Positions 1-64,000 of a stretch of DNA of 64,000 nt are shown here, in pieces. Source of the DNA: a virus (taxonomy: Duplodnaviria > Caudoviricetes); IMG/VR virus record IMGVR_UViG_3300037067_008519, positions 58,332 through 122,331 of that record, one strand, 5' to 3'. The translations under genes were made by a program, and so were the position numbers. The notes beneath the pieces are model-generated. The model was not told the DNA's origin. It saw only the letters and a list, made by a program, of their open reading frames with translations, and ran no database searches. The stretch's first letter is position 1; each line of letters starts with the position of its first letter.

Positions 1-7
1 ATGAGTA

Positions 8-484
8 ATGGCTGTACCAGGAAAGCGGTTCATTCTAACAAATCTGGATGACCCAATAACTTATAAACAATTAATCTTTGCGCCGTATAAAAATGACGGT
101 TCCTATCTTATTCATAATCCTAAGTGGTCTATTGTTGATTACCCGATTTTGGGGGCTGCGAATCCTACATCATACGAACCCAATAACAGAGAAGAACCTA
201 TAAAATCTAAAATAAGCATCAATGGATATAGAATAGCTGTGAGGTTTCCTTTAGCTCCTGAATCTAAAAAAATAAGCTGGGATAGGATAGGCCAACCATT
301 TTATGAAGAATTAAAGAAGCGTTGTGATTCGGGCCATAGATATTTGTTAAGGGACCAAGATGGTAAGACATTGGTAGGACGTATTAAGGAATTCCAATTC
401 TCAGCTATTGTTGCTACAGTCCCTACTCTGTTTACAGGCTCATTCGTACTTGAGGGAATAGGAAATTGGGAAAGCCCTCTCTAA
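8..484 (+). CDS. phage tail protein (possible distal tail component)
   Basis: 158 aa ORF directly upstream of the baseplate-hub-like gene; call is from context only. Confidence 0.45.
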   Translation: MAVPGKRFILTNLDDPITYKQLIFAPYKNDGSYLIHNPKWSIVDYPILGAANPTSYEPNNREEPIKSKISINGYRIAVRFPLAPESKKISWDRIGQPFYEELKKRCDSGHRYLLRDQDGKTLVGRIKEFQFSAIVATVPTLFTGSFVLEGIGNWESPL

Positions 485-495
485 GGAGATAAAAG

Positions 496-3400
496 ATGTC
501 AGTTTCAAAAACGATGCGGCAGGCAACGCCAATAATCACCCATAATTTAACATATTCCAATAATGAATATACTCTACAACCTGATAATTCAGATGGGTAT
601 GTTGTTTTTGAATTATACCTACAGCGTGTAAAAGCGTGGCAAGATTTTAATTATACTGTGATTGCTGATAATATTGATACTTTTGTTTCTTATAGCACAC
701 AATCTTCACATGATGGTGTTGCTTGGGGTTATTGGAATACCGGCTTTACTTGCCCCGCCGCCAAGTATCTCCGCATTAGGTTTGATTTAAGGACTACTGA
801 TGGGGATAAGACTTCCCGCCTACAAGATTTTGTACTAACTTTTGATGATAATATAGTTATAAACGAGGAAGAAGAATGGATTAAAACTACTCAAGGTGCT
901 GCTACTGACGTGGATGCTAAGGTGGAAGTGGAATTGAAAAATCAATATTGGAGTGGGGCAACCGAATTAGACACAAGAATTAAATATCCTTTTAGCCCAA
1001 TGGATGCAAGTTCAGAAATACAGGCTTTGGATTTTTTTAAAATAGATGACGATACGATACTAGCTCTTGTTCCTTTTGATAAATACCCCAATACAACAAT
1101 AAATGGGAATTTTTATGGTTTGAAAGTGTATTCTTTTAATCCTAAAAGTGGAGCAATAAGTGGCATTAGTTCAGATGTTACCGGAATATACGGTGTTACT
1201 ATCGGTCAACCAGCTAGAATAAATAAATACAAAGGAGAGAATGGAGATTACTGGGTAACTTTTGTGTCTGGATTAAAACTTATATCAGCAAAATCTACAG
1301 GTAATTGGAATTCTTGGTCACAAACTGTTATTTATGATGCAGAATCGAGATATGATGTTTCAAACCCAACGGACATGAATCACTATCATATGTATCTTCT
1401 TACTAATGGGACAGAATGGAAATGCAGTTCTCAATTTGTGATTAATCCTACTTGGGAATCTGATGTAGGTACTGTAAGGATATTAGATTATAGTGGTTTT
1501 TATTATTTATCTAGAACAGACTATTCTCCAGGTATAAGGTTGGGAGATTTTATACAAAATGGGGATTCTGGTTGGTTTACCCTCAGTTTTGTTGGTAAGT
1601 CAATAACTCTAAAGGGGTCTGCCCGCACTACTTGTCATATTGATGCCTATAAATACAAAAATGGAGGATGGGAGTGGGCCACAAGCAACCAATATCAATA
1701 TGATGGCTCATTAGATGTTACGGTAGATTTTGGTAATTATAATACTCACATAGTTAAATTAGTAGTAACTTCTAGTGGCCTAGCACAGACTGATACACTG
1801 TCTCCCATAACGGGTACGGATTATTTTACTACTTATATTTCTGATTTGCCTTGGTGGCAATGGAATTGGGGTCTTTCAAATTGGGATTTTCAAAAAGGAA
1901 ATAATTGGCTTTATTTAGGAGCTAAACAGGATGTAATTTATAATAATGGTTGGCAGAGTGATTGGAAATTAGATGTACATAATTTACCCCATCCCTACAA
2001 TCTTTGCGGCATCTATAGAATTGAATATGATGTGGTTAGTGATGTTAGGTGGTGGGATTGGGAATTTCGTTGTTACACCGATTTTGGTTTTTGGTATTAT
2101 GATACACATGATGATCCGTGGTGTGTAGTAGATAGGAGTAGTCATCATTATAATCAATATGTACAAGCAGAATGGGATGCACCCGGTTTTATTATAGGAG
2201 ATCCCGTTTCTTTCATAGCATTTGGGTTGAGGTGGCACACTAACAATGGCATATGGACTTGTCGGCAATTGCATCCCGATTGGGAACCCGCCCATGTGAC
2301 CTTACAGAATATAAAAACTTATTTTAAACCTACACATCATTCCCCACCCTATAGATATAAATTTGAAAGTGCGGAAATAAATGCTGAATGGCAAGCCTCT
2401 TATGCCAAAAATACTGATTTGATTTTTAATGATGCATATATTTCTGTAGCTGGGGAGATGCGAAATACTGAATTTATTTCTGATGCCCTTTTAATAGGAT
2501 ATTGGGATGGGTATGGTAGTGCGGACGAAGCATTAAACAGCGCTAATCAAATTGATTTTAGTCTAGACCCTGCGCCGGGGGATATTGAAAATACTAAAAT
2601 TTGGGTAAAATGGTTTTCAACTGATGTTGACTGCTACAATTTCAGAGAATTTCCTACATGGGATGGTGAACCGGGACCAGAAAAATGTGTTGCTTGGATG
2701 ATGGTTTATGTTTATAATCCCTCAGCAGGAGACTCTTCCTATATATTGAAATATGGTGTAGATGATGGTGTAAAAATTTATTCAGTAAAACCTGACGGTA
2801 CTGTTACTTTAGAAGACACTCAAACAGGTGAGCGAGATATGCAACCAGACGAATTTCCGAATTGTGCAATAACTTTAGGGGCTGGCTGGAATAAATTGTA
2901 TTTTAAAGTTAGTAATGGTACTGGAACAGGTTGGCCTAATAGGTGGAGTATAAAGGCTAGAATAGTAGATGCAAATGATAAATTACCCGATGGGATGATA
3001 ATTAGTACAACGAAGTCAACAACAGGGGAAATTGCTTATATCTCACTTCAGTCCAAAGAAGATAAAGCCATTGGCTACGATTTTACGGAAACTACAAATT
3101 CTAATACAATAGATAAATGGTCTAGAGTTCATACAATGGGTTCTATAAAAGAGGGAACTAAAAGTGGTTATTCCTATAGTTCTCTTGAATATATTTGTCA
3201 AGATTATTATCCCCAATCTTCAGAAAAGGGAAATATAATGTATGTCCAATATGATATTAGAGCTAATATTCCTGCTGATTGGCATGTTGAAATATATATG
3301 GATGCGGTATTAAAAACAGAATATGGTAGTGGATATTATAACCTTACAGATAGATTTGAAGTATCTAGTACCGCCATTGGAGCCGGACATATCGGTTTTG

Positions 3401-5742
3401 CATTGAAATATTGGGGGGCAGGAACATCTTCTCCGGGAGACATAAGCCAATGTTATGTTGAAATTTTTAATATCAAATGTATTTATTCACAGATTCAGAC
3501 AGGTATGAAAATATACTCCTATTTATGGGTAAATTGGGGCGGGGATTGCCAAGATTGGGAAAGCCCGGCATTTAATAAAAGATATAAATTATGGGAAAGT
3601 GTCGGTTCTTATCCAGAAAGGGGCACTTTTTTAACTTTAGATAATTCTTTGTGGATGCTAGCTCAACATTGGGAAGATGGTTTAGTAAAACTTAAAATGC
3701 ATAGTTTAGATAGTACAATATTATCATCTCCTGATTACTGGTCTTCTGTGGACACAGGTTTTTACCGACCTCTGGAGGGGATTAAAAAATATTTTACTAA
3801 TTTAAATTGGGAAGCTTCTAGGTATAATCAATTTTTTATTTGTTCTGATTTTGTAAATAATCCTGACGGTAATAATTTCTCTAGAGAGAATGGTTTTTTT
3901 ACCACGCATCATCCTGAATGGATTTCTAGCCCAAAACCCGCCTTTACTAATGAAATGATTATAGCTTTTATACCTATTGGTGATAGTATGATGATGCTTT
4001 CTACCGCCGGAGACGGGTTGATTAGAAAAAGAATGTTAGGCGAATCTACCACCCGTTATGATATATCTAATTGGGTAACTGACTTTACTATAAGTAAAAC
4101 TCTTGAGGGTTCTAGCGATAATGCCTCGATAACTTTAAATAATGTTGGTGGGGAATTTAATCCTATATCAGCTAGTGGTATGTTTAGAGAAATAATCCCA
4201 GAAGCTTATTATGATAGAAAACCTCGTATATTTAATATTTATATGTCTTCTCATTCTGCTGATGAACAGCCATATTTTTCTAGAATAACAAATACAGACC
4301 CAGACCATAATTTTGATGAAAAAAGAGTATTTACTGGAGTATTGGGACAAATTGAGAATTCAGCTAGTTATGAGGATAATTCCTTACCCCTTTCCATTTA
4401 TGATTTTAGTTATCAACTAAATAAATTTAATGCACCTGAAAGCTACGTGTATGCCTCTCCCCCACAGGTTTTCTTCGATGATTTTTGTGATAGTTATGCT
4501 ATGGGTGTAAGTGATAAAGCTCTTTCTATTCGTAATTATCCAGATTCTACTATTTGGGTTGAAAGTAGTAATAATAGTGCCTTTAGCATAGACCCATATG
4601 AAAAATATATGGAGCATATTTATGATAATTATCACTATATCTGTACGAAGAACTTCCCCGGAAATTTCTCTGCTACCTTAGCCTGTTCTATTAAAATGCC
4701 CACTTTTTGTGATTTTACTCTATGGTGGTCAAGACAAGATTTTATTAGATTCTATCCTGCTAGTGGGTTTGCTGCGATATATGATTCTAACGGAGTTGAT
4801 TATGGTCATTTTGATATAAGTAATATGATTGAGAATGATTGGAATGATATTAAAATAGCTGTTGGTCCTTCCTATGTAGATTTATCTATAAGAAATACTT
4901 CTAAGGGAAGGGTATATGGTAGAGGCTATAGTGCTGGGATATATTGTTTCTTGTGGGGGCCGAGTGCCCATAGTTATCTCCGAAGCCCCAGAATTACGAA
5001 AAGCCAAACAGGATTATTTGAGAAAACCGATACTTGGATAGTTAAAGACGTACTGTATAAAGCAGCGCAACACATTATTCCCGTTAACGAAACATCCTTT
5101 ATGATTCCTGAAAACGAAGAGGACGTATTAATAGGATTTATAGTATGGCGAGAAGGTGAATCTGCTTATTCATTCTTAGACCGACTTTCTAAACGATACA
5201 ATAAGCGTTTTTACTTTGATAATCTAGGACGCATAATATGGAAGAATCAGGAATTGGATTTGGTAACTAGGACTTTGGAATCTAAGCACATAGAGAGTGT
5301 TAGACAGAGCTATTCTAATTTTGACTATGTTAATTGGATTGGGGTTTATTCGGATAATAATGGTAGTCCAATTAAGGGCAGAGCAGGCAGCGCAGAGAGT
5401 ATCATGACAGATGGGACACGATATGAATTAGTGGAGGACGGTTCATTTAAAACCCGAAAAGATGCTAATTTGAAGGCTGCTGGAGAGTATTATTCTAGAA
5501 ATGACGGGTTAGAGGTATTGTCTTGTAATTTAACTGTGCCCCTCTTTACTGTTAGGCCGGGGGATTTAATAAAAGTTAGTGATCCTGAAGTAACACGTAT
5601 AGAATCCGACTATATAATCAGGGGTACGTCCTTTTCCTATAACAATAATGACAAGAGCTGGGAGATAGGGTTAGAAATGGATTCTAGGATTAAGGCATTA
5701 AGAGAAGGCGTTGGAAAACAAATACTTGGGACGTTTATTTAG
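496..5742 (+). CDS. large tail/baseplate hub protein with inserted carbohydrate-binding (PA14-like) domains
   Basis: 1748 aa, aromatic-rich. PA14-like GVDDGVKIY...LGAGWNKLYFKV. C-terminal hub-like segments (ISNWVTDFTISKT..DNASITLNN; GESAYSFLDRLS..FYFDNLGRII; PGDLIKVSD..YII). SD AAGGAG upstream. Confidence 0.7.
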   Translation: MSVSKTMRQATPIITHNLTYSNNEYTLQPDNSDGYVVFELYLQRVKAWQDFNYTVIADNIDTFVSYSTQSSHDGVAWGYWNTGFTCPAAKYLRIRFDLRTTDGDKTSRLQDFVLTFDDNIVINEEEEWIKTTQGAATDVDAKVEVELKNQYWSGATELDTRIKYPFSPMDASSEIQALDFFKIDDDTILALVPFDKYPNTTINGNFYGLKVYSFNPKSGAISGISSDVTGIYGVTIGQPARINKYKGENGDYWVTFVSGLKLISAKSTGNWNSWSQTVIYDAESRYDVSNPTDMNHYHMYLLTNGTEWKCSSQFVINPTWESDVGTVRILDYSGFYYLSRTDYSPGIRLGDFIQNGDSGWFTLSFVGKSITLKGSARTTCHIDAYKYKNGGWEWATSNQYQYDGSLDVTVDFGNYNTHIVKLVVTSSGLAQTDTLSPITGTDYFTTYISDLPWWQWNWGLSNWDFQKGNNWLYLGAKQDVIYNNGWQSDWKLDVHNLPHPYNLCGIYRIEYDVVSDVRWWDWEFRCYTDFGFWYYDTHDDPWCVVDRSSHHYNQYVQAEWDAPGFIIGDPVSFIAFGLRWHTNNGIWTCRQLHPDWEPAHVTLQNIKTYFKPTHHSPPYRYKFESAEINAEWQASYAKNTDLIFNDAYISVAGEMRNTEFISDALLIGYWDGYGSADEALNSANQIDFSLDPAPGDIENTKIWVKWFSTDVDCYNFREFPTWDGEPGPEKCVAWMMVYVYNPSAGDSSYILKYGVDDGVKIYSVKPDGTVTLEDTQTGERDMQPDEFPNCAITLGAGWNKLYFKVSNGTGTGWPNRWSIKARIVDANDKLPDGMIISTTKSTTGEIAYISLQSKEDKAIGYDFTETTNSNTIDKWSRVHTMGSIKEGTKSGYSYSSLEYICQDYYPQSSEKGNIMYVQYDIRANIPADWHVEIYMDAVLKTEYGSGYYNLTDRFEVSSTAIGAGHIGFALKYWGAGTSSPGDISQCYVEIFNIKCIYSQIQTGMKIYSYLWVNWGGDCQDWESPAFNKRYKLWESVGSYPERGTFLTLDNSLWMLAQHWEDGLVKLKMHSLDSTILSSPDYWSSVDTGFYRPLEGIKKYFTNLNWEASRYNQFFICSDFVNNPDGNNFSRENGFFTTHHPEWISSPKPAFTNEMIIAFIPIGDSMMMLSTAGDGLIRKRMLGESTTRYDISNWVTDFTISKTLEGSSDNASITLNNVGGEFNPISASGMFREIIPEAYYDRKPRIFNIYMSSHSADEQPYFSRITNTDPDHNFDEKRVFTGVLGQIENSASYEDNSLPLSIYDFSYQLNKFNAPESYVYASPPQVFFDDFCDSYAMGVSDKALSIRNYPDSTIWVESSNNSAFSIDPYEKYMEHIYDNYHYICTKNFPGNFSATLACSIKMPTFCDFTLWWSRQDFIRFYPASGFAAIYDSNGVDYGHFDISNMIENDWNDIKIAVGPSYVDLSIRNTSKGRVYGRGYSAGIYCFLWGPSAHSYLRSPRITKSQTGLFEKTDTWIVKDVLYKAAQHIIPVNETSFMIPENEEDVLIGFIVWREGESAYSFLDRLSKRYNKRFYFDNLGRIIWKNQELDLVTRTLESKHIESVRQSYSNFDYVNWIGVYSDNNGSPIKGRAGSAESIMTDGTRYELVEDGSFKTRKDANLKAAGEYYSRNDGLEVLSCNLTVPLFTVRPGDLIKVSDPEVTRIESDYIIRGTSFSYNNNDKSWEIGLEMDSRIKALREGVGKQILGTFI

Positions 5743-5767
5743 ATGAGGCACGAAGGCGGGGATTAGC

Positions 5768-8700
5768 ATTATAGATAAAAGCGACTATAATATAATTTTA
5801 GAGATAGTACAATCCTTAATAGGAGAAAACCTAGGTAAAACTATTACTAAGGGTAGGATTTCCTCTATTGATTACTCTACGGGTACGGCTATAGTTGTTA
5901 TAAATGACCGTAGTTATACTCCTGTTACTTTAGACCCTTCTGCTGGTTATTCTCCGGGCGACCCTGTAATTATTCTGGAACCTATTATTGGCGGCGGCGG
6001 GCAAGCACAGCCTATTATAATTGGCAAAGACGAGGGCGGGGCACCCATACCTCCAGGTGGAAATGAATTAGTAATCAATGGAGATTTAAGAGACGATGCC
6101 TTTGGATGGCTAGGACAGGACGCTACAGTATCAGTCAGCACAGATTTCGCTATTAGTGGTATTTATTCATTAAAGATTATACCTGATGCTGCTTACCAAG
6201 ATTGCGGTACTTATCAAGATATTAATGTGGTTGCTACTATCCCCGGTGAATTATATAAACACGAGGCTTCTTTCTTTACTCAATCCACCAACGGGATAGA
6301 GATAGTGTTAGACGGTGAATGGTATGACAAGGATGGTAACTCGCTAACCAATGCCCCCTATAATAAGAGTAATAGAGTAATCATCACTAACAACGATTCT
6401 TGGGTTACATTAACTATGTATAATAGGTGTCCTCAGAATGCTGTATATCTTACTGTTAGGTTCTTAGCTAAGTTCTATGATGCAGAGGATATTCTTTATG
6501 TAGATAATATGTCTTTCTTTGGAAAGAGTTCTGCCATCCCCGGCGGGACGGTTACCCACCTTCATTCAAGAAACTATGATAAGACTCCTTGTTTAGATGT
6601 TATTAATCTTACTGCGGCAGCGGGAATGGAAGTAATAGTAGATAAATATAATTTCTTTATGGACCTCGACTTTGACCACATTGATACTTCAGCTTATGGC
6701 CCTAGTGGTACATGGGATAATACAGACTTTGACCACTATGAGGTTTACTATGCGCCTTCCGGTTCTGATTGGATTACATATGGTAATGTGGTAATTACCC
6801 CGCCCCAGACTTCAGGAGCCAGCATCAGTTACAAGATAAATCATTTAGGTGAGAACACTAATTACAACGTAATGGTGAAGACCTGTGACCTACAGGGGAA
6901 TAGAAGCAGTGGCGCGGCACTATACAATATCCTTAGCTCTGGAAATAAGTTTCCCCACGCACCTGAATTTGTTGATGATAAGTGTAGCTTTTTAACTGAG
7001 AATGCTGAGATATTCTGGAATCCTGTTACTACTAACGAGGATGATACTTCCTCAGCTATTGGTGGATTAAGTTCAGATACTAAAGATTATAAAATAGAAG
7101 TTGTGGTAGGTGGCACAGAAAAACGAGTCGAATATACAAATGCTACACATTATACTTACAAACTTGGTAATAACAAATCAGACAATGGCACACCTAATCC
7201 TGTGATTACTTTTAATATTTATACTAGAGATTTTGGGGATAAAATAAGTTCAGGGACTCAAAAAATATTAACTAACTATGCTCCTGATATTGTGGAAGGG
7301 CTAACTGCGGATTTTACTACTAAAGATGCTATCTTTTGGTGGAACCCCGTTATCACTGATAGTGAAGATGCTGCTCTGCTGGATTTCGATACCTATGTAT
7401 TAACAATCACTCCAAGCGGAGGAAGTCCTACTACCCTTTACACACAAGATGCCAGATACACCTATAAGTTTGAAGACAACGTAGATAATATTCCTAATGT
7501 AAACCTAAAAGTACAGGCAAGAGATAAATTTGCACAGTTAGGAACTAGTGGTAATTCTACAGCTATTAATTCTGTTCCCGATAAAGGCCCAACACCGGAA
7601 GTTCAGACGGGTTTCAAAAAAGTATTGATACACTGGACTTCTCCTGAAGAGATAGCCCAATTAGATTCAGATGAAAAAGATGTTGAGAGAATACAATTAT
7701 GGTCTAGTGGTAATTCTGATTATTCGTTATTATCTGAACAAACTAACAATTTTTTTGTGCATGATGTAGAATTAAATTCTACTCATAAATATAAGGTAAG
7801 ATTTATTGATTGTTTTGGTCAAAGTGGTTCTTTGAGTGAAGCATCAAATGAAGCTTTTACTAATGATTATATCACTTTAAGAGATATGGAAGGTTCGGCT
7901 TATCAACTAATTCCGACTTCTTCTTATGAAGATACTTATATAGGGGCAAGCGATGAAAATGATATATCTAGACTTTATGATTCCTATTCTAATTCCTATG
8001 CTTATTTTGGTTCAGGAGAACAATGGATAGAATATGAATTTCCAGTTTCCCATACTTTTAATAAAGCTGTGGTTAATTTTCCAACAGACAATATTTATAA
8101 ATATTTCTATGCTTATCGTCCTAATAGTGGTGATTCTTGGATATATGTTGCTGGTGGCGACCATAATAATTTAGTAGAATATGTTGATACTATTATTAGT
8201 GGAGAATCTTGGACAGGTAAGACATTAGCTTATCAATCTTTAATAACTGCGAGTGGCACACAAGCCGTTGATACTTTTGATTATATGAGAGATGCGCGGT
8301 ATTGGAGATTTTATTTTCCGAGCGGTGATTATGTATGGGATGAAAATAAACTATGTGAATTAAAATTTTCTACTTATGTAATAGCTGATGAAATAGATAC
8401 AGGTACGATTAATTTAGCTAAAGGTATAAATCTTTATAATAATGAAACTGGATCTGGATTTCATATGGATGAAACAGGAGCTTTTTTTGAGAATGGATAT
8501 ATCAGTGTTTTAGGTGATGGGTATACAATAATTCAGGATGGAGAGATTTGGGTTAAATCATCTGGAGCATCGAGTGAGGGCAGATTAAATGATTTTTTTG
8601 AAGATGAAGAGGGCACTACAAGAATTCGTGGTGGATATATAAAAACAGGAACTATTGATACTGAGATTCTTAGAATCATGGGCAAAGGATATTTCCAAAA

Positions 8701-10105
8701 CTATGTGAGAAACCCGTCTTTAGAGGTTCCAAATACTTTAGATACTGTACCGAGTGAATGGGAAATTATTCTTGGCAGTAGCGGATCATTTACATATGGG
8801 AATAATGCGGCTTTTGCCAAATATGGTAGACGATATGCTGAATTTAGCCCCGGTTCTGGTGGTATGCCTTGTGATTTTTATATTAGAACATCAGGTTCTT
8901 ATCCAGATGGTAAATATATCATACCTATTAATAATGATGCTCTTGAAGGTAGATATTACACTATAAGCTGTTATGCTTCTACCGATTCTAATTCTTATGC
9001 TGAGGCTTGGGTAGATGAGGTTGATCAATCAGGAAGCACTATAGCTAGTCATTATCTTTGTAGCGCTTGGGGGGCTGCTTGTTTACAAGCTATGACTCGT
9101 CATGTAGTCACATTCACTCCTAGTAGTGGATCTTCTGGAATTTTGTTTAATGCAAGACAAGACCAAAATATGTTACATTCTGGAAGTGTGAGATTTGATG
9201 CTTTTCAATTAGAAGAAGGAAATCAGGTTACAGATTTTAAAGTTACTTATGAATTGGGTACAGTAGTAATAGATTCTAGTGGTATCGTTGTTGACCATGG
9301 GCCTAATAAAGCTAGGACTATTATTAATGCTGATGGGATAACTGTTGAACGAGGAAGTATTTTTATTAATAATAGTGAAAATATTGATTTAACAGATCAA
9401 ATAAGTATTGGTGATAATTTGATATATAACCCTACTTTTAGTTTGACGAAGTTTGACGGAGATAAGAGAATACCTGAAGGTTGGAATTTATTTTCTGGAA
9501 GCTATCCCATCACTTCCCATTATTCTGTTGAAACAGGAAATCCTATTAATGAAGAAGGAATCGGTATTAGTTATTTGAAGATAAACCCCTCTGGTTCTGG
9601 TATACATAATTTTTCTTCTATGAAAATACCTGTTGAGGAAAATAGTATTTATTCATTATCTACTTATTATTATGTTCCCTCTGGTACTTCTGATTTAGAT
9701 ATGGTGTTTTATCTTTATTATTCTACAAATTCAAATAATATTAATAGTTTATATGATACTAGTTCAGATAACATGTTAATTCCTCGGGGAGATGTTTTTG
9801 AGTATTTATATGATGGGGATTATCCCGTCATTGAAAGTATCTGGCGAGAGAAACAGTGGGAAGATATTAGGATAAATAATGATGGATATCTTTATATTAT
9901 GGGAACTGTTAATCCTGATAATGACTGTGTTACTACAGATGTTAGATTTACAGGCATTCGTCTTGAGCGGGGGGATAGATGCACGAAAAGAAAACAACAA
10001 GAAATTGAGATGATTGAGAAAAAATTAAGTTTATATAAAAAGGGAATGGCTAAAAGTATGCAAGGAAAATATATAATAGAGGGCTTAGACCTTAGTATAG
10101 GGTAA
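5768..10105 (+). CDS. tail spike/central fibre: N-terminal OB-fold-like domain, CBM-like domains, FN3 repeats; start uncertain
   Basis: The frame of ORF 6227..10105 is open without stops back to 5747. The extension reads KGRISSIDYSTGTAIVVI...YSPGDPVIIL (spike OB-like) and NELVINGD (CBM start). FN3-like motifs; NYVRNPSLE and NLIYNPTF CBM starts. Confidence 0.7.
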   Translation: MIDKSDYNIILEIVQSLIGENLGKTITKGRISSIDYSTGTAIVVINDRSYTPVTLDPSAGYSPGDPVIILEPIIGGGGQAQPIIIGKDEGGAPIPPGGNELVINGDLRDDAFGWLGQDATVSVSTDFAISGIYSLKIIPDAAYQDCGTYQDINVVATIPGELYKHEASFFTQSTNGIEIVLDGEWYDKDGNSLTNAPYNKSNRVIITNNDSWVTLTMYNRCPQNAVYLTVRFLAKFYDAEDILYVDNMSFFGKSSAIPGGTVTHLHSRNYDKTPCLDVINLTAAAGMEVIVDKYNFFMDLDFDHIDTSAYGPSGTWDNTDFDHYEVYYAPSGSDWITYGNVVITPPQTSGASISYKINHLGENTNYNVMVKTCDLQGNRSSGAALYNILSSGNKFPHAPEFVDDKCSFLTENAEIFWNPVTTNEDDTSSAIGGLSSDTKDYKIEVVVGGTEKRVEYTNATHYTYKLGNNKSDNGTPNPVITFNIYTRDFGDKISSGTQKILTNYAPDIVEGLTADFTTKDAIFWWNPVITDSEDAALLDFDTYVLTITPSGGSPTTLYTQDARYTYKFEDNVDNIPNVNLKVQARDKFAQLGTSGNSTAINSVPDKGPTPEVQTGFKKVLIHWTSPEEIAQLDSDEKDVERIQLWSSGNSDYSLLSEQTNNFFVHDVELNSTHKYKVRFIDCFGQSGSLSEASNEAFTNDYITLRDMEGSAYQLIPTSSYEDTYIGASDENDISRLYDSYSNSYAYFGSGEQWIEYEFPVSHTFNKAVVNFPTDNIYKYFYAYRPNSGDSWIYVAGGDHNNLVEYVDTIISGESWTGKTLAYQSLITASGTQAVDTFDYMRDARYWRFYFPSGDYVWDENKLCELKFSTYVIADEIDTGTINLAKGINLYNNETGSGFHMDETGAFFENGYISVLGDGYTIIQDGEIWVKSSGASSEGRLNDFFEDEEGTTRIRGGYIKTGTIDTEILRIMGKGYFQNYVRNPSLEVPNTLDTVPSEWEIILGSSGSFTYGNNAAFAKYGRRYAEFSPGSGGMPCDFYIRTSGSYPDGKYIIPINNDALEGRYYTISCYASTDSNSYAEAWVDEVDQSGSTIASHYLCSAWGAACLQAMTRHVVTFTPSSGSSGILFNARQDQNMLHSGSVRFDAFQLEEGNQVTDFKVTYELGTVVIDSSGIVVDHGPNKARTIINADGITVERGSIFINNSENIDLTDQISIGDNLIYNPTFSLTKFDGDKRIPEGWNLFSGSYPITSHYSVETGNPINEEGIGISYLKINPSGSGIHNFSSMKIPVEENSIYSLSTYYYVPSGTSDLDMVFYLYYSTNSNNINSLYDTSSDNMLIPRGDVFEYLYDGDYPVIESIWREKQWEDIRINNDGYLYIMGTVNPDNDCVTTDVRFTGIRLERGDRCTKRKQQEIEMIEKKLSLYKKGMAKSMQGKYIIEGLDLSIG

Positions 10106-10111
10106 TAAATT

Positions 10112-11695
10112 ATGGCACAAATTGATTATGTAATAAGTAAAGATGCTGGAGTTAATATGTACAATCCATATACAAATTATGGTTCTGATTCTATAAATCA
10201 AATGGGATGGCAAACTAATAATAATATTTTTAGATATTTGCTATATAGTAGTTCTTTTTCTTTTACCCCGAACATAGTGGGGGTTTATTTTTATTTTAAT
10301 GTAGCGGCGACAACCGGAACTCAATATACAATATCTAGCTTATCTGCAGATTGGGGGGAAACAAGTGTTACATTTTATAATGCTCCTTTTAACTCTGATT
10401 TTTATAATGAGACATTACAACTAGTAGATGGTAGTTTATATCGTATTAGAATTAGGAACTACTTTTGGGGTTTGATAAATAACCATGGTATATGTATAGG
10501 TGAAAGAACTCAATATCATCTTCTAAATATATACAGTAAAAATTCTATTACGCCTCCGTTTATAAGATGTTACTATGCTAATAATCCAATGTTTGAGGAT
10601 GGTTCTTGTTATCAAAATGGTAATAATGTAGCAAGACTTAGGTGGACTAGTTTGTCTTCAGAAGGATATTTTAATAAATATATTATTAGAAGGGATTCTG
10701 ATGTTGGAAATATTGTTTATCAGGGAATTGGTACGGCTGTAGATACAACTCAAACAAATGGTACAACTAAAACTTACTATGCAAAGGGATATTATGTTGG
10801 GGATACCTCTGTGGAATCTTCGACGTATGACACCGTGAATGTAACGGTTATGAATATCCCTTACAATGTAAGTGTTTCAGCAGGTAATAGACAAGCTACA
10901 ATTAATTGGACAGGTTGGGCTGAAGCAGCACATTATCATGTTTATCATAGTACTACTGGTTATGGTTATTCATTAATAGCAGATAATGTAACAGGAACAT
11001 CTTATACTCATAGTAATATAGCTTCTGGAATACATTATTATGCCATAACAGCTTCTTATGCTGTAGGGGAATCTGGAAATTCTGTGCCTGTCAACTGTTC
11101 TGTTACATGTAATCCTCCCGTTAACGTAATAGTTACCGGGTATAATCGACAGTCTTTGATAAATTGGTCAGCTTGTAGCCCTCAACCACAATATTATGAA
11201 CTTTACCATTCTACCAACGATAAAGACTATTCTCTTGTATCTTCTACTATTCCTAGCAGCCAGCTTAGTTATTCTCATACAAATATAAGATCAGGAACTA
11301 GATATTATAAATTAAAGGCTAGATATTCGGATGGTGATATTTCGGGTTATTCTACTCCAAATTCAGGTATAATTGTTTGTGATGGTCCATCAGATATAGG
11401 ATTATTTACTGATTCTGATGATGATTTAGGAGTAATAAAGATAGGAAATAGTTCTACAGGGAGTTTTGAAAATCCCGGTGAATGGATAGCCCCACCTACA
11501 ACTAATCCGACTGAATACAAAATATATAGAGCCTATTCGCCATTAGGGGTGCATGATGCCCCAATAATATCTTATACAATGATAAGTACAGTCAGTTCTC
11601 CTAAAAGCTATATAGATTTAGATTTGTATGACGGAACATGGTGGTATAGAATAACAGCATTTTATGGAACAGGAGAAACGGAGGAAAGCGCATAA
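10112..11695 (+). CDS. FN3-repeat minor tail/receptor-binding protein
   Basis: Repeated P.NV.V..GNRQ..INW....Y.VYHST...Y FN3 units; located in the tail module. Confidence 0.7.
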   Translation: MAQIDYVISKDAGVNMYNPYTNYGSDSINQMGWQTNNNIFRYLLYSSSFSFTPNIVGVYFYFNVAATTGTQYTISSLSADWGETSVTFYNAPFNSDFYNETLQLVDGSLYRIRIRNYFWGLINNHGICIGERTQYHLLNIYSKNSITPPFIRCYYANNPMFEDGSCYQNGNNVARLRWTSLSSEGYFNKYIIRRDSDVGNIVYQGIGTAVDTTQTNGTTKTYYAKGYYVGDTSVESSTYDTVNVTVMNIPYNVSVSAGNRQATINWTGWAEAAHYHVYHSTTGYGYSLIADNVTGTSYTHSNIASGIHYYAITASYAVGESGNSVPVNCSVTCNPPVNVIVTGYNRQSLINWSACSPQPQYYELYHSTNDKDYSLVSSTIPSSQLSYSHTNIRSGTRYYKLKARYSDGDISGYSTPNSGIIVCDGPSDIGLFTDSDDDLGVIKIGNSSTGSFENPGEWIAPPTTNPTEYKIYRAYSPLGVHDAPIISYTMISTVSSPKSYIDLDLYDGTWWYRITAFYGTGETEESA

Positions 11696-12630
11696 TGACA
11701 AACCCTAATCCAACTTTTATAGAAGTAACAGATGTACCGACCGATAGACTAATTATTGGAGAAGGTTATGTAAACATTCATGGAGAAATACTTTATATTC
11801 CTTCAGGAACTTTTATTCCCGCTAGTGGAGATTCTAAATATTTTAATGGTAATAATGGTACATGGTATATATTTATTAGTCCCAATGATAATGCCCAAGA
11901 ATATTATTATGGAAATAATTTTACTCTGAGAACTAGCATAGTCAATTCCGGTTCTTCTGATGAAATGCTTATAGCATCGGTTAATAAGATTAATACTGAT
12001 TTGTCTTCCTTAGTGCCTCATAGTGGTAACTTTAATATGATACTTGATGATGCTGTTTCTGCTAGGACAATAAATTCAGATGTAGCTGGCAGCGGTCTTA
12101 TGCAAGATATAGATGGATCATTAAAAGTAAATGTTGATGATGTTACCCTACAAATAGTCTCTGATGTAGTAAAGACCAAAAATGTTCCCGGCCAGCTCAT
12201 GACCAAGGCCGCAGCCCCTATCACCCTCGGCGGTGCCGCTGACTGGTACACGTCTTCAGCCGCTTGGTACACGATCCGCAACGGGGACACGCCCGCCAAG
12301 TACCTGGAATACAACTATACTGCCCCCGCTGATGGCATCCTCCTGTTCCTTGTTTCAATGCCGTGCAAACACGCTGCCGCCGCAGCGATTGTCTCGTTGC
12401 GGATTTGGGAGAACGCGGCGGGTATTCAAATCCCTGCGGGCTGGGCACCTTCCCCCATAACCAGTGCTAGTTATTTTCTGCCAGCGTTTCTTTTCGCCGC
12501 ATATCCGGTCACAAAAGATACGGCCTATGAGTTCAAGGCACAGTTCTACTTAGCAGCCGGGGCTGGCTACAATCTTACCATTGACCGTACTTCGTCCCAG
12601 ATGATTATTCTGCCTTGGACCAACCCATAA
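11695..12630 (+). CDS. tail fibre/receptor-binding protein with GC-rich C-terminal module
   Basis: AGSGLMQD..GSLKVNVDDVTLQI fibre-shaft motif; abrupt rise in GC after ~12185. Confidence 0.6.
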   Translation: MTNPNPTFIEVTDVPTDRLIIGEGYVNIHGEILYIPSGTFIPASGDSKYFNGNNGTWYIFISPNDNAQEYYYGNNFTLRTSIVNSGSSDEMLIASVNKINTDLSSLVPHSGNFNMILDDAVSARTINSDVAGSGLMQDIDGSLKVNVDDVTLQIVSDVVKTKNVPGQLMTKAAAPITLGGAADWYTSSAAWYTIRNGDTPAKYLEYNYTAPADGILLFLVSMPCKHAAAAAIVSLRIWENAAGIQIPAGWAPSPITSASYFLPAFLFAAYPVTKDTAYEFKAQFYLAAGAGYNLTIDRTSSQMIILPWTNP

Positions 12631-12712
12631 AAGGGGTAAATGTGTCTATAATTTATGGTTTGATAATTTTTTTGATTTTGGTGTTAATACATAGTAGAGA
12701 GGAGGTAATGGA

Positions 12713-13498
12713 ATGCCAGAAGAAGTTCGCAAATGTGAAATTTGTGGAAAATTACTCGTTAATCAGCAAAAGAAATTTTGTTCGGATTTATGTAGGGGTA
12801 AAGCAAAAACTTTAAATAATACTATACTATGTATATATAAATATTGTGAAAAAGAATTCAGAATTTCTAAAAGTCATTTTAATAGAAGTGAAGGAGAGGG
12901 CAGTTTTTGTTCTAGAGAATGTAGGGGTAAATCAGAGACTACAAAAATTAAAAGAAACTGTTTATTTTGTGGAAAAGAATTTGAGGCATATCTTTGTAGG
13001 ATTAAAAATAATTTAGGAAAATATTGTTCTAAAGATTGCGCCGATAGGGATAGGGCTAATAAATATTTTGGCGAGAATAGTTCTAATTGGAAAGGCGGGC
13101 CAAAAATAATTACTTGCTTACATTGTGGAAAAGATTTTATTGCCCCACGTTCTAGGATAAATATTGCTAAATACTGTTCAAGGGAGTGTAGTGGACTGCA
13201 TAATTGGAAAGATATACAAATATATATAGATAATGGATATAAAATTTCCCTTAATTATGGAGAGTATATATTGGAACATCGTCAGGTTGTCTCTGAAATA
13301 ATGGGAAGAAAATTATTAATGGAAGAGGTAGTTCATCATAAAGATTTTAATAAGAAAAATAATAACCCGAGCAATTTAGCTTTATTCGCAAACCAATCCG
13401 CACATATGAAATATCATATGACAGGAATTATAACTAATTGTATTTGGGATTTAGGGGGTGTAAATTTATGTTACCAAGAAACGTTCGTATATGTTTAA
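12713..13498 (+). CDS. HNH homing endonuclease with tandem CxxC...(F/Y)CSxxC zinc-finger repeats
   Basis: Four CxxC(G)K.F...CS..C repeats; EHR...VVHHKDFNKKNNNPSNL HNH motif. Confidence 0.85.
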   Translation: MPEEVRKCEICGKLLVNQQKKFCSDLCRGKAKTLNNTILCIYKYCEKEFRISKSHFNRSEGEGSFCSRECRGKSETTKIKRNCLFCGKEFEAYLCRIKNNLGKYCSKDCADRDRANKYFGENSSNWKGGPKIITCLHCGKDFIAPRSRINIAKYCSRECSGLHNWKDIQIYIDNGYKISLNYGEYILEHRQVVSEIMGRKLLMEEVVHHKDFNKKNNNPSNLALFANQSAHMKYHMTGIITNCIWDLGGVNLCYQETFVYV

Positions 13499-14388
13499 TT
13501 ACAAGTCTTCAAGGGCCACCGGAGGAAACCAGCCCAAATGATAATTTAGACACAAGAAGAATTGGTATTGCTTTAGAAAATAGATTTAAGGCTGCGGGAT
13601 TTCAAACTAATCTATTAAATAGAGATGATTTTCCTAATGAAGGAGATGCTTATCTACACGCTATTCAATTAGCCCGTGTATGGGGGCCAACTCTTATAAT
13701 AAATATACATCAAGATGATATAGGGAATTCTACTGAAACGGGATGGTTAGTAGAATATAATGATGGATTTGTTGGTTCTAAAGAATTTGCTGAAGAGATT
13801 GCTGCTGTATTTAGAACTATGATTCCAATTGGAACTTCTCGCCCGGCTACGGGCGGGGTAATAATAGATGACCACGTAGCAGCGACAAAAAATGTTTGGG
13901 ACATTCTGATTGAATATGGGATGTATGGAGGAACTGATGAACAGAAAGTAACTTTAGAACAATGGGCGGAAGCTACATATCAAGGAACTTTGAATTGTTT
14001 AATAAAATATTTTGGCTTGAATTTAACAGGCACAAAAGGAGGGAAAAAAGAAGTGGCAGTATCACCATTAGATAAAATGAAGAATGAGGGGAATTTGTTT
14101 GTATTCTCTACTTCTGAGGCATGGTATGACCTTGGAAATAGGAAGGCAGATTGTTTTCTAACTATCATAAGTGAAAGCGATAGTCCTATTGATGGGGCTT
14201 TCTTTTGCAAGCCTTGGAAGGATGGAGCACCCCCGAGTGGTTATCCCATTCATCTACCTGAAAAAAATAATGAGGGTTCACGACAGAGTTTTAATCTTGC
14301 AGAGTATGGACCAACAGGGGGATTCGGAGTAACGGTTAAATTGAATAATGACAATGTTAATTGCAAGGTTAGCATACTAGAGATATAA
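13468..14388 (+). CDS. endolysin, N-acetylmuramoyl-L-alanine amidase (Amidase_3-like) plus C-terminal domain
   Basis: INIHQD, ILIEYG and WAEATYQG motifs; SD AGGGGGT before ATG 13468; follows the tail genes. Confidence 0.7.
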   Translation: MLPRNVRICLITSLQGPPEETSPNDNLDTRRIGIALENRFKAAGFQTNLLNRDDFPNEGDAYLHAIQLARVWGPTLIINIHQDDIGNSTETGWLVEYNDGFVGSKEFAEEIAAVFRTMIPIGTSRPATGGVIIDDHVAATKNVWDILIEYGMYGGTDEQKVTLEQWAEATYQGTLNCLIKYFGLNLTGTKGGKKEVAVSPLDKMKNEGNLFVFSTSEAWYDLGNRKADCFLTIISESDSPIDGAFFCKPWKDGAPPSGYPIHLPEKNNEGSRQSFNLAEYGPTGGFGVTVKLNNDNVNCKVSILEI

Positions 14389-14392
14389 AAAC

Positions 14393-14420
14393 TTGACTTT
14401 TCGGTAGAGTTGTGTATAAT
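14393..14420 (+). promoter_or_regulatory. sigma70-type promoter
   Basis: TTGACT-N16-TATAAT. Confidence 0.65.
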
Positions 14421-14434
14421 AGAATTAAGATAAA

Positions 14435-14494
14435 AACATGACCTAAGCAGTAATCAATTATTATTAAATTTTTTAGACTAGTTTAGGTCATGTT
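14435..14494. repeat. 12-bp perfect inverted repeat with 36-nt AT-rich spacer
   Basis: AACATGACCTAA (14435-14446) / TTAGGTCATGTT (14483-14494). Confidence 0.85.
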
Positions 14495-14556
14495 ACCAGA
14501 TAACAGAATCGAGGTTGCGGTCAAGGACCAGGGGGAATAGAGAACAGCTTCACCGT

Positions 14557-14585
14557 TTTACATGCTTGCCCCGGGGTTATATACT
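14557..14585 (+). promoter_or_regulatory. sigma70-type promoter of the GC-rich cassette
   Basis: TTTACA-N17-TATACT. Confidence 0.55.
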
Positions 14586-14636
14586 CATTTAGCCGAAAAT
14601 ATTGCATGATATCGCTTGCGGAGCGAAGGAGGTCAT

Positions 14637-14897
14637 ATGGCTGAGGAGTTGCCAAAGTTCTATGTGAATGTTGTTGAGCTAACCGCATCGCCGTATGATT
14701 TCACGTTCGATTTTGGCCTCAAGACGCCCGAACAGCTCAAGCAGGGTGGCTCGGATTTTGAAAGGACTGTGAGGATAGCGATGAGTCCCTCACATGCCAA
14801 GAGCATGCTGCCGATATTAACTGATAGCATTAGAACTTATGAGGAGAATTTCGGCATAATACCGAGCCCTCATTACGATAAGGACGAGGAGGGGTAG
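14637..14897 (+). CDS. DUF3467-like protein
   Basis: YVN......SPYDFTFDFG...RIAMSPSHAKSML..L...IRTYEENFG.I signature; SD AAGGAGG before ATG 14637. Confidence 0.75.
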   Translation: MAEELPKFYVNVVELTASPYDFTFDFGLKTPEQLKQGGSDFERTVRIAMSPSHAKSMLPILTDSIRTYEENFGIIPSPHYDKDEEG

Positions 14898-14900
14898 AAA

Positions 14901-15140
14901 GTGGTATTTACGAATGCTGCTAACCAAATTGCAACGGTGATGACCACGGCTGAAATAGCTGTGGAAACCATTTTCGACAGGCGCAACGATGTTTGCATAC
15001 TTCCTTTCATCGATAACCGGCCCGAATTGGATGCAACGGCTTTGATTTATCGGTCGCCAGAACTGCTTCGGGACATCTTAATCGCCAAGGGCACCTTGAG
15101 CGAGGTTGAACTTCTTACGCACGATGATCTATTTGGTTAG
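14901..15140 (+). CDS. small acidic protein, putative antitoxin
   Basis: 79 aa, immediately upstream of a RelE-like gene; C-terminus (ELLRDILIAK..LSEVELLTHDDLFG) resembles antitoxin tails; SD GAGGAGG. Confidence 0.5.
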   Translation: MVFTNAANQIATVMTTAEIAVETIFDRRNDVCILPFIDNRPELDATALIYRSPELLRDILIAKGTLSEVELLTHDDLFG

Positions 15141-15157
15141 AAGTTTCGCAATCGAAG

Positions 15158-15499
15158 ATGGCCTATACCGACTTCTACCATCCGAGATTTGCAGATTGTC
15201 TAACTAGATATGGCTCGCTTAAAAAAAGAATCGAAACAAAGAACAACTACATCCTACAGAAGCCCGATATGGGTGAACAACTTCAAGGCGATTTAGAGGG
15301 CTATCGCAGTTACCCGCTTGCTAGGTCTTTCCTTATCATTTATATAGTCTGCGACGATTGTCGCCGGCTTGAACAGTTGGCTGAACGTGCCTGTAACCGC
15401 TGCGGAGAAATCCCCGAGGAAAGCGTTATTTTTATGGCAATCGGGCCATATGACGATGCGTACAAAATGGCTAAAACCATAACCGAAATAGATTTCTAG
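15158..15499 (+). CDS. RelE/ParE-superfamily toxin with CxxC...CxxC insertion
   Basis: YHPRF...PDMGEQLQGDLEGYRSY...FLIIY...VIFMAIGPYDDAY RelE pattern; CDDC...CNRC insert. Confidence 0.75.
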   Translation: MAYTDFYHPRFADCLTRYGSLKKRIETKNNYILQKPDMGEQLQGDLEGYRSYPLARSFLIIYIVCDDCRRLEQLAERACNRCGEIPEESVIFMAIGPYDDAYKMAKTITEIDF

Positions 15500-15528
15500 G
15501 TTTCTAAAGTATATAATTCCCAATTAAA

Positions 15529-15607
15529 GAGGGTAAGAACTGAGTCATTCGGGTCTTCCCTTCCCAAGAGAGGTAAGGGCGGCTGCGGCAGCAGCAGGTT
15601 CTCTCTC
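15529..15607 (+). ncRNA. candidate multi-stem structured RNA
   Basis: Closing stem GAGGG-UA-AGAAC/GUUCU-CUCUC, internal CCCUU/AAGGG stem and GCUGC-GGCA-GCAGC GNRA hairpin; TATAAT at 15512-15517. Confidence 0.5.
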
Positions 15608-15611
15608 ACTA

Positions 15612-15700
15612 GATAAATACAACAATAATTAACAAGTAAAACATGTTGAACATGATTTAACCTTTAGATTATTTTACTCTAAAATCAGGTTGTATTTATC
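15612..15700. repeat. 12-bp perfect inverted repeat enclosing an AT-rich 65-nt segment
   Basis: GATAAATACAAC (15612-15623) / GTTGTATTTATC (15689-15700). Confidence 0.85.
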
Positions 15701-15736
15701 AATCTGGTTATTTTTTATTTTAAAGGAGGAAATGGA

Positions 15737-16441
15737 ATGGCATACGACAATAGGACTTTTGAGGAGAGAGTTTACAAGGTAGGAACTAAGGAATGTAAGT
15801 ATCAAGTTTATTTTAGTAAGAGAATGTCCCGTAAGAAGCCAGCAATTGAATTAAATGAAGTGGAAAAACTTTCGGATTTTGCAGGTTTGAAGAATTGGAC
15901 TATTAAATGGATTAATGCTTACGAAGATTTTATGTTTTACTCTTCTGATAATCAAAGGAAAGAATTTGGAGAGAAGTATCCTAGGGGAATGAGATTTATT
16001 TGTTGTGCTGGTGTTCAGGATAAGGATGGAAACTTGTTTGAGGCAATTGGTTCGGCATCTCCAGACTCAGTTGACCTTTTGAAGAACTATACACCGGAGC
16101 TTGCGGAAAAGAGGGCGAAAGTTAGGGTAGCTTTGGATGCTCTTGGTTTGCATGACCTTAATGCTGGTATCGAGTTTAGTGATACGGATAGCCCTAATAA
16201 TTCGGATGATTCTAAGCAAACCGAACAAGTAGAGCAAGACTATGATGAGCGTGAGAAACTGTTTGATGAAATGTCTAAATTGAAACTGGAATTAGGCTGG
16301 GATAATGATACTTTCAAAAGGTTCTTGGCAGAGATAGAGCTTGGAAAAAATCCGGTTAAAATGTCTATAGAAGAGTTGACACAGGTTCTAACTGCTATGC
16401 AAAAGATGGTAAAGAAAGCTAAGACAAAGGGGAAGAAGTAA
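15737..16441 (+). CDS. putative single-strand annealing protein (Rad52/Sak-like)
   Basis: A.V.D.DG..F.AIGSA...ELAEKRAKVR...DALGL motif; first gene of the replication block. Confidence 0.5.
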   Translation: MAYDNRTFEERVYKVGTKECKYQVYFSKRMSRKKPAIELNEVEKLSDFAGLKNWTIKWINAYEDFMFYSSDNQRKEFGEKYPRGMRFICCAGVQDKDGNLFEAIGSASPDSVDLLKNYTPELAEKRAKVRVALDALGLHDLNAGIEFSDTDSPNNSDDSKQTEQVEQDYDEREKLFDEMSKLKLELGWDNDTFKRFLAEIELGKNPVKMSIEELTQVLTAMQKMVKKAKTKGKK

Positions 16442-16443
16442 AA

Positions 16444-16626
16444 ATGGACCCACAGGAAGTAGTAAAGAATTATATAACAAACACTATTAAAAATCTTGTA
16501 GCATTAGCTGGGGATAATTTAGTATTTGAAACTTTTGTAGAAATATGGTCCCCAGAAGTGGTTTATAATACGGTTGCCCAGCTAATGACGGTGTTAAATG
16601 TAGAGAAGACTATAAAGAAGGACTAA
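16444..16626 (+). CDS. hypothetical protein
   Basis: Tightly packed ORF in operon. Confidence 0.55.
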   Translation: MDPQEVVKNYITNTIKNLVALAGDNLVFETFVEIWSPEVVYNTVAQLMTVLNVEKTIKKD

Positions 16627-16630
16627 CAAA

Positions 16631-17233
16631 ATGGATGTAGAGGAACATATTTATAAAGCAATACAAGACTTATCCATCTTTCCTGTAGAATTCATCATGG
16701 AAGCTTTTATGAATGTATTCGGCGGCAAGGAAATAAGAGAAAAAGTTAGCCCCCTGCTGGATAATAAAGCTGAGAAGAAAGTTTACAATGCCATGTCTAG
16801 AGGATTACGTAGGGAAATCATAGCTTGGCTTGATGGTTACAAATGTGTTTTTTGTGGAGCTGAACTAGGGGAAGATTATTTATTGTCTTATTTCAATGGG
16901 CCGGTTAAGTCTTTTGAGGAAGGGCTTTATACTATCTTTACTTCCTGTGGTAGTTGTAATAAAAGAAAAAAAGGAATGCATAAAGAATATCCCTATGAAA
17001 AGTTGATACAAAAAAGAAAAGATAATGTTTTGGTTATGATAGATTTCTTGTGGCATGACAAGATAGGCAGGAGAGCTTTGAAAAGGGCCATAAAAGCGTA
17101 TAGACAAATTATGCAAGAAGAAGGTCAAGAAGATGGAAATGAAGAAATTGGACTTGGAGATTGCGAGTTGGAATTTGATAGGCAGACCCGAGACATTCAA
17201 GGAGAAGATGGGATCATTGATGAGGATAACTGA
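16631..17233 (+). CDS. HNH-like zinc-binding protein
   Basis: DGYKCVFCG ... SCGSCNKRK; degenerate HNH-type CxxC pairs. Confidence 0.5.
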   Translation: MDVEEHIYKAIQDLSIFPVEFIMEAFMNVFGGKEIREKVSPLLDNKAEKKVYNAMSRGLRREIIAWLDGYKCVFCGAELGEDYLLSYFNGPVKSFEEGLYTIFTSCGSCNKRKKGMHKEYPYEKLIQKRKDNVLVMIDFLWHDKIGRRALKRAIKAYRQIMQEEGQEDGNEEIGLGDCELEFDRQTRDIQGEDGIIDEDN

Positions 17234-17426
17234 TGGTAAGGTTCCCGCATCGGAATTAGGTCATATGATTAAACGGTACAATTTTACCGATATAGTTTCT
17301 GCATATGCGGCCTACTTTGAGGAACCACGGGATAATAAGCATAGGATTCCTTGGATTAAATATTTCCTCAATAATAGAGAAAAAGATAAGAAAGAATTGG
17401 AAAGCCTAAAGGAACGGTACGCATAG
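17133..17426 (+). CDS. hypothetical protein upstream of helicase
   Basis: ORF abutting dnaB. Confidence 0.5.
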   Translation: MEMKKLDLEIASWNLIGRPETFKEKMGSLMRITDGKVPASELGHMIKRYNFTDIVSAYAAYFEEPRDNKHRIPWIKYFLNNREKDKKELESLKERYA

Positions 17427-17427
17427 C

Positions 17428-18771
17428 GTGTCTATAAAGGAAGAAAGGTTTGTTCTATCTGTCATATTAAATAATCCTGATTCTTATTGGGAAGTAAGTA
17501 GTATTTTGCAACCTTCAGATTTTACTCTGATATCCAATGCTCATATCTATAGTGCTATTAAATCTCTTTTAGAAAATAATCAGGATATTGATATTGTATC
17601 AATTTCAAATAGTTTTGACAAGCCTATTAAGAAGACTTTAGAAAAGGAAGCCGGGGATATATTACAGTATTTACAAGCTCTCAAAGAATCCCCTTACTCC
17701 AAAAAGAACTTATTAGCAAATGCAGAGAAAATAAAATTGGAATCGGTTCGCAGGCAACTTGGATCAGCATTAGAAAACATGTCTAAGGAAGTATCAAAAT
17801 TAAAAGTTGAATCTATTGATGAATTAGTAGGTATTTGTGATGAAAGAATTATAGAGATAGGGCTATCCAATTCTTCACAAACCGATGATGGGCAAGTAGG
17901 AAAAAATGCAGATGATTTTTTAACTGATAGGGTTGTTGAAAATAGGATTCAAATTGGTTTCAAACATTTAGATAATTTGACAGGAGGTTTTGCACCGGGG
18001 CAATTGACAGTAGTAGCAGCCGTTTTTAAGACAGGCAAGTCCACAATATTATGGAATTGGGCTTTGTGGTTAGCGAGGGCGGGTTGTCCTGTTCTTTATC
18101 TGGATACTGAAATGACTTTATCGGAACAGCAAGCAAGAGCTTTAGCCAATATGACAGGTATAAGCGAAAAGAAGATTACCAATGGTCTTTGTAATCCAAT
18201 AGAAAAAATGGAATTAACTGAAGCTATAGAAGAACTTAAAGGGATGCCGTTCTATCATGTCTATCTTCCCACGTATACTAATGAGCAAATTGTTAATATA
18301 GCTAGAAAATACAGAATACAGAAAGGTGTGAAGATAATATTCTTTGATTACATCAAGGTTCCAGAGGTTTCTAATCAAGAATGGCTAGAATTAGGATATC
18401 TTACTAACACACTAAAAAATAAAGTGGCGGGGGCTTTGGAAGTTCCTGTTATAACAGCAGCGCAGTTAAATAGATCAGGAATTAATACTAATACTTTTAC
18501 GGGGGAAGAGATAGCGGGTTCTATTAAGATTCTTCATTTAGCAAACCACATTCTTTATCTAAGATATAAATCTAAATCAGAAAGAGAAAAGCACGGGAGG
18601 AAGCAGGGGAATATGATTTTGAAAATGGCTTTCTCAAGAAACTGTCCTACAGGGTTGGAGTTTTATTTGAACTTCCAGAAACCTGTTTTGAGGATTACAG
18701 AAGTAGGCATTAATAAAGAGAGTTATGAAGAGATTGGGGAAGATTTTGAACTGGACTCAGATTTTATCTAA
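17428..18771 (+). CDS. dnaB: replicative DNA helicase
   Basis: E..VL..IL N-terminal domain, Walker A AAVFKTGKST, YLDTEM, IFFDYIK, AAQLNR. Confidence 0.93.
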   Translation: MSIKEERFVLSVILNNPDSYWEVSSILQPSDFTLISNAHIYSAIKSLLENNQDIDIVSISNSFDKPIKKTLEKEAGDILQYLQALKESPYSKKNLLANAEKIKLESVRRQLGSALENMSKEVSKLKVESIDELVGICDERIIEIGLSNSSQTDDGQVGKNADDFLTDRVVENRIQIGFKHLDNLTGGFAPGQLTVVAAVFKTGKSTILWNWALWLARAGCPVLYLDTEMTLSEQQARALANMTGISEKKITNGLCNPIEKMELTEAIEELKGMPFYHVYLPTYTNEQIVNIARKYRIQKGVKIIFFDYIKVPEVSNQEWLELGYLTNTLKNKVAGALEVPVITAAQLNRSGINTNTFTGEEIAGSIKILHLANHILYLRYKSKSEREKHGRKQGNMILKMAFSRNCPTGLEFYLNFQKPVLRITEVGINKESYEEIGEDFELDSDFI

Positions 18772-19708
18772 TATAAATATAAAAGACTTACTATTATCCT
18801 ATGGGATCAAAGGAAGACAATATAAAGTAGATGAAATTTTTATTCCATGTCCTTTTCATTCAGAAAAAGAACCTTCATGCTCGGTTAATACCATGAAAGC
18901 TGTTTTCCGGTGTTTCGGCTGTGGAGCTGCTGGGTCTATTGTTAAGTTAATTCAACAACTAGAAGGAATAACTAGAGAAGAAGCTTTTCAGAAAGTTTTG
19001 TCTTTAGCCGGGGTTCAGGAAGATTTTGAGGGACAAGTTGCTTGTAGTCAAGAGGTAAATGACTTTATCTCTTCTATAAATAACCTGAATGGATATAAAA
19101 AATGCCCCGTCATCTCTGAAGATTTTATTAAAAGATGTACTCAAAATGTAGATTATACTTATTGGATTGAGCGTGGTTTTTCAGAGGATACTCTAAGGTT
19201 TTTCAATGTAGGTTTTGTCAAGGAGGGTATTTATGCAGGAAGGTTTATAATACCAATCTATGATGAAGATGGTGGACTAGTAGGTTTTAGTTCTAGAAAT
19301 ATAGATAATTCAGAACCACGCTATATTCATATGGGTAATATGGGAAAAAGTGCTGTTCTTTATAATCTAAATAATGTTAATGACCACATGGAGAATAGTA
19401 TGCTGATTACGGAAGGATTTGTGGATACTTGGCGGGCTTGGCAATATGGATACTCTACTGTAGTTGCTCTAATGGGGGTAGATTTAAGTAGGGACCAGCA
19501 AAGACTACTGACGAGGAATACTTATAGTGTTATTTTAGGATTAGATAATGACAAGGCAGGCCAGGAAGCTACAAAGAAAATTGTTGATAAATTAAAACAT
19601 CTAATGGAGATTAGAGTTATGTTGCTTCCCGAAGGTAAGGACATTGGAGATTTATCAGAAGAAGAGTTTAAACAAGCAATTAAACAAGCCAAGAGGGTCA
19701 AAGTATAA
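18725..19708 (+). CDS. dnaG: DNA primase (CHC2 zinc finger + TOPRIM)
   Basis: CPFHSEKEPS...CFGCG; ITEGFVD; LDNDKAG; KDIGD. Confidence 0.93.
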   Translation: MKRLGKILNWTQILSNINIKDLLLSYGIKGRQYKVDEIFIPCPFHSEKEPSCSVNTMKAVFRCFGCGAAGSIVKLIQQLEGITREEAFQKVLSLAGVQEDFEGQVACSQEVNDFISSINNLNGYKKCPVISEDFIKRCTQNVDYTYWIERGFSEDTLRFFNVGFVKEGIYAGRFIIPIYDEDGGLVGFSSRNIDNSEPRYIHMGNMGKSAVLYNLNNVNDHMENSMLITEGFVDTWRAWQYGYSTVVALMGVDLSRDQQRLLTRNTYSVILGLDNDKAGQEATKKIVDKLKHLMEIRVMLLPEGKDIGDLSEEEFKQAIKQAKRVKV

Positions 19709-19828
19709 TCGTTTTTGGTGAAGAATTACAAAGAATTGACTTATGAAAATTGGTTGAAGTATAAAAACATAGGCTAGACTATGTATATTAAAAGACATTT
19801 TAAAAAACTAATAAAAAAGGAGAGATGA

Positions 19829-21862
19829 ATGTACAGTAGGGTAAGAAAAATTGATAATAGGTATGTTGTTTTTAACCCTGAGAAGATATCAAATAGTATA
19901 ACTAGAGCTTTAGTTTCTACTAATACTAATGGGGTTGTACCCGATGATTTGACTGAAGAAGTTATAAATATTCTACCTGAATATGTTAAATATAAAATTG
20001 CCAGTACAGAAGAGATAGCTAAGGCTGTTGAATTTATTCTTATGGATAAAGGATGTTCAGAAGCAGCTAAGGCTTATATTCTTTATAGGGAAGAAAGAAT
20101 AAGGGCTAGAGAAGGAAAAAGTAGTTTGATGCAGGCTGTTGAGGAAATCACTACAGAATATAAAAAAGATAACAGCAATACCCCACCTGGATTTTCGGCT
20201 AAAGTATTTCAAGTTTCCGAAATGGCTCTTATCAAATACAATATGCAAAGGGTTTTATCAAAAGAATCTGCTGAAGCACATATCAATGGGGATATTCATA
20301 TTCACGATTCTTTTGCGGTAGGTCTTGCTTTTAATTGTTTATATATCCCAATTAGAAAATTATTATTGAATGGCTTTTCTACAGGAACAGGACCGATAAG
20401 ACCTCCACGAAGGCCGGATTCCATTTTTGCTTTAGCCGCTATAGTTTTTCAAAGTGCTCAAAATGATGCTTTTGGCGGCATGGCTATGGCTCATTTTGAT
20501 GAGGATATTGCAGAAGTTTTGAGACAGAATTGTAAGGGAGGTTTTTCAGATAAGGAACTATTTCAAGCGGTTGAGGGTTTTATATATAATCTAAATACCC
20601 TTTCTAGCAGATTTGCAGCACAGCGCCCTTTCAGTAGCATAGGAATAGGAACGGATATATCCCCAGAAGGCAGGGCAGTAACAAAAGCTATTCTTGATGT
20701 TATGGAATTAGGAATGGACGGTCTTACTTTTATATGGCCTAATATACTTTTTAAAATTAAAAGTGGAATAAATTATGAGCCGGGAACTCCAAACCATGAT
20801 TTGTTAATAAGAGCTATGGAAGTTTCAGCCAAAAGGCTTAATCCTACTTATATTTTTTGTGATACAACATTTAATAAAAGTTATACAGAATGTATATCAA
20901 GTATGGGTTGTAGAACTCGTGTATCTTATGATGTGCATGGCATAAATACACAGGACGGTAGGGGTAATATTTCTTTTACTACTATTAATCTTCCTAGGAT
21001 TGCTCTCGAATCAAATGGAAATGAAAATAGATTTTTTGAAATATTAAATGAAAGAATGAATCTGGTAGAAAAACAATTAATTGAAAGATTAGAATTAGTT
21101 GGAAAATTAAAGAAGAAGGATTTTGCTTTTATTATGGGGCAACACCTTTATGCTGAAAGTGATAAATTAAAAGAGAATGATGATATTTATCCTTGTTTAA
21201 TACATGGTACTCAAAGTATCGGTTTTTGTGGTCTTGATGAAACAATTAAAATTCTAACTGGAAATTTTATGTGGGAATCTGATTCATCTTGGGAATTAGG
21301 CTATAAAATTATAAAGTTTATGAGGGGATGTACAGACAATTATACTAAGAAACATAATCTTAATTTTACTCTATTTCAAACTCCTGCTGAATCGGCTTCA
21401 GGTAGGTTTTGCAGATTAGATAAAGAAAGATTTGGAGAGATAGAAGATGTAACGGATAAAGATTTCTATACTAATTCCTCTCATATGGCTGCGGATGCTC
21501 CACTTACTGTTGTTGATAAGATTAAAAAAGAAGCCCCTTTTCATGCTTTAACTAATGCAGGGCATATATGTCATTTATATTTAAGTTCCCCTCCATTGGG
21601 AAATGTAGAGGCCATTAAACAAATAATTGATTGTGCATATGAATCTGATATAGGGTATTTAGCAGTAAACTATGCTATAAATGAATGTTTGGGTTGTGGA
21701 TTTGGAGATCCAATTACTAGGGATAAATGTCCGAAGTGTGGTAGTGAGAATATAAATAGGTTAGCAAGAATTACGGGGTATATTTCTCCGATTAATATTT
21801 GGAATGATGGAAAACTTGCCGAGCTCAAAAGGAGGCCAGATGGTAAAGGAAATAAAAATTAA
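19829..21862 (+). CDS. nrdD: anaerobic ribonucleoside-triphosphate reductase (class III) with ATP cone
   Basis: ATP-cone N-terminus, HIHD, SMGCRT, INLPR, TPAES, CxxC..CPKCGS, RITGY glycyl-radical loop. Confidence 0.95.
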   Translation: MYSRVRKIDNRYVVFNPEKISNSITRALVSTNTNGVVPDDLTEEVINILPEYVKYKIASTEEIAKAVEFILMDKGCSEAAKAYILYREERIRAREGKSSLMQAVEEITTEYKKDNSNTPPGFSAKVFQVSEMALIKYNMQRVLSKESAEAHINGDIHIHDSFAVGLAFNCLYIPIRKLLLNGFSTGTGPIRPPRRPDSIFALAAIVFQSAQNDAFGGMAMAHFDEDIAEVLRQNCKGGFSDKELFQAVEGFIYNLNTLSSRFAAQRPFSSIGIGTDISPEGRAVTKAILDVMELGMDGLTFIWPNILFKIKSGINYEPGTPNHDLLIRAMEVSAKRLNPTYIFCDTTFNKSYTECISSMGCRTRVSYDVHGINTQDGRGNISFTTINLPRIALESNGNENRFFEILNERMNLVEKQLIERLELVGKLKKKDFAFIMGQHLYAESDKLKENDDIYPCLIHGTQSIGFCGLDETIKILTGNFMWESDSSWELGYKIIKFMRGCTDNYTKKHNLNFTLFQTPAESASGRFCRLDKERFGEIEDVTDKDFYTNSSHMAADAPLTVVDKIKKEAPFHALTNAGHICHLYLSSPPLGNVEAIKQIIDCAYESDIGYLAVNYAINECLGCGFGDPITRDKCPKCGSENINRLARITGYISPINIWNDGKLAELKRRPDGKGNKN

Positions 21863-22113
21863 TGCTTTGTAATGACTGTGCCTATTCTTTTGTAAGGGTT
21901 TTCTATACTTTGAATAAGACATATGTATTGTGTGAGAATCTTAAAAGAGGAGAAGCTTATTTACTTTGTAAGGATTATGTTGATGATGAATGCAACCATT
22001 ATAGAAAAGAAGAGGATAAAAGTATTAGAAAGGACTTAGAAGAATTAAAAGGATTACTCAGAATTAGAAATCAAAAGGATCTAAGAAAAGGCGGTAGAGG
22101 AAATGAGATATAG
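21862..22113 (+). CDS. hypothetical Cys-rich protein
   Basis: Coupled ORF with CNDC..C..C. Confidence 0.55.
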   Translation: MLCNDCAYSFVRVFYTLNKTYVLCENLKRGEAYLLCKDYVDDECNHYRKEEDKSIRKDLEELKGLLRIRNQKDLRKGGRGNEI

Positions 22114-22645
22114 ATATGTTGTTAGCGATGATTTTTCTATTGTATACGGTACTGGTTTCTTTGTTAGAACCGCTGTCAAAGATTGGGCAAGGGCTTTATT
22201 AATATTTGAAGATTATATTTGGCGTAGAAATGATAGAAGAAGAAGTTATGCATTAATTGAAGAAGATAAGAAATTTTTAGAAACACTAAACGGGGCTAGG
22301 GAACAATGGGGTAAGAGTTGGTGGAAGCATATTGAACATCATGTGGAAAAGGAAGATTCAAAAATGCCTAAAGTAGCTATTTGGGGAGCATGGGATGAAT
22401 CCTATCCTTATGATGTTAGATTATTATCTTTTCCTACTTCGAAGAAAGCTATCAAAGCTTTAGAAGACGAATGGGAAGGGGAATTTAAAGCTAGGTTGAA
22501 GAGGAAATTACCTCGGTTTGTTAAGGTATCCGATTGCGCTTTTGAAGGTTGGCCTAGGAACCCCTGTGATGATACTAATTGCAGGCATGAACATTGGGCA
22601 TTTGTTTGGCGGCTGGAAGTAGGGTATAAGGAGGATTTTGAATGA
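22103..22645 (+). CDS. hypothetical protein
   Basis: Coupled ORF. Confidence 0.55.
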   Translation: MRYRYVVSDDFSIVYGTGFFVRTAVKDWARALLIFEDYIWRRNDRRRSYALIEEDKKFLETLNGAREQWGKSWWKHIEHHVEKEDSKMPKVAIWGAWDESYPYDVRLLSFPTSKKAIKALEDEWEGEFKARLKRKLPRFVKVSDCAFEGWPRNPCDDTNCRHEHWAFVWRLEVGYKEDFE

Positions 22646-22854
22646 AGGATATTATCTATTCAATTTGGGATTATGCTAATGAAAATCCTAGATTATTTAT
22701 GATTCAAACTGAGAATACTAGAGATGAATTTGAAACAACAAAGAGTCTTTGGTGGGAAAATGGTATAGGAACAATAACAGAAGTTACAGAAGAAGAGTTT
22801 GATTTATTGGCTAAAAAGGTAGGTAAGAATGATTCGGATAGGCAAAGTTCTTAG
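22642..22854 (+). CDS. hypothetical protein
   Basis: ATGA overlap, SD GGAGG. Confidence 0.55.
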   Translation: MKDIIYSIWDYANENPRLFMIQTENTRDEFETTKSLWWENGIGTITEVTEEEFDLLAKKVGKNDSDRQSS

Positions 22855-23323
22855 AGATTCGGTAGTGGATGGTTCGGGACTTAGAGTAGTTGTTTTTCTA
22901 GCCGGTTGCTCTCATAAACCTAAATGTAAAGAGTGTCACCAAAAATGGCTCTGGGAACCAGATTCAGGTGGAGGATTTACAGTAGAGGAAGTTTATCAAC
23001 AAGTTATTAATGCTGGTTATAACAAACCTAATATTGCTTTGACGATTAGCGGCGGGGAACCTTTGGATAGTTATGAAGAACTTCTAAATCTACTACGAAT
23101 GATTAAGACTGAGTATCCTTGGAAAGATTCTATCTGGTTGTACACAGGGCATACTTTTGATGAAGTAAAGAAGAGTTATCCATTGATTCTAGAATATGTT
23201 GATGTTGTTATAGATGGTAAATATGATAAAAGTAAAAAAGAGTTAAATTTTGGTAAGTATCGTGGAAGTTGTAACCAAAATAAATGGGCAAAGGATGGCC
23301 TGATATGGAAGATGGAATATTAA
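22829..23323 (+). CDS. nrdG: anaerobic RNR activating enzyme (radical SAM)
   Basis: DSVVDGSGLRVVVFLAGC..KCKECH, SGGEP, WLYTG, DVVIDGKY, RGSCNQ. Confidence 0.93.
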   Translation: MIRIGKVLRDSVVDGSGLRVVVFLAGCSHKPKCKECHQKWLWEPDSGGGFTVEEVYQQVINAGYNKPNIALTISGGEPLDSYEELLNLLRMIKTEYPWKDSIWLYTGHTFDEVKKSYPLILEYVDVVIDGKYDKSKKELNFGKYRGSCNQNKWAKDGLIWKMEY

Positions 23324-24293
23324 TTGGAGAATAAAATTCAACTGTGGGAATTACAACAAAAACAGTCTCTTCCTTTAGAGATGAAAGTAATTATGACTCA
23401 AAGAAGGATTAGAGATTGGTATGAACATTGGGGGGGGGCAAGTATATGTATCTTTCTCTGGTGGCAAAGACTCAACAGTCTTGTTAAGTTTAGTAAGGGA
23501 TATGTATCCTGATGTTCCTGCTGTGTTTTTTGATACCGGACTTGAATATCCAGAAATCAGGGATTTTGTTAAAACTTTTGATAATGTAGTATGGCTAAAA
23601 CCTAAGAAAACATTCAAGAAAGTTATAGAGGAATATGGTTATCCGGTAGTTAGTAAAAATGTTTCTAGATTTGTTTGGGATTTACGCAGACCCAATAGCG
23701 CAAAGAATGAAAATGTAAAAAATTTGAGATTAACAGGATATAATCAAAAAGGAGAATACTGCCCTTCTATGAAATTGTCAAATAAATGGACGAAACTTGT
23801 TGATGCCCCCTTTGATATTTCTGATAAATGTTGTGATATTATGAAAAAAGACCCCGCGAAAAGGTTTGTTAAAGAATCAGAAAGTAATCCAATTATAGGA
23901 ACTTTAGCTGAAGAATCTAGAATGAGAACAAGAGTTTATTTAAGAACAGGATGTAATGCTTTTGAATGTAAAAATCCTTATTCGATGCCCATGAGTTTTT
24001 GGACTAATCAGGATATTTTAGCATTTCTGAAAAAAACTACATTAAATTATTGTTCTGTTTATGGAGATATAAAAGAAACTAATGATGGATTAATTTTAAC
24101 AGGAGAACAAAGGACGGGGTGTATGTTTTGTATGTTTGGAGTGCATATGGAAAATAACCCTAATAGATTTCAACGTATGGCTATAACACATCCAACACAG
24201 TATAAATATTGCATGGAAAATTTAGGATTAAAAGAAATTCTTGAATACATTGGCGTAGAATATAAACCATCTGAACAAATTAAATTATTTTAA
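23324..24293 (+). CDS. PAPS-reductase-family (PP-loop) protein, split by a +1 frameshift at G9
   Basis: ORF 23324..23512 gives LQQKQSLPLEMKV..RIRDWYEHW; ORF 23421..24293 gives QVYVSFSGGKDS...CC..MKK...RTGCMFC. They join as WGGQVYVSFSGGKDS if the tract is G8. Confidence 0.85.
23430..23438 (+). repeat. poly-G tract (G9) at frameshift
   Basis: CATT-G9-CAAGT. Confidence 0.9.
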
Positions 24294-24305
24294 GGAGGTA
24301 TTGAA

Positions 24306-25241
24306 ATGTCAGGAATTGTGCCGAGCTACCCAAAGATTTTTCATTTAGGTGATGCTATGATAGCTAATCTTTTTAAAGGTTCAGTAGAGATAACAGAAAA
24401 GATCGACGGCTCTCAATGGTGTTTCGGTATAGATGCTGATGGTAATTTTGGGTATAGGAGTAAAAACCAAGATTTGAGTCACGGTGAAGTTCCTAATACT
24501 TTTGAGGGTGCGAAAGAACAAATGGAAAGAATAGAGAATATACTTAAAGATAATAATTTTAGAAACATATTTTTCTACGCTGAATTTCTTAGGAAAGAAA
24601 AACATAATCTTTTAAAATATAACAGGATACCTAAGAACCATCTTTATCTTTTTGGTGTTTTAAATAAAGGCGAATTTGTATATAATTCTTTTCAGTTGAT
24701 GGGGTGGGCAGAAATTTTGGACATTGAACCTGCCAATGTCAGGTTTGTTGGGGATATTTCTAATATAGATGATTTGTATACTTTGCTCGATGTGGAGAGC
24801 ATCCTTGGCGGAACCAAGATGGAAGGTATTGTCATAAAGAATTATAATGAACCTTCAGGCCGGGGGTCATGGATACAACCTATTTCACTAGGGAAATTTG
24901 TAAGAGAAGAATTTAAGGAACGGCAGAATAAAGATTGGAAAAAAGAATTTACAAGTAAAGGTAAGTTAGATATATTTTTAGATTCATTCAATACTGATGC
25001 CCGCAAACTCAAAGCCATACAACATCTACGTGACCAAGGATTGCTTGAGAATACACCCAAAGATATTGGGGAGCTGATGCGGGAAATCCACAGAGACATT
25101 ATTGAAGAAGAGTCAGAGAATATTAAAGAAGAATTGTTTAAGTTGTATATTAAAGACATTGTTCGTTATGCCCAGCGCGGCCTGCCAGATATGTATAAGC
25201 AGATGTTGGCAGAAGCATCTTTTGAGGAGTTAGAAACTTGA
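24306..25241 (+). CDS. RNA ligase (Rnl2-like nucleotidyltransferase)
   Basis: Motif I EKIDGS, YAEF, YLFGV, motif IV EGIVIK, K(F)VREEFKE. Confidence 0.8.
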   Translation: MSGIVPSYPKIFHLGDAMIANLFKGSVEITEKIDGSQWCFGIDADGNFGYRSKNQDLSHGEVPNTFEGAKEQMERIENILKDNNFRNIFFYAEFLRKEKHNLLKYNRIPKNHLYLFGVLNKGEFVYNSFQLMGWAEILDIEPANVRFVGDISNIDDLYTLLDVESILGGTKMEGIVIKNYNEPSGRGSWIQPISLGKFVREEFKERQNKDWKKEFTSKGKLDIFLDSFNTDARKLKAIQHLRDQGLLENTPKDIGELMREIHRDIIEEESENIKEELFKLYIKDIVRYAQRGLPDMYKQMLAEASFEELET

Positions 25242-25266
25242 CAAAGTTTAATAATGATGCTATAGT
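25238..25266 (+). promoter_or_regulatory. sigma70-type promoter with extended -10
   Basis: TTGACA-N17-TATAGT with TG upstream of -10. Confidence 0.6.
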
Positions 25267-25591
25267 TAGTGAATACGGAAACAACATCCTCATAAGATTT
25301 CCCTGTGGTAAGGAAATAATAGTATTCATACCATTTGATAAAGAACTTGAGTTAGAACCTGTTGATGATGATTTTATTGTTCAGCTTTCTCTGCCGTTCG
25401 ACCATTGTGAACATTGTACTTTTGTGAACAGCGAGGTTTGTTTCGCTAAATATATAGATAATCAAGGAATTTATTATTGTTATGAATTAGAAGGTAAAAG
25501 AATCTATCGAGATTCCCCCGCCACGGAAGAAGAACTCAGAGAATTATTTAATTTGGAAGGAGAGGAAGAGAGTAAAATAGATTTATTATGA
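25238..25591 (+). CDS. hypothetical protein with QLSLPF motif and Cys cluster
   Basis: TTG start with GAGGAG SD; VQLSLPFDHCEHC. Confidence 0.5.
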   Translation: MTKFNNDAIVSEYGNNILIRFPCGKEIIVFIPFDKELELEPVDDDFIVQLSLPFDHCEHCTFVNSEVCFAKYIDNQGIYYCYELEGKRIYRDSPATEEELRELFNLEGEEESKIDLL

Positions 25592-25746
25592 ACATCAAAG
25601 ATTGGATATGCCCTATATGTGGTAATTATTATGATGGTGAAAGATGTTTAGAATGCGGTCACGAAGATTTGAAAGAGAAAGCAAAACTCTTAAAATTTAT
25701 AGAACTTAGAGAAAACAGAGAAAAGAAGGAAAGGAAAGAAAAATGA
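25588..25746 (+). CDS. small zinc-ribbon protein (52 aa, not in ORF track)
   Basis: MNIKDWICPICG...CLECG; ATGA overlaps on both sides. Confidence 0.6.
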   Translation: MNIKDWICPICGNYYDGERCLECGHEDLKEKAKLLKFIELRENREKKERKEK

Positions 25747-25967
25747 TTGAGGAATTAAAAAAAGAGGCAAAGGATAAAGATAGGGTGATGATAATTATTG
25801 TTACCCCCGATGGATCGGATGGTGTTGTGGCAGCATGTGATATTGAAGGAGAGCTTTATAGAAGGAAAATAGATGCCGGTAAATTGGAATCTTTATTATC
25901 TGTTGCCTTTCGAAGAGCAACAGACTCACTAATGAAATATGTTAATGAAGATAAGGAGGAAAATTAA
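25743..25967 (+). CDS. hypothetical protein
   Basis: Coupled ORF. Confidence 0.55.
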   Translation: MIEELKKEAKDKDRVMIIIVTPDGSDGVVAACDIEGELYRRKIDAGKLESLLSVAFRRATDSLMKYVNEDKEEN

Positions 25968-26441
25968 ATGGCTTTGAATCGTGTAGTAGTTTCAGGAAGG
26001 TTAGGAAAGGAACCTGAGCTTGATTATCTGCCATCAGAAAGAGCGAAAATATCTTTTAATATAGCAAATGATGTTGGTTGGGGGGATAAGAAAAAGACTA
26101 ATTGGATTCCTATAGTTGGTTTTGGTACGCGGGCTGAGTCTCTTTCTAAGATTCTTAAAAAGGGGCAGGAAGTTATTATTGAGGGTAAGTATATGGTAGA
26201 TTCTTGGAAGACGGATGATGGTCAGTTTAGGAGTAAAACTTATCTTCAGATGGATGAACTACATTTTACTAGTGGTAATGGTAAGTCTGAGGCTGCCCCC
26301 AAGAAAACTACCCCCAAGAAATCTAGCGAGTTTGATCTGGATTTTGAAGAGGATGAAGAGGAAGACATTAATGAAATGCTAAAGAAGCCCTCTGAGTTGG
26401 AAACTGTGGAAGATGATGAAGAGGATAATTGGATGCCTTAA
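25968..26441 (+). CDS. ssb: single-stranded DNA-binding protein
   Basis: LNRVVVSGRLGKEPEL, T.WI.IV.FG..AE...KG..V.IEG; acidic tail. Confidence 0.93.
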   Translation: MALNRVVVSGRLGKEPELDYLPSERAKISFNIANDVGWGDKKKTNWIPIVGFGTRAESLSKILKKGQEVIIEGKYMVDSWKTDDGQFRSKTYLQMDELHFTSGNGKSEAAPKKTTPKKSSEFDLDFEEDEEEDINEMLKKPSELETVEDDEEDNWMP

Positions 26442-26454
26442 AGGAGTAAAGACA

Positions 26455-26640
26455 ATGCCTAAGTTTGTTATTGATACAACAGAACATGTTTATAGACGAT
26501 ACATTGTTGAAGCTGAGAATGAAGTTGAAGCGTGGGATATTTTTTATGATAATACGATTGAACCAATAAGTATTGATGCTCAAGGGGAAGATGATTACGA
26601 AATGACTCCCGCTGAATTGTATGGAGATTTGTATAAATAA
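26455..26640 (+). CDS. hypothetical protein
   Basis: SD AAGGAG, then MPKF...VEAENEVEA. Confidence 0.6.
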   Translation: MPKFVIDTTEHVYRRYIVEAENEVEAWDIFYDNTIEPISIDAQGEDDYEMTPAELYGDLYK

Positions 26641-27167
26641 TGAAAGCACCTGACTATATTTTAGCAATTGATCCCGGTACAGTAAACATAGGGTATGCTC
26701 TCTTAGGATATGATTCAGATTATCTTCTTGGAGGAATTATAAAAGTAGAAAAAGAGGATAAATTAAACCTAGGAAAATTACGAAACGACCTTATAGCAGT
26801 ATTTATTGAAGTACAGAAAACGATAACTCATGGTTCACTCCTAGTGGTGATAGAGGAATTTGGAATGTTTGGTCTGAGGGCTTCTGTAATAAATGCTTTT
26901 GATATGGGCAGAGTAATCCAACTAATCAAAGATGTTTTTTGGACTTTTTATCTTAATAAAACTATGAATTTTCCTTATCCCATGTCTGCTAAGAACTGGG
27001 ATGTGCGTCAATGGTTATGCGGCAATGGTACGGCAAAGCCAGCTCAAGTCAAAGAAGCACTCAAACTAATGGGGGTTACACAAAAGACTAATGAACATGT
27101 AAGGGATGCTATAGCTTTAGGTTTATATTCTTGGTATATGAGAATATGGGAGCATGTAAATGGGTAA
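26640..27167 (+). CDS. ruvC: Holliday junction resolvase
   Basis: ILAIDPGTVNIGYA, VIEE, GNG.AK..QV, H..DAIA. Confidence 0.85.
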   Translation: MKAPDYILAIDPGTVNIGYALLGYDSDYLLGGIIKVEKEDKLNLGKLRNDLIAVFIEVQKTITHGSLLVVIEEFGMFGLRASVINAFDMGRVIQLIKDVFWTFYLNKTMNFPYPMSAKNWDVRQWLCGNGTAKPAQVKEALKLMGVTQKTNEHVRDAIALGLYSWYMRIWEHVNG

Positions 27168-27396
27168 ATATGGAAAAAGATATGAATTCCCTAATGTTAT
27201 TTGGATAGTAACAACAATTAAAGGTGGGATGATTAGAGATGATGGGCAGAGAATATTTAAAAATCGTGAGTCTGCTATTGATTGGATAAAGAAAAATGGT
27301 GGTTGTAAAAAAAGTCCAGACGATTCTTTTTGGTATTGTACAGAACCCCTTCTGTATCATTGGTTAAAATTTTGTTCTCTACCTAAAGGAGATTAG
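27160..27396 (+). CDS. hypothetical protein
   Basis: Coupled ORF. Confidence 0.5.
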   Translation: MGKYGKRYEFPNVIWIVTTIKGGMIRDDGQRIFKNRESAIDWIKKNGGCKKSPDDSFWYCTEPLLYHWLKFCSLPKGD

Positions 27397-27918
27397 ATGA
27401 AAAATGTAGCATTTGCTGGATTAGCTTGTTCCGGTAAAACAACTGCGGCAAATTTCTTTGAAGAGAAAATCAATAGTAAGAATTGTTTTAGGGTAAAGGT
27501 TGCTGATCCTATCTATGAAGTAGCTCATCAAGTATTTGGGATGAAGAATAAAGATAGGAAATTGTTACAACAAATAGGGGAAAAATTAAGAGAGATAGAC
27601 CCTAATGTTTTTGTAAATTATATTCTTAGATACAAGTCCTATAGTAAATTTCCAATCTTTATTGATGATGTTAGAAAGAAATCTGAAGAAATAACTCTTA
27701 GAGAGAATGGGTTTATTACAGTATTAGTATTATCTGATGAAAAGATTCGTAAAGACCGTTCCGATGCTCAAGGCTATGCTTGGCATCCAGAAGATAGCAC
27801 AGAACAAGAGATGAAAGAATATACTGAAACTAATTATATAATAACGAATAATGGGAGCCTTACCGAATTTAAACAAAAGTTAGAAGAACTTTATAGCAGA
27901 ATAGAGGAAAGGGAATAA
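27397..27918 (+). CDS. deoxynucleoside monophosphate kinase-like P-loop protein
   Basis: AFAGLACSGKTT, R.LLQQIG..LR..DP.VFV, IDDVR, I.NNG. Confidence 0.8.
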   Translation: MKNVAFAGLACSGKTTAANFFEEKINSKNCFRVKVADPIYEVAHQVFGMKNKDRKLLQQIGEKLREIDPNVFVNYILRYKSYSKFPIFIDDVRKKSEEITLRENGFITVLVLSDEKIRKDRSDAQGYAWHPEDSTEQEMKEYTETNYIITNNGSLTEFKQKLEELYSRIEERE

Positions 27919-29024
27919 TGAAATTTACAATTGAACAAGGAAAATTAAACTCAGCATTGGGGATAGTTTGTAGAGTGCTAGATGATGATAAAAAAGTTAT
28001 TTTACAATCCACAGGAAATAAAAATAATGGTAAGCTGTCAATTTGTGGTGGTTCTTATAATCAATTTTATGAAATATGGATTAACGGCGTTAATGTAGCT
28101 GAGTCAGGAAGTTTTACGGTTGATGGAACCAAATTAAAGAAAATGACTGATAGAAATCCAAAAGCAGACTTGAATATTATAGCCGACGATAATACCATGT
28201 CTCTCCATACCAAAAATTATGATGCTTCTCTTAACAAGATGATTCAATCGGTTTTTTTAGAAAAACAAGAAAGGGAAGATCACATTGAGTTAGAGATGGG
28301 AATTTTTAAAAAATTGCTTGATAGCGTAGCATGGGCATCTGGTAAGTTTGGAGATAACTTTAATCTGGATACTGTTTTTATTACATTTTCTAAAGATGAT
28401 ATTTCCGTCCTAGCTAGCGATTCAATAGTCATAGCCACCAACAAAGCTAAAATTAAAACAGGATTAAAGAAAGATGTAACTATTTCTCTACCTCTTACAG
28501 CAGTAAAAGAGATTCAGAAGTTTGGGGATGGCCCCGTAGACATACGATTGGCGGGGGATAGTATAGAAGTTGTTCAGACAAATGATTCCACTACAACACA
28601 TCTTATTAGCAGGCTTTATGCTATTTCAAGTATTCTCGAAAAAATACAAACATCTCTAAGTGGGGGTGTTTCCAAAACTTGTATAACTTTTAATGCAAAA
28701 GATTTTGAGGAAGCTATCCAACAGACTAAGATATTTTCTTCTACAGCAGGCTTCATTACTTACATAAAACAAGGAAAGAATAAACTGGTAATCAAAGCTG
28801 AAGGATCAGAGGGAAAATTTGAGCAGAGCTTCAAACAATATAATGTAGTTGATTCACAAGAAGTTATCGAGATGAAAGTAAATGCTGACTATTTAACAGA
28901 TGCTCTCAAGCATTGTGAAAATGCTGAACTTCATTATGAGGGAGAATTAAAGCCTATCTGGATTGCAGAGGGAGATTATAAGGGTTTGATTAGTGTAGTA
29001 AGATTAAAGGAGAAAAACGTTTAA
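27918..29024 (+). CDS. dnaN: DNA polymerase sliding clamp (beta subunit-like)
   Basis: 368 aa; MKFTI, GSFTV..KL, ASD, LISRL, N..YL.DAL, LKP; three-domain clamp length. Confidence 0.75.
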   Translation: MKFTIEQGKLNSALGIVCRVLDDDKKVILQSTGNKNNGKLSICGGSYNQFYEIWINGVNVAESGSFTVDGTKLKKMTDRNPKADLNIIADDNTMSLHTKNYDASLNKMIQSVFLEKQEREDHIELEMGIFKKLLDSVAWASGKFGDNFNLDTVFITFSKDDISVLASDSIVIATNKAKIKTGLKKDVTISLPLTAVKEIQKFGDGPVDIRLAGDSIEVVQTNDSTTTHLISRLYAISSILEKIQTSLSGGVSKTCITFNAKDFEEAIQQTKIFSSTAGFITYIKQGKNKLVIKAEGSEGKFEQSFKQYNVVDSQEVIEMKVNADYLTDALKHCENAELHYEGELKPIWIAEGDYKGLISVVRLKEKNV

Positions 29025-29416
29025 TGGATTGGTTAGAAGAGTTGAAGGTTGAAATGAGCAAAGAAGGTATAGAAGCACAGAAATATTATAATGAATGCTT
29101 TGAGGAACAAAATAATCGTTTTCATAAAGTAACAGAAAAGCTCCGTGAATACAATATAACTGCTATTAGTTCAGATAGGTTTTTTGAAGAGATAGGGAAA
29201 AGAAAATGGCTGTTCAAAATTGATGGTTACGGTGTTGATGATGATACCGGGGGAGAAGTAGAAGCTAGGGTGTATGAGTGGGCTTGTTATACTTCTTATG
29301 AAGGTTTTACTGAGTGTGATGCTGAACAAATTGGTTTTGGTAGGGCATTGATACCTCTTTGGGCTATCGGTGCGGCACTACTAGAAGCATTAGGAGGAGA
29401 AATAGATGAAGGTTGA
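29024..29416 (+). CDS. hypothetical protein
   Basis: Coupled ORF. Confidence 0.55.
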   Translation: MDWLEELKVEMSKEGIEAQKYYNECFEEQNNRFHKVTEKLREYNITAISSDRFFEEIGKRKWLFKIDGYGVDDDTGGEVEARVYEWACYTSYEGFTECDAEQIGFGRALIPLWAIGAALLEALGGEIDEG

Positions 29417-30539
29417 ACGTGTAAGTTATTCGGCAATAGAAGCTTTATATCAATGTGAGTATAAGTATAATAGGCTATATGGGCCATATCGCTTGAGGCT
29501 AGAAACAGACCCGATGAAAGTTGGCACCATAATGCATGATGCTCTCTGTGATTTTCATTCACAGGACAATATGGAAACGCTAAAGAACCTGTTTCATAAC
29601 AAGTGGATTACTTCAGGGATACTAGATAACACTCTTTATAATGAGGGTTTGAAGATGGTTAAGGCTTATGAAACAAAATTTGCTCCCCGGCAAGGTGAGG
29701 TAGTAGAGAGGGAAGTAAGGTTTGAATTAGATGTTGGCCTTGGTATTCCTGTGGTGGGGGTTATTGACCGAGTAGATTTAATAGATGAATTTATGTTTAA
29801 CTATGAGATTACGGACTATAAAACAGGAAACTATGTAAAGAATCAAGATGAAGTAGATGCCGATATGCAGCTCTCAATTTATGATTGGGCTTTACGCAAG
29901 ATGTGGGATGAGGGATACTTTCCTTTGTTGCCCGAACCGGAGGAAGTAAAACTGAGCCTGCTCTATTTGAAACATGGTAAGTATTCTACTTCTCGCACAG
30001 ACCAAGATCGTAAACTTGTGGAAGATATGCTGCGGGCTACCATTGAATATATATTGAAGTTAGAAGATCCAAAACCTAAACTAAATACTTTCTGCCGTTG
30101 GTGTGTTGTCAAAAGTGATTGCCCTCTTTACCAAGAGCTACTTGATTTTGTTCCTAACTTTGAGAGAGTCCAGAATTTGAGTGATGATGAACTGCTAGAT
30201 ATATATAAAAGACTCACTACTCAAGAAGGCGGCATTAAGGATTTGAAAACTGAGATAAAACAAGAGGCATTTCGTAGGATGGATAAAGCTGAAGTTTCTG
30301 AACTCACCGGCGGCGGCTGGGTAGGCAAACCCCAATCTAAATCTTCTAGGAATTATGATATAAGAGCTATTCGTTCTATTTTCGAACCTATCGGGGTTTT
30401 TGAAGATATTATTAAGGTAGATATTAAGGCTCTTAAAGATATAATTAAAGAACATGAGATAACGGATGAAATGTTAGAGGGTACATTTGTTGTTACTTCA
30501 TCCGATCCTTATCTCTCTATTACTAAAGGAAAGGGATAA
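29406..30539 (+). CDS. PD-(D/E)XK exonuclease (Cas4/AddB-like, Fe-S staple)
   Basis: SYS....QC, GT.MH, G.IDR.D, DYKTG, QL.IY, CRWC.....CP. Confidence 0.85.
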   Translation: MKVERVSYSAIEALYQCEYKYNRLYGPYRLRLETDPMKVGTIMHDALCDFHSQDNMETLKNLFHNKWITSGILDNTLYNEGLKMVKAYETKFAPRQGEVVEREVRFELDVGLGIPVVGVIDRVDLIDEFMFNYEITDYKTGNYVKNQDEVDADMQLSIYDWALRKMWDEGYFPLLPEPEEVKLSLLYLKHGKYSTSRTDQDRKLVEDMLRATIEYILKLEDPKPKLNTFCRWCVVKSDCPLYQELLDFVPNFERVQNLSDDELLDIYKRLTTQEGGIKDLKTEIKQEAFRRMDKAEVSELTGGGWVGKPQSKSSRNYDIRAIRSIFEPIGVFEDIIKVDIKALKDIIKEHEITDEMLEGTFVVTSSDPYLSITKGKG

Positions 30540-30589
30540 TGACTGATTATTACAAAGTGAAACTTCTGATTGATGGGGAAGTGGTGTAG
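30539..30589 (+). pseudogene. 16-codon remnant paralogous to the N-terminus of the next gene
   Basis: MTDYYKVKLLIDGEVV* versus MDSPFNIKLMIDGKII, in the same frame. Confidence 0.6.
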
Positions 30590-30592
30590 ACA

Positions 30593-31057
30593 ATGGATAG
30601 TCCTTTTAATATTAAACTTATGATTGATGGAAAAATTATACAACAAAACATGGAAGAGATTTTAAAAGTAGACGATTCAAATCCTCTTGCTTTGGCGAAT
30701 CAATTGAAAGACAATCCTAATATTCTTTTCTATTGGGGGAGTTTGGGGGAAAGGTGTTCTACAAGATTGCATGATATCGAAATGAAGTTTGATGTTTGGT
30801 ATGCAAACAAAGCAGCAAAAGCGAAAGAACAATTGTTGGAAAGTGGAGAGGTAACTAAGTCTTCTATCACAGGGAGTATTATAAAAAACAAAATCATTCA
30901 AGATAATCAAGAAGAGTGGATTAAATTTAAAGATGAAATAAACCGTTGGTCATATTATGAGGGAATTCTTTCAAAAGCAGAGAAAAGCATTAAAGCAAAA
31001 AATGATGTACTGGTTAATTTATTAAGTTTTCATAAAGAAATGGCAAGAAATGTATGA
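30593..31057 (+). CDS. UvsY-like recombination mediator (helical)
   Basis: 154 aa helical protein with L..QL...P....YW pattern, near recA. Confidence 0.45.
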   Translation: MDSPFNIKLMIDGKIIQQNMEEILKVDDSNPLALANQLKDNPNILFYWGSLGERCSTRLHDIEMKFDVWYANKAAKAKEQLLESGEVTKSSITGSIIKNKIIQDNQEEWIKFKDEINRWSYYEGILSKAEKSIKAKNDVLVNLLSFHKEMARNV

Positions 31058-31818
31058 AAGAAATAGCCTTAACCCAGGATAAAAATACTATTGTAGATGA
31101 TGAATGCTTTGAATGGTTAAATCAATGGAAATGGTGTGCTAAACGAGATAGAAATACTTTTTATGCCGCTAGACATGAAACTAAAGAAGAGTATCTTGTC
31201 GATGGAAGAAATTCCAAACAAAGAAAAACCATCTTGATGCATCGAGCTATTATAGAAAGAAAATTAGGAAGAAAATTAGAATATAAAGAAGAGATTGACC
31301 ATGAAGATCATAATGGTTTAAATAACCAAGAAAATAATTTAAGGATTTGTACTAAACAAGAAAATCAGTTTAATCAAAAATCAAAGAGGGGCGTTTCTGA
31401 ATATAAAGGTGTACATCTTGACAAAGAAACAGGAAAATGGGTAGCAAAAATAACCATCAATGGAAAAAATAAACATTTAGGGTTGTTCGATGATGAAACT
31501 CTTGCCGCAGTTGCCTATAACAAAGCAGCCGTAGAATACTTTGGTGAGTTTGCTTATTTGAATGAGGGGCCAGAACTTGACAAATATACTTTTGAAGATA
31601 TTGATAAACTTAGGTATAAAGGAAATGGGAGTTCAAAGTATAAAGGCGTTAGCTGGAAGGAATCCAATCATAAATGGAGAGCCTTTATTTATATTAATGG
31701 GAAGCATGTTCATTTAGGGTACTTTACAAAAGAAGAGGATGCGGCCCTAGCCTATAATAGTTATGTTTTAGAAAAAGGATTAAATAAGAAATTAAATATT
31801 ATAGAAGGAGGACTATAA
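31054..31818 (+). CDS. HNH endonuclease with two AP2 domains
   Basis: LTQ..IVDD..EWL.QWKW, MHR, DH.DHNGLNN..NL, two YKGV.W/H...W.A.I.ING...LG.F AP2 units. Confidence 0.9.
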   Translation: MKEIALTQDKNTIVDDECFEWLNQWKWCAKRDRNTFYAARHETKEEYLVDGRNSKQRKTILMHRAIIERKLGRKLEYKEEIDHEDHNGLNNQENNLRICTKQENQFNQKSKRGVSEYKGVHLDKETGKWVAKITINGKNKHLGLFDDETLAAVAYNKAAVEYFGEFAYLNEGPELDKYTFEDIDKLRYKGNGSSKYKGVSWKESNHKWRAFIYINGKHVHLGYFTKEEDAALAYNSYVLEKGLNKKLNIIEGGL

Positions 31819-32847
31819 TTGGCTAAAAAGAAAAAGGAAGAAACCAAGGAAGATTTTCTTGATGGGTTAGAGCCTGAGATAAGCCTAGCTATCAAAGAAA
31901 TTAATAAGAAATATGGTGATGGTTCTATACAGATAGGAACTGATGTTGTTAAGAATGTAGAAGTTATACCTACTTCTAGTTTAGCTCTAGATGAGGCTCT
32001 TGGTGTAGGGGGTATTCCAAAAGGATCTATCGTAGAAATTTATGGTAGCCCCGGCGTAGGCAAGACAACCCTTGCTCTAGAGATTTTGATAGAAGCTCAG
32101 AAAACAGGTGAATGGATTGGTATAGTTGATATGGAAAATTCTCTTTATCTGGACTATGCCGATAGGTTAGGACTCAATCGAGAAAAAATAATGTTTGCCC
32201 AGCCAGGGTCAGCAGAGGAAGCTCTGGATGATGTAGATGTTATGATAAAAACAGAAAAAGTTAAGATGATAATGATTGATTCAGTAGCCGCTTTGGTTCC
32301 TCTGGCAGAGCTAGAAGGGAAGGTTGAAGATCAGCACATTGGTAGACAAGCTAGATTAATGAGTCAGTTCCTTAGAAGGATTTCTCCTATAGTAAACAAG
32401 ACAGGTTGCACAGTTATTTTTATTAATCAGACTAGGCAGAAGATTGGAATGTACGGTGGAGGAACGACAACCCCCGGCGGGAATGCCCTTAAATTCCATT
32501 CACAGATTAGGATAGAGATTAGTCCTATAGAACAGATTAAAGATACGCAAGGCGTACAGATAGGGACTTTAATCAAGGCTAGGATAGTGAAGAACAAATT
32601 TGCGCCGCCTTATAGGGTAGCTCAGTTTGAATTAATATTTGGAGAAGGTATAGATCAGACTAGAGAAGTTCTTGAGTTAGCTATCTTAGATGGTTGTATT
32701 AATAAAAATGGGGCTTGTTATTATTACTTAGGTGAGCTGGTAGCAAGGGGTAGAGAATCTATGCGAGGATATCTTAATGATAATCCTGATATACTGGCTG
32801 AAATCAAAGAGAAAGTTTTGGGGGATAGTGAAAATATCTCTAATTGA
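31819..32847 (+). CDS. recA: recombinase RecA
   Basis: LD.ALG.GG.PKG.IVEIYG..GVGKTT, IDSVAAL, ARLMSQ, FINQ.R, GG.ALKF, KNK. Confidence 0.96.
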   Translation: MAKKKKEETKEDFLDGLEPEISLAIKEINKKYGDGSIQIGTDVVKNVEVIPTSSLALDEALGVGGIPKGSIVEIYGSPGVGKTTLALEILIEAQKTGEWIGIVDMENSLYLDYADRLGLNREKIMFAQPGSAEEALDDVDVMIKTEKVKMIMIDSVAALVPLAELEGKVEDQHIGRQARLMSQFLRRISPIVNKTGCTVIFINQTRQKIGMYGGGTTTPGGNALKFHSQIRIEISPIEQIKDTQGVQIGTLIKARIVKNKFAPPYRVAQFELIFGEGIDQTREVLELAILDGCINKNGACYYYLGELVARGRESMRGYLNDNPDILAEIKEKVLGDSENISN

Positions 32848-33728
32848 CGTAGACAGTAAAATACCAAATCTTCCTTTGATGAAATTATCTACATGGCATA
32901 AAGCACAAGGGGATGAAGTAGATATCTATAGCCCTGTTTGGAGCAAACCAGATAAGGTTTATGTTAGCAAAGTATTTAACTATACTTCTGATTTCAATTA
33001 TTTTCCTGATGGTGTGGAAATTGTTAAAGGAGGAAGCGGATACGATTTAAAATCTGAATTACCCGATGAAATAGAAAATGCATATCCCGATTATCAAATA
33101 TTTGATTGTGACTATGCTATGGGATTCACAACTAGGGGTTGTATCAGAAATTGCCCATTCTGTATCGTAAGGAGAAAAGAAGGAAAGATAAAATCTGTTG
33201 CTGATATTTATAATTTCTGGGGGGGGGCAGCAAAGAATACGTTTATTAGATAATAACCTTAATGCTCTTCCAAATCATTTTGAAATAGTAGTTAAGCAAT
33301 TAATAAAAGAAAAGTTAAAAGTTGATTTTAGTCAAGGATTAGATATTAGATTAATAACATTAGAAATGGCACAGCTTCTTGCACAGGTTAAATTGTGGAA
33401 ATCTATTCATTTTGCATGGGACAATATAAAAGATGAAAAAGAAATTAGAGAAGGTATTAAAATTCTAGAAAGAGGAGGAGTCAAACTTTATAATTGTATG
33501 TTTTATGTCTTAGTGGGATTTAATTCTACTGAAGAAGAAGACCTTTATAGGATTAACACTTTGTGGAAAGATTTAGGGGTTTACCCATTTGTGATGCCTT
33601 TTAATAAAAAAGATAGATACCAAAAAGATTTAGCAAGATGGGTTAATCATAAAGCTATTTTTAAAACTGTAGAATGGAAAGATTATAGGAGGAGTAGGAA
33701 TGTTTATTTATCTAATTCTACCTGTTAG
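32828..33728 (+). CDS. radical SAM protein, split by a +1 frameshift at G9
   Basis: KISLIDVD..IPNLPLMKLS, GGSGY, TRGCIRNCPFC in frame 1; LLDNN, QGLD.RL, FAWD, YVLVGF, ARWVN in frame 2. They join as FWGGQQRIRLLDNN if the tract is G8. Confidence 0.85.
33219..33227 (+). repeat. poly-G tract (G9) at frameshift
   Basis: TTCT-G9-CAGCA. Confidence 0.9.
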
Positions 33729-34062
33729 AAATGTGGAAGAAAAATTTTCAAAGGCTATGGATGGCTATGTTGGAGAATTAGAAAGTAAAGGAAATGTTGT
33801 GCATTATCCACCAAGAGACACTAACCAAGAAGATATTACAGGATATAATATATGTTGGGATCATTTTGAAGCTATGGAAAGTTGTGATGAGGTTCATGTA
33901 GCGTGGGACGGTAAAAGTCAAGGGTGTTTGTTTGATTTAGGTATGGCTTTTGCGTTGAATAAGAAAGTGATAGTGATTGAGGGATACTTTCCTGAAGCTA
34001 CAGAAGGTAAAAGTTATCAATCTATGGTTAGGGAATGGCAAAGGAGATATGTTAGTGAGTAG
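33700..34062 (+). CDS. nucleoside 2-deoxyribosyltransferase/N-glycosidase family protein
   Basis: IYLI.P, V..P.RD, CD.V...D..S.G..FDLGMAFAL.K. Confidence 0.75.
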   Translation: MFIYLILPVRNVEEKFSKAMDGYVGELESKGNVVHYPPRDTNQEDITGYNICWDHFEAMESCDEVHVAWDGKSQGCLFDLGMAFALNKKVIVIEGYFPEATEGKSYQSMVREWQRRYVSE

Positions 34063-34426
34063 AGATTTAGAAAGTTGGAGGGAAGCAAATAATACTATCT
34101 GTCTAGATTTTGATGGTGTTATACACAAATACAGTCAAGGTTGGCAGGGTGGAAATCTTTATGATGAGCCTATTGATGGGGCAATAGAATCTATTTGTGA
34201 ACTTTGTCAAGCTGGTTATAAATTAGTTATTCTTACTGCTCGTTGTGAAAAGCATAATGAAATACTTGATTGGTTTAAAGATGAAGCAGCAAAAAGAGGT
34301 CTTTGCAATTGTCGCAAAGTAAATTGTCCTGAAGTTACTAATATTAAACCCCCCGCTCGGGTTTACATAGATGATCGTGGAATAAGATTTACAAATTGGA
34401 ATGACATACTTTCATATTTTTTATAA
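34055..34426 (+). CDS. HAD-family phosphatase/nucleotidase
   Basis: ICLDFDGVIH, ILTAR, KP...YIDDRG. Confidence 0.8.
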   Translation: MSRDLESWREANNTICLDFDGVIHKYSQGWQGGNLYDEPIDGAIESICELCQAGYKLVILTARCEKHNEILDWFKDEAAKRGLCNCRKVNCPEVTNIKPPARVYIDDRGIRFTNWNDILSYFL

Positions 34427-34435
34427 GGAGGAAAA

Positions 34436-34912
34436 ATGGCAAAGAAAAGTAAATTGGAAGAGAAGGTTGAGAAGGCTATTAAAGAGGCATTTCCCAATCG
34501 ACCTTTAAAATCACAACAGACCATTAAGAAAGGAGATAAGACTTTTAAGGTTGATTTTGTTCTTTGCGGCGGGCCTTTGGATGTAGCTTTTGAGGTTCAT
34601 GGTCAGCAGCATTTTGAATACACTCCATTCTTTCATGGTGACCAAGCTGGTTGGATGGAGCAGGTACGGCGGGATGAAGATAAATATGAAGCTCTTTTAG
34701 AAGTAGGTGTTCCTTATATAGAAATTTTCTATAACGATACTCTCAACAAGGAAATTCTTCACAGGAAAGTTAGTGCTGCTCTAGATTTGGTACAGAGGAC
34801 TCAAAAACCTTTCGGGAAAAATGAGACATACTATCAAATCCTAGAATCAGTAAAGAATAAAAGACAAGCATATTATTTGCAAGCAATAAGTGAAGGAAAG
34901 CAAAGGAAATAG
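34436..34912 (+). CDS. Vsr/DUF559-like endonuclease
   Basis: VDF...AFEVHG.QHF...FFH....RD..K. Confidence 0.7.
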   Translation: MAKKSKLEEKVEKAIKEAFPNRPLKSQQTIKKGDKTFKVDFVLCGGPLDVAFEVHGQQHFEYTPFFHGDQAGWMEQVRRDEDKYEALLEVGVPYIEIFYNDTLNKEILHRKVSAALDLVQRTQKPFGKNETYYQILESVKNKRQAYYLQAISEGKQRK

Positions 34913-34915
34913 TTT

Positions 34916-35797
34916 ATGATTATAAATGAATTTACAATATATTACGACAACATAGATGAAAATTTTGTATTTGTACCTTTCGGAGATTTCCATCTAGGTT
35001 GTGTAGATTTCGACCGCATTAAGTGGGAGGAAACTGTTGATTTCATGGTTAATTCACCTAATTGTTACACAATGATAATGGGGGATGAGGGCGATTTCGT
35101 ACTCTACACTGACCAAAGGTACGATCCTAAATGTGTAGAAAAAAAATATCGTGAAGGGCAAGCTTTTGCTGATCCCGTAGGTTGTCAATATCAAGAAATT
35201 AAAGATGCTCTAATGCCGATGAAGGGGCGTATTCTTGGAGTACATGAAGGAAACCATGAGCATACTATCAGGCGAGATTATCTTAGAGACATTACTCTAG
35301 ACTTAGCTAGGGAATGGGAAGCAAAACCACTCTCTTTTACTGCTATGACTAGGCTGACCTTCGCACAGAAACGCAAGAATCCCCGCCAGGATAGGAATGA
35401 AAAAGTAGAAAAGAGCATTAAATATAATATTTATTCTACTCATGGTTCTGGTACTTCTACTACAACAGGTTCTAAAATAAATAGAATAGAAAAGTTGACT
35501 AAATCATTTGATGCTGATATATATCTTTATGCACATACACATTTGAAACTGATTACAGATAGTCAGAGAAAGTTAGGTCTTTCTAAAACAGGAAATTGCA
35601 AGCTAGTAGATTCTAATAAAATATTTGCTCTGACAGGTGGATATTTAAAACAGGGACAGGACCATGATAGTCATTATTCGGAGAGAAAAGGGTATGAACC
35701 GCTTCAGACAGGAAGCCCCGCCTTGTTATTCTTTCCGGGTAAGCAAAGAGTAGAATTAATAAACGATGTGTTAGATTTGAAAAATAGGAGGTTTTAA
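34916..35797 (+). CDS. metallophosphoesterase (calcineurin-like)
   Basis: GDFHLG, GD..D, GNHE, THG, AHTH. Confidence 0.85.
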   Translation: MIINEFTIYYDNIDENFVFVPFGDFHLGCVDFDRIKWEETVDFMVNSPNCYTMIMGDEGDFVLYTDQRYDPKCVEKKYREGQAFADPVGCQYQEIKDALMPMKGRILGVHEGNHEHTIRRDYLRDITLDLAREWEAKPLSFTAMTRLTFAQKRKNPRQDRNEKVEKSIKYNIYSTHGSGTSTTTGSKINRIEKLTKSFDADIYLYAHTHLKLITDSQRKLGLSKTGNCKLVDSNKIFALTGGYLKQGQDHDSHYSERKGYEPLQTGSPALLFFPGKQRVELINDVLDLKNRRF

Positions 35798-36027
35798 AGT
35801 GGAACTAGGAACTATGAAATGTAAAGATTGTATATTAGCTTGGAATTGTTTAATGAATGACCCATTTGATCCTTATGGTGTGGCAGATGATTACGGGTGT
35901 GATATGGATGCGGAGGAAGGTTGATGGATTGGTTTAAGGATAAAACCTTTCGTGCTTTCAGGCGCTCTGAGTGTGGAAATTGTTTAAATTGTTATAATTT
36001 AATTATGGGAGAAAGAAGGAGGATTAA

Positions 36028-36348
36028 ATGAATATTTATAGCCTGATGAGGAAGCATCGAACGGCGCAGGAGGTATTGGTAAAGGCTTCAATTAAATTTA
36101 AATTCAAAGTTATAGATGAGGTTATTGGTAATAAGATACCTTCTAAAGCTAATTTTATTTTAGTGGATAAAGATATCGATTCTAATATTATAGCTTTTAT
36201 TCAATTAGATTATATTGAAGACCACGCAGACATACTTTTGTTTGCCCCTCATTTTAGTGAGGCTATAGAGTCCATCGGGGTTGAATTGAAAGGATATGAT
36301 TTTAGGTTTGGTGAAAAATATCCTAAAGCAGAAGTAGAGTTTCTTTAA
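36028..36348 (+). CDS. hypothetical protein
   Basis: SD AGGAGG. Confidence 0.55.
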   Translation: MNIYSLMRKHRTAQEVLVKASIKFKFKVIDEVIGNKIPSKANFILVDKDIDSNIIAFIQLDYIEDHADILLFAPHFSEAIESIGVELKGYDFRFGEKYPKAEVEFL

Positions 36349-36357
36349 GGAGGAATA

Positions 36358-37047
36358 ATGGGAGTAATAGGAAATTACGATCCTGATACTTTTTGTAAAG
36401 ACGTTTTAGACAATCAGGAAAGAATAAAAAAAGAGCAGAAAGACACCATTAATAAACAAAAGAAACGTGACCTTTATTATCTTAGTATTGCTGAGGCTGT
36501 GGGCAGGAGATCTAAATGTTTGAGTCGTAAAATTGGCGCGGTACTGGTTAAAGATGATATGATTATTGCTACAGGATTCAATGGACCCCCTCAGGGAATT
36601 CCCCACTGTGATTCAGAAAATGCTTATTTTAGGGTTTATGAAAATGATAATTATGAATATTACAGCTTTGAAAGTAATTTGCTATTGTCAGAAACTCAAG
36701 GTGGTGGAAGGGAAAAAGAAAGACTCTATGGGGATTGCCCCCGCAAGCTGGCAGGGTATGGGTCTGGTAAAGGATTAGAAGTATGCCCTGCTGTCCATGC
36801 AGAGAGAAACGCGATACTTACTGCTGCTGCTAATGGGGTATCTACGAAAGGTACTACTCTTTATTGTTTCTGTCCTTATCCCTGCGCCGATTGTTGTAAA
36901 GAAATAATCAATGCCGGTATTAAAAAGATAGTTTGTTTAGAAGGAGATTACTACGATACAATGTCGGAATGGTTACTTGAAAAAAGTAATATTGAAGTAA
37001 TAACTTATTCTATAGAAGAGATTTCGGAATGGCTGGAGAAGAATTGA
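36358..37047 (+). CDS. dCMP deaminase
   Basis: RS.C..R.IGAVLV, TGFNG.P, HAE.NAI, PC..C.K.IINAGI. Confidence 0.92.
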   Translation: MGVIGNYDPDTFCKDVLDNQERIKKEQKDTINKQKKRDLYYLSIAEAVGRRSKCLSRKIGAVLVKDDMIIATGFNGPPQGIPHCDSENAYFRVYENDNYEYYSFESNLLLSETQGGGREKERLYGDCPRKLAGYGSGKGLEVCPAVHAERNAILTAAANGVSTKGTTLYCFCPYPCADCCKEIINAGIKKIVCLEGDYYDTMSEWLLEKSNIEVITYSIEEISEWLEKN

Positions 37048-38174
37048 ACCAAATAATTCAAGGTAATTGTTTAGAAAAACTTAAAGAATTAGAAGACAGC
37101 TCTTTTGATTTAATGGTTACTGACCCTCCTTATGGTGTGTCTTTTATGGGTAAATCTTGGGATAAAGCTGTTCCTTCAGTAGACATTTGGAAAGAATGTC
37201 TAAGGGTTTTGAAGCCAGGAGCTTTTGCTTTTATCTGTTGTATCCCCCGCCAAGATTGCCTTTCAAGAATGATAATAAACTTAAATGATGCCAAATTCAG
37301 AACAGATTTCACTAGTATTTATTGGACTTATGCAACAGGTTTCCCCAAAGGCATGAATATAGGAAAGAAAGAAGAATCTTTGAAAGGGGCTTATGGAGGG
37401 TTTCAACCTAAACCAGCCGTGGAGATAATCATAGTTGTAATGAAACCCCTCTCAAAAAAAACATATATTGACCAAGCATTAGAAAATAACAAAGGAGTTA
37501 CTTGGTTAGATGATTGCAGAATTCCTTATAAAATAAGATTTACGGGAGAAATATTGCCGCCCGAAAACGGGTGGAATGAAAATGAAGTTCGGCGTACAGA
37601 TTTTAACCAATCACAAGGACGTTTCCCCGCTAACCTTTTAGTATCAGATGATATTCTTAATGATGGAAAGATTACTAAATCAAGTGGAGGGCAATCCAAT
37701 AACCAGTTTAGAGAAATACATAATATTTATGGAAATGGAATAGAAAATAAGCAAAAAGTTAATCCAGGTTTGGGGGATAGTGGCTCATTCTCTCGTTACT
37801 TTGATTTAGATGCATGGTGGGATACTTTTCCATTTGCTGTTGTTCCTAAAGCATCGAAGTCAGAAAGAAATAAAGGTTGTGAAAAATTAGAAGAAAAAAA
37901 TTCTAAATTATTAAACAACCACCCAACAGTTAAGCCTATAAAACTTATATCTTATCTAATTACATTAGGTAGCAGAGAAAATGATATTGTACTTGATCCT
38001 TTTTGTGGTAGTGGTACTACTTGTGTGGCTGCTGATTTATTGAATAGAAAGTATATTGGAATTGAACTTGAGCAAGAGTATGTTACAATATCAGAGGCAA
38101 GGATAGAAGGATGGGGTAAACCAGGAATACCAAAAAAGGAAAAAGAAGATACAGAACAACAATATTTATTTTAA
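37029..38174 (+). CDS. DNA N6-adenine/N4-cytosine methyltransferase (beta class)
   Basis: TDPPY, HPTVKP, LDPFCGSGTT; ends in QQYLF. Confidence 0.93.
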   Translation: MAGEELNQIIQGNCLEKLKELEDSSFDLMVTDPPYGVSFMGKSWDKAVPSVDIWKECLRVLKPGAFAFICCIPRQDCLSRMIINLNDAKFRTDFTSIYWTYATGFPKGMNIGKKEESLKGAYGGFQPKPAVEIIIVVMKPLSKKTYIDQALENNKGVTWLDDCRIPYKIRFTGEILPPENGWNENEVRRTDFNQSQGRFPANLLVSDDILNDGKITKSSGGQSNNQFREIHNIYGNGIENKQKVNPGLGDSGSFSRYFDLDAWWDTFPFAVVPKASKSERNKGCEKLEEKNSKLLNNHPTVKPIKLISYLITLGSRENDIVLDPFCGSGTTCVAADLLNRKYIGIELEQEYVTISEARIEGWGKPGIPKKEKEDTEQQYLF

Positions 38175-38184
38175 AGGAAAAGGA

Positions 38185-41181
38185 ATGACTTTTAACCTCT
38201 TTACGGCCTATGAAAATTGGATACCTAATAAAAGAATAATTAGAACCAAAGAGGGGTTGCAGGAACTTGTAGATAGGCTCAGTAATTCTAAACTATTTTC
38301 GTGTGATGTTGAAACCCCTGAGATTGGTTCTGAAGAAATGTATATCTTAGGTATAGGTTTTGCAGAAGGTTCCGATTCTTGGTACATTCCTGTTAATCAC
38401 ACTTCTACTTTTGAACAGCTACCGATGAAGGCAGTAGTGAAGGCTCTCAAGCCTGTATTTTCTGACCAAAAGATAGCTAAAGTATTCCATAATGCCAAAT
38501 TTGATGTGAATATGTTAAGTATTTATGACGTAGAAGTCAAAGGATTGATACTCGATACTATTTTCATGGTTTGGTTATGTCAAGAGGAGCATCAGGATAA
38601 GGATTTGAAAAACTCGGCCCGCCGGGATTTGGGTATGGTTCTGAAAAAATATAAAGATGTTAATGGCGGCGATCTAGAAAATGCTTCAATCAGAGAGGTT
38701 GCTCATTATTGTCGAATGGATTGCAAAGCTACGCTAGGTCTGTATAATTTTTATAAACCTGTAATCCAAGAAGAAGAATTGTCAGTGGTGTTTAAAAATG
38801 AAATGGATTTGCTTCCTGTAACTATGGCTATGGAAAAAGAAGGGATGCTGATAGATAGAGAAAAACTAGAGGCATTAGGGAAACAGTTAAATGAGCACAT
38901 TCAAGAATTAACCCCACAGATACACAAGCTCTTAGGTAAGAGGATTAATATCAAATCAACACAACAATTAGCTGAGATTCTTTATGATGAATTAGGGTTA
39001 GTCTGCGAAAGAACAACGAAGAAAGGAAATAGAAGTACCGATATTGAGGCATTAAGAGATATGCAGGGACAGCATGAGGTAATAGACTTATTGATAGAGT
39101 ACAGAAAGTATAATACTTGGTATTCTACTTTTGTTAAAGGGATAACTAAAAAGATAAAGAAAAATGGTAAAGTGTATGCTAACTTTAATCAGGCCGGGGC
39201 TATCTCAGGAAGGTATTCTAGCTCTAAACCTAATCTACAAAATATACCTAGAGATGAAACTAATCTAAAGATAAGGGGAATTTTCATAGCTCCCCCCGGT
39301 TACAAGATTATCTGTGCCGACTATAGCCAGCTTGAATTAAGATTGATTTCTCGTTTCTCTGGTGACCCTAAATTAGTTTATGCTTACAAAAATGATATAG
39401 ACGTTCATACCCTTACTGCTAGTCAGATGTTCAAGGTTGATTTTGATAAAGTTGATACTGAACAGAGATATATAGCCAAGACCATTAACTTCGCAAGCGG
39501 GTATGGTACATCACCAGGAACTCTTAGAGAAATATTAAGAGATGGGGGTAAGACAGTAGATATGGATGAAGCTAAAGAATTACTTAATATGCATCATAGA
39601 GTTTATAAGAGATGGTATGCTTGGGGCGAAGAGATGATTGCTGAGTGTGAAAAATGTGGTTATGCTAAATCTTGGTTAGGCAGACGTAGGAGATTACCTG
39701 ATATTAATGCTAAAGAATACGGTATAAAAGCTGAAGCAGGTAGACAAGCCGTGAATCATATTGTGCAAAGTTGTATTGAAGAATCACAATCTATCCTTAC
39801 TAAGAATGGGTATATTCCTATATCAAAACTTGATGGAGAGTCTATTTTTAATGGAGAAATATGGACTTCCAATTATAATGTGTATCCCACAGGAGAAAGA
39901 GAAGTTTATAGACTGAATCTATCTGGTGGAAAACATATTTTATCCACATTAGAACATAGATTTTTCAAATGGAATCCGGCTTCTTTAAAAATAGAAGAAT
40001 GTTATTTAAGAGATTTAAATCCCACAAAGGATTGGGTAGTGACTTCTACGCAAGGATCTATTGATGGGTTATTAAAAGAAAATGTTAAAGGAATTTACGA
40101 TGGTCATTATAGGGCTTCATACAAAAAATTAGAACAACCCAAAGGAATTACTGAAGATGAAGTTTATTTGTTGGGGTATTTAGTAGGAGATGGTTACTAT
40201 GGGACTAAGAAAGGGAAAGACCATTATGGCTCTATTTATATTGCTTTTGGAAATATTGAACATCCAGACATAGAAAAGGCCAAAACATACAAAAAGGAAA
40301 CAGAAAGAATTTATAATCTTTTAATACGCCTTTATCCAAATCTCAATGTAAGAATTAGACAAGCAAGAAATGGGAGTCGCACGGGATTTAATACAAATCT
40401 ATGTTTTACTTCTATAATTCTTAGAGACAGGTTGGAAAAATTAGAATTGGGTCCTGTTTCTAAAAAAGATAAAAGAATACCGTCTTGGATTTTTACATCT
40501 TTGCCTAAATATAAAATAGCTTTTATAAAAGGGTATATGGATGCAGACGGTAATATTTCAAAAACAGGGCTTGTTCAATTAACAACAGTAGTCGAAGAAT
40601 TGGCACATGGAATGTTATTATTATTAAATTCATTAGGAATTGACGCTGGCTATCATAAGTATGGAAAGGGTAAAAATATCTTTTTTAAAGTAAACATAAG
40701 AAGTAAGGATATCCAAAAATACTATGAATTGGTGGGGTTTGAAAATTTCTCTAAAAAAGAAAGGTTAAAAGATTGTATAGAAAAACAAAAACACATGCGA
40801 AACGGCTTGAACACAAGCATTTCTGGATTTGAACAAGTTTTTAGCATTGAGAAGGTGGGGGTTTATTCAACCTATGATATTGAAATTTTAGAAGGTAAAC
40901 AGGCTTTTGTTTGTGAGGGAATACTTGTTCATAACTCAGCAAGCGGTGACGTAGTTAAGACAGCTATGATAAGACTATTTAATTCAAAAAAATTTATAGA
41001 GTTGGGTTGTAAGATAGTTAGTCAGGTGCATGATGAATTAATCATTATATGTCCAGAAGATAATGTTGATGAAGTAGTTCCTTTGGTAAAAGAAATTATG
41101 GAACACCCTTTGGAAAAAGATTTAGGAATAGATTTGCCTGTAAGTATAGGTATAGGTAACAGTTGGGATGAGGCCAAGTAA
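38185..41181 (+). CDS. polA: family A DNA polymerase with 3'-5' exonuclease, intein-containing
   Basis: DVET, HNAKFD, YC.MD; GR.SSS.PNLQNIP, DYSQLELR, AKTINF...YG, QVHDEL. Confidence 0.96.
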   Translation: MTFNLFTAYENWIPNKRIIRTKEGLQELVDRLSNSKLFSCDVETPEIGSEEMYILGIGFAEGSDSWYIPVNHTSTFEQLPMKAVVKALKPVFSDQKIAKVFHNAKFDVNMLSIYDVEVKGLILDTIFMVWLCQEEHQDKDLKNSARRDLGMVLKKYKDVNGGDLENASIREVAHYCRMDCKATLGLYNFYKPVIQEEELSVVFKNEMDLLPVTMAMEKEGMLIDREKLEALGKQLNEHIQELTPQIHKLLGKRINIKSTQQLAEILYDELGLVCERTTKKGNRSTDIEALRDMQGQHEVIDLLIEYRKYNTWYSTFVKGITKKIKKNGKVYANFNQAGAISGRYSSSKPNLQNIPRDETNLKIRGIFIAPPGYKIICADYSQLELRLISRFSGDPKLVYAYKNDIDVHTLTASQMFKVDFDKVDTEQRYIAKTINFASGYGTSPGTLREILRDGGKTVDMDEAKELLNMHHRVYKRWYAWGEEMIAECEKCGYAKSWLGRRRRLPDINAKEYGIKAEAGRQAVNHIVQSCIEESQSILTKNGYIPISKLDGESIFNGEIWTSNYNVYPTGEREVYRLNLSGGKHILSTLEHRFFKWNPASLKIEECYLRDLNPTKDWVVTSTQGSIDGLLKENVKGIYDGHYRASYKKLEQPKGITEDEVYLLGYLVGDGYYGTKKGKDHYGSIYIAFGNIEHPDIEKAKTYKKETERIYNLLIRLYPNLNVRIRQARNGSRTGFNTNLCFTSIILRDRLEKLELGPVSKKDKRIPSWIFTSLPKYKIAFIKGYMDADGNISKTGLVQLTTVVEELAHGMLLLLNSLGIDAGYHKYGKGKNIFFKVNIRSKDIQKYYELVGFENFSKKERLKDCIEKQKHMRNGLNTSISGFEQVFSIEKVGVYSTYDIEILEGKQAFVCEGILVHNSASGDVVKTAMIRLFNSKKFIELGCKIVSQVHDELIIICPEDNVDEVVPLVKEIMEHPLEKDLGIDLPVSIGIGNSWDEAK
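39772..40935 (+). mobile_element. intein with LAGLIDADG homing endonuclease (~388 aa)
   Basis: CIEESQSILT block A, TLEHRF block B, LLGYLVGDG and FIKGYMDADG, YDIEI...GILVHN followed by Ser. Confidence 0.92.
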
Positions 41182-41403
41182 ATGTATATATTAAGAATAG
41201 AAATAAGAGAAGTAGGAGAAGATTTAAATCCAGTAGGTAAAGATGTACTAGGTATCACAAAAATTTTTGGATGTACAGATGTAGGTAAGGAGTTATTGGG
41301 AGAAAATCCGGGCGAAGAGTTTCGCTATCAAATGAAAAGAATAACCGAAGAACTTGTAGAATATATAGACCCTATAGGGGAGATAATAAAGTTGACAAAC
41401 TAG
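41182..41403 (+). CDS. hypothetical protein
   Basis: Abuts the polA stop. Confidence 0.5.
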   Translation: MYILRIEIREVGEDLNPVGKDVLGITKIFGCTDVGKELLGENPGEEFRYQMKRITEELVEYIDPIGEIIKLTN

Positions 41404-41420
41404 GCAAAAGGTGATAGACT
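41392..41420 (+). promoter_or_regulatory. sigma70-type promoter with extended -10
   Basis: TTGACA-N17-TAGACT with TG upstream of -10. Confidence 0.65.
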
Positions 41421-41428
41421 AAATTATC

Positions 41429-41611
41429 ATGGAAACTTGGTATTGTAATTGGTGTGGAGAAAAATTTGAATTTAGTATGTGTGATGCTGAGGCAGAGTGC
41501 CCCGAGTGCGGAAAAACATACAGTGTATATGTTGATGTTTATCTCATGCCAAACTATAGTTCAAATACTAAAATAACAACTTTAGATATTAATGGGATTA
41601 GGGAAACATGA
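41429..41611 (+). CDS. small zinc-ribbon protein
   Basis: CNWCG...CPECG. Confidence 0.6.
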   Translation: METWYCNWCGEKFEFSMCDAEAECPECGKTYSVYVDVYLMPNYSSNTKITTLDINGIRET

Positions 41612-41620
41612 AAGGGAAAC

Positions 41621-42067
41621 ATGAAAGAAATCAAATTTAGAGGAATTGAAAAGAACACGAATACTATGGTTTACGGGAGTCTCATTAACAATATTTATTT
41701 TAAAAACGATGGTTCACCTATTTGTTATATTTTTTCCACTAAAAAATGTGAAGGTTGTGAGTACAGTTGTGATTGTAATGAAGATTTTTTTACTTGCGAG
41801 GATGTATTTTTAGAAGTAAAATCAGAAACATTAACCCAATCTTCTGAAATAAAAGACTGTAATAATAAGAATGTTTTTCCGGGAGATATTATCCGTATTT
41901 ACCCTATTGATAAAGATTCCTTTATTGTTGGTTATGGGATGCTTTTTTATTTTCCTCATATTAATATTGCTCCGTGGATGACAAGCGATTCTTTTGAAAA
42001 ATTTGAAGTAATAGGTAATATTTTTGAGAATCCGGAGATAATAGATGGACCAGAACATAATCTATAA
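41621..42067 (+). CDS. YopX family protein
   Basis: MKEIKFRG...V.G.L, Q...KD.N....GDII, EVIGNIFENP. Confidence 0.9.
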   Translation: MKEIKFRGIEKNTNTMVYGSLINNIYFKNDGSPICYIFSTKKCEGCEYSCDCNEDFFTCEDVFLEVKSETLTQSSEIKDCNNKNVFPGDIIRIYPIDKDSFIVGYGMLFYFPHINIAPWMTSDSFEKFEVIGNIFENPEIIDGPEHNL

Positions 42068-42743
42068 AATCTTATATGGTTCCCAAGTGTACGGAACTGC
42101 TGATGAAAATTCTGATACAGATATTCGCGGCATTTGGTTGCCTTCTATAGATCAGAGCCTTTCCATGAAAGAATTGAAAGACATTAAATATGTTTATGGT
42201 GAGGAAGATGTTCTTATCTTTCCCTTGCAGAAGTTTTTTAAGTTAGCTCTGAAATGTAATCCGTCTGTATTTGAATGGATGTTCGTGCCTAAAAATTGTA
42301 TTATAATAGATACTCCTGCATCTGATGTTTTAGTAAAAAGTAGAGGCATGTTTCTTTCGCAGGAGATCTACCACAGGTTTAAGGGGTATGCTTGGTCTGA
42401 GTTTTCTTCTATTACAAAACTTAGCGGGCCGACAGGGGAGAAAAGAAAGCAACAGATTCTAAAGTATGGGTACTCGCCTAAAAATGGGATGAATTGCATT
42501 AGATTAATAGAACAAGCTATCGAATTATTAACCGAACAGACCATTCATTTTCCTCGGCCTAATGCTGAAGAACTTCTAGGGATTAAACATGGCGAGTGGC
42601 CTTACCAAAAAGTAGTGCAAAAATTTAATAATCTTTTAGAGAAATTGGAAGAAGCTAAAGAAAAAACTACTCTACCAGAAAAAGCTGATTTTGATTACAT
42701 AAACGAGTTTATGGTGTTTATTATTAAGGAGTATGGAAAGTGA
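42045..42743 (+). CDS. Pol-beta-superfamily nucleotidyltransferase
   Basis: GSQVYGT...SDTDIRG, KF..L..K.NP...E, LL.IK.G. Confidence 0.85.
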   Translation: MDQNIIYKILYGSQVYGTADENSDTDIRGIWLPSIDQSLSMKELKDIKYVYGEEDVLIFPLQKFFKLALKCNPSVFEWMFVPKNCIIIDTPASDVLVKSRGMFLSQEIYHRFKGYAWSEFSSITKLSGPTGEKRKQQILKYGYSPKNGMNCIRLIEQAIELLTEQTIHFPRPNAEELLGIKHGEWPYQKVVQKFNNLLEKLEEAKEKTTLPEKADFDYINEFMVFIIKEYGK

Positions 42744-43294
42744 TTGAAACTATTCAGGGAGATGTTTTTGATCTAGCTCGGGAGATGAAAGGATTTGCTG
42801 TAGTAGGAACAAATACTACTACCAGTAAAAAAGGTGAGGCAGTAATGGGTCGGGGAGCCGCAAAACAGGCGGCAGAGTTATATCCTTATCTTCCAAAATA
42901 TTTTGGTGATTACCTTTCAGGATTTGCTGCCGAGAAAACAGAAAAAGGAACTATTCACCCATCTTGTATAGGTATTTATGATGTTTTTACTTATCAAGAG
43001 ATGGTATGCGAAAAAATGATTTTTGGTTTTTATGCTTTTATAGTTAAGCGGGGCTGGTGGGAGGATGCTAGTTATAATATAATCAAGAAATCCTCTGAGA
43101 TGTTGGCAGAGTTTATATGTAACGGTTATTACTATGATAAATATGAGAATAGTCCAGAACCTTTCTTAGTAACTAAAGTAGGATGTGGAAATGGAAGACT
43201 ACAATGGGATAAAGTTAAACCTATTTTAGAAGAATACTTAGAAGAAGTAAATTATGATAATAATATTTATTTTGTGGAACCGATTGGAGGTTAA
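42740..43294 (+). CDS. macro domain (ADP-ribose processing) protein
   Basis: GDVF, TN.......VMGRG.A, K..W, GCGNG.L.W..VK. Confidence 0.8.
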   Translation: MIETIQGDVFDLAREMKGFAVVGTNTTTSKKGEAVMGRGAAKQAAELYPYLPKYFGDYLSGFAAEKTEKGTIHPSCIGIYDVFTYQEMVCEKMIFGFYAFIVKRGWWEDASYNIIKKSSEMLAEFICNGYYYDKYENSPEPFLVTKVGCGNGRLQWDKVKPILEEYLEEVNYDNNIYFVEPIGG

Positions 43295-43296
43295 TC

Positions 43297-43563
43297 ATGG
43301 ATAGGGAATTGAGACCAGATGATATGATTAGGATGAGGCTAAGGTGTGAACAGTGCGAGGAGTTGAAAAAACAAAAAGAAAAATTTCATAACATATTTAA
43401 TAATGGTTTTGGTATAAGTCAAGTTGAAAGAGATTTGTCTTATGATTCTTATAAAAACTGTTTGGAGAGAATGAACAACTGCTATAAATGCGGAGGTATA
43501 GGATATATAGAGGAATGGGTTCCCCTTTTTAAATTTAAGAAAGAAGAGGAAAAGAAAGAATGA
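43297..43563 (+). CDS. hypothetical Cys-containing protein
   Basis: CEQC...CYKCGG.G. Confidence 0.55.
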   Translation: MDRELRPDDMIRMRLRCEQCEELKKQKEKFHNIFNNGFGISQVERDLSYDSYKNCLERMNNCYKCGGIGYIEEWVPLFKFKKEEEKKE

Positions 43564-44639
43564 AACTACCGCCAGAGATTAAGAGTATTGTAGATCAAGT
43601 TGCCGAGATGGTATCCCCTTGCTATTTAGTGGGGGGTTCAGTTAGAGATATTCTTCTTGGTAGAAAAACTAATGATTTAGATTTTTGCTGTAAGCACACT
43701 CCCGATGAAATAGAAGATGCGGTGCGGGCCGCTGGCAGGAGGGCTTATTTAGTAGGTAAGAAATTTGGAACTATTGGGTGTAAGGTTGGTGGACAAAAGA
43801 TTGAGATAACTACATTTAGACAGGAATCCTATAAAAATGGCTACCGCAAACCAGAGGTAGAATTTGTAGGGGATATTGTGTCTGACCTTAGCCGCCGAGA
43901 TTTTACTATCAATGCTATGGCTATTAGAGATAACGGTAAATTCATAGATCCCTTTAATGGAAGAACAGATTTGAAGGAGGGAATAATTGAGTGCGTAGGT
44001 AGTCCGAAGACTAGATTTAGGGAAGACCCTCTGAGGATTCTACGGGCGGCTAGGTTTCTGAGTCAGTTAGACAATACTGAGAATCTTCATAGACCCTCAA
44101 CTGAGCCTGAGGTTTGGTTTCAAAATTTTGGTATTGAAATGGGAACTTTTAATAAAATGAAAGAGTTAAGTTATAAATTACTTTCTATTAGTAAAGAACG
44201 ATGGGTTATGGAACTTGACAAGATTCTTGAATCTAATAAACCCGATGTTGGATTGTATGCTCTTATGGAAACTAAATGTTTTAATTTTATGATACCGGAG
44301 TTAAGTTTGCAGGATGGGTATGACCAAAATAGTTCATGGCATAGTCTTCCCCTCTGGCAGCATACTTTAGAAGTTGTCAGGGAATGTCCTCCTGAACTAA
44401 ATTTGCGCTGGGCTGCTTTGCTTCACGATTGCGCCAAGCCTTTTGTGCGGGTAGATAAGAAAGACCCTGTGCGAGGAACGTATGCAAAGCATGATATTCT
44501 CGGATATGAAATGGTAAAGAGAATAGGCCTTCATCTGAAGTGGAGTAATGATAGGATTAAAAATGTTAGTGAGTTAGTACGCGACCATCTAAGTGATGAT
44601 TCTCCACTTAAAGAGTTTGATGATAGGGCAAAAGGGTGA
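43560..44639 (+). CDS. cca: CCA-adding enzyme / tRNA nucleotidyltransferase with HD-like domain
   Basis: YLVGGSVRD, DLDF, EITTFR, DL.RRDFTINAMA, EDPLRILRA.RF, ALLHD. Confidence 0.9.
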   Translation: MKLPPEIKSIVDQVAEMVSPCYLVGGSVRDILLGRKTNDLDFCCKHTPDEIEDAVRAAGRRAYLVGKKFGTIGCKVGGQKIEITTFRQESYKNGYRKPEVEFVGDIVSDLSRRDFTINAMAIRDNGKFIDPFNGRTDLKEGIIECVGSPKTRFREDPLRILRAARFLSQLDNTENLHRPSTEPEVWFQNFGIEMGTFNKMKELSYKLLSISKERWVMELDKILESNKPDVGLYALMETKCFNFMIPELSLQDGYDQNSSWHSLPLWQHTLEVVRECPPELNLRWAALLHDCAKPFVRVDKKDPVRGTYAKHDILGYEMVKRIGLHLKWSNDRIKNVSELVRDHLSDDSPLKEFDDRAKG

Positions 44640-44836
44640 GTAATATGGCAGAAAAAACATTAATAAGAAAAGTATGTGACTGTACAAACGGCATTATTCC
44701 TAGTGAGCAAAAGGTTATCATCTGTCCTAAATGTATGGGAAATGGTTATATAGATATTGTATTAGGAAACCCTTTTGAGGCTATAAGGAAATTACTTGAT
44801 GTAATAGAAGCTCAACTAGAAGAAGAGGATTGGTAA
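44636..44836 (+). CDS. hypothetical protein
   Basis: CPKCMGNG. Confidence 0.5.
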   Translation: MSNMAEKTLIRKVCDCTNGIIPSEQKVIICPKCMGNGYIDIVLGNPFEAIRKLLDVIEAQLEEEDW

Positions 44837-45036
44837 CTATGTTTGATAAAGTTATGTTAATTTTCGCGGGGATAATGATAGCTATTATAGGAATAGGCAT
44901 AAATGTTGGAATTATCATTGGAACAATTATCTCTGGTGATTATTGGATACTATGTGTACTTCCTATGTCTTTGATTGTTTTAATAGCTTGTTTGATAACA
45001 GCTAAAGAGGGAATAGAATTAGGATTGGATTCATAA
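44830..45036 (+). CDS. small two-TM membrane protein
   Basis: Two hydrophobic stretches. Confidence 0.55.
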   Translation: MVTMFDKVMLIFAGIMIAIIGIGINVGIIIGTIISGDYWILCVLPMSLIVLIACLITAKEGIELGLDS

Positions 45037-45647
45037 TGAATTACAAAAAAGAAATTCAAGATTTCATTGCGAGTAGACCGTGGGCTATAGAGGATATTGG
45101 AGAACACCTAGTAAAGATTTATGAAACTGTAGTAGAAGCTAATCCAAATTTGGTCGTGGAATTGGGTGTTAGGACAGGTAATTCAACCCATGCTCTGAGT
45201 AAAGCCTGTATGGAAACCGGTGCTAGACTAGTAGGAATAGATATTAATAATTGTAATAAGGCTTGTCATTGGGATAAGTGGATATTTATTCAAGAAGACA
45301 GTGTTCGAGTTGCTAACCATTGGAAGATTCCTGTGGATGTTCTTTTTATAGATACTAGCCATACGTATATTCAGACTCTTGCAGAGCTTCAGGCTTGGGT
45401 TCCTATGATAAGTCCTGACAATATGGATGCAGTTATTTTAATGCATGATACTAATCCAGTAGGACACCCCGGCTATCCCGGTGTTAATGAAGCTATCGAG
45501 GAGTATTTTGGTTTTGAAATATATGATTGGAACAGACCCGCTAAAATGTATTTTGGTAGAGAGGTAGTTTTTGAGCACAATCCAAGTAGCTATGGATTAA
45601 CAATTATAAAACCTTATTATTTTATAAAACCTTATTATTTTCAATAG
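45036..45647 (+). CDS. class I SAM-dependent methyltransferase (Methyltransf_24-like)
   Basis: VELGVRTGNST, GID, DVLFIDTSH.Y, MHD. Confidence 0.85.
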   Translation: MNYKKEIQDFIASRPWAIEDIGEHLVKIYETVVEANPNLVVELGVRTGNSTHALSKACMETGARLVGIDINNCNKACHWDKWIFIQEDSVRVANHWKIPVDVLFIDTSHTYIQTLAELQAWVPMISPDNMDAVILMHDTNPVGHPGYPGVNEAIEEYFGFEIYDWNRPAKMYFGREVVFEHNPSSYGLTIIKPYYFIKPYYFQ

Positions 45648-45656
45648 GAGGATAAG

Positions 45657-45977
45657 ATGAGGAAGAAAAATAAAGGAATTTATCTGAGTGAAAGCAGCTA
45701 TAGGTATTGGTTTGCAAGACATTCTGAGTGGATTAAAGATGAAAATAAAACTAAGAAGAAGTTAGAATTAGCTGAATGTCATTTAAAAAATATAAAAGAA
45801 ATTATTGATTTGGCTTCTAGTTTAATAGATTTGATGATAGAAGATATTGAAAAGGAAAACGGCACAGTTGGTCTTTGGAATATGGAAGACAGTCCTTATA
45901 AAGATAGAATGATTAAAGGACATGAATTCTTGGAAAAAATGAAGAAAAGAATAGAGGAGAGAAAACTCTATGGCTAA
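45657..45977 (+). CDS. hypothetical protein
   Basis: SD AGGAGG. Confidence 0.55.
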   Translation: MRKKNKGIYLSESSYRYWFARHSEWIKDENKTKKKLELAECHLKNIKEIIDLASSLIDLMIEDIEKENGTVGLWNMEDSPYKDRMIKGHEFLEKMKKRIEERKLYG

Positions 45978-46194
45978 GATTAGAATATTCTGGTCTGAGG
46001 ATGAAGATAAATGGAAAAGAATATTTGGGCCTAAACAGAAGTATTGTGAATGGGAAAGTTATGATTTTTCTGGTACAACATTAACTTGCGACAAACTTGC
46101 GACAAAACACGTGACACGCGCAAACGGTATTAAGTTATATTATTGTGATGAGCACATGGAAGAATACTGCAGTTATAAGTTTCAAAAAAGATAA
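45970..46194 (+). CDS. hypothetical protein
   Basis: Coupled ORF; C..C..YCDEH. Confidence 0.55.
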   Translation: MAKIRIFWSEDEDKWKRIFGPKQKYCEWESYDFSGTTLTCDKLATKHVTRANGIKLYYCDEHMEEYCSYKFQKR

Positions 46195-46206
46195 GGTAGT
46201 GAAGGA

Positions 46207-46581
46207 ATGTTTAGATTAAGAAAGAGAGACATTTTTGAAGCATCAAGACCAGCAGATGCAGAATGGAAATGTGTATTTCCTCACCAAATTCCCGGTACAT
46301 GGTTGGAGTCTCATTGGAATTATACTATAGGTGAATTAATCCCTGAATTAATATCTTTGGATATGACAAGTGGTAAGATTGGAATTTATAAAATAGAATC
46401 TAATAGCAATGGATTGCAATGGACCGCTGACGATACAGGACAGAGGAATTTTAAAGGAACTTTTCTTAGATATGCTACTGAGGAAGACTTAGATAAAAGA
46501 GCAGGAGTAAACAAAAAAAGATATTGGGATGGGGTGTTTTCTAAAATATTAGAAGATTCGAGGTATTATAATCGTGAATAG
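46207..46581 (+). CDS. hypothetical protein
   Basis: Operon packing. Confidence 0.55.
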   Translation: MFRLRKRDIFEASRPADAEWKCVFPHQIPGTWLESHWNYTIGELIPELISLDMTSGKIGIYKIESNSNGLQWTADDTGQRNFKGTFLRYATEEDLDKRAGVNKKRYWDGVFSKILEDSRYYNRE

Positions 46582-46864
46582 TTTTATTTCGTGGCCCCGC
46601 GCTGGGGGCAAGACAACCCTTCTAGCGGCAATATCAAAACTTGAAATGCAACTGAAACAACGAGAAAAAATAATTTGGAAAGTTGAATTACAAAATGTCT
46701 CAGGAAAGGACGGAAAACCCGATACTGCTAATTTATCCATATTTACTTCACTCCCAAAAGTTATTTATATTGGTGTTTCTCTTGAAAGGTTGATGGGATG
46801 GGGCCAGCGTAGAAAACTGTTAGATGATTTGCTTGAGATGATAAAAAAGGAGACAGGAAAATGA
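46574..46864 (+). CDS. hypothetical protein with isolated P-loop-like motif
   Basis: WPRAGGKTT. Confidence 0.45.
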   Translation: MNSFISWPRAGGKTTLLAAISKLEMQLKQREKIIWKVELQNVSGKDGKPDTANLSIFTSLPKVIYIGVSLERLMGWGQRRKLLDDLLEMIKKETGK

Positions 46865-47103
46865 AAAAGTGGGCTGTTATTTATTCCCCCCAATGGCGGC
46901 TTGATAAGGTTTGTTTTACTCATAAGTCTGCTCTTAGTTATTTAGAAAATCTGGTATGCGGAGTTTGCGGATTAAAACTAAAACAATGTGAAATGACTAT
47001 GGCAGAATATGAAATAATGACTTTAGAAGAATATTATAAGTATGACAGTATAGTAGAGTTTATTCAGAACAGCCCTAGATGGGAAAGGATTTATCCAGAG
47101 TGA
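46861..47103 (+). CDS. hypothetical protein
   Basis: ATGA overlap. Confidence 0.5.
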   Translation: MKKWAVIYSPQWRLDKVCFTHKSALSYLENLVCGVCGLKLKQCEMTMAEYEIMTLEEYYKYDSIVEFIQNSPRWERIYPE

Positions 47104-47675
47104 AAACAGCTTTTTTTATTAATCAGTCTTTTATGGTTGATTTGATACGCCCCGTTGTTCCTTGGCTAAATGATTATTTGGTCTTTACTGATAAAGAGTT
47201 CTGTCGTAGGGCTTGCGAGAAGTATGGACTGAAAAATATTTATATCAAAGACTACAGAATAATGAATTGGGAAATGGCAACTTATAATCCTAGTGTGTTT
47301 GTTCAATTTGATTGTCAACCGGCATTATTCCCCCGCAACGGTAGTGTTAATATCTATATACCAAAACAATTCAATATTTTTCTGTCTGACTCATTACATG
47401 CTTATGATTACATTCTGGTTTCTAATAAACACAATAAGAAACTCTTAGAGGATTTTGGCATCCCCGGCGGCAGGGTAAAGATTGTAGGATTTACTAAATA
47501 TTCTTTATTAGCAGAAGGAAAAGAAGTAGAACTAATAAAATCAGAACAAATGGTATGGGATAAATATCAAGGGACTAATTATCTAAATTTAAATGCCGGT
47601 TCAAACATCGCAGCTTTTATAACAAGAGTAGGAGAGCGTAATAAACTTCCGACCAACTGGATAAGAATGAGGTAA
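47100..47675 (+). CDS. glycosyl/glycerophosphotransferase-like (GT-B N-terminal half) protein
   Basis: YDYILVS......L..FG....RVKIVGF.KY pattern; short for the family. Confidence 0.4.
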   Translation: MKTAFFINQSFMVDLIRPVVPWLNDYLVFTDKEFCRRACEKYGLKNIYIKDYRIMNWEMATYNPSVFVQFDCQPALFPRNGSVNIYIPKQFNIFLSDSLHAYDYILVSNKHNKKLLEDFGIPGGRVKIVGFTKYSLLAEGKEVELIKSEQMVWDKYQGTNYLNLNAGSNIAAFITRVGERNKLPTNWIRMR

Positions 47676-47679
47676 AAAA

Positions 47680-47904
47680 ATGATAAAATATTGTCCTTTG
47701 AGAGCTAATAATAAATACCCAACAAATCCTTTTTCAATAGAAGATACAGAATTAAGAAATTTAGTTATTGAAAGTACAAGAGGCTGTTTGAAAGAAAAAT
47801 GTGAATGGTTTGAAGACTATCAAGGAGAATGTTCTATTAAAGTTTTAGGGGGATTTATTGCCGCTTATGGTGTTCCTATGTTTGAAAGGAGAATTGCTAA
47901 ATGA
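47680..47904 (+). CDS. hypothetical Cys-rich protein
   Basis: CP...C..EKCEWF....C. Confidence 0.55.
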   Translation: MIKYCPLRANNKYPTNPFSIEDTELRNLVIESTRGCLKEKCEWFEDYQGECSIKVLGGFIAAYGVPMFERRIAK

Positions 47905-48383
47905 AAAAAAAGGAACTGATTAAACAGCTTTTTGATACAGAGGAAGAAAACTTACGCCTTAAAAACAGAGAAGAATATTTAGAAAAACAAAAACAAGGAT
48001 ACGAGAAGGAATTAAGGATTGCCACTTACCTGTATTGGGAAAAGTGTAATGAGTCTTCTTCTAATCCCGTGTCTGCTCCTGAAGGAGAGCTTGTGCTTCC
48101 TGCCGCAGTTTTGTTTAATTCAAAGTTTCGAGTTAAAGATATTAAGAAGCATCTGGATAATCTTGGTCGTCCTAATGTATATGAAGAATTTGCTTTATGG
48201 CAATATAGCTCTTTTCTTGGATACTATTTAATGAATATTACGAGAATTGGAGAAACTTTTATGTTAAAAGCAGACCCTATGTATTATGCTGATACCCATT
48301 CTTGTCCTGGTTGTGGTGGGCCTCATCCAATTCTTTCTTTAGAAGATGTTAATCTAGTTATTAATGCAGAGGAGAAGAAATGA
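47901..48383 (+). CDS. hypothetical protein
   Basis: ATGA overlap. Confidence 0.55.
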   Translation: MKKKELIKQLFDTEEENLRLKNREEYLEKQKQGYEKELRIATYLYWEKCNESSSNPVSAPEGELVLPAAVLFNSKFRVKDIKKHLDNLGRPNVYEEFALWQYSSFLGYYLMNITRIGETFMLKADPMYYADTHSCPGCGGPHPILSLEDVNLVINAEEKK

Positions 48384-48607
48384 AAGTAATTCTTTGTGAA
48401 ATAGATGGATACCTACCGTTTGTAGTTGAGCTAAAACCTTATATGGATTTTAAAACTACCGTATGGTCGATTATAGAGAATACTTATGGTTGGGATTCCG
48501 AATATGCTAATCAGATAGATGTTTCGGAGGATGCGGCTGTTGATGATGGTGGTTGGTGTTCATTTCATCTTATTGAGGTTATGCAAATAGAAGAATGGGC
48601 GGGTTAA
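48380..48607 (+). CDS. hypothetical protein
   Basis: ATGA overlap. Confidence 0.55.
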   Translation: MKVILCEIDGYLPFVVELKPYMDFKTTVWSIIENTYGWDSEYANQIDVSEDAAVDDGGWCSFHLIEVMQIEEWAG

Positions 48608-48957
48608 AAATGAAAGCTAAGATTATAGAATGTATAGTTGGTAATGAATTAACCGTGTCACATGGTTGGGGAGGATTTCCTATTAAGAGAATTCTTATTG
48701 AAAATATAAGAGGATATGGAAAAGATTTTAAAAATATAGCGGTTACTTATTATGCTGGGGATGTTTTTGTATGGCCTAATTTTGAAATGGACAATAGTTG
48801 TAAAGAAATAGGTGAAATAGAAGTATCTTGGTTTTTATTAGATGCTGCTTTTTCTCTTTACAAAGCCAGGAAAGGTTTGCTTTTTTTAAATCCATTTCCA
48901 GTGGATGTTCCAGAATATAAAACTGAATATTTAGCTGAAATGCCAGGAGAAGAATAA
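48595..48957 (+). CDS. hypothetical protein
   Basis: Operon packing. Confidence 0.55.
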   Translation: MGGLKMKAKIIECIVGNELTVSHGWGGFPIKRILIENIRGYGKDFKNIAVTYYAGDVFVWPNFEMDNSCKEIGEIEVSWFLLDAAFSLYKARKGLLFLNPFPVDVPEYKTEYLAEMPGEE

Positions 48958-49364
48958 TGCAAGTATTTAAGTGTGGTAATTGTTATAAATATAAAAATAT
49001 ATCTGAGAAGAGGCAAATAGAAGAAATTGGTTATGATAGGATTAGAAAGCACAATGGATACGTGGATTATGAAGAATTGTTAGAAAGAAGAAGTAAACTT
49101 TGTATATGCAAGTCTTGTTATAATATTCTAGATGGTACGTATGAGATAATGGAAAAAGATTGGGAAAGAAGAATAAAAGATTTAGAAAATAAGACTATGG
49201 ATTTTGGTCACGGTTTCCTTTCTGCGAGAGAAACACTAAAAAACCTCCCGTCTGAGAAAGAAGTAAGAGAAAAGTTTTCCTTAAATGAGGATGTAATAGT
49301 AACCGCCGATGATATAATATCAGAAATAAATAAACAGACTGAATTGAAAAAAGGAAAAGAATAA
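48957..49364 (+). CDS. hypothetical protein
   Basis: TAATG coupling; CxxC pairs. Confidence 0.55.
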   Translation: MQVFKCGNCYKYKNISEKRQIEEIGYDRIRKHNGYVDYEELLERRSKLCICKSCYNILDGTYEIMEKDWERRIKDLENKTMDFGHGFLSARETLKNLPSEKEVREKFSLNEDVIVTADDIISEINKQTELKKGKE

Positions 49365-49624
49365 TGGAAATTAATTTTATACTTTGCTATGAGGGGGATA
49401 ATCATTCCTATGCTGGTGATAATATTCGTGTGTCTGACCTAGACTTAGAAAATATGAAATCTGACTTTGTAGGCAAGAGCCTGTATCTAAAAGTGGAAGA
49501 TAATAATGAGGTAGTGGGTAAGATCACCAAATGCCAAATTCTGCATGATAATATGGGGAGACGCTACTTGCAAGCAACCGCTGATACCTCCTATCTCCCC
49601 CCGGCGGGGCCATGGGAAATTTAA
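49364..49624 (+). CDS. hypothetical protein
   Basis: TAATG coupling. Confidence 0.5.
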   Translation: MEINFILCYEGDNHSYAGDNIRVSDLDLENMKSDFVGKSLYLKVEDNNEVVGKITKCQILHDNMGRRYLQATADTSYLPPAGPWEI

Positions 49625-49935
49625 TACTGAAGTGGGGATATAAACTATACGCTTGGTTTAAGGGGGGGCGCAGAGTGCCTATCGAGGGGGTTCCAGATAA
49701 TCTAGAGGCACATCTAAGAGGAATATTTCCTAAAGCGGAAAGAATAGAAGGACAAGACATAGGGTCTGGTGTTTATTTTGTTAAGATATATCCATTGTAC
49801 AAATATGGAGAATATTATTATATAATATTTCCTTTTATCCAGTTAGCGGGGTTTCAAAATTTTACGGGGCTAACCGAAAGCGATCATTTTTCCAATAGCG
49901 GGTTCTCTCAATTTAACACCCTCCTGTTTAAGTAA
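49612..49935 (+). CDS. hypothetical protein
   Basis: Last + gene before convergent ruvB; 3' ends overlap. Confidence 0.4.
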   Translation: MGNLILKWGYKLYAWFKGGRRVPIEGVPDNLEAHLRGIFPKAERIEGQDIGSGVYFVKIYPLYKYGEYYYIIFPFIQLAGFQNFTGLTESDHFSNSGFSQFNTLLFK

Positions 49936-50838
49936 TTCATATCCTTTGGTAGTGATCTCCCTACCCCTAGCCCCAAGGATTACAAAACCTGTTTGGGTGA
50001 GGAATGGTTCTATAGTTCCGGTTATGGTACGTTCATCTGTCATTAGCATAGTAGAAAGGGGTTTCATACCAATAGCTCTTTGAGAGTTAGCAACCAGGGT
50101 GAGATAGTCGATATCCATATTATTTAAACCATTCTCGCGTATATTCATCAGTTTTAGCATTTCTTTGACATGGTTAATAGTGATTCGTTTACCCCGTCCT
50201 TTGACTAGATGATACTCAATTATACGTTGTGTAAGTAGGTCAGCCGTTCGAGGGGTGAATCTAGAAGCACCTGCAATAATCTTTATTGCCTTAACACTAG
50301 TAGAGTATTGAAGGCTTTCAAAGACCTTACTAACGATGATAATCATATCCTCTAGGCTATAATGCTCATATTGCAGGACAAGGCTACAGCGATCCCTCAG
50401 CGGCTTTGATAGATTACCCAGAAGAGTAGTTGCGCCTACTAGTGTAAATCTGGGTAGCGGGGATGTAACATTCGCTTCTTCAAACGCTTTAGGAATCCAC
50501 CTAAATTCTTCTAGTGGCAGGTAAAGGGATTCTTCAGTACTCATCGACATTCTATGAATTTCATCTATGAAGACAATATCTTTTTCTTGGATTCTGTAGA
50601 AGACTTTTTCAGGGTCAAACGTAGCACCTAGAGAATAGTGTACTTTAGAACCGAGTTCATTGGCAATGATTTTTGCAAGTGTTGTCTTGCCTGTTCCGGG
50701 GGGGCCGGTCATTAAAACATGAGCCATAGCCCTATTCTCTTTATTAGCTGCTTTGATAGCTATTCTAACTTGTTCGACTATTTTTTGATTGCCAATAAAA
50801 GCGTTTAAAGATGTTGGCACGTATCCATAGAGACTCAT
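49870..50838 (-). CDS. ruvB: Holliday junction branch-migration ATPase
   Basis: FIG.......A....HVL..GPPGTGKTTLA.IIANELG, FIDEIHR, FTLVGATT, PLRDR, TPR, EPFL...G....RGR. Confidence 0.93.
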   Translation of the reverse strand: MSLYGYVPTSLNAFIGNQKIVEQVRIAIKAANKENRAMAHVLMTGPPGTGKTTLAKIIANELGSKVHYSLGATFDPEKVFYRIQEKDIVFIDEIHRMSMSTEESLYLPLEEFRWIPKAFEEANVTSPLPRFTLVGATTLLGNLSKPLRDRCSLVLQYEHYSLEDMIIIVSKVFESLQYSTSVKAIKIIAGASRFTPRTADLLTQRIIEYHLVKGRGKRITINHVKEMLKLMNIRENGLNNMDIDYLTLVANSQRAIGMKPLSTMLMTDERTITGTIEPFLTQTGFVILGARGREITTKGYELLKQEGVKLREPAIGKMIAFG

Positions 50839-50861
50839 TCAGAATCACCTTCCTTATTTTT

Positions 50862-50889
50862 ATTATACTACGTTGTGATATAAAATCAA
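50862..50889 (-). promoter_or_regulatory. promoter for ruvB
   Basis: TTGATT-N16-TATAAT on the - strand, then SD GAAGGTG. Confidence 0.55.
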
Positions 50890-50907
50890 GTGTAGAAAGG
50901 AAATATA

Positions 50908-51426
50908 TTGAAAGAAATTTTTTTAACTCAGGGTCTTATAACCTCAGTAGATGATTATAATTATGAATGGCTAAACCAATGGAAGTGGTGTGCAAATAGA
51001 AAAAAAGATTGTTATTATGCTTACAGGGCTGAAAACAAGAAAGAGTATGAAGCTGATGGCAGAACTTGCAAACAAAGGAAATATTTCTATATGCATAGGA
51101 TGATTTTGGAAAGAATATTAGGCAGGAAATTAGAATCTTGGGAAGAAACTGACCATAGAAACAATAATAGTTTAGATAATCAAGAAAATAATCTTAGAGT
51201 TGGTACACATCAGCAAAATTTATATAATAGGAATTCTTTTAAAGGGGCTAGTTCTCTTTATATAGGTGTTTCGTGGAATAAATCTTTGGAAAAATGGGAA
51301 GCACACATTAAGGTAAATGGCAAAAAGAAACATTTAGGATTTTATAGTTCAGAAATAGAAGCAGCAAAAATACGGGATGAAGCAGCCAAATTTTATTATG
51401 GAGAGTTTGTCAAACTAAATTTTTAG
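50908..51426 (+). CDS. HNH-AP2 endonuclease
   Basis: Paralog of 31054..31818 with one AP2 domain. Confidence 0.9.
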   Translation: MKEIFLTQGLITSVDDYNYEWLNQWKWCANRKKDCYYAYRAENKKEYEADGRTCKQRKYFYMHRMILERILGRKLESWEETDHRNNNSLDNQENNLRVGTHQQNLYNRNSFKGASSLYIGVSWNKSLEKWEAHIKVNGKKKHLGFYSSEIEAAKIRDEAAKFYYGEFVKLNF

Positions 51427-51471
51427 AGAAAGTAAAACATAGTTATATAAGATTGGAGGTATTTATAAGAT

Positions 51472-51747
51472 ATGCAACTAGAGTGGAGTGAGGAGTATTG
51501 TATTCCAATAGTACATTGTAATCATTGTAACCAAGATGTTATCTTTAGTAGTATCCAAACAGATGAAGATAGTTTTTTATTTTATTGTTCTAACTGCTTT
51601 TGTAGTTATTTGCAAGAAGAAGATGCTGAGTTGTTAGGATACATCTCGCAGGGCGAATTGGTAGATTTAGGATTTGAAATTGTATTAGACAACGCACCAG
51701 AAGATGAAGTAGAAAAACTTTGGGCAGATGTAAGAGATGAATTCTAA
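51472..51747 (+). CDS. zinc-ribbon hypothetical protein
   Basis: CNHC...CSNC; SD GGAGG. Confidence 0.55.
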   Translation: MQLEWSEEYCIPIVHCNHCNQDVIFSSIQTDEDSFLFYCSNCFCSYLQEEDAELLGYISQGELVDLGFEIVLDNAPEDEVEKLWADVRDEF

Positions 51748-51759
51748 TATAAAAAAGTA

Positions 51760-51789
51760 TTGACAAATATATCTTAGTAGGTTTAAACT
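51760..51789 (+). promoter_or_regulatory. sigma70-type promoter
   Basis: TTGACA-N18-TAAACT preceded by an A-tract. Confidence 0.55.
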
Positions 51790-51841
51790 TAATATTAGAT
51801 GGGCACAACAGCACTATCAAAGTAAATAACAGAAAGGAGGG

Positions 51842-52117
51842 ATGAAGATGAAGGTAACCAAGATAAAGTCAACGGAATTGAGGACTGAAACGGCCTCGAT
51901 GCTCAGAGGGCTTAGGAATGGTGATGAAGGCTATGTTATCTACCATTATGGTGATATCGTAGGGTATGTGACTCCGCATATCCCTCCTCGTGTTATGGCA
52001 GATATCAAGTCTGAGAGACACAAAATAGCCACTGAGCCGAAAGTTAAGAAGACTACTAACGTAGGCTCCATTAAACGAGGCCCCGGCAGGCCGAGAAAGA
52101 ATCCTGTAAGCGTTTGA
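51842..52117 (+). CDS. Phd/YefM-fold protein with C-terminal AT-hook
   Basis: I.STELR.....L..L..G...VI...G..V..V.P; RGPGRPRK. Confidence 0.6.
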   Translation: MKMKVTKIKSTELRTETASMLRGLRNGDEGYVIYHYGDIVGYVTPHIPPRVMADIKSERHKIATEPKVKKTTNVGSIKRGPGRPRKNPVSV

Positions 52118-52140
52118 AGCCACAGCCAGCCAAAAAAAGG

Positions 52141-52168
52141 AAATAGCCCCCATTTGGGGGGCTATTTT
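52141..52168. terminator. bidirectional intrinsic terminator
   Basis: AAATAGCCCCC-ATTTG-GGGGGCTATTTT between convergent genes. Confidence 0.8.
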
Positions 52169-52191
52169 CATATTGCAATCTAACTATTTTG

Positions 52192-52449
52192 TTATACTGA
52201 AGCAGCCGCTTGTTGTGAATCAGAAAGTTTCCTACGAAGATCGCTTGGGCGTATTTTACGTTCGGTCTTTGCATCCTCAACTTGATTTATAAGATCAAGA
52301 AGAGCAATCCTTGTAAATTCTGCTGTACTTAGTTCCATCGAGATAGCCATACTTTTAATCTGTGCTGCATCGTCTTCCCTAAGATTAGTAGCAATTACTT
52401 TCCAACTCATTCCATTTTTACCATCATCATACTTAGTCGTTCTTCCCAT
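52192..52449 (-). CDS. ribbon-helix-helix-like DNA-binding protein
   Basis: VIATNL..D....IK..A....LS.AEF.R.AL pattern. Confidence 0.55.
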   Translation of the reverse strand: MGRTTKYDDGKNGMSWKVIATNLREDDAAQIKSMAISMELSTAEFTRIALLDLINQVEDAKTERKIRPSDLRRKLSDSQQAAASV

Positions 52450-52537
52450 GATTTAATCCCTTCCTAAATAATATTCTTTGTTTCATTAATACCATACTTG
52501 TCAATAGCTTTGTTGTAGGTAAATAAATCCCCCTTTC

Positions 52538-52831
52538 TTACCAAATATCTATTTCTATACAATTTCCTTCTACAAATTTAGTAACAGATTTGATGGTAAA
52601 ACCATAATTTCTATTAGCTTTTATTATTTTCTTAAATACATATTCCAAATCCGCTTTAGGTACTTCCATTATCTTATATTTTTGTTGTCGCTTGTAAGGT
52701 TCTCCATTTAGCTTGAGTGGTGTTAACTTCTCTTCCTTGATAGGCAACCCAGCTTTGATAATAGTTTCAAATCCGTAACTGTTCACTATGAATTTCAAAT
52801 CTATTTCTCCCTTCTTCCTAATTTTTTCCAT
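52538..52831 (-). CDS. hypothetical protein
   Basis: Part of - strand operon. Confidence 0.5.
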   Translation of the reverse strand: MEKIRKKGEIDLKFIVNSYGFETIIKAGLPIKEEKLTPLKLNGEPYKRQQKYKIMEVPKADLEYVFKKIIKANRNYGFTIKSVTKFVEGNCIEIDIW

Positions 52832-53097
52832 GCCTCGGTTATCGGGTGTTCAGTATATTCTTCACAAAACCATGCTGCTTCTTCTGCGGAAATATCCTCA
52901 ATTTTGTGAGCGTCCATGTCCGAGCCAATATAATTTAGTTTGCCACAAGCCTCACATTCAAAGTCGAAGAAGCCGCAAGTAGGCGCATAATAGATTCCTG
53001 GCACCCCACCAAAAGCATAAGCGTCCTCATCTTCATCCCTGTGTTCTGCACCACAGTAAGCACAGTAAAGAAACTCTAAATAGTAACGGTCACCCAT
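52801..53097 (-). CDS. zinc-ribbon hypothetical protein
   Basis: CAYCG...CEACG. Confidence 0.55.
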   Translation of the reverse strand: MGDRYYLEFLYCAYCGAEHRDEDEDAYAFGGVPGIYYAPTCGFFDFECEACGKLNYIGSDMDAHKIEDISAEEAAWFCEEYTEHPITEAWKKLGRREK

Positions 53098-53430
53098 TTA
53101 TTTTCCACCTCCCAGCTCTTTAAGGATTTCGCCGCTTATGCCTCGGATGTTTTCTAGTGCATTGTAGTGCGTAAAATCCTTGCCCGATTCCTTGTTTATA
53201 GCTTTTAATGCTTTCTTTAGTCTCTCCACCTCTGCCACCGCCTTATCACGCTGGGATTCAAGTTCTTTTCCCTTGGGACAATCATCGCAACTGCCCCAGT
53301 AGCCAAGGGCTGTCATACAGTTTTTTAGCTCCCCCTCCAATTCGGCTATGCGGGCTTGGGCGGCTCGTAGATGTTCCTCTAATGCTCCTATGCGTTGTAT
53401 CTCGGTTAGACCACGGATGCTATCCATCAT
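53098..53430 (-). CDS. coiled-coil hypothetical protein (GC-rich patch)
   Basis: ARIAELE...AVAEVERLK. Confidence 0.55.
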   Translation of the reverse strand: MMDSIRGLTEIQRIGALEEHLRAAQARIAELEGELKNCMTALGYWGSCDDCPKGKELESQRDKAVAEVERLKKALKAINKESGKDFTHYNALENIRGISGEILKELGGGK

Positions 53431-53681
53431 CCATCCTCCTCTATGGCTTGGCGGGCACGTTGGCCTTGATCGGCTTCAACTGCTGAGAATGGTACTTGCA
53501 GATTCATACCCGGCCTCCAATCATTGTTAATCCAGTTGCCCCTATCCCCATAAAACTCCAACGCCTTCATTAACCGCTTGTTGGTGGCTTTCAACTGCTC
53601 GATGGTCGCATTGGCGGTGGAGAGCTGGAAACAATCTCTTTGAAGCGGACAATGAACACTACTGTAATAGAATCCCATCAT
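53427..53681 (-). CDS. hypothetical protein (GC-rich patch)
   Basis: ATG 53681 after SD AAGGAGGGG; ALEFY..D.G.RAR. Confidence 0.55.
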   Translation of the reverse strand: MMGFYYSSVHCPLQRDCFQLSTANATIEQLKATNKRLMKALEFYGDRGNWINNDWRPGMNLQVPFSAVEADQGQRARQAIEEDG

Positions 53682-53685
53682 CCAC

Positions 53686-53817
53686 TCACCCCTCCTTATC
53701 GTGGCGGTTATCCCATGCTTGACATACCCGACAAAGCCACGCCTGCCAGCCCTTGGGAAGTTTTCGACCACAGCGGTAACAACGTTCCACGTCTCTAATG
53801 TAGGGTGGTGTTTTCAT
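53686..53817 (-). CDS. 43-aa zinc-ribbon protein (not in ORF track)
   Basis: MKTPPYIRDVERCYRCGRKL...LCRVC. Confidence 0.5.
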   Translation of the reverse strand: MKTPPYIRDVERCYRCGRKLPKGWQAWLCRVCQAWDNRHDKEG

Positions 53818-53890
53818 CCCCTACCCCTCCTTCAGTTTGGCGAGGGCCATCGAAGCAGCATCTATCGCATAGCAATATCCTCCCATTATT

Positions 53891-54301
53891 CTAAACCTCC
53901 AAACTTTCTAAAGTATTTAATATCTTCTTAGCCCAAGTAAGAGCACTATTTAATTCCCGGCGCAAAGGGGGACAAAGCATCCAATCATCTTGAGGAAATC
54001 TTTTCCGATACATTGTATGAGTCAGATGATTTATGAGTTTTTCCATGAATTCCCAATCAGCACATTCTTTCTTTGTTTTCGCATAGAGAGGGCATTTTTC
54101 GCAAGCATAATATGAATGGCAGAGTCCACAAGATTCGATAACTGCGCCATAAATAACCTCTATAGTATCTATAACATCATCCTTTCTTTCTTTCTGATGT
54201 TTTTCTTTTAACTCTTCCAATGCATTAATGATACTTTCCCATTTTTTGATAGATCCTTGAAGTCCTTCTTTGTATGGATTAATAACTTTTATTTCTATCA
54301 T
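53891..54301 (-). CDS. hypothetical Cys-cluster protein
   Basis: SIKKWE...CGLC....CEKCPL; SD AAGGAG. Confidence 0.6.
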   Translation of the reverse strand: MIEIKVINPYKEGLQGSIKKWESIINALEELKEKHQKERKDDVIDTIEVIYGAVIESCGLCHSYYACEKCPLYAKTKKECADWEFMEKLINHLTHTMYRKRFPQDDWMLCPPLRRELNSALTWAKKILNTLESLEV

Positions 54302-54323
54302 TTACAAACTCCTTTCAAATTAT

Positions 54324-54401
54324 AGCGGAGAGGGTACTAGATAAAAACCATTCATATTCAAGCTATTATTTTTATCTCTTACTTTTGTAGCCCTCTCCGC
54401 T
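54324..54401. repeat. nested inverted repeats forming a long hairpin
   Basis: AGCGGAGAGGG (54324-54334) / CCCTCTCCGCT (54391-54401); inner AGATAAAAA / TTTTTATCT. Confidence 0.85.
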
Positions 54402-54418
54402 TTGCTTTATCCAATTCT

Positions 54419-54446
54419 ATTCTATTATATTTTTTTAATTTGTCAA
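54419..54446 (-). promoter_or_regulatory. sigma70-type promoter
   Basis: TTGACA-N16-TAGAAT on the - strand. Confidence 0.6.
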
Positions 54447-54457
54447 GTATTTTTTAA

Positions 54458-54604
54458 CTAGGCGGCTATAAGTAGTATCATAAGAATAACAAAAACTATT
54501 ACTCCTAGAGTGGGGTTAACCCACGACAATATAATTGCTACTCCTGCAAATGCAAGGAAAGCAGCGAATTTGTTAGGTTTTGTAGTTTTTTGTGTTTCCG
54601 GCAT
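54458..54604 (-). CDS. 48-aa membrane protein (not in ORF track)
   Basis: MPETQKTTKPNKFAAFLAFAGVAIILSWVNPTLGVIVFVILMILLIAA; SD AAGGAG. Confidence 0.55.
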   Translation of the reverse strand: MPETQKTTKPNKFAAFLAFAGVAIILSWVNPTLGVIVFVILMILLIAA

Positions 54605-54842
54605 CTTCTTTCAACTCCTTTCTTATAATATTTAATTTTCTATTCAGTTCATTTTCTAAAATAGCACGATGCATTTGTATCTGTTTCTTTTTTCTATCAA
54701 CATATTCTTCTTTTCTTTCACCCCTAACAGCATAGGAAGTGTTTTCTTTTTTATGAGCGCACCATTTCCATTGATTAAGCCACTCATAATCTTCATCATC
54801 AACTAGAGCAAATTTTCCTTGAGTTAAGGGTATTTTTTTCAT
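54573..54842 (-). pseudogene. internally deleted HNH-AP2 endonuclease
   Basis: MKKIPLTQGKFALVDDEDYEWLNQWKW..MHRAIL joined directly to a KLNII tail; HNH core and AP2 are absent. Confidence 0.8.
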
Positions 54843-55072
54843 TCTTTAAATTTCTCCCAATTCTGTGATATTTCAAACAACCTACTTTCAAGCTCCCGCT
54901 GTTCCATCATCAACAGGTTTGAAAGACTCGACAAGCGGGCTACGGCACCAACCTTTAGAAGATTTGTTTGTACTATTTGGTTAACGTTAGCTCTAATAAG
55001 AGTAGCTTTCTTGGTGACTTCTGTTACTTCTTCTATTAGTTGATTAATAATCATCCCCGAACTTCCCTTCAA
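54839..55072 (-). CDS. hypothetical protein
   Basis: Operon packing. Confidence 0.5.
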   Translation of the reverse strand: MKGSSGMIINQLIEEVTEVTKKATLIRANVNQIVQTNLLKVGAVARLSSLSNLLMMEQRELESRLFEISQNWEKFKE

Positions 55073-55259
55073 TTTTAATGGTTGTTTCTCTAATAGAGAT
55101 ACCAGTAGTATACCATTCAGCTAGGAATTCTTTTAGAAGTTGTATCAAACATTTCCCGCGAGGCCATTGTTCTAACATATCACCGGATACAAAAAATTGG
55201 CAATCTTCTTCGCATTCTCCATCATTTGCTGGATAGGATTTATTACATTTTGGTATCAT
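55044..55259 (-). CDS. hypothetical protein
   Basis: Operon packing. Confidence 0.5.
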   Translation of the reverse strand: MIPKCNKSYPANDGECEEDCQFFVSGDMLEQWPRGKCLIQLLKEFLAEWYTTGISIRETTIKIEGKFGDDY

Positions 55260-55549
55260 TTCCTAAGCCCCCATTCCCAAACCTCAAATCCTGCACCCGT
55301 TTCTTCATAACGATAACCACCTTTGAAAGTACCCTTTCTTTCTAATTCTTTGATACCCTTTGCGCTCTTCTTAATATCCCCTTTATCCTCTCCTTCATCC
55401 TCATCTTCAAAAATATGTATCCAATTATTAGCTTCAATCTTTATTTCTTTCTTGGCTTTTTTCATAGCCCCTTCAATAGTTGCATGGATGGAAGTAATGC
55501 CATATATTCCTTCAAACAAATCAGTTTTAATTACCACATAAACTTTCAT
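55256..55549 (-). CDS. hypothetical protein
   Basis: MKVYVV..; SD AAGGAG. Confidence 0.6.
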   Translation of the reverse strand: MKVYVVIKTDLFEGIYGITSIHATIEGAMKKAKKEIKIEANNWIHIFEDEDEGEDKGDIKKSAKGIKELERKGTFKGGYRYEETGAGFEVWEWGLRK

Positions 55550-55937
55550 TTTTTCTCCTTAAAATTTCTACAGCTTTCTTAGCATCTTCTACTGATAGGG
55601 AGTTATCTACTAATTCTTGTATCAAAGCTTCTCGCTCTCGATCTTTCTTTTCTTTTTCTGCTTTCTTGGCGGCTCGTTCTTTTTCTTTGGCTTTCTTTTC
55701 TTTTTTAATCTGTTTCTCCTTGTCCTTTCGCATTCTCTCTCTTATACACACAAAACTAGAGGGGTCAGGAAACTCTATAGGTCTGCCAGCTTCTTCATAC
55801 CACCCCCACGCATCAGATTCTAACTCTCTAAAGATAGGGGTACAGCTAAACTTTTGCAATAGTTCATAAAATGTGCTGTACTCTTCTAAAGTCATACTGT
55901 CTAAGCTATCAAAATACTCTTGGTCTTTCTTATTCAT
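55527..55937 (-). CDS. hypothetical coiled-coil protein
   Basis: Operon packing. Confidence 0.55.
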   Translation of the reverse strand: MNKKDQEYFDSLDSMTLEEYSTFYELLQKFSCTPIFRELESDAWGWYEEAGRPIEFPDPSSFVCIRERMRKDKEKQIKKEKKAKEKERAAKKAEKEKKDREREALIQELVDNSLSVEDAKKAVEILRRKNESLCGN

Positions 55938-56143
55938 TTTTCATCATCCCTTACATGGTAGAGTGGCGGTAACAAATCTAACATTTCTCGCAATCCCTCA
56001 AGAAACCCCCTTAGACCATATATTTCTGCTGTAACCCAAGGGGAAGTAGTGCTACTAGACGCCTCAGCTTTTTTAATTAGTTGGTTAGCTCTTTCAATAG
56101 CCCTATCCAGAGCTGCCGGTATGTTAGATTTTTTCATTTTCAT
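55934..56143 (-). CDS. hypothetical protein
   Basis: Operon packing. Confidence 0.5.
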   Translation of the reverse strand: MKMKKSNIPAALDRAIERANQLIKKAEASSSTTSPWVTAEIYGLRGFLEGLREMLDLLPPLYHVRDDEK

Positions 56144-56399
56144 CTTCTTTCTCTAGTATCTTTACCAAGGCTTTTGCGACAGCCTCTTGTCTAGTTTCTC
56201 CTATAGCAAAAACACTAGTTCCGTCTTTATCATCAAACTTCCAACAACGTATTCCATATGTAAAAGATCTTTCGTCAGTATGAAAAAACCACTCATAATA
56301 TCTTCGCTCAATCTCACTGAATACATCATCAAGCGAAAGATATTTTATCATTTCAAAAGCTAGCTCTTTAGGTATTTCCATCTTTTTCCTCCATTTCAA
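56124..56399 (-). CDS. hypothetical protein
   Basis: GETRQEAVAKAL; true start probably internal (MEIPK). Confidence 0.5.
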   Translation of the reverse strand: MKWRKKMEIPKELAFEMIKYLSLDDVFSEIERRYYEWFFHTDERSFTYGIRCWKFDDKDGTSVFAIGETRQEAVAKALVKILEKEDENEKI

Positions 56400-56880
56400 T
56401 CAACCCCTTACTAATGAAATCTCTTACTCCCCCGGTTTGCTCATAGTCAGTAGTAACTGCTAGAGATATTTCCTTGCCTGTAAGTAGTTCCCAGATCATC
56501 CTTACCCGCAATCTCCAAGGGTAGAGTTTGGAATACGCTCTTATACTAAAGTGCATGGAATTTGGGGGCCAAGTCGGGGCAGGATAATATTCAATTAATA
56601 AAGAATCTCCATCACACAAAGAACAAGGCCAAGCCCTACCATCCCAATCCACTAAAGATGAAGGCTGACTATCCCAAGCATTACATCTGTCCATTTTCTT
56701 TTCTCCTTTCTTTTCGATTGCTTTTGCACATTTTCTACAGGAATAATAATTTGGTTTACCTTCGAAAATATACTGAGCGCATTCCCAATAATTAAGGTCT
56801 TTAGCAATCTTTTTTCCACAGTAAGCTTTGCCGGTTTCCTTATTATAAAAATGGACTTTACCTCGAATAGACATTTTCAA
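56368..56880 (-). CDS. hypothetical Cys-rich protein
   Basis: H...YCG...CRKC; may be a fusion of two small genes. Confidence 0.5.
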   Translation of the reverse strand: MKMSIRGKVHFYNKETGKAYCGKKIAKDLNYWECAQYIFEGKPNYYSCRKCAKAIEKKGEKKMDRCNAWDSQPSSLVDWDGRAWPCSLCDGDSLLIEYYPAPTWPPNSMHFSIRAYSKLYPWRLRVRMIWELLTGKEISLAVTTDYEQTGGVRDFISKGLIEMEEKDGNT

Positions 56881-57083
56881 CCTCCGACTGATTTATTGAG
56901 GAATTCCAAAATATCTTTTAGATCTCTTGGCGAGTAATTGGAATAACCATAATCCCTATTTCCATCTATTTCCATCCTAGTGCAAACGCCTTCTTCTATT
57001 TCTAGTTTAATATCTATTGCATCACTTCTGTATGATAAAGAACCCTGATCTTCTCTATGAATTGACCACTTACCATTATACAT
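56877..57083 (-). CDS. hypothetical protein
   Basis: TAATG-coupled ATG at 57083. Confidence 0.5.
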   Translation of the reverse strand: MYNGKWSIHREDQGSLSYRSDAIDIKLEIEEGVCTRMEIDGNRDYGYSNYSPRDLKDILEFLNKSVGG

Positions 57084-57277
57084 TATTCTACCTTCCTTCT
57101 TTTGTGGTGGCCTTTGACCCATGTTTTATCAGCCGCAATCATCTCGCCACAGCCGCAGGCGCATTCATGCAAATCATTCTCAGATTCAATCGGAGTTTGA
57201 TCTACTTCAGAATCTTTTATAGCTTTCTTCGAGTAGCGGCCTTTTCCTTTCCAGAAATCTTCAGCTATCATTTTCAT
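57083..57277 (-). CDS. hypothetical protein with CACGCG..GH motif
   Basis: SD AGGAGG. Confidence 0.55.
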   Translation of the reverse strand: MKMIAEDFWKGKGRYSKKAIKDSEVDQTPIESENDLHECACGCGEMIAADKTWVKGHHKRRKVE

Positions 57278-57286
57278 TGTTACCTC

Positions 57287-57352
57287 CTAATAAGAAGCTA
57301 CCCAATCATACACCAAAGCATATTTTCCTTGAGTTAGGGAAATTTTTTTCAT
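57287..57352 (-). pseudogene. 21-codon HNH-AP2 N-terminal remnant
   Basis: MKKISLTQGKYALVYDWVASY*, matching MKKIPLTQGKFALV of 54573..54842. Confidence 0.7.
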
Positions 57353-57720
57353 TCCTCAGTTTCCTTAATCCAAGTTTCTATTCTTTCATCTAGTGGCCCT
57401 TCCCAAGTATCCTCAATATAGACCTCCGTGCCGGGGGCATATTTATAGTCACTATCTACTAATTTTTTAGCTATTTTAAAAGCTTGCTCCGCAGAATCAA
57501 GACAGTGAAATCCCCAACAAGCATTTTTTTCATAGCCCCCCTCTATAGAAAGGTACCAACGCCAATTAGTATTATCCTCCTCTTGTATCCGATACATTCT
57601 CACTTCTAGATCAGTCCAAGAAGGTCCGCTACTTTTTTCTACCATTTTTTCTCTCCTATTAAGTTCTTTTATCTTCAGCTCTACTCTTTTATTGTTTGTC
57701 CAAGTCTGGTGTCTACTCAA
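57349..57720 (-). CDS. hypothetical protein
   Basis: Operon packing. Confidence 0.55.
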   Translation of the reverse strand: MSRHQTWTNNKRVELKIKELNRREKMVEKSSGPSWTDLEVRMYRIQEEDNTNWRWYLSIEGGYEKNACWGFHCLDSAEQAFKIAKKLVDSDYKYAPGTEVYIEDTWEGPLDERIETWIKETEE

Positions 57721-57721
57721 T

Positions 57722-58231
57722 TTAATAGCTCACATGAATTAAAGCATTAAGCTCAAGGGCTTTTTCTAAGAATTTAATCAGCCGCGCTTTCTTGTCTACG
57801 AAATATTTTGTCCATTTGGCAGGATCATCATCTTCTGCTACCGGATTTAAAAATTGCATGAAATTACTTTGAACAATTTTTGTCATGGGAACAATGTTCC
57901 GATTTCGCACATCAAACAAAAACTTCTGAATATTTTCTCGGTTCATATTCTGAGCATCATCAAGGTACTTAGTGAAATCTAAATGGTCGAGCTGAAACAT
58001 TAGGTTGTAAGGATTGTAACTATCCTCAAAATCTCCCCCGCCAATGTTCTTAAAAGCTTTCTCATACATTTGATCCTCTTTTTTTGAAAGTCTAGAATAC
58101 TTCTTGCTCGGATAATGAGCATTACTGGTATCTAGCTTATGCTGAATTTCCAGATATTTGAAGTAGTATTTATGGAATGATTTGCGATCAATGATTTTAA
58201 ATGTAGCTCCCATTATACCCAATCCTTCCAT
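57722..58231 (-). CDS. hypothetical protein
   Basis: Operon packing; start probably ATG 58213. Confidence 0.55.
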   Translation of the reverse strand: MEGLGIMGATFKIIDRKSFHKYYFKYLEIQHKLDTSNAHYPSKKYSRLSKKEDQMYEKAFKNIGGGDFEDSYNPYNLMFQLDHLDFTKYLDDAQNMNRENIQKFLFDVRNRNIVPMTKIVQSNFMQFLNPVAEDDDPAKWTKYFVDKKARLIKFLEKALELNALIHVSY

Positions 58232-58407
58232 TTAATTTCAATCCGAATAATACCGTCATCATATTCTGAATGCTTTAAAACGAGTTTTTGTAAGAAATCA
58301 TTAATATCCATCCATTTATCAACATACCCCGTGCCGTGGCAATATTCACAATCTCCTGAAATCAAAATAGGACACCAATCACATTCTTTTCTAAGATGTA
58401 TTTGCAT
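58213..58407 (-). CDS. small Cys-rich protein
   Basis: CDWC...CEYCHGTGY. Confidence 0.55.
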   Translation of the reverse strand: MQIHLRKECDWCPILISGDCEYCHGTGYVDKWMDINDFLQKLVLKHSEYDDGIIRIEIKWKDWV

Positions 58408-58751
58408 TATTCAATCTCCACTTTGTCTTTATACATTGTTTGTCCATAAAGTTCATAGTCAAAAGAACCATATTTATCTTTGTGTTCATCATAGTATTTT
58501 TCTGCATCTTCTTCATATTTGAACACACCACAAATATTAGGGCATTCGCCGGGCAGATGCTGGTAGATTACCCAAACATACTCTTTCTCTTCAGGATAGC
58601 CGGGACATACTTCTATACAATGTTTACATTTATTCTTCTGTGAACAATAGAAACAACAAGTTCCTTTTAAATCCTTCCCCGGCACTTCTGAAGCAGGGCA
58701 CCACCTATTAAAACATTGCTTCAAATTAGAATCATAGAATTGACAATCCAT
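58407..58751 (-). CDS. Cys-rich hypothetical protein
   Basis: ATG 58751 after SD AGGAGG; the longer track ORF overlaps the promoter. Confidence 0.6.
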   Translation of the reverse strand: MDCQFYDSNLKQCFNRWCPASEVPGKDLKGTCCFYCSQKNKCKHCIEVCPGYPEEKEYVWVIYQHLPGECPNICGVFKYEEDAEKYYDEHKDKYGSFDYELYGQTMYKDKVEIE

Positions 58752-58776
58752 TTTCAACCTCCTTTTTCTTATTCTC

Positions 58777-58805
58777 ATTCTAAACTGTTTTGTGTAAGTT
58801 GTCAA
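58777..58805 (-). promoter_or_regulatory. sigma70-type promoter
   Basis: TTGACA-N17-TAGAAT on the - strand. Confidence 0.7.
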
Positions 58806-58826
58806 GTATTTTATTTAAGATTTTTC

Positions 58827-58855
58827 TTGCATAGCCCGCAGGGATATGGTAATCT
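58827..58855 (+). promoter_or_regulatory. divergent sigma70-type promoter with extended -10
   Basis: TTGCAT-N17-TAATCT with TG. Confidence 0.55.
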
Positions 58856-58877
58856 GATATTAGAAAGGAGGTTTAAG

Positions 58878-59315
58878 ATGATAGATTTAGTTGAACATGC
58901 TAGGACTAACCTTGAGACAATGGAAAGGGCTGAGGTATATGCTTCCCTGTCTGACCTGAAAAAAGATGTGTCTGAGGCTATGGAAGATATCAAACCGGCT
59001 ATCATAGAGGACATGGTAAGGTTAGAAGTTAGGAGATTAGGCAGAATTCGCATGGACATGGTGCGGGCAGCTTTGGAAGAGTCTGACCTTAATAGCAAGT
59101 CTGGTTTGTGTTGGCTTGAGAAAGAGTTAGAGAAGCGAGTAGGCAAGGAGTGTGCTAGGAAAATATTTCTTAGAATGACTATCCAGGTTAGGAAACTCCG
59201 TCCTGCTGCTGTTCTGAAGTCTGAGAGGGTTGAGCTGAAAAGTAAGTCCGTCTGCCTTGATGAAATTATCTGCTCGATTACCGGGAAGCGTCCTAAGATA
59301 GTGGTAGAAAAGTAG
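58878..59315 (+). CDS. hypothetical protein, stand-alone inverted gene
   Basis: SD AAGGAGGT; has its own promoter and terminator. Confidence 0.65.
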   Translation: MIDLVEHARTNLETMERAEVYASLSDLKKDVSEAMEDIKPAIIEDMVRLEVRRLGRIRMDMVRAALEESDLNSKSGLCWLEKELEKRVGKECARKIFLRMTIQVRKLRPAAVLKSERVELKSKSVCLDEIICSITGKRPKIVVEK

Positions 59316-59338
59316 AACCCCCAACCCTCATTAGAAGT

Positions 59339-59361
59339 AAAGCCCCCGAAATGGGGGCTTT
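59339..59361. terminator. bidirectional intrinsic terminator
   Basis: AAAGCCCCC-GAAAT-GGGGGCTTT between convergent genes. Confidence 0.75.
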
Positions 59362-59578
59362 AATCTTTAACCCAAACTAATTTTCCTTTTTGAATTGAGC
59401 CTTTGAATCCTGGTTTTTTGATTTCTCTTGGTGTTAACTCACCCGCCGCTCTCTTTCCCCATCCGGTGCTTTCTGTAAGTCTCCAAACTCTCCCATCCTC
59501 CATTACCATAATATCCCCCGGCTCTGCATCCCAATTTCTTTCATTATAGGGTAATATCTTTCTGTCTTTTCTAGTCAT
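59360..59578 (-). CDS. hypothetical protein
   Basis: SD AAGGAGGT. Confidence 0.6.
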   Translation of the reverse strand: MTRKDRKILPYNERNWDAEPGDIMVMEDGRVWRLTESTGWGKRAAGELTPREIKKPGFKGSIQKGKLVWVKD

Positions 59579-59590
59579 TCTGTTACCTCC

Positions 59591-59683
59591 TTAAATCTTT
59601 CCTGCCAGCTTACCAACAAGCCACCACATAGCCAGAAACAACGCCGCAGCTATCAAAACATGAACACCATTAATACTAGACAT
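59591..59683 (-). CDS. 30-aa single-TM peptide (not in ORF track)
   Basis: MSSINGVHVLIAAALFLAMWWLVGKLAGKI; SD GAGGAGG and TAATG coupling. Confidence 0.55.
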   Translation of the reverse strand: MSSINGVHVLIAAALFLAMWWLVGKLAGKI

Positions 59684-59907
59684 TATACCTCCTCTAAAGG
59701 TTGAAAGCTTGTCATAACACCAATACTGTCTGTTTCATACTCAATAGGAATCCCGCGAGGGTTCCCTAAAACATCTATCAAGGTTTGCAATCCTCTGTGT
59801 TCAATATAGACGGGAAAAGTTGTATCTTCATCTTCAAGATTAGTCATCCATAAAATTGATACTGTTCCTTGATACTCAATATCCTCTATAATCCCAATTT
59901 TAGACAT
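59683..59907 (-). CDS. hypothetical protein
   Basis: SD AAGGAGG. Confidence 0.6.
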   Translation of the reverse strand: MSKIGIIEDIEYQGTVSILWMTNLEDEDTTFPVYIEHRGLQTLIDVLGNPRGIPIEYETDSIGVMTSFQPLEEV

Positions 59908-59910
59908 TAG

Positions 59911-60363
59911 TTATTCCTCCTTAACTAATCTATCAAGCTCGTTTGTATTTACTACATACCCCATTACAAACCTGCCGGTTTCATCTGTTTCCGAGGCTAT
60001 CTGAATATATTGTTTATTTTTGTTGAAAGCACTTGGAATTATACTTGTTATAATCCCGTGGTAAAGACTATCTAACTTGACCTTATCCCCTATTTTGAAA
60101 TTCAATTTTCCCTTGTTGCTATACTTCTGAGTTTCCCATATGTAGAAATCATTATCCCCACTGTTAGTATAGAAGTAAGTTTGATCTATTGCTGCATCCT
60201 TAATAGAAATATAAAGAGCATTATTATATTCATCTTCATACTCTGCTTCACCCTCTGTTATCTCTGCAATCAGTTTTTGACCGTCTGCTATGGATTCAAC
60301 CTCGAATATATCATTTAGAACCCCACCGTAAACACATACTACCACTAACGTATGATTATCCAT
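59911..60363 (-). CDS. hypothetical protein
   Basis: SD AAGGAGGT; C-terminal FKIGDKVK SH3-like start. Confidence 0.6.
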   Translation of the reverse strand: MDNHTLVVVCVYGGVLNDIFEVESIADGQKLIAEITEGEAEYEDEYNNALYISIKDAAIDQTYFYTNSGDNDFYIWETQKYSNKGKLNFKIGDKVKLDSLYHGIITSIIPSAFNKNKQYIQIASETDETGRFVMGYVVNTNELDRLVKEE

Positions 60364-60377
60364 TTTTTATTACCTCC

Positions 60378-60653
60378 TTATAATATTACTTGAGGGTCAA
60401 TAATCTCCCCTAAATCATGAAGTTTACCTTCAATAAACCTTGCTATAAACTGAGATTTACCCCTTTCGTTGCTACCACTAGTCAAATAAAATTCCACAAC
60501 GTCTGCTTTTTTATCTGCATCATAGTAGCAGTTTACTCTTCCACCAGTGTTCCATCCTCTGATGTGTCCGGTGATCCCCGAATTCTTAGTTCCTTGTCTG
60601 GTCGCCTCCCCGCGATTGCCAACAATACTTGCGTAAAATTGCGACATTTTCAA
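60378..60653 (-). CDS. hypothetical protein
   Basis: SD AAGGAGG. Confidence 0.6.
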   Translation of the reverse strand: MKMSQFYASIVGNRGEATRQGTKNSGITGHIRGWNTGGRVNCYYDADKKADVVEFYLTSGSNERGKSQFIARFIEGKLHDLGEIIDPQVIL

Positions 60654-61198
60654 CCCTCCTTTGGTTGAACATGCCAGTTGGGAACATTGCCAATATCTTC
60701 TTCTCTGTTCTTTTCAGCCGTTTCCCATGACAAATCACCTTTGATTAAATCCCAACCTGTATGTCCTAATCTGTTCTTTGCTCCGTCCATGAAAAAACCG
60801 AGCATACTCGCAATAGCATCTAGACTGTGCCGGGCATCCTTCATAACTTCTCTAGCATTGTTCCCGGTGAAACTGTCAAGGAAAGCAGAGATACCATATT
60901 GATAGAGTGCTTCAACCTTCATTAAGTCTGTTATTTCACCTTCAAAATTCTCCATGCCAACACACTCTAGGGCATTTTGCAAACCCTTTACTCCTGCTTC
61001 ACTAGGGGACACCGCATGAACCTCTACCTGATACTTAAAACCAACCTCCTTTAATTCTGATTCTGATAAGCTCTCCTCTAGATTGATAAATTCTACCACT
61101 ATCCAATAATCAAAGTCTCCATTATTTAGTTTCTTTGTTACCCATGTGCCGCCGTATGTCTGCCAATTAATATCGCCTGTTAGAAATGTTAGCCGCAT
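60650..61198 (-). CDS. hypothetical protein
   Basis: SD GAGGGG. Confidence 0.6.
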   Translation of the reverse strand: MRLTFLTGDINWQTYGGTWVTKKLNNGDFDYWIVVEFINLEESLSESELKEVGFKYQVEVHAVSPSEAGVKGLQNALECVGMENFEGEITDLMKVEALYQYGISAFLDSFTGNNAREVMKDARHSLDAIASMLGFFMDGAKNRLGHTGWDLIKGDLSWETAEKNREEDIGNVPNWHVQPKEG

Positions 61199-61230
61199 GA
61201 TCTAAATCATCCCCTCTCGATTGATTGCGG

Positions 61231-61677
61231 TCACGCCTCCGCTTTTTCGTTTTGGAGCACTCCCGCCGCCTGCATCTGCGCGGCCAGATCAGTATCATCC
61301 AGGACCCATTGTAGATCCCAGTCCGCATTGTCGTACCATGCACATATCGCCTCTATGCAATCCATCAGCGTGTCGGCGTAGTGGTGATCGATATCCTCGT
61401 CGTACTCGCCATCCTCGGATGTAGCCATAATCGCCCAGTGGTATGTTTGATCGTTATGCTGGCGCAGATCGATGGAGATCGTAAGTCTCCCGTGATCCGT
61501 TCCTGTTCCCCAGTCGCCCTTGATTGTGGCCAGATCGAGGGCATCATTGTCGTAGCCATCCTCGTTTCGGAGGCCCAAACCCCGCCGTATGTGATCATAC
61601 GCGGCGGCGCTACCCATTTCGGAGATCAATCGCCGCACGTCCTCCGGTGCCTGTCCCGCCCAAAGTGTCTTTCTCAT
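61231..61677 (-). CDS. hypothetical acidic protein (GC-rich patch)
   Basis: SD GGAGGG; ATGA coupling. Confidence 0.55.
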   Translation of the reverse strand: MRKTLWAGQAPEDVRRLISEMGSAAAYDHIRRGLGLRNEDGYDNDALDLATIKGDWGTGTDHGRLTISIDLRQHNDQTYHWAIMATSEDGEYDEDIDHHYADTLMDCIEAICAWYDNADWDLQWVLDDTDLAAQMQAAGVLQNEKAEA

Positions 61678-61913
61678 TTTCCCTCCCCCTCTCCTTTCCG
61701 GCTATTGATCTCACTCAGTTTTCGCATGGCTCCCGCATAATCAACAAACCAATATTCTGCAGCTTTTCCGGGAAAACACACGCACCATTCTTTTGCTTTG
61801 GTTATTGGATCGGAATATTTGGCGTGGGCCTCTATGTTGTTCTCTCGCGCCAACTCTGCAACTTTGTAAGCATCCCTCTGATTCATTTCCCCTCTCCTTT
61901 CTCCTCCAGCCAC
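61674..61913 (-). CDS. hypothetical protein (GC-rich patch)
   Basis: Start probably at MNQRD. Confidence 0.5.
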   Translation of the reverse strand: MAGGERRGEMNQRDAYKVAELARENNIEAHAKYSDPITKAKEWCVCFPGKAAEYWFVDYAGAMRKLSEINSRKGEGEGK

Positions 61914-61926
61914 TCAAGTAGTCGTT

Positions 61927-62301
61927 TTATCCACTCTCCCGCTCCCTTGGCGGATTGAATACATACTCCGGGTGTTCGTTCGTGTACTCCGCAAGCGCCT
62001 TCTCTGCTTTGTCAGGGTTGATACCATATTGAATACAGAATGAATCGAACTTAGTTCTATTTTTTACCCTGCCACTAATCCGCAATAGATAAGACAGTTC
62101 ATAAAATACGCCGTACTCTGTTAATGTAGCATCCTCTATCGGCGTAGCGCACCTATCACAAACCGGGTAATGGTCAACCTCGTCAGTATCAAATATTACC
62201 CCATAGTCATTAGGATTAGGGAACCCGTTATCTTTTACGTGTTGTTCGTAACAATTAGGACAAATAATAACTCCCTCGTAAATATAACCTATTACCTCCA
62301 T
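61927..62301 (-). CDS. zinc-binding hypothetical protein
   Basis: CPNC...CDRC; SD AAGGAGG. Confidence 0.6.
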   Translation of the reverse strand: MEVIGYIYEGVIICPNCYEQHVKDNGFPNPNDYGVIFDTDEVDHYPVCDRCATPIEDATLTEYGVFYELSYLLRISGRVKNRTKFDSFCIQYGINPDKAEKALAEYTNEHPEYVFNPPRERESG

Positions 62302-62425
62302 AACTCTAAACCTCCTTCAAACAGGCTCTAAGACCGTAAGGTGCCCGGCTAATTGTCCCGTCTGGTTCGATTCTGAAACTTCCAACTTTGTAATACCAGC
62401 TATCACCACAAACTTACAAACCTCC

Positions 62426-62701
62426 TTACCGTTTTGTCTCAAATTCTATCCTATTAAATTGGTCCAAGTCGTGTCCCATTATGTATTGCATATCACTGTC
62501 GGGATTTTCAGGCCATATAAGCAACTCTAGTGTCCCATCCTCATTAGCACAACCGCGAATGTCTAACACCCTTTTGGATTCCCCGTTATCCCTCATATAA
62601 ATGGTAAGATCAAAACCTCCCTCCTTCGCCCTAGGGCCTCCCGTCAATTTTTCCTGCCGCCCGTCAATAATTCCTTCGATCCAAAAGTTACGCATTGACA
62701 T
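62426..62701 (-). CDS. hypothetical protein
   Basis: SD AAGGAGG. Confidence 0.6.
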   Translation of the reverse strand: MSMRNFWIEGIIDGRQEKLTGGPRAKEGGFDLTIYMRDNGESKRVLDIRGCANEDGTLELLIWPENPDSDMQYIMGHDLDQFNRIEFETKR

Positions 62702-62898
62702 TTTCCGACCTCCTTAATGATATGTAGCTTCTGATATGTAGCTTCCCACGTTATTTTATAGACGTTTATATCATCTCCGTGGTGTTCTTTGGCTAGTTTT
62801 TCCGCGTAGATATGAGCATCATTTTGATTATCAAAAGTCTTTTGGTGTGTCATTCCTAGATGCTCAGTTTTTACTATGAATCTGTCTTTGCGTGTCAT
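62644..62898 (-). CDS. hypothetical protein
   Basis: SD AAGGAGG. Confidence 0.5.
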   Translation of the reverse strand: MTRKDRFIVKTEHLGMTHQKTFDNQNDAHIYAEKLAKEHHGDDINVYKITWEATYQKLHIIKEVGKCQCVTFGSKELLTGGRKN

Positions 62899-63020
62899 AA
62901 ATCAAACCTCCTTAACGGCCCGCCGCTGAGTGTGCAAACTGTTTCCCTCCTTAAATCAATTCTTTTTGATAATTCTAACCTAGCACTAATCGGAAACCGC
63001 GTCAATAGAAAATGTAAAAG

Positions 63021-63425
63021 TTATTTAACCTCGAATGTAGGGGATTCCATTAAACCGATATCACATTTGATTTGATGCTCTCTTGCTCGATCTTCGCGCC
63101 GAGCATCCGGGCTATAAGGCCTGTCCGCAATAGGTAACCCAGCGGATTTGATTTTAAATTTAAATTTAGAATCATGGGAGGGTTTAAAACCATTTATCCA
63201 TTGCCAGTAATGGACTAATTCATGCAATAACGTAACAGATGGATAAGGACAAAAACAACTAATACGTATGTCACAGGATGCGCCACTTAAATAACTCCCC
63301 CGCCATCTAAATATCCCATAATAACTGAGGGCTTTAGTTCCAATAATAGGCGGAATGGTATTTAAATCATCAAAATATTGAGCTACTAACAATTCCGCGA
63401 GGTCGGTAAGCTCCTTGTTAGTCAA
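63021..63425 (-). CDS. SprT-like zinc metalloprotease
   Basis: YF...L, G.F, TLLHELVH, H...F. Confidence 0.75.
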   Translation of the reverse strand: MTNKELTDLAELLVAQYFDDLNTIPPIIGTKALSYYGIFRWRGSYLSGASCDIRISCFCPYPSVTLLHELVHYWQWINGFKPSHDSKFKFKIKSAGLPIADRPYSPDARREDRAREHQIKCDIGLMESPTFEVK

Positions 63426-63428
63426 AAC

Positions 63429-63620
63429 TTAAACCTCCTTGCGTGTGAAACGGTGATAACCCATTAACGCATTATCAATAATGAATTCATCTGAAAGTGT
63501 TTCTTTGTCTTTAGCTGAAAGATCAGGCGAATAAATAAGAATGTTATTCACCTTTGTTCGATCTAAAGCCGCATTAACATAGTCTCGCATGGCCTGAATC
63601 CGCGCCGGTTGTTTCACCAT
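63429..63620 (-). CDS. hypothetical protein
   Basis: SD AAGGAGG. Confidence 0.55.
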   Translation of the reverse strand: MVKQPARIQAMRDYVNAALDRTKVNNILIYSPDLSAKDKETLSDEFIIDNALMGYHRFTRKEV

Positions 63621-64000
63621 TTAATCAACCTCCTTAATAGCTTGCCATATTTCGGGAATCTGCCGTTGATATTTCCTGCAAAGTTTTTTAGCTAATACGG
63701 CTTGCTTAGGTGTCAGTTGATCAAACCCCGCTAGACTATGCCCTATATTTGCATCAAACTTGTTAAACCCTACACCATCAAGGTCGCGGGCATAATCACA
63801 CATTCCCGCTATTGCCTGAATCCCTGCATGGATTAGTTTAGCTTGCTCAGATGTAATGGTTTCGGATTCCTTTTCAACCTGTTTACGGCTAATGTTTACC
63901 GTTTCAGGCTCAGGCATCGGGATAACAATTTGCTCAGGCATACCTTTTTGTGTTTCCTTATCTAATGCCCTATCAATTATAGCTTGCTTTGCAACTAGTG
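63621..64000 (-). CDS. C-terminal part of a gene running off the window, probably an SNF2-type helicase
   Basis: Frame open to the window end: LVAKQAIIDRALD...CDYA..DG.GFNK.D...G..LA...LT.KQ. Confidence 0.5.
   Translation of the reverse strand, partial: LVAKQAIIDRALDKETQKGMPEQIVIPMPEPETVNISRKQVEKESETITSEQAKLIHAGIQAIAGMCDYARDLDGVGFNKFDANIGHSLAGFDQLTPKQAVLAKKLCRKYQRQIPEIWQAIKEVD

Follow-up and report, generated by a model that had tools for sequence, protein, structure and literature searches.

The window analysed here is a 64,000-nucleotide stretch of phage DNA that comprises bases 58332-122331 of a 122,331-base IMG/VR record, which is classed as linear and estimated to be 79% complete. Within it, two unrelated genes, one for a PAPS-reductase-like PP-loop protein (23324-24293) and one for a radical-SAM protein (32828-33728), are each divided between two reading frames at a run of nine G residues. 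The features of both genes are as follows, in window coordinates.

23324..23437, + strand: N-terminal leader of the PAPS-reductase-like gene; ~37 codons, frame 2, ending ..RIRDWYEHWGG
23430..23438, + strand: G9 tract of the PAPS-reductase-like gene; T-G9-CA context, phase and one-G excess as in the radical-SAM tract
23439..24293, + strand: PP-loop body of the PAPS-reductase-like gene; frame 0, with SGGKDS at 23457-23474
32828..33226, + strand: N-terminal half of the radical-SAM gene, read in frame 2 from a GTG start and covering a Rossmann-like N-domain and the Fe-S cluster loop; ends ..NFWGG
33140..33163, + strand: CxxxCxxC motif (C-IRN-C-PF-C), the radical-SAM [4Fe-4S] ligands, seen in the sequence
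33219..33227, + strand: G9 tract of the radical-SAM gene; one G above the in-frame G8, shifting frame 2 to frame 0
33228..33728, + strand: C-terminal half of the radical-SAM gene, read in frame 0 from QQRIRLLDNN up to its stop and covering the remainder of the barrel

The phage genome has a G+C content of 36% and encodes its own family-A DNA polymerase, which contains an intein, along with a DnaB helicase, a beta clamp, the anaerobic ribonucleotide reductase NrdD and its activase NrdG, a DNA methylase and a CCA-adding enzyme. Its Shine-Dalgarno sites are strong. In a collection of cultured phages we found distant matches only and no close relative, and a polymerase-based search of IMG/VR for near-identical relatives returned no match. 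Scans of metagenome contigs with the exact DNA flanks of both G9 tracts likewise gave zero matches. The closest homologue of the radical-SAM protein in a search of 5.8 billion proteins is 71% identical.

Both genes are divided by a single extra G

In the radical-SAM gene, the upstream ORF in frame 2 runs past ..NFWGG to a stop at 33253, and frame 0 is open from 33198 to 33728. The two frames encode successive parts of one protein. The N-terminal half matches phrog_9298 ("radical SAM domain protein") over positions 1-130 of the 305-position profile (E 1.4e-47) and the C-terminal half matches it over positions 137-295 (E 2.6e-37), with no further stop or shift. The GTG start aligns with the MKI.L.DVDSKIPNL of relatives, and identity to intact relatives is 60-65% for the N-terminal half and 60-67% for the C-terminal half. 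Deletion of one G joins the halves into a 299-aa protein (..DIYNFWGGQQRIRLLDNN.. / ..FWGGQQRIRLLDNN..), in which the FWGGQ spacing is that of intact relatives, FW[RNH]GQ....LLDNN. Two proposals of the initial annotation, that the G9 at 33219-33227 separates a CxxxCxxC half from an LLDNN half and that G8 repairs the gene, thus hold, as does its claim that the PAPS-like gene is broken by one extra G and repaired in the same way (see below).

The residues around the break are strongly conserved. In a 30-sequence family alignment, the three motif cysteines (C104, C108 and C111 of the relative P0007) and W130 are invariant, and G132 and Q133 are nearly so. Neither half is matched by PF04055, for which full-length relatives score 16-27.5 bits, below the 29.5 cut-off. 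An AlphaFold model of P0007, which is 69% identical over the C-terminal half, has a pLDDT of 92, and its best Foldseek matches are MtaB, MiaB, MgmA and TsrM (E down to 6e-8, probability 1.0, TMq 0.63). All four enzymes are built of two domains, the N-terminal one Rossmann-like and the other a radical-SAM barrel. The modelled fold of this relative, as distinct from the window's broken gene, resembles a radical-SAM barrel, which suggests that fold for the family. The tract lies in the loop just ahead of the second barrel strand (the LLDNN segment), a position from which neither half should be able to work by itself.

The interruption itself appears in this phage only. Some 75 radical-SAM relatives are uninterrupted, tract-free single ORFs, no G run longer than 4 and no frameshift was found at the site in ~83 relatives, and a DNA pattern survey for the site retrieved unrelated sequences only; the tract is so far unique to this phage. 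In the relative L120, a plain TGA stands in place of the invariant Trp codon and the other ORFs are intact, so the gene is evidently dispensable in nature. An alternative genetic code as the source of this TGA was rejected, since the other ORFs of the locus are intact under table 11. In cultured Clostridium and Bacteroides phages, the radical-SAM gene sits amid replication and recombination genes, with no assigned role.

In the PAPS-reductase-like gene, the G9 run parts a conserved leader from the PP-loop body. Some 70 relatives have a conserved leader with which it aligns (..RIREWYEHW[DNG]GQVYVSFSGGKDS). The body matches phrog_424 (E 1.7e-46), and a PF01507 score of 68.9 bits against a cut-off of 22.5, together with the SGGKDS PP-loop, places the protein in the PAPS-reductase-like family. 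The G8 version reads ..WYEHWGGQVYVSFSGGKDS, which is the family consensus HW[DNG]GQ. The ORF at 23421..24293 opens with an in-frame ATG at 23421, from which a leaderless, N-terminally truncated protein might be made in the G9 state. Most of the ~75 PAPS-like relatives compared are tract-free single ORFs.

The initial annotation regarded both genes as candidate modification enzymes, a label that is a plausible guess. In DNA phosphorothioation (DndC/SspD/BrxP), PAPS-reductase domains perform the sulfur insertion jointly with a P-loop NTPase (PMC12914056). The PAPS-like gene is adjoined by NrdG and an RNA ligase, and no adjoining gene encodes a P-loop NTPase partner of this kind; a role of the protein in DNA modification is conjecture. 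A look for a functional link between the two genes gave no support for one: a PAPS-like match lies within 1.5 kb at 2 of 83 radical-SAM loci, and a radical-SAM match lies within 3 kb at none of the PAPS loci.

The two tracts share a codon context that both protein families can account for

The 12-mer TGGGGGGGGGCA occurs exactly twice in the window, at 23429-23440 and 33218-33229, both times on the + strand. The upstream-frame reading is TGG GGG GGG GCA at each copy, and removal of one G repairs both genes to WGGQ. The two G9 runs are the longest G runs in the window, followed by two G7 and seven G6 runs, and the G7 runs as well as the G6 at 9969 sit within intact ORFs. These counts agree with the initial annotation, which had noted a 12-mer common to two unrelated genes, named the G9 pair as the longest G runs and described particular G6-G7 runs as harmless; all of the latter indeed lie within intact ORFs. 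Both tracts are mononucleotide runs within coding sequence that exceed the usual lower bound for a long run (at least 7-8 nt), and at each of them a change of one unit separates a full-length from a truncated product of an otherwise intact gene.

Both families have a conserved W-x-G-Q, and in both genes x is Gly and both Gly are spelt GGG, which explains the identity of the 12-mers. An alignment of the flanks of the two tracts showed them to be unrelated outside T-G9-CA.

How surprising the tracts are depends on the null model. At up to one mismatch, the 12-mer is expected 0.21 times, and two matches were reached in 2 of 100 shuffles. Across the 122-kb genome, three runs of at least nine G were observed against 0.32 expected per strand under an order-1 Markov model (P ~0.004). 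For runs of at least eight G, three were observed against 0.89 expected in 2000 synonymous shuffles that held proteins and codon usage fixed (P = 0.06); GGG makes up 20% of Gly codons. Because shuffles with fixed proteins come this close, the existence of the tracts is only modestly surprising, and the part that chance does not supply is that both gene breaks fall exactly at them. The third G9 run, at genome positions 46582-46590, lies outside the window, where a late-region ORF of 186 aa reads through it in frame (..PLQIGGGKY..); a Pfam search with this gene gave no match, and its sole PHROG match was sub-threshold (E 0.006).

Tract length at the PAPS-like site varies across phages

A degenerate DNA pattern for W-Y-x-x-W, then at least six G, then Q-V-Y-V was run against IMG/VR. 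It picked out three further phage contigs in which the W-G-G-Q codons of a PAPS-like gene likewise form a poly-G run.

IMGVR_UViG_3300006636_000007, 15 kb: T-G6-T, out of frame, needs G7
IMGVR_UViG_3300045988_085338, 108.6 kb, complete: T-G8-CA, in frame (..EWYETWGGQVYVSFSGGKDS)
IMGVR_UViG_3300013947_000025, 124.4 kb, complete: T-G10-CA, out of frame

With the phage studied here, the lengths at this site are G6, G8, G9 and G10, which cover all three frames, and the off alleles are otherwise intact. The survey for T-G(8-10)-CA that the initial annotation had proposed for the two families was thus rewarded at the PAPS site, with both T-G8-CA and T-G10-CA, and came up empty for the radical-SAM site.

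The G8 and G10 contigs are ~77% identical to each other near the tract. Neither gave a match to this phage's polymerase or to its radical-SAM gene, and we treat the two phages as unrelated to it on this basis, although empty searches are weak evidence.

The G10 phage, IMGVR_UViG_3300013947_000025, carries six tracts of at least eight G. Two D12 adenine methyltransferase (Dam-like) paralogues of this phage are tracted at one homologous N-terminal W-G-G site: one has G8, is in frame (FTWGGQ) and is on, and the other has G9, is off and needs G8. This pairing is the classic contingency pattern of DNA-modification genes.

A model of independent, slippage-prone tracts

We favor, with a probability of roughly 0.6, a reading in which both G9 runs are real, reversible, slippage-prone poly-G tracts that have been caught in the off state. 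Several results point to it: G8 gives the family-consensus spacing in both genes, whose halves are conserved as in intact relatives; other homopolymer runs of the genome leave their ORFs intact (see below); the PAPS site recurs as poly-G (G6, G8 and G10) in other phages; the G10 phage holds a G8-on/G9-off pair of methylase paralogues; and contingency loci of this type have precedents in phages. The model is thereby anchored in gene anatomy, in-frame length and the diversity of lengths at the PAPS site across phages. We assign the radical-SAM tract the same status because it resembles the PAPS tract in kind and in state, because one genome carries both, and because the gene around it is otherwise intact.

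Mechanistically, the phage genome would be replicated by the phage's own family-A polymerase, and slipped-strand mispairing would add or remove a G at high frequency. Each gene would be toggled in this way, giving a full-length product at G8 and a truncated one at G9, or at G10 after one more G. The assembled consensus would then hold both genes with one G too many and hence both off, with the Fe-S half of the radical-SAM protein cut from the rest of its barrel and the 37-codon leader of the PAPS-like protein cut from its PP-loop body. The two tracts would be expected to switch independently of each other, and they could then give the four on/off combinations that had been suggested as an upper limit in the initial annotation. 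The model further predicts length variation within this phage's own population. Adaptive switching might serve, for example, to hedge bets on a DNA or nucleotide modification that certain host defences demand and others penalise; this point, like the role of both enzymes, is inferred.

Two observations sit less easily with these switching tracts. Both genes are shifted the same way (+1), as could also happen through a technical bias, and the radical-SAM tract has no counterpart in the ~83 relatives or in the pattern survey. In addition, the three tracts of at least eight G exceed synonymous expectation only weakly (P = 0.06), which falls short of demonstrating selection for them.

Alternative explanations for the G9 runs

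On several sequencing platforms no context is more error-prone than a long G run, and the record is a metagenome assembly. It could therefore be that the true length is G8 at both tracts, that the genes are intact, and that the surplus G reflects a miscalled homopolymer or a minority variant chosen by the assembler. The perfect integrity of both genes apart from the tracts would suit this explanation, as would the same +1 error arising twice in near-identical contexts. A blanket homopolymer error is disfavored, however, because ORFs stay intact at four A8 runs, one T8, one C7 and three G7 runs of the 122-kb genome and because the third G9 is in frame, which argues against a systematic overcall of G8 as G9. 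Several G8 and G9 runs are also cleanly in frame across 811 kb of other IMG/VR loci. Moreover, the G6, G8 and G10 at the PAPS site come from other assemblies, and three independent miscalls there, with the G10 off by 2 nt, are unlikely. We consider an artefact at both tracts improbable, if still to be taken seriously.

The tracts could also be real and without function: W-G-G codons would have become tracts by chance and slipped once, leaving two dead accessory genes and no switching. The codon-shuffle null nearly explains the number of tracts (P = 0.06), the radical-SAM tract is found in this phage alone, and the nonsense codon at the same invariant Trp in L120 indicates that the gene can be lost. 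The condition of the genes argues against decay of this kind, as neither carries any lesion beyond the tract and identity to intact relatives is still 60-67% in each half; a G9 tract is, besides, easily reverted by its nature. That poly-G recurs at the very same PAPS site in phages treated as unrelated, and also in the methylase paralogues, points to a maintained feature. We regard simple decay as quite unlikely.

The initial annotation had entertained a single shared switch or recoding signal acting on both genes. In its recoding form, G9 would be the fixed genotype, and full-length enzyme would be made through RNA-polymerase slippage or +1/-2 ribosomal slippage of tRNA-Gly, with T-G9-CA as the common signal. 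The two genes do agree in context and in phase, their zero frame reading TGG GGG GGG GCA, and by sequence logic a 9-nt run would cover the whole RNA-DNA hybrid and a P-site GGG tRNA would re-pair perfectly at +1 or -2. Some low-level leak through slippage on G9 is likely in any case. The shifted arrangement is not conserved, however: relatives are tract-free single ORFs, and one phage has an in-frame G8 at the PAPS site. Every frame is represented among the tract lengths of the different phages, more than a single programmed shift could accommodate, and for this reason we favor slippage at the DNA level over fixed recoding. The zero-frame A-site codon is an ordinary GCA, neither a stop nor obviously slow, and bacterial transcriptional slippage is described for A/T runs (PMC6260861). 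We found no downstream RNA structure common to the two tracts (fold z = 0.24 and -1.7), no Rfam element at them, and no common signal in a promoter and terminator scan. A conserved shifted arrangement and a stimulatory element, by which recoding sites are recognised, are both missing at these tracts, and with unrelated flanks and tract-free relatives the idea of one shared signal finds no support. Leak through slippage on G9 is plausible, and there is no sign that it is a designed mode of expression.

A fixed G9 genotype read by recoding is thus very unlikely, and we give still less credence to the version in which T-G9-CA is a genuine recoding site that keeps both enzymes at a set low level through tRNA-Gly slippage or polymerase stutter. 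Were it true, one trans-acting condition, such as Gly-tRNA supply or nucleotide pools in the infected cell, would tune an Fe-S enzyme and a PP-loop enzyme together.

Relation to known switching systems

Bacterial phasevarions switch methyltransferase genes on and off through simple repeats; these systems are chromosomal and usually belong to restriction-modification. The tracts described here would follow the same on/off repeat logic for nucleic-acid-modifying enzymes, a logic also displayed by the G10 comparison phage with its two D12 methylase paralogues. Here, in contrast, the genome is viral and the window's two genes are not methyltransferases.

In phages, homopolymer contingency loci are already known, although they have been recognised only recently. 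Hypermutable poly-G tracts occur in Campylobacter phages (Sorensen et al. 2021, Cell Rep 35:109214, as cited in PMC12823448). As far as that cited account goes, those phages resemble the present one in having runs of ~8-10 G in phage coding sequence at which a one-G change toggles the product, and the toggling yields a mixed progeny population. Their tracts, in the same account, lie in receptor-binding and other virion genes, their hosts have poly-G phase variation of their own, and the variation was measured. In contrast, the tracts here are in genes for a radical-SAM and a PP-loop enzyme, in an uncultured phage that encodes NrdD and NrdG and has strong Shine-Dalgarno sites, and their variation within the population is a prediction.

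T-even phages offer a second parallel, with contingency loci at an A9 run in T2 agt and an A6 run in T4 rIIA (Gomez, Barrick and Waters, bioRxiv 10.1101/2025.10.21.683753). The A9 run of agt, a DNA-glucosylation gene, is a measured contingency locus through which T2 hedges between two type IV restriction systems (bioRxiv 10.1101/2025.10.21.683753); reversible frameshifts let the phage balance restriction of modified DNA in some hosts against that of unmodified DNA in others. As in that case, we find a homopolymer in an accessory gene of putative DNA-modification type, with frameshifts that would be reversible. The T-even loci differ in being A runs of cultured coliphages, with measured reversion rates and defined defences, whereas the present tracts are G runs in genes of putative enzymes.

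Programmed +1 frameshifting of the prfB type and transcriptional slippage sites (reviewed in PMC5009743) are similar insofar as a trans-frame product would come from a slippery run. Unlike those sites, the tracts here have no conserved shifted arrangement and no stimulatory elements.

Against this background, the gene families concerned (phrog_9298 radical-SAM and PAPS-like PP-loop, both widespread in phages) are new, and so is the recurrence of a tract at a codon-exact PAPS site in four phages, the two tested of which share neither the polymerase nor the radical-SAM gene with the phage studied here. Because poly-G occurs at W-G-G-Q in four phages, once in a genome with switched Dam-like methylases, the data suggest that fluctuating selection of the kind that acts on DNA-modification genes also acts on the PAPS-like family. 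This may provide a lead on the role of common "auxiliary metabolic" genes, for example in a DNA or nucleotide modification that is an asset against some host defences and a liability against others. There is a lesson for annotation as well: read-level checks should precede any decision to merge split genes of this kind or to discard them as errors.

Three database homologues of the radical-SAM protein, P0006, P0026 and P0031, are short and begin with MLLDNN right past the site, and they might be more split genes.

Poly-G tracts and disrupted genes in other phages

Disruption of the PAPS-reductase-like gene at the W-G-G-Q codons is also found in phage IMGVR_UViG_3300006636_000007 (loci L169/L012), in which T-G6-T at L012:1660-1700 shifts the frame at these same codons and G7 instead of G6 would regain it. 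A G10 tract is present in the PAPS-like gene of G002 (IMGVR_UViG_3300013947_000025), a complete phage of 124 kb that carries six tracts of at least eight G (loci L178, L184, L186, L189 and L191). In this phage, two paralogous D12 adenine methylase genes both have a tract at the same N-terminal W-G-G site, G8 in one (on) and G9 in the other (off), and two of the six tracts lie in adjacent ORFs without annotation. We also found a tract within a very short ORF of a second comparison phage, G001:

L179:1469-1528 (IMGVR_UViG_3300045988_085338), T-G10-CA within a 19-codon ORF that has a good ribosome-binding site, with the next gene just downstream

This ORF may represent a leader-peptide type of poly-G switch.

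A relative of the radical-SAM gene (L120:1501-2358, IMGVR_UViG_3300032038_000547) carries TGA at the invariant Trp of FW-x-GQ. The remaining ORFs of this locus are intact under table 11, and the TGA is therefore a nonsense allele, not a change of genetic code.

Sequence context of the tracts

T-Gn-CA is common to four gene families: PAPS-like, radical SAM, D12 methylase and the small ORF. The flanking bases, T before the tract and CA after it, may merely reflect TGG (Trp) followed by Gly-Gly-Gln; alternatively, they may reflect a context preference. Among the tracts of at least eight G in G000 (the whole genome of the phage under study), G001 and G002, found without conditioning on context, T precedes eight of nine, against an expectation of about 39% among non-G bases. 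CA follows the tract in 2/7 of the independent set from the same three genomes. G000 itself contains a third G9:

G000 46582-46590 (L168:783-791), outside the window, ATT-G9-AAA, in frame

Its in-frame reading (..PLQIGGGKY..) lies in an ORF of 186 aa in the late/virion region, for which there was no Pfam match and the best PHROG match was sub-threshold (E = 0.006).

Gene neighborhood in the window

The following genes and ORFs lie near the two tract-bearing genes of the window:

19829-21862 and 22829-23323, the anaerobic ribonucleotide reductase NrdD and, as its activase, the radical-SAM protein NrdG
33700-34062, weak nucleoside 2-deoxyribosyltransferase-like ORF (PF05014 score of 22.9 bits, sub-threshold; cut-off 28.8)
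33977-34426, HAD/phosphatase-like ORF (phrog_1238)

The PAPS-like gene starts one base after the end of NrdG, and the presence of NrdD and NrdG points to an anaerobic host. The radical-SAM gene is followed directly by the 2-deoxyribosyltransferase-like ORF, which the HAD/phosphatase-like ORF overlaps; together, these two ORFs suggest a small nucleotide-metabolism cluster.

Another ORF of the window (31054-31818), with a RecA-like gene directly downstream, combines an HNH motif with repeated AP2-like DNA-binding motifs, as is typical of homing endonucleases; among cultured phages, its only DNA-level match was in Bacillus phage pW2, to an HNH endonuclease. An intein that includes a LAGLIDADG homing-endonuclease domain is present in the family-A DNA polymerase gene (38185-41181).
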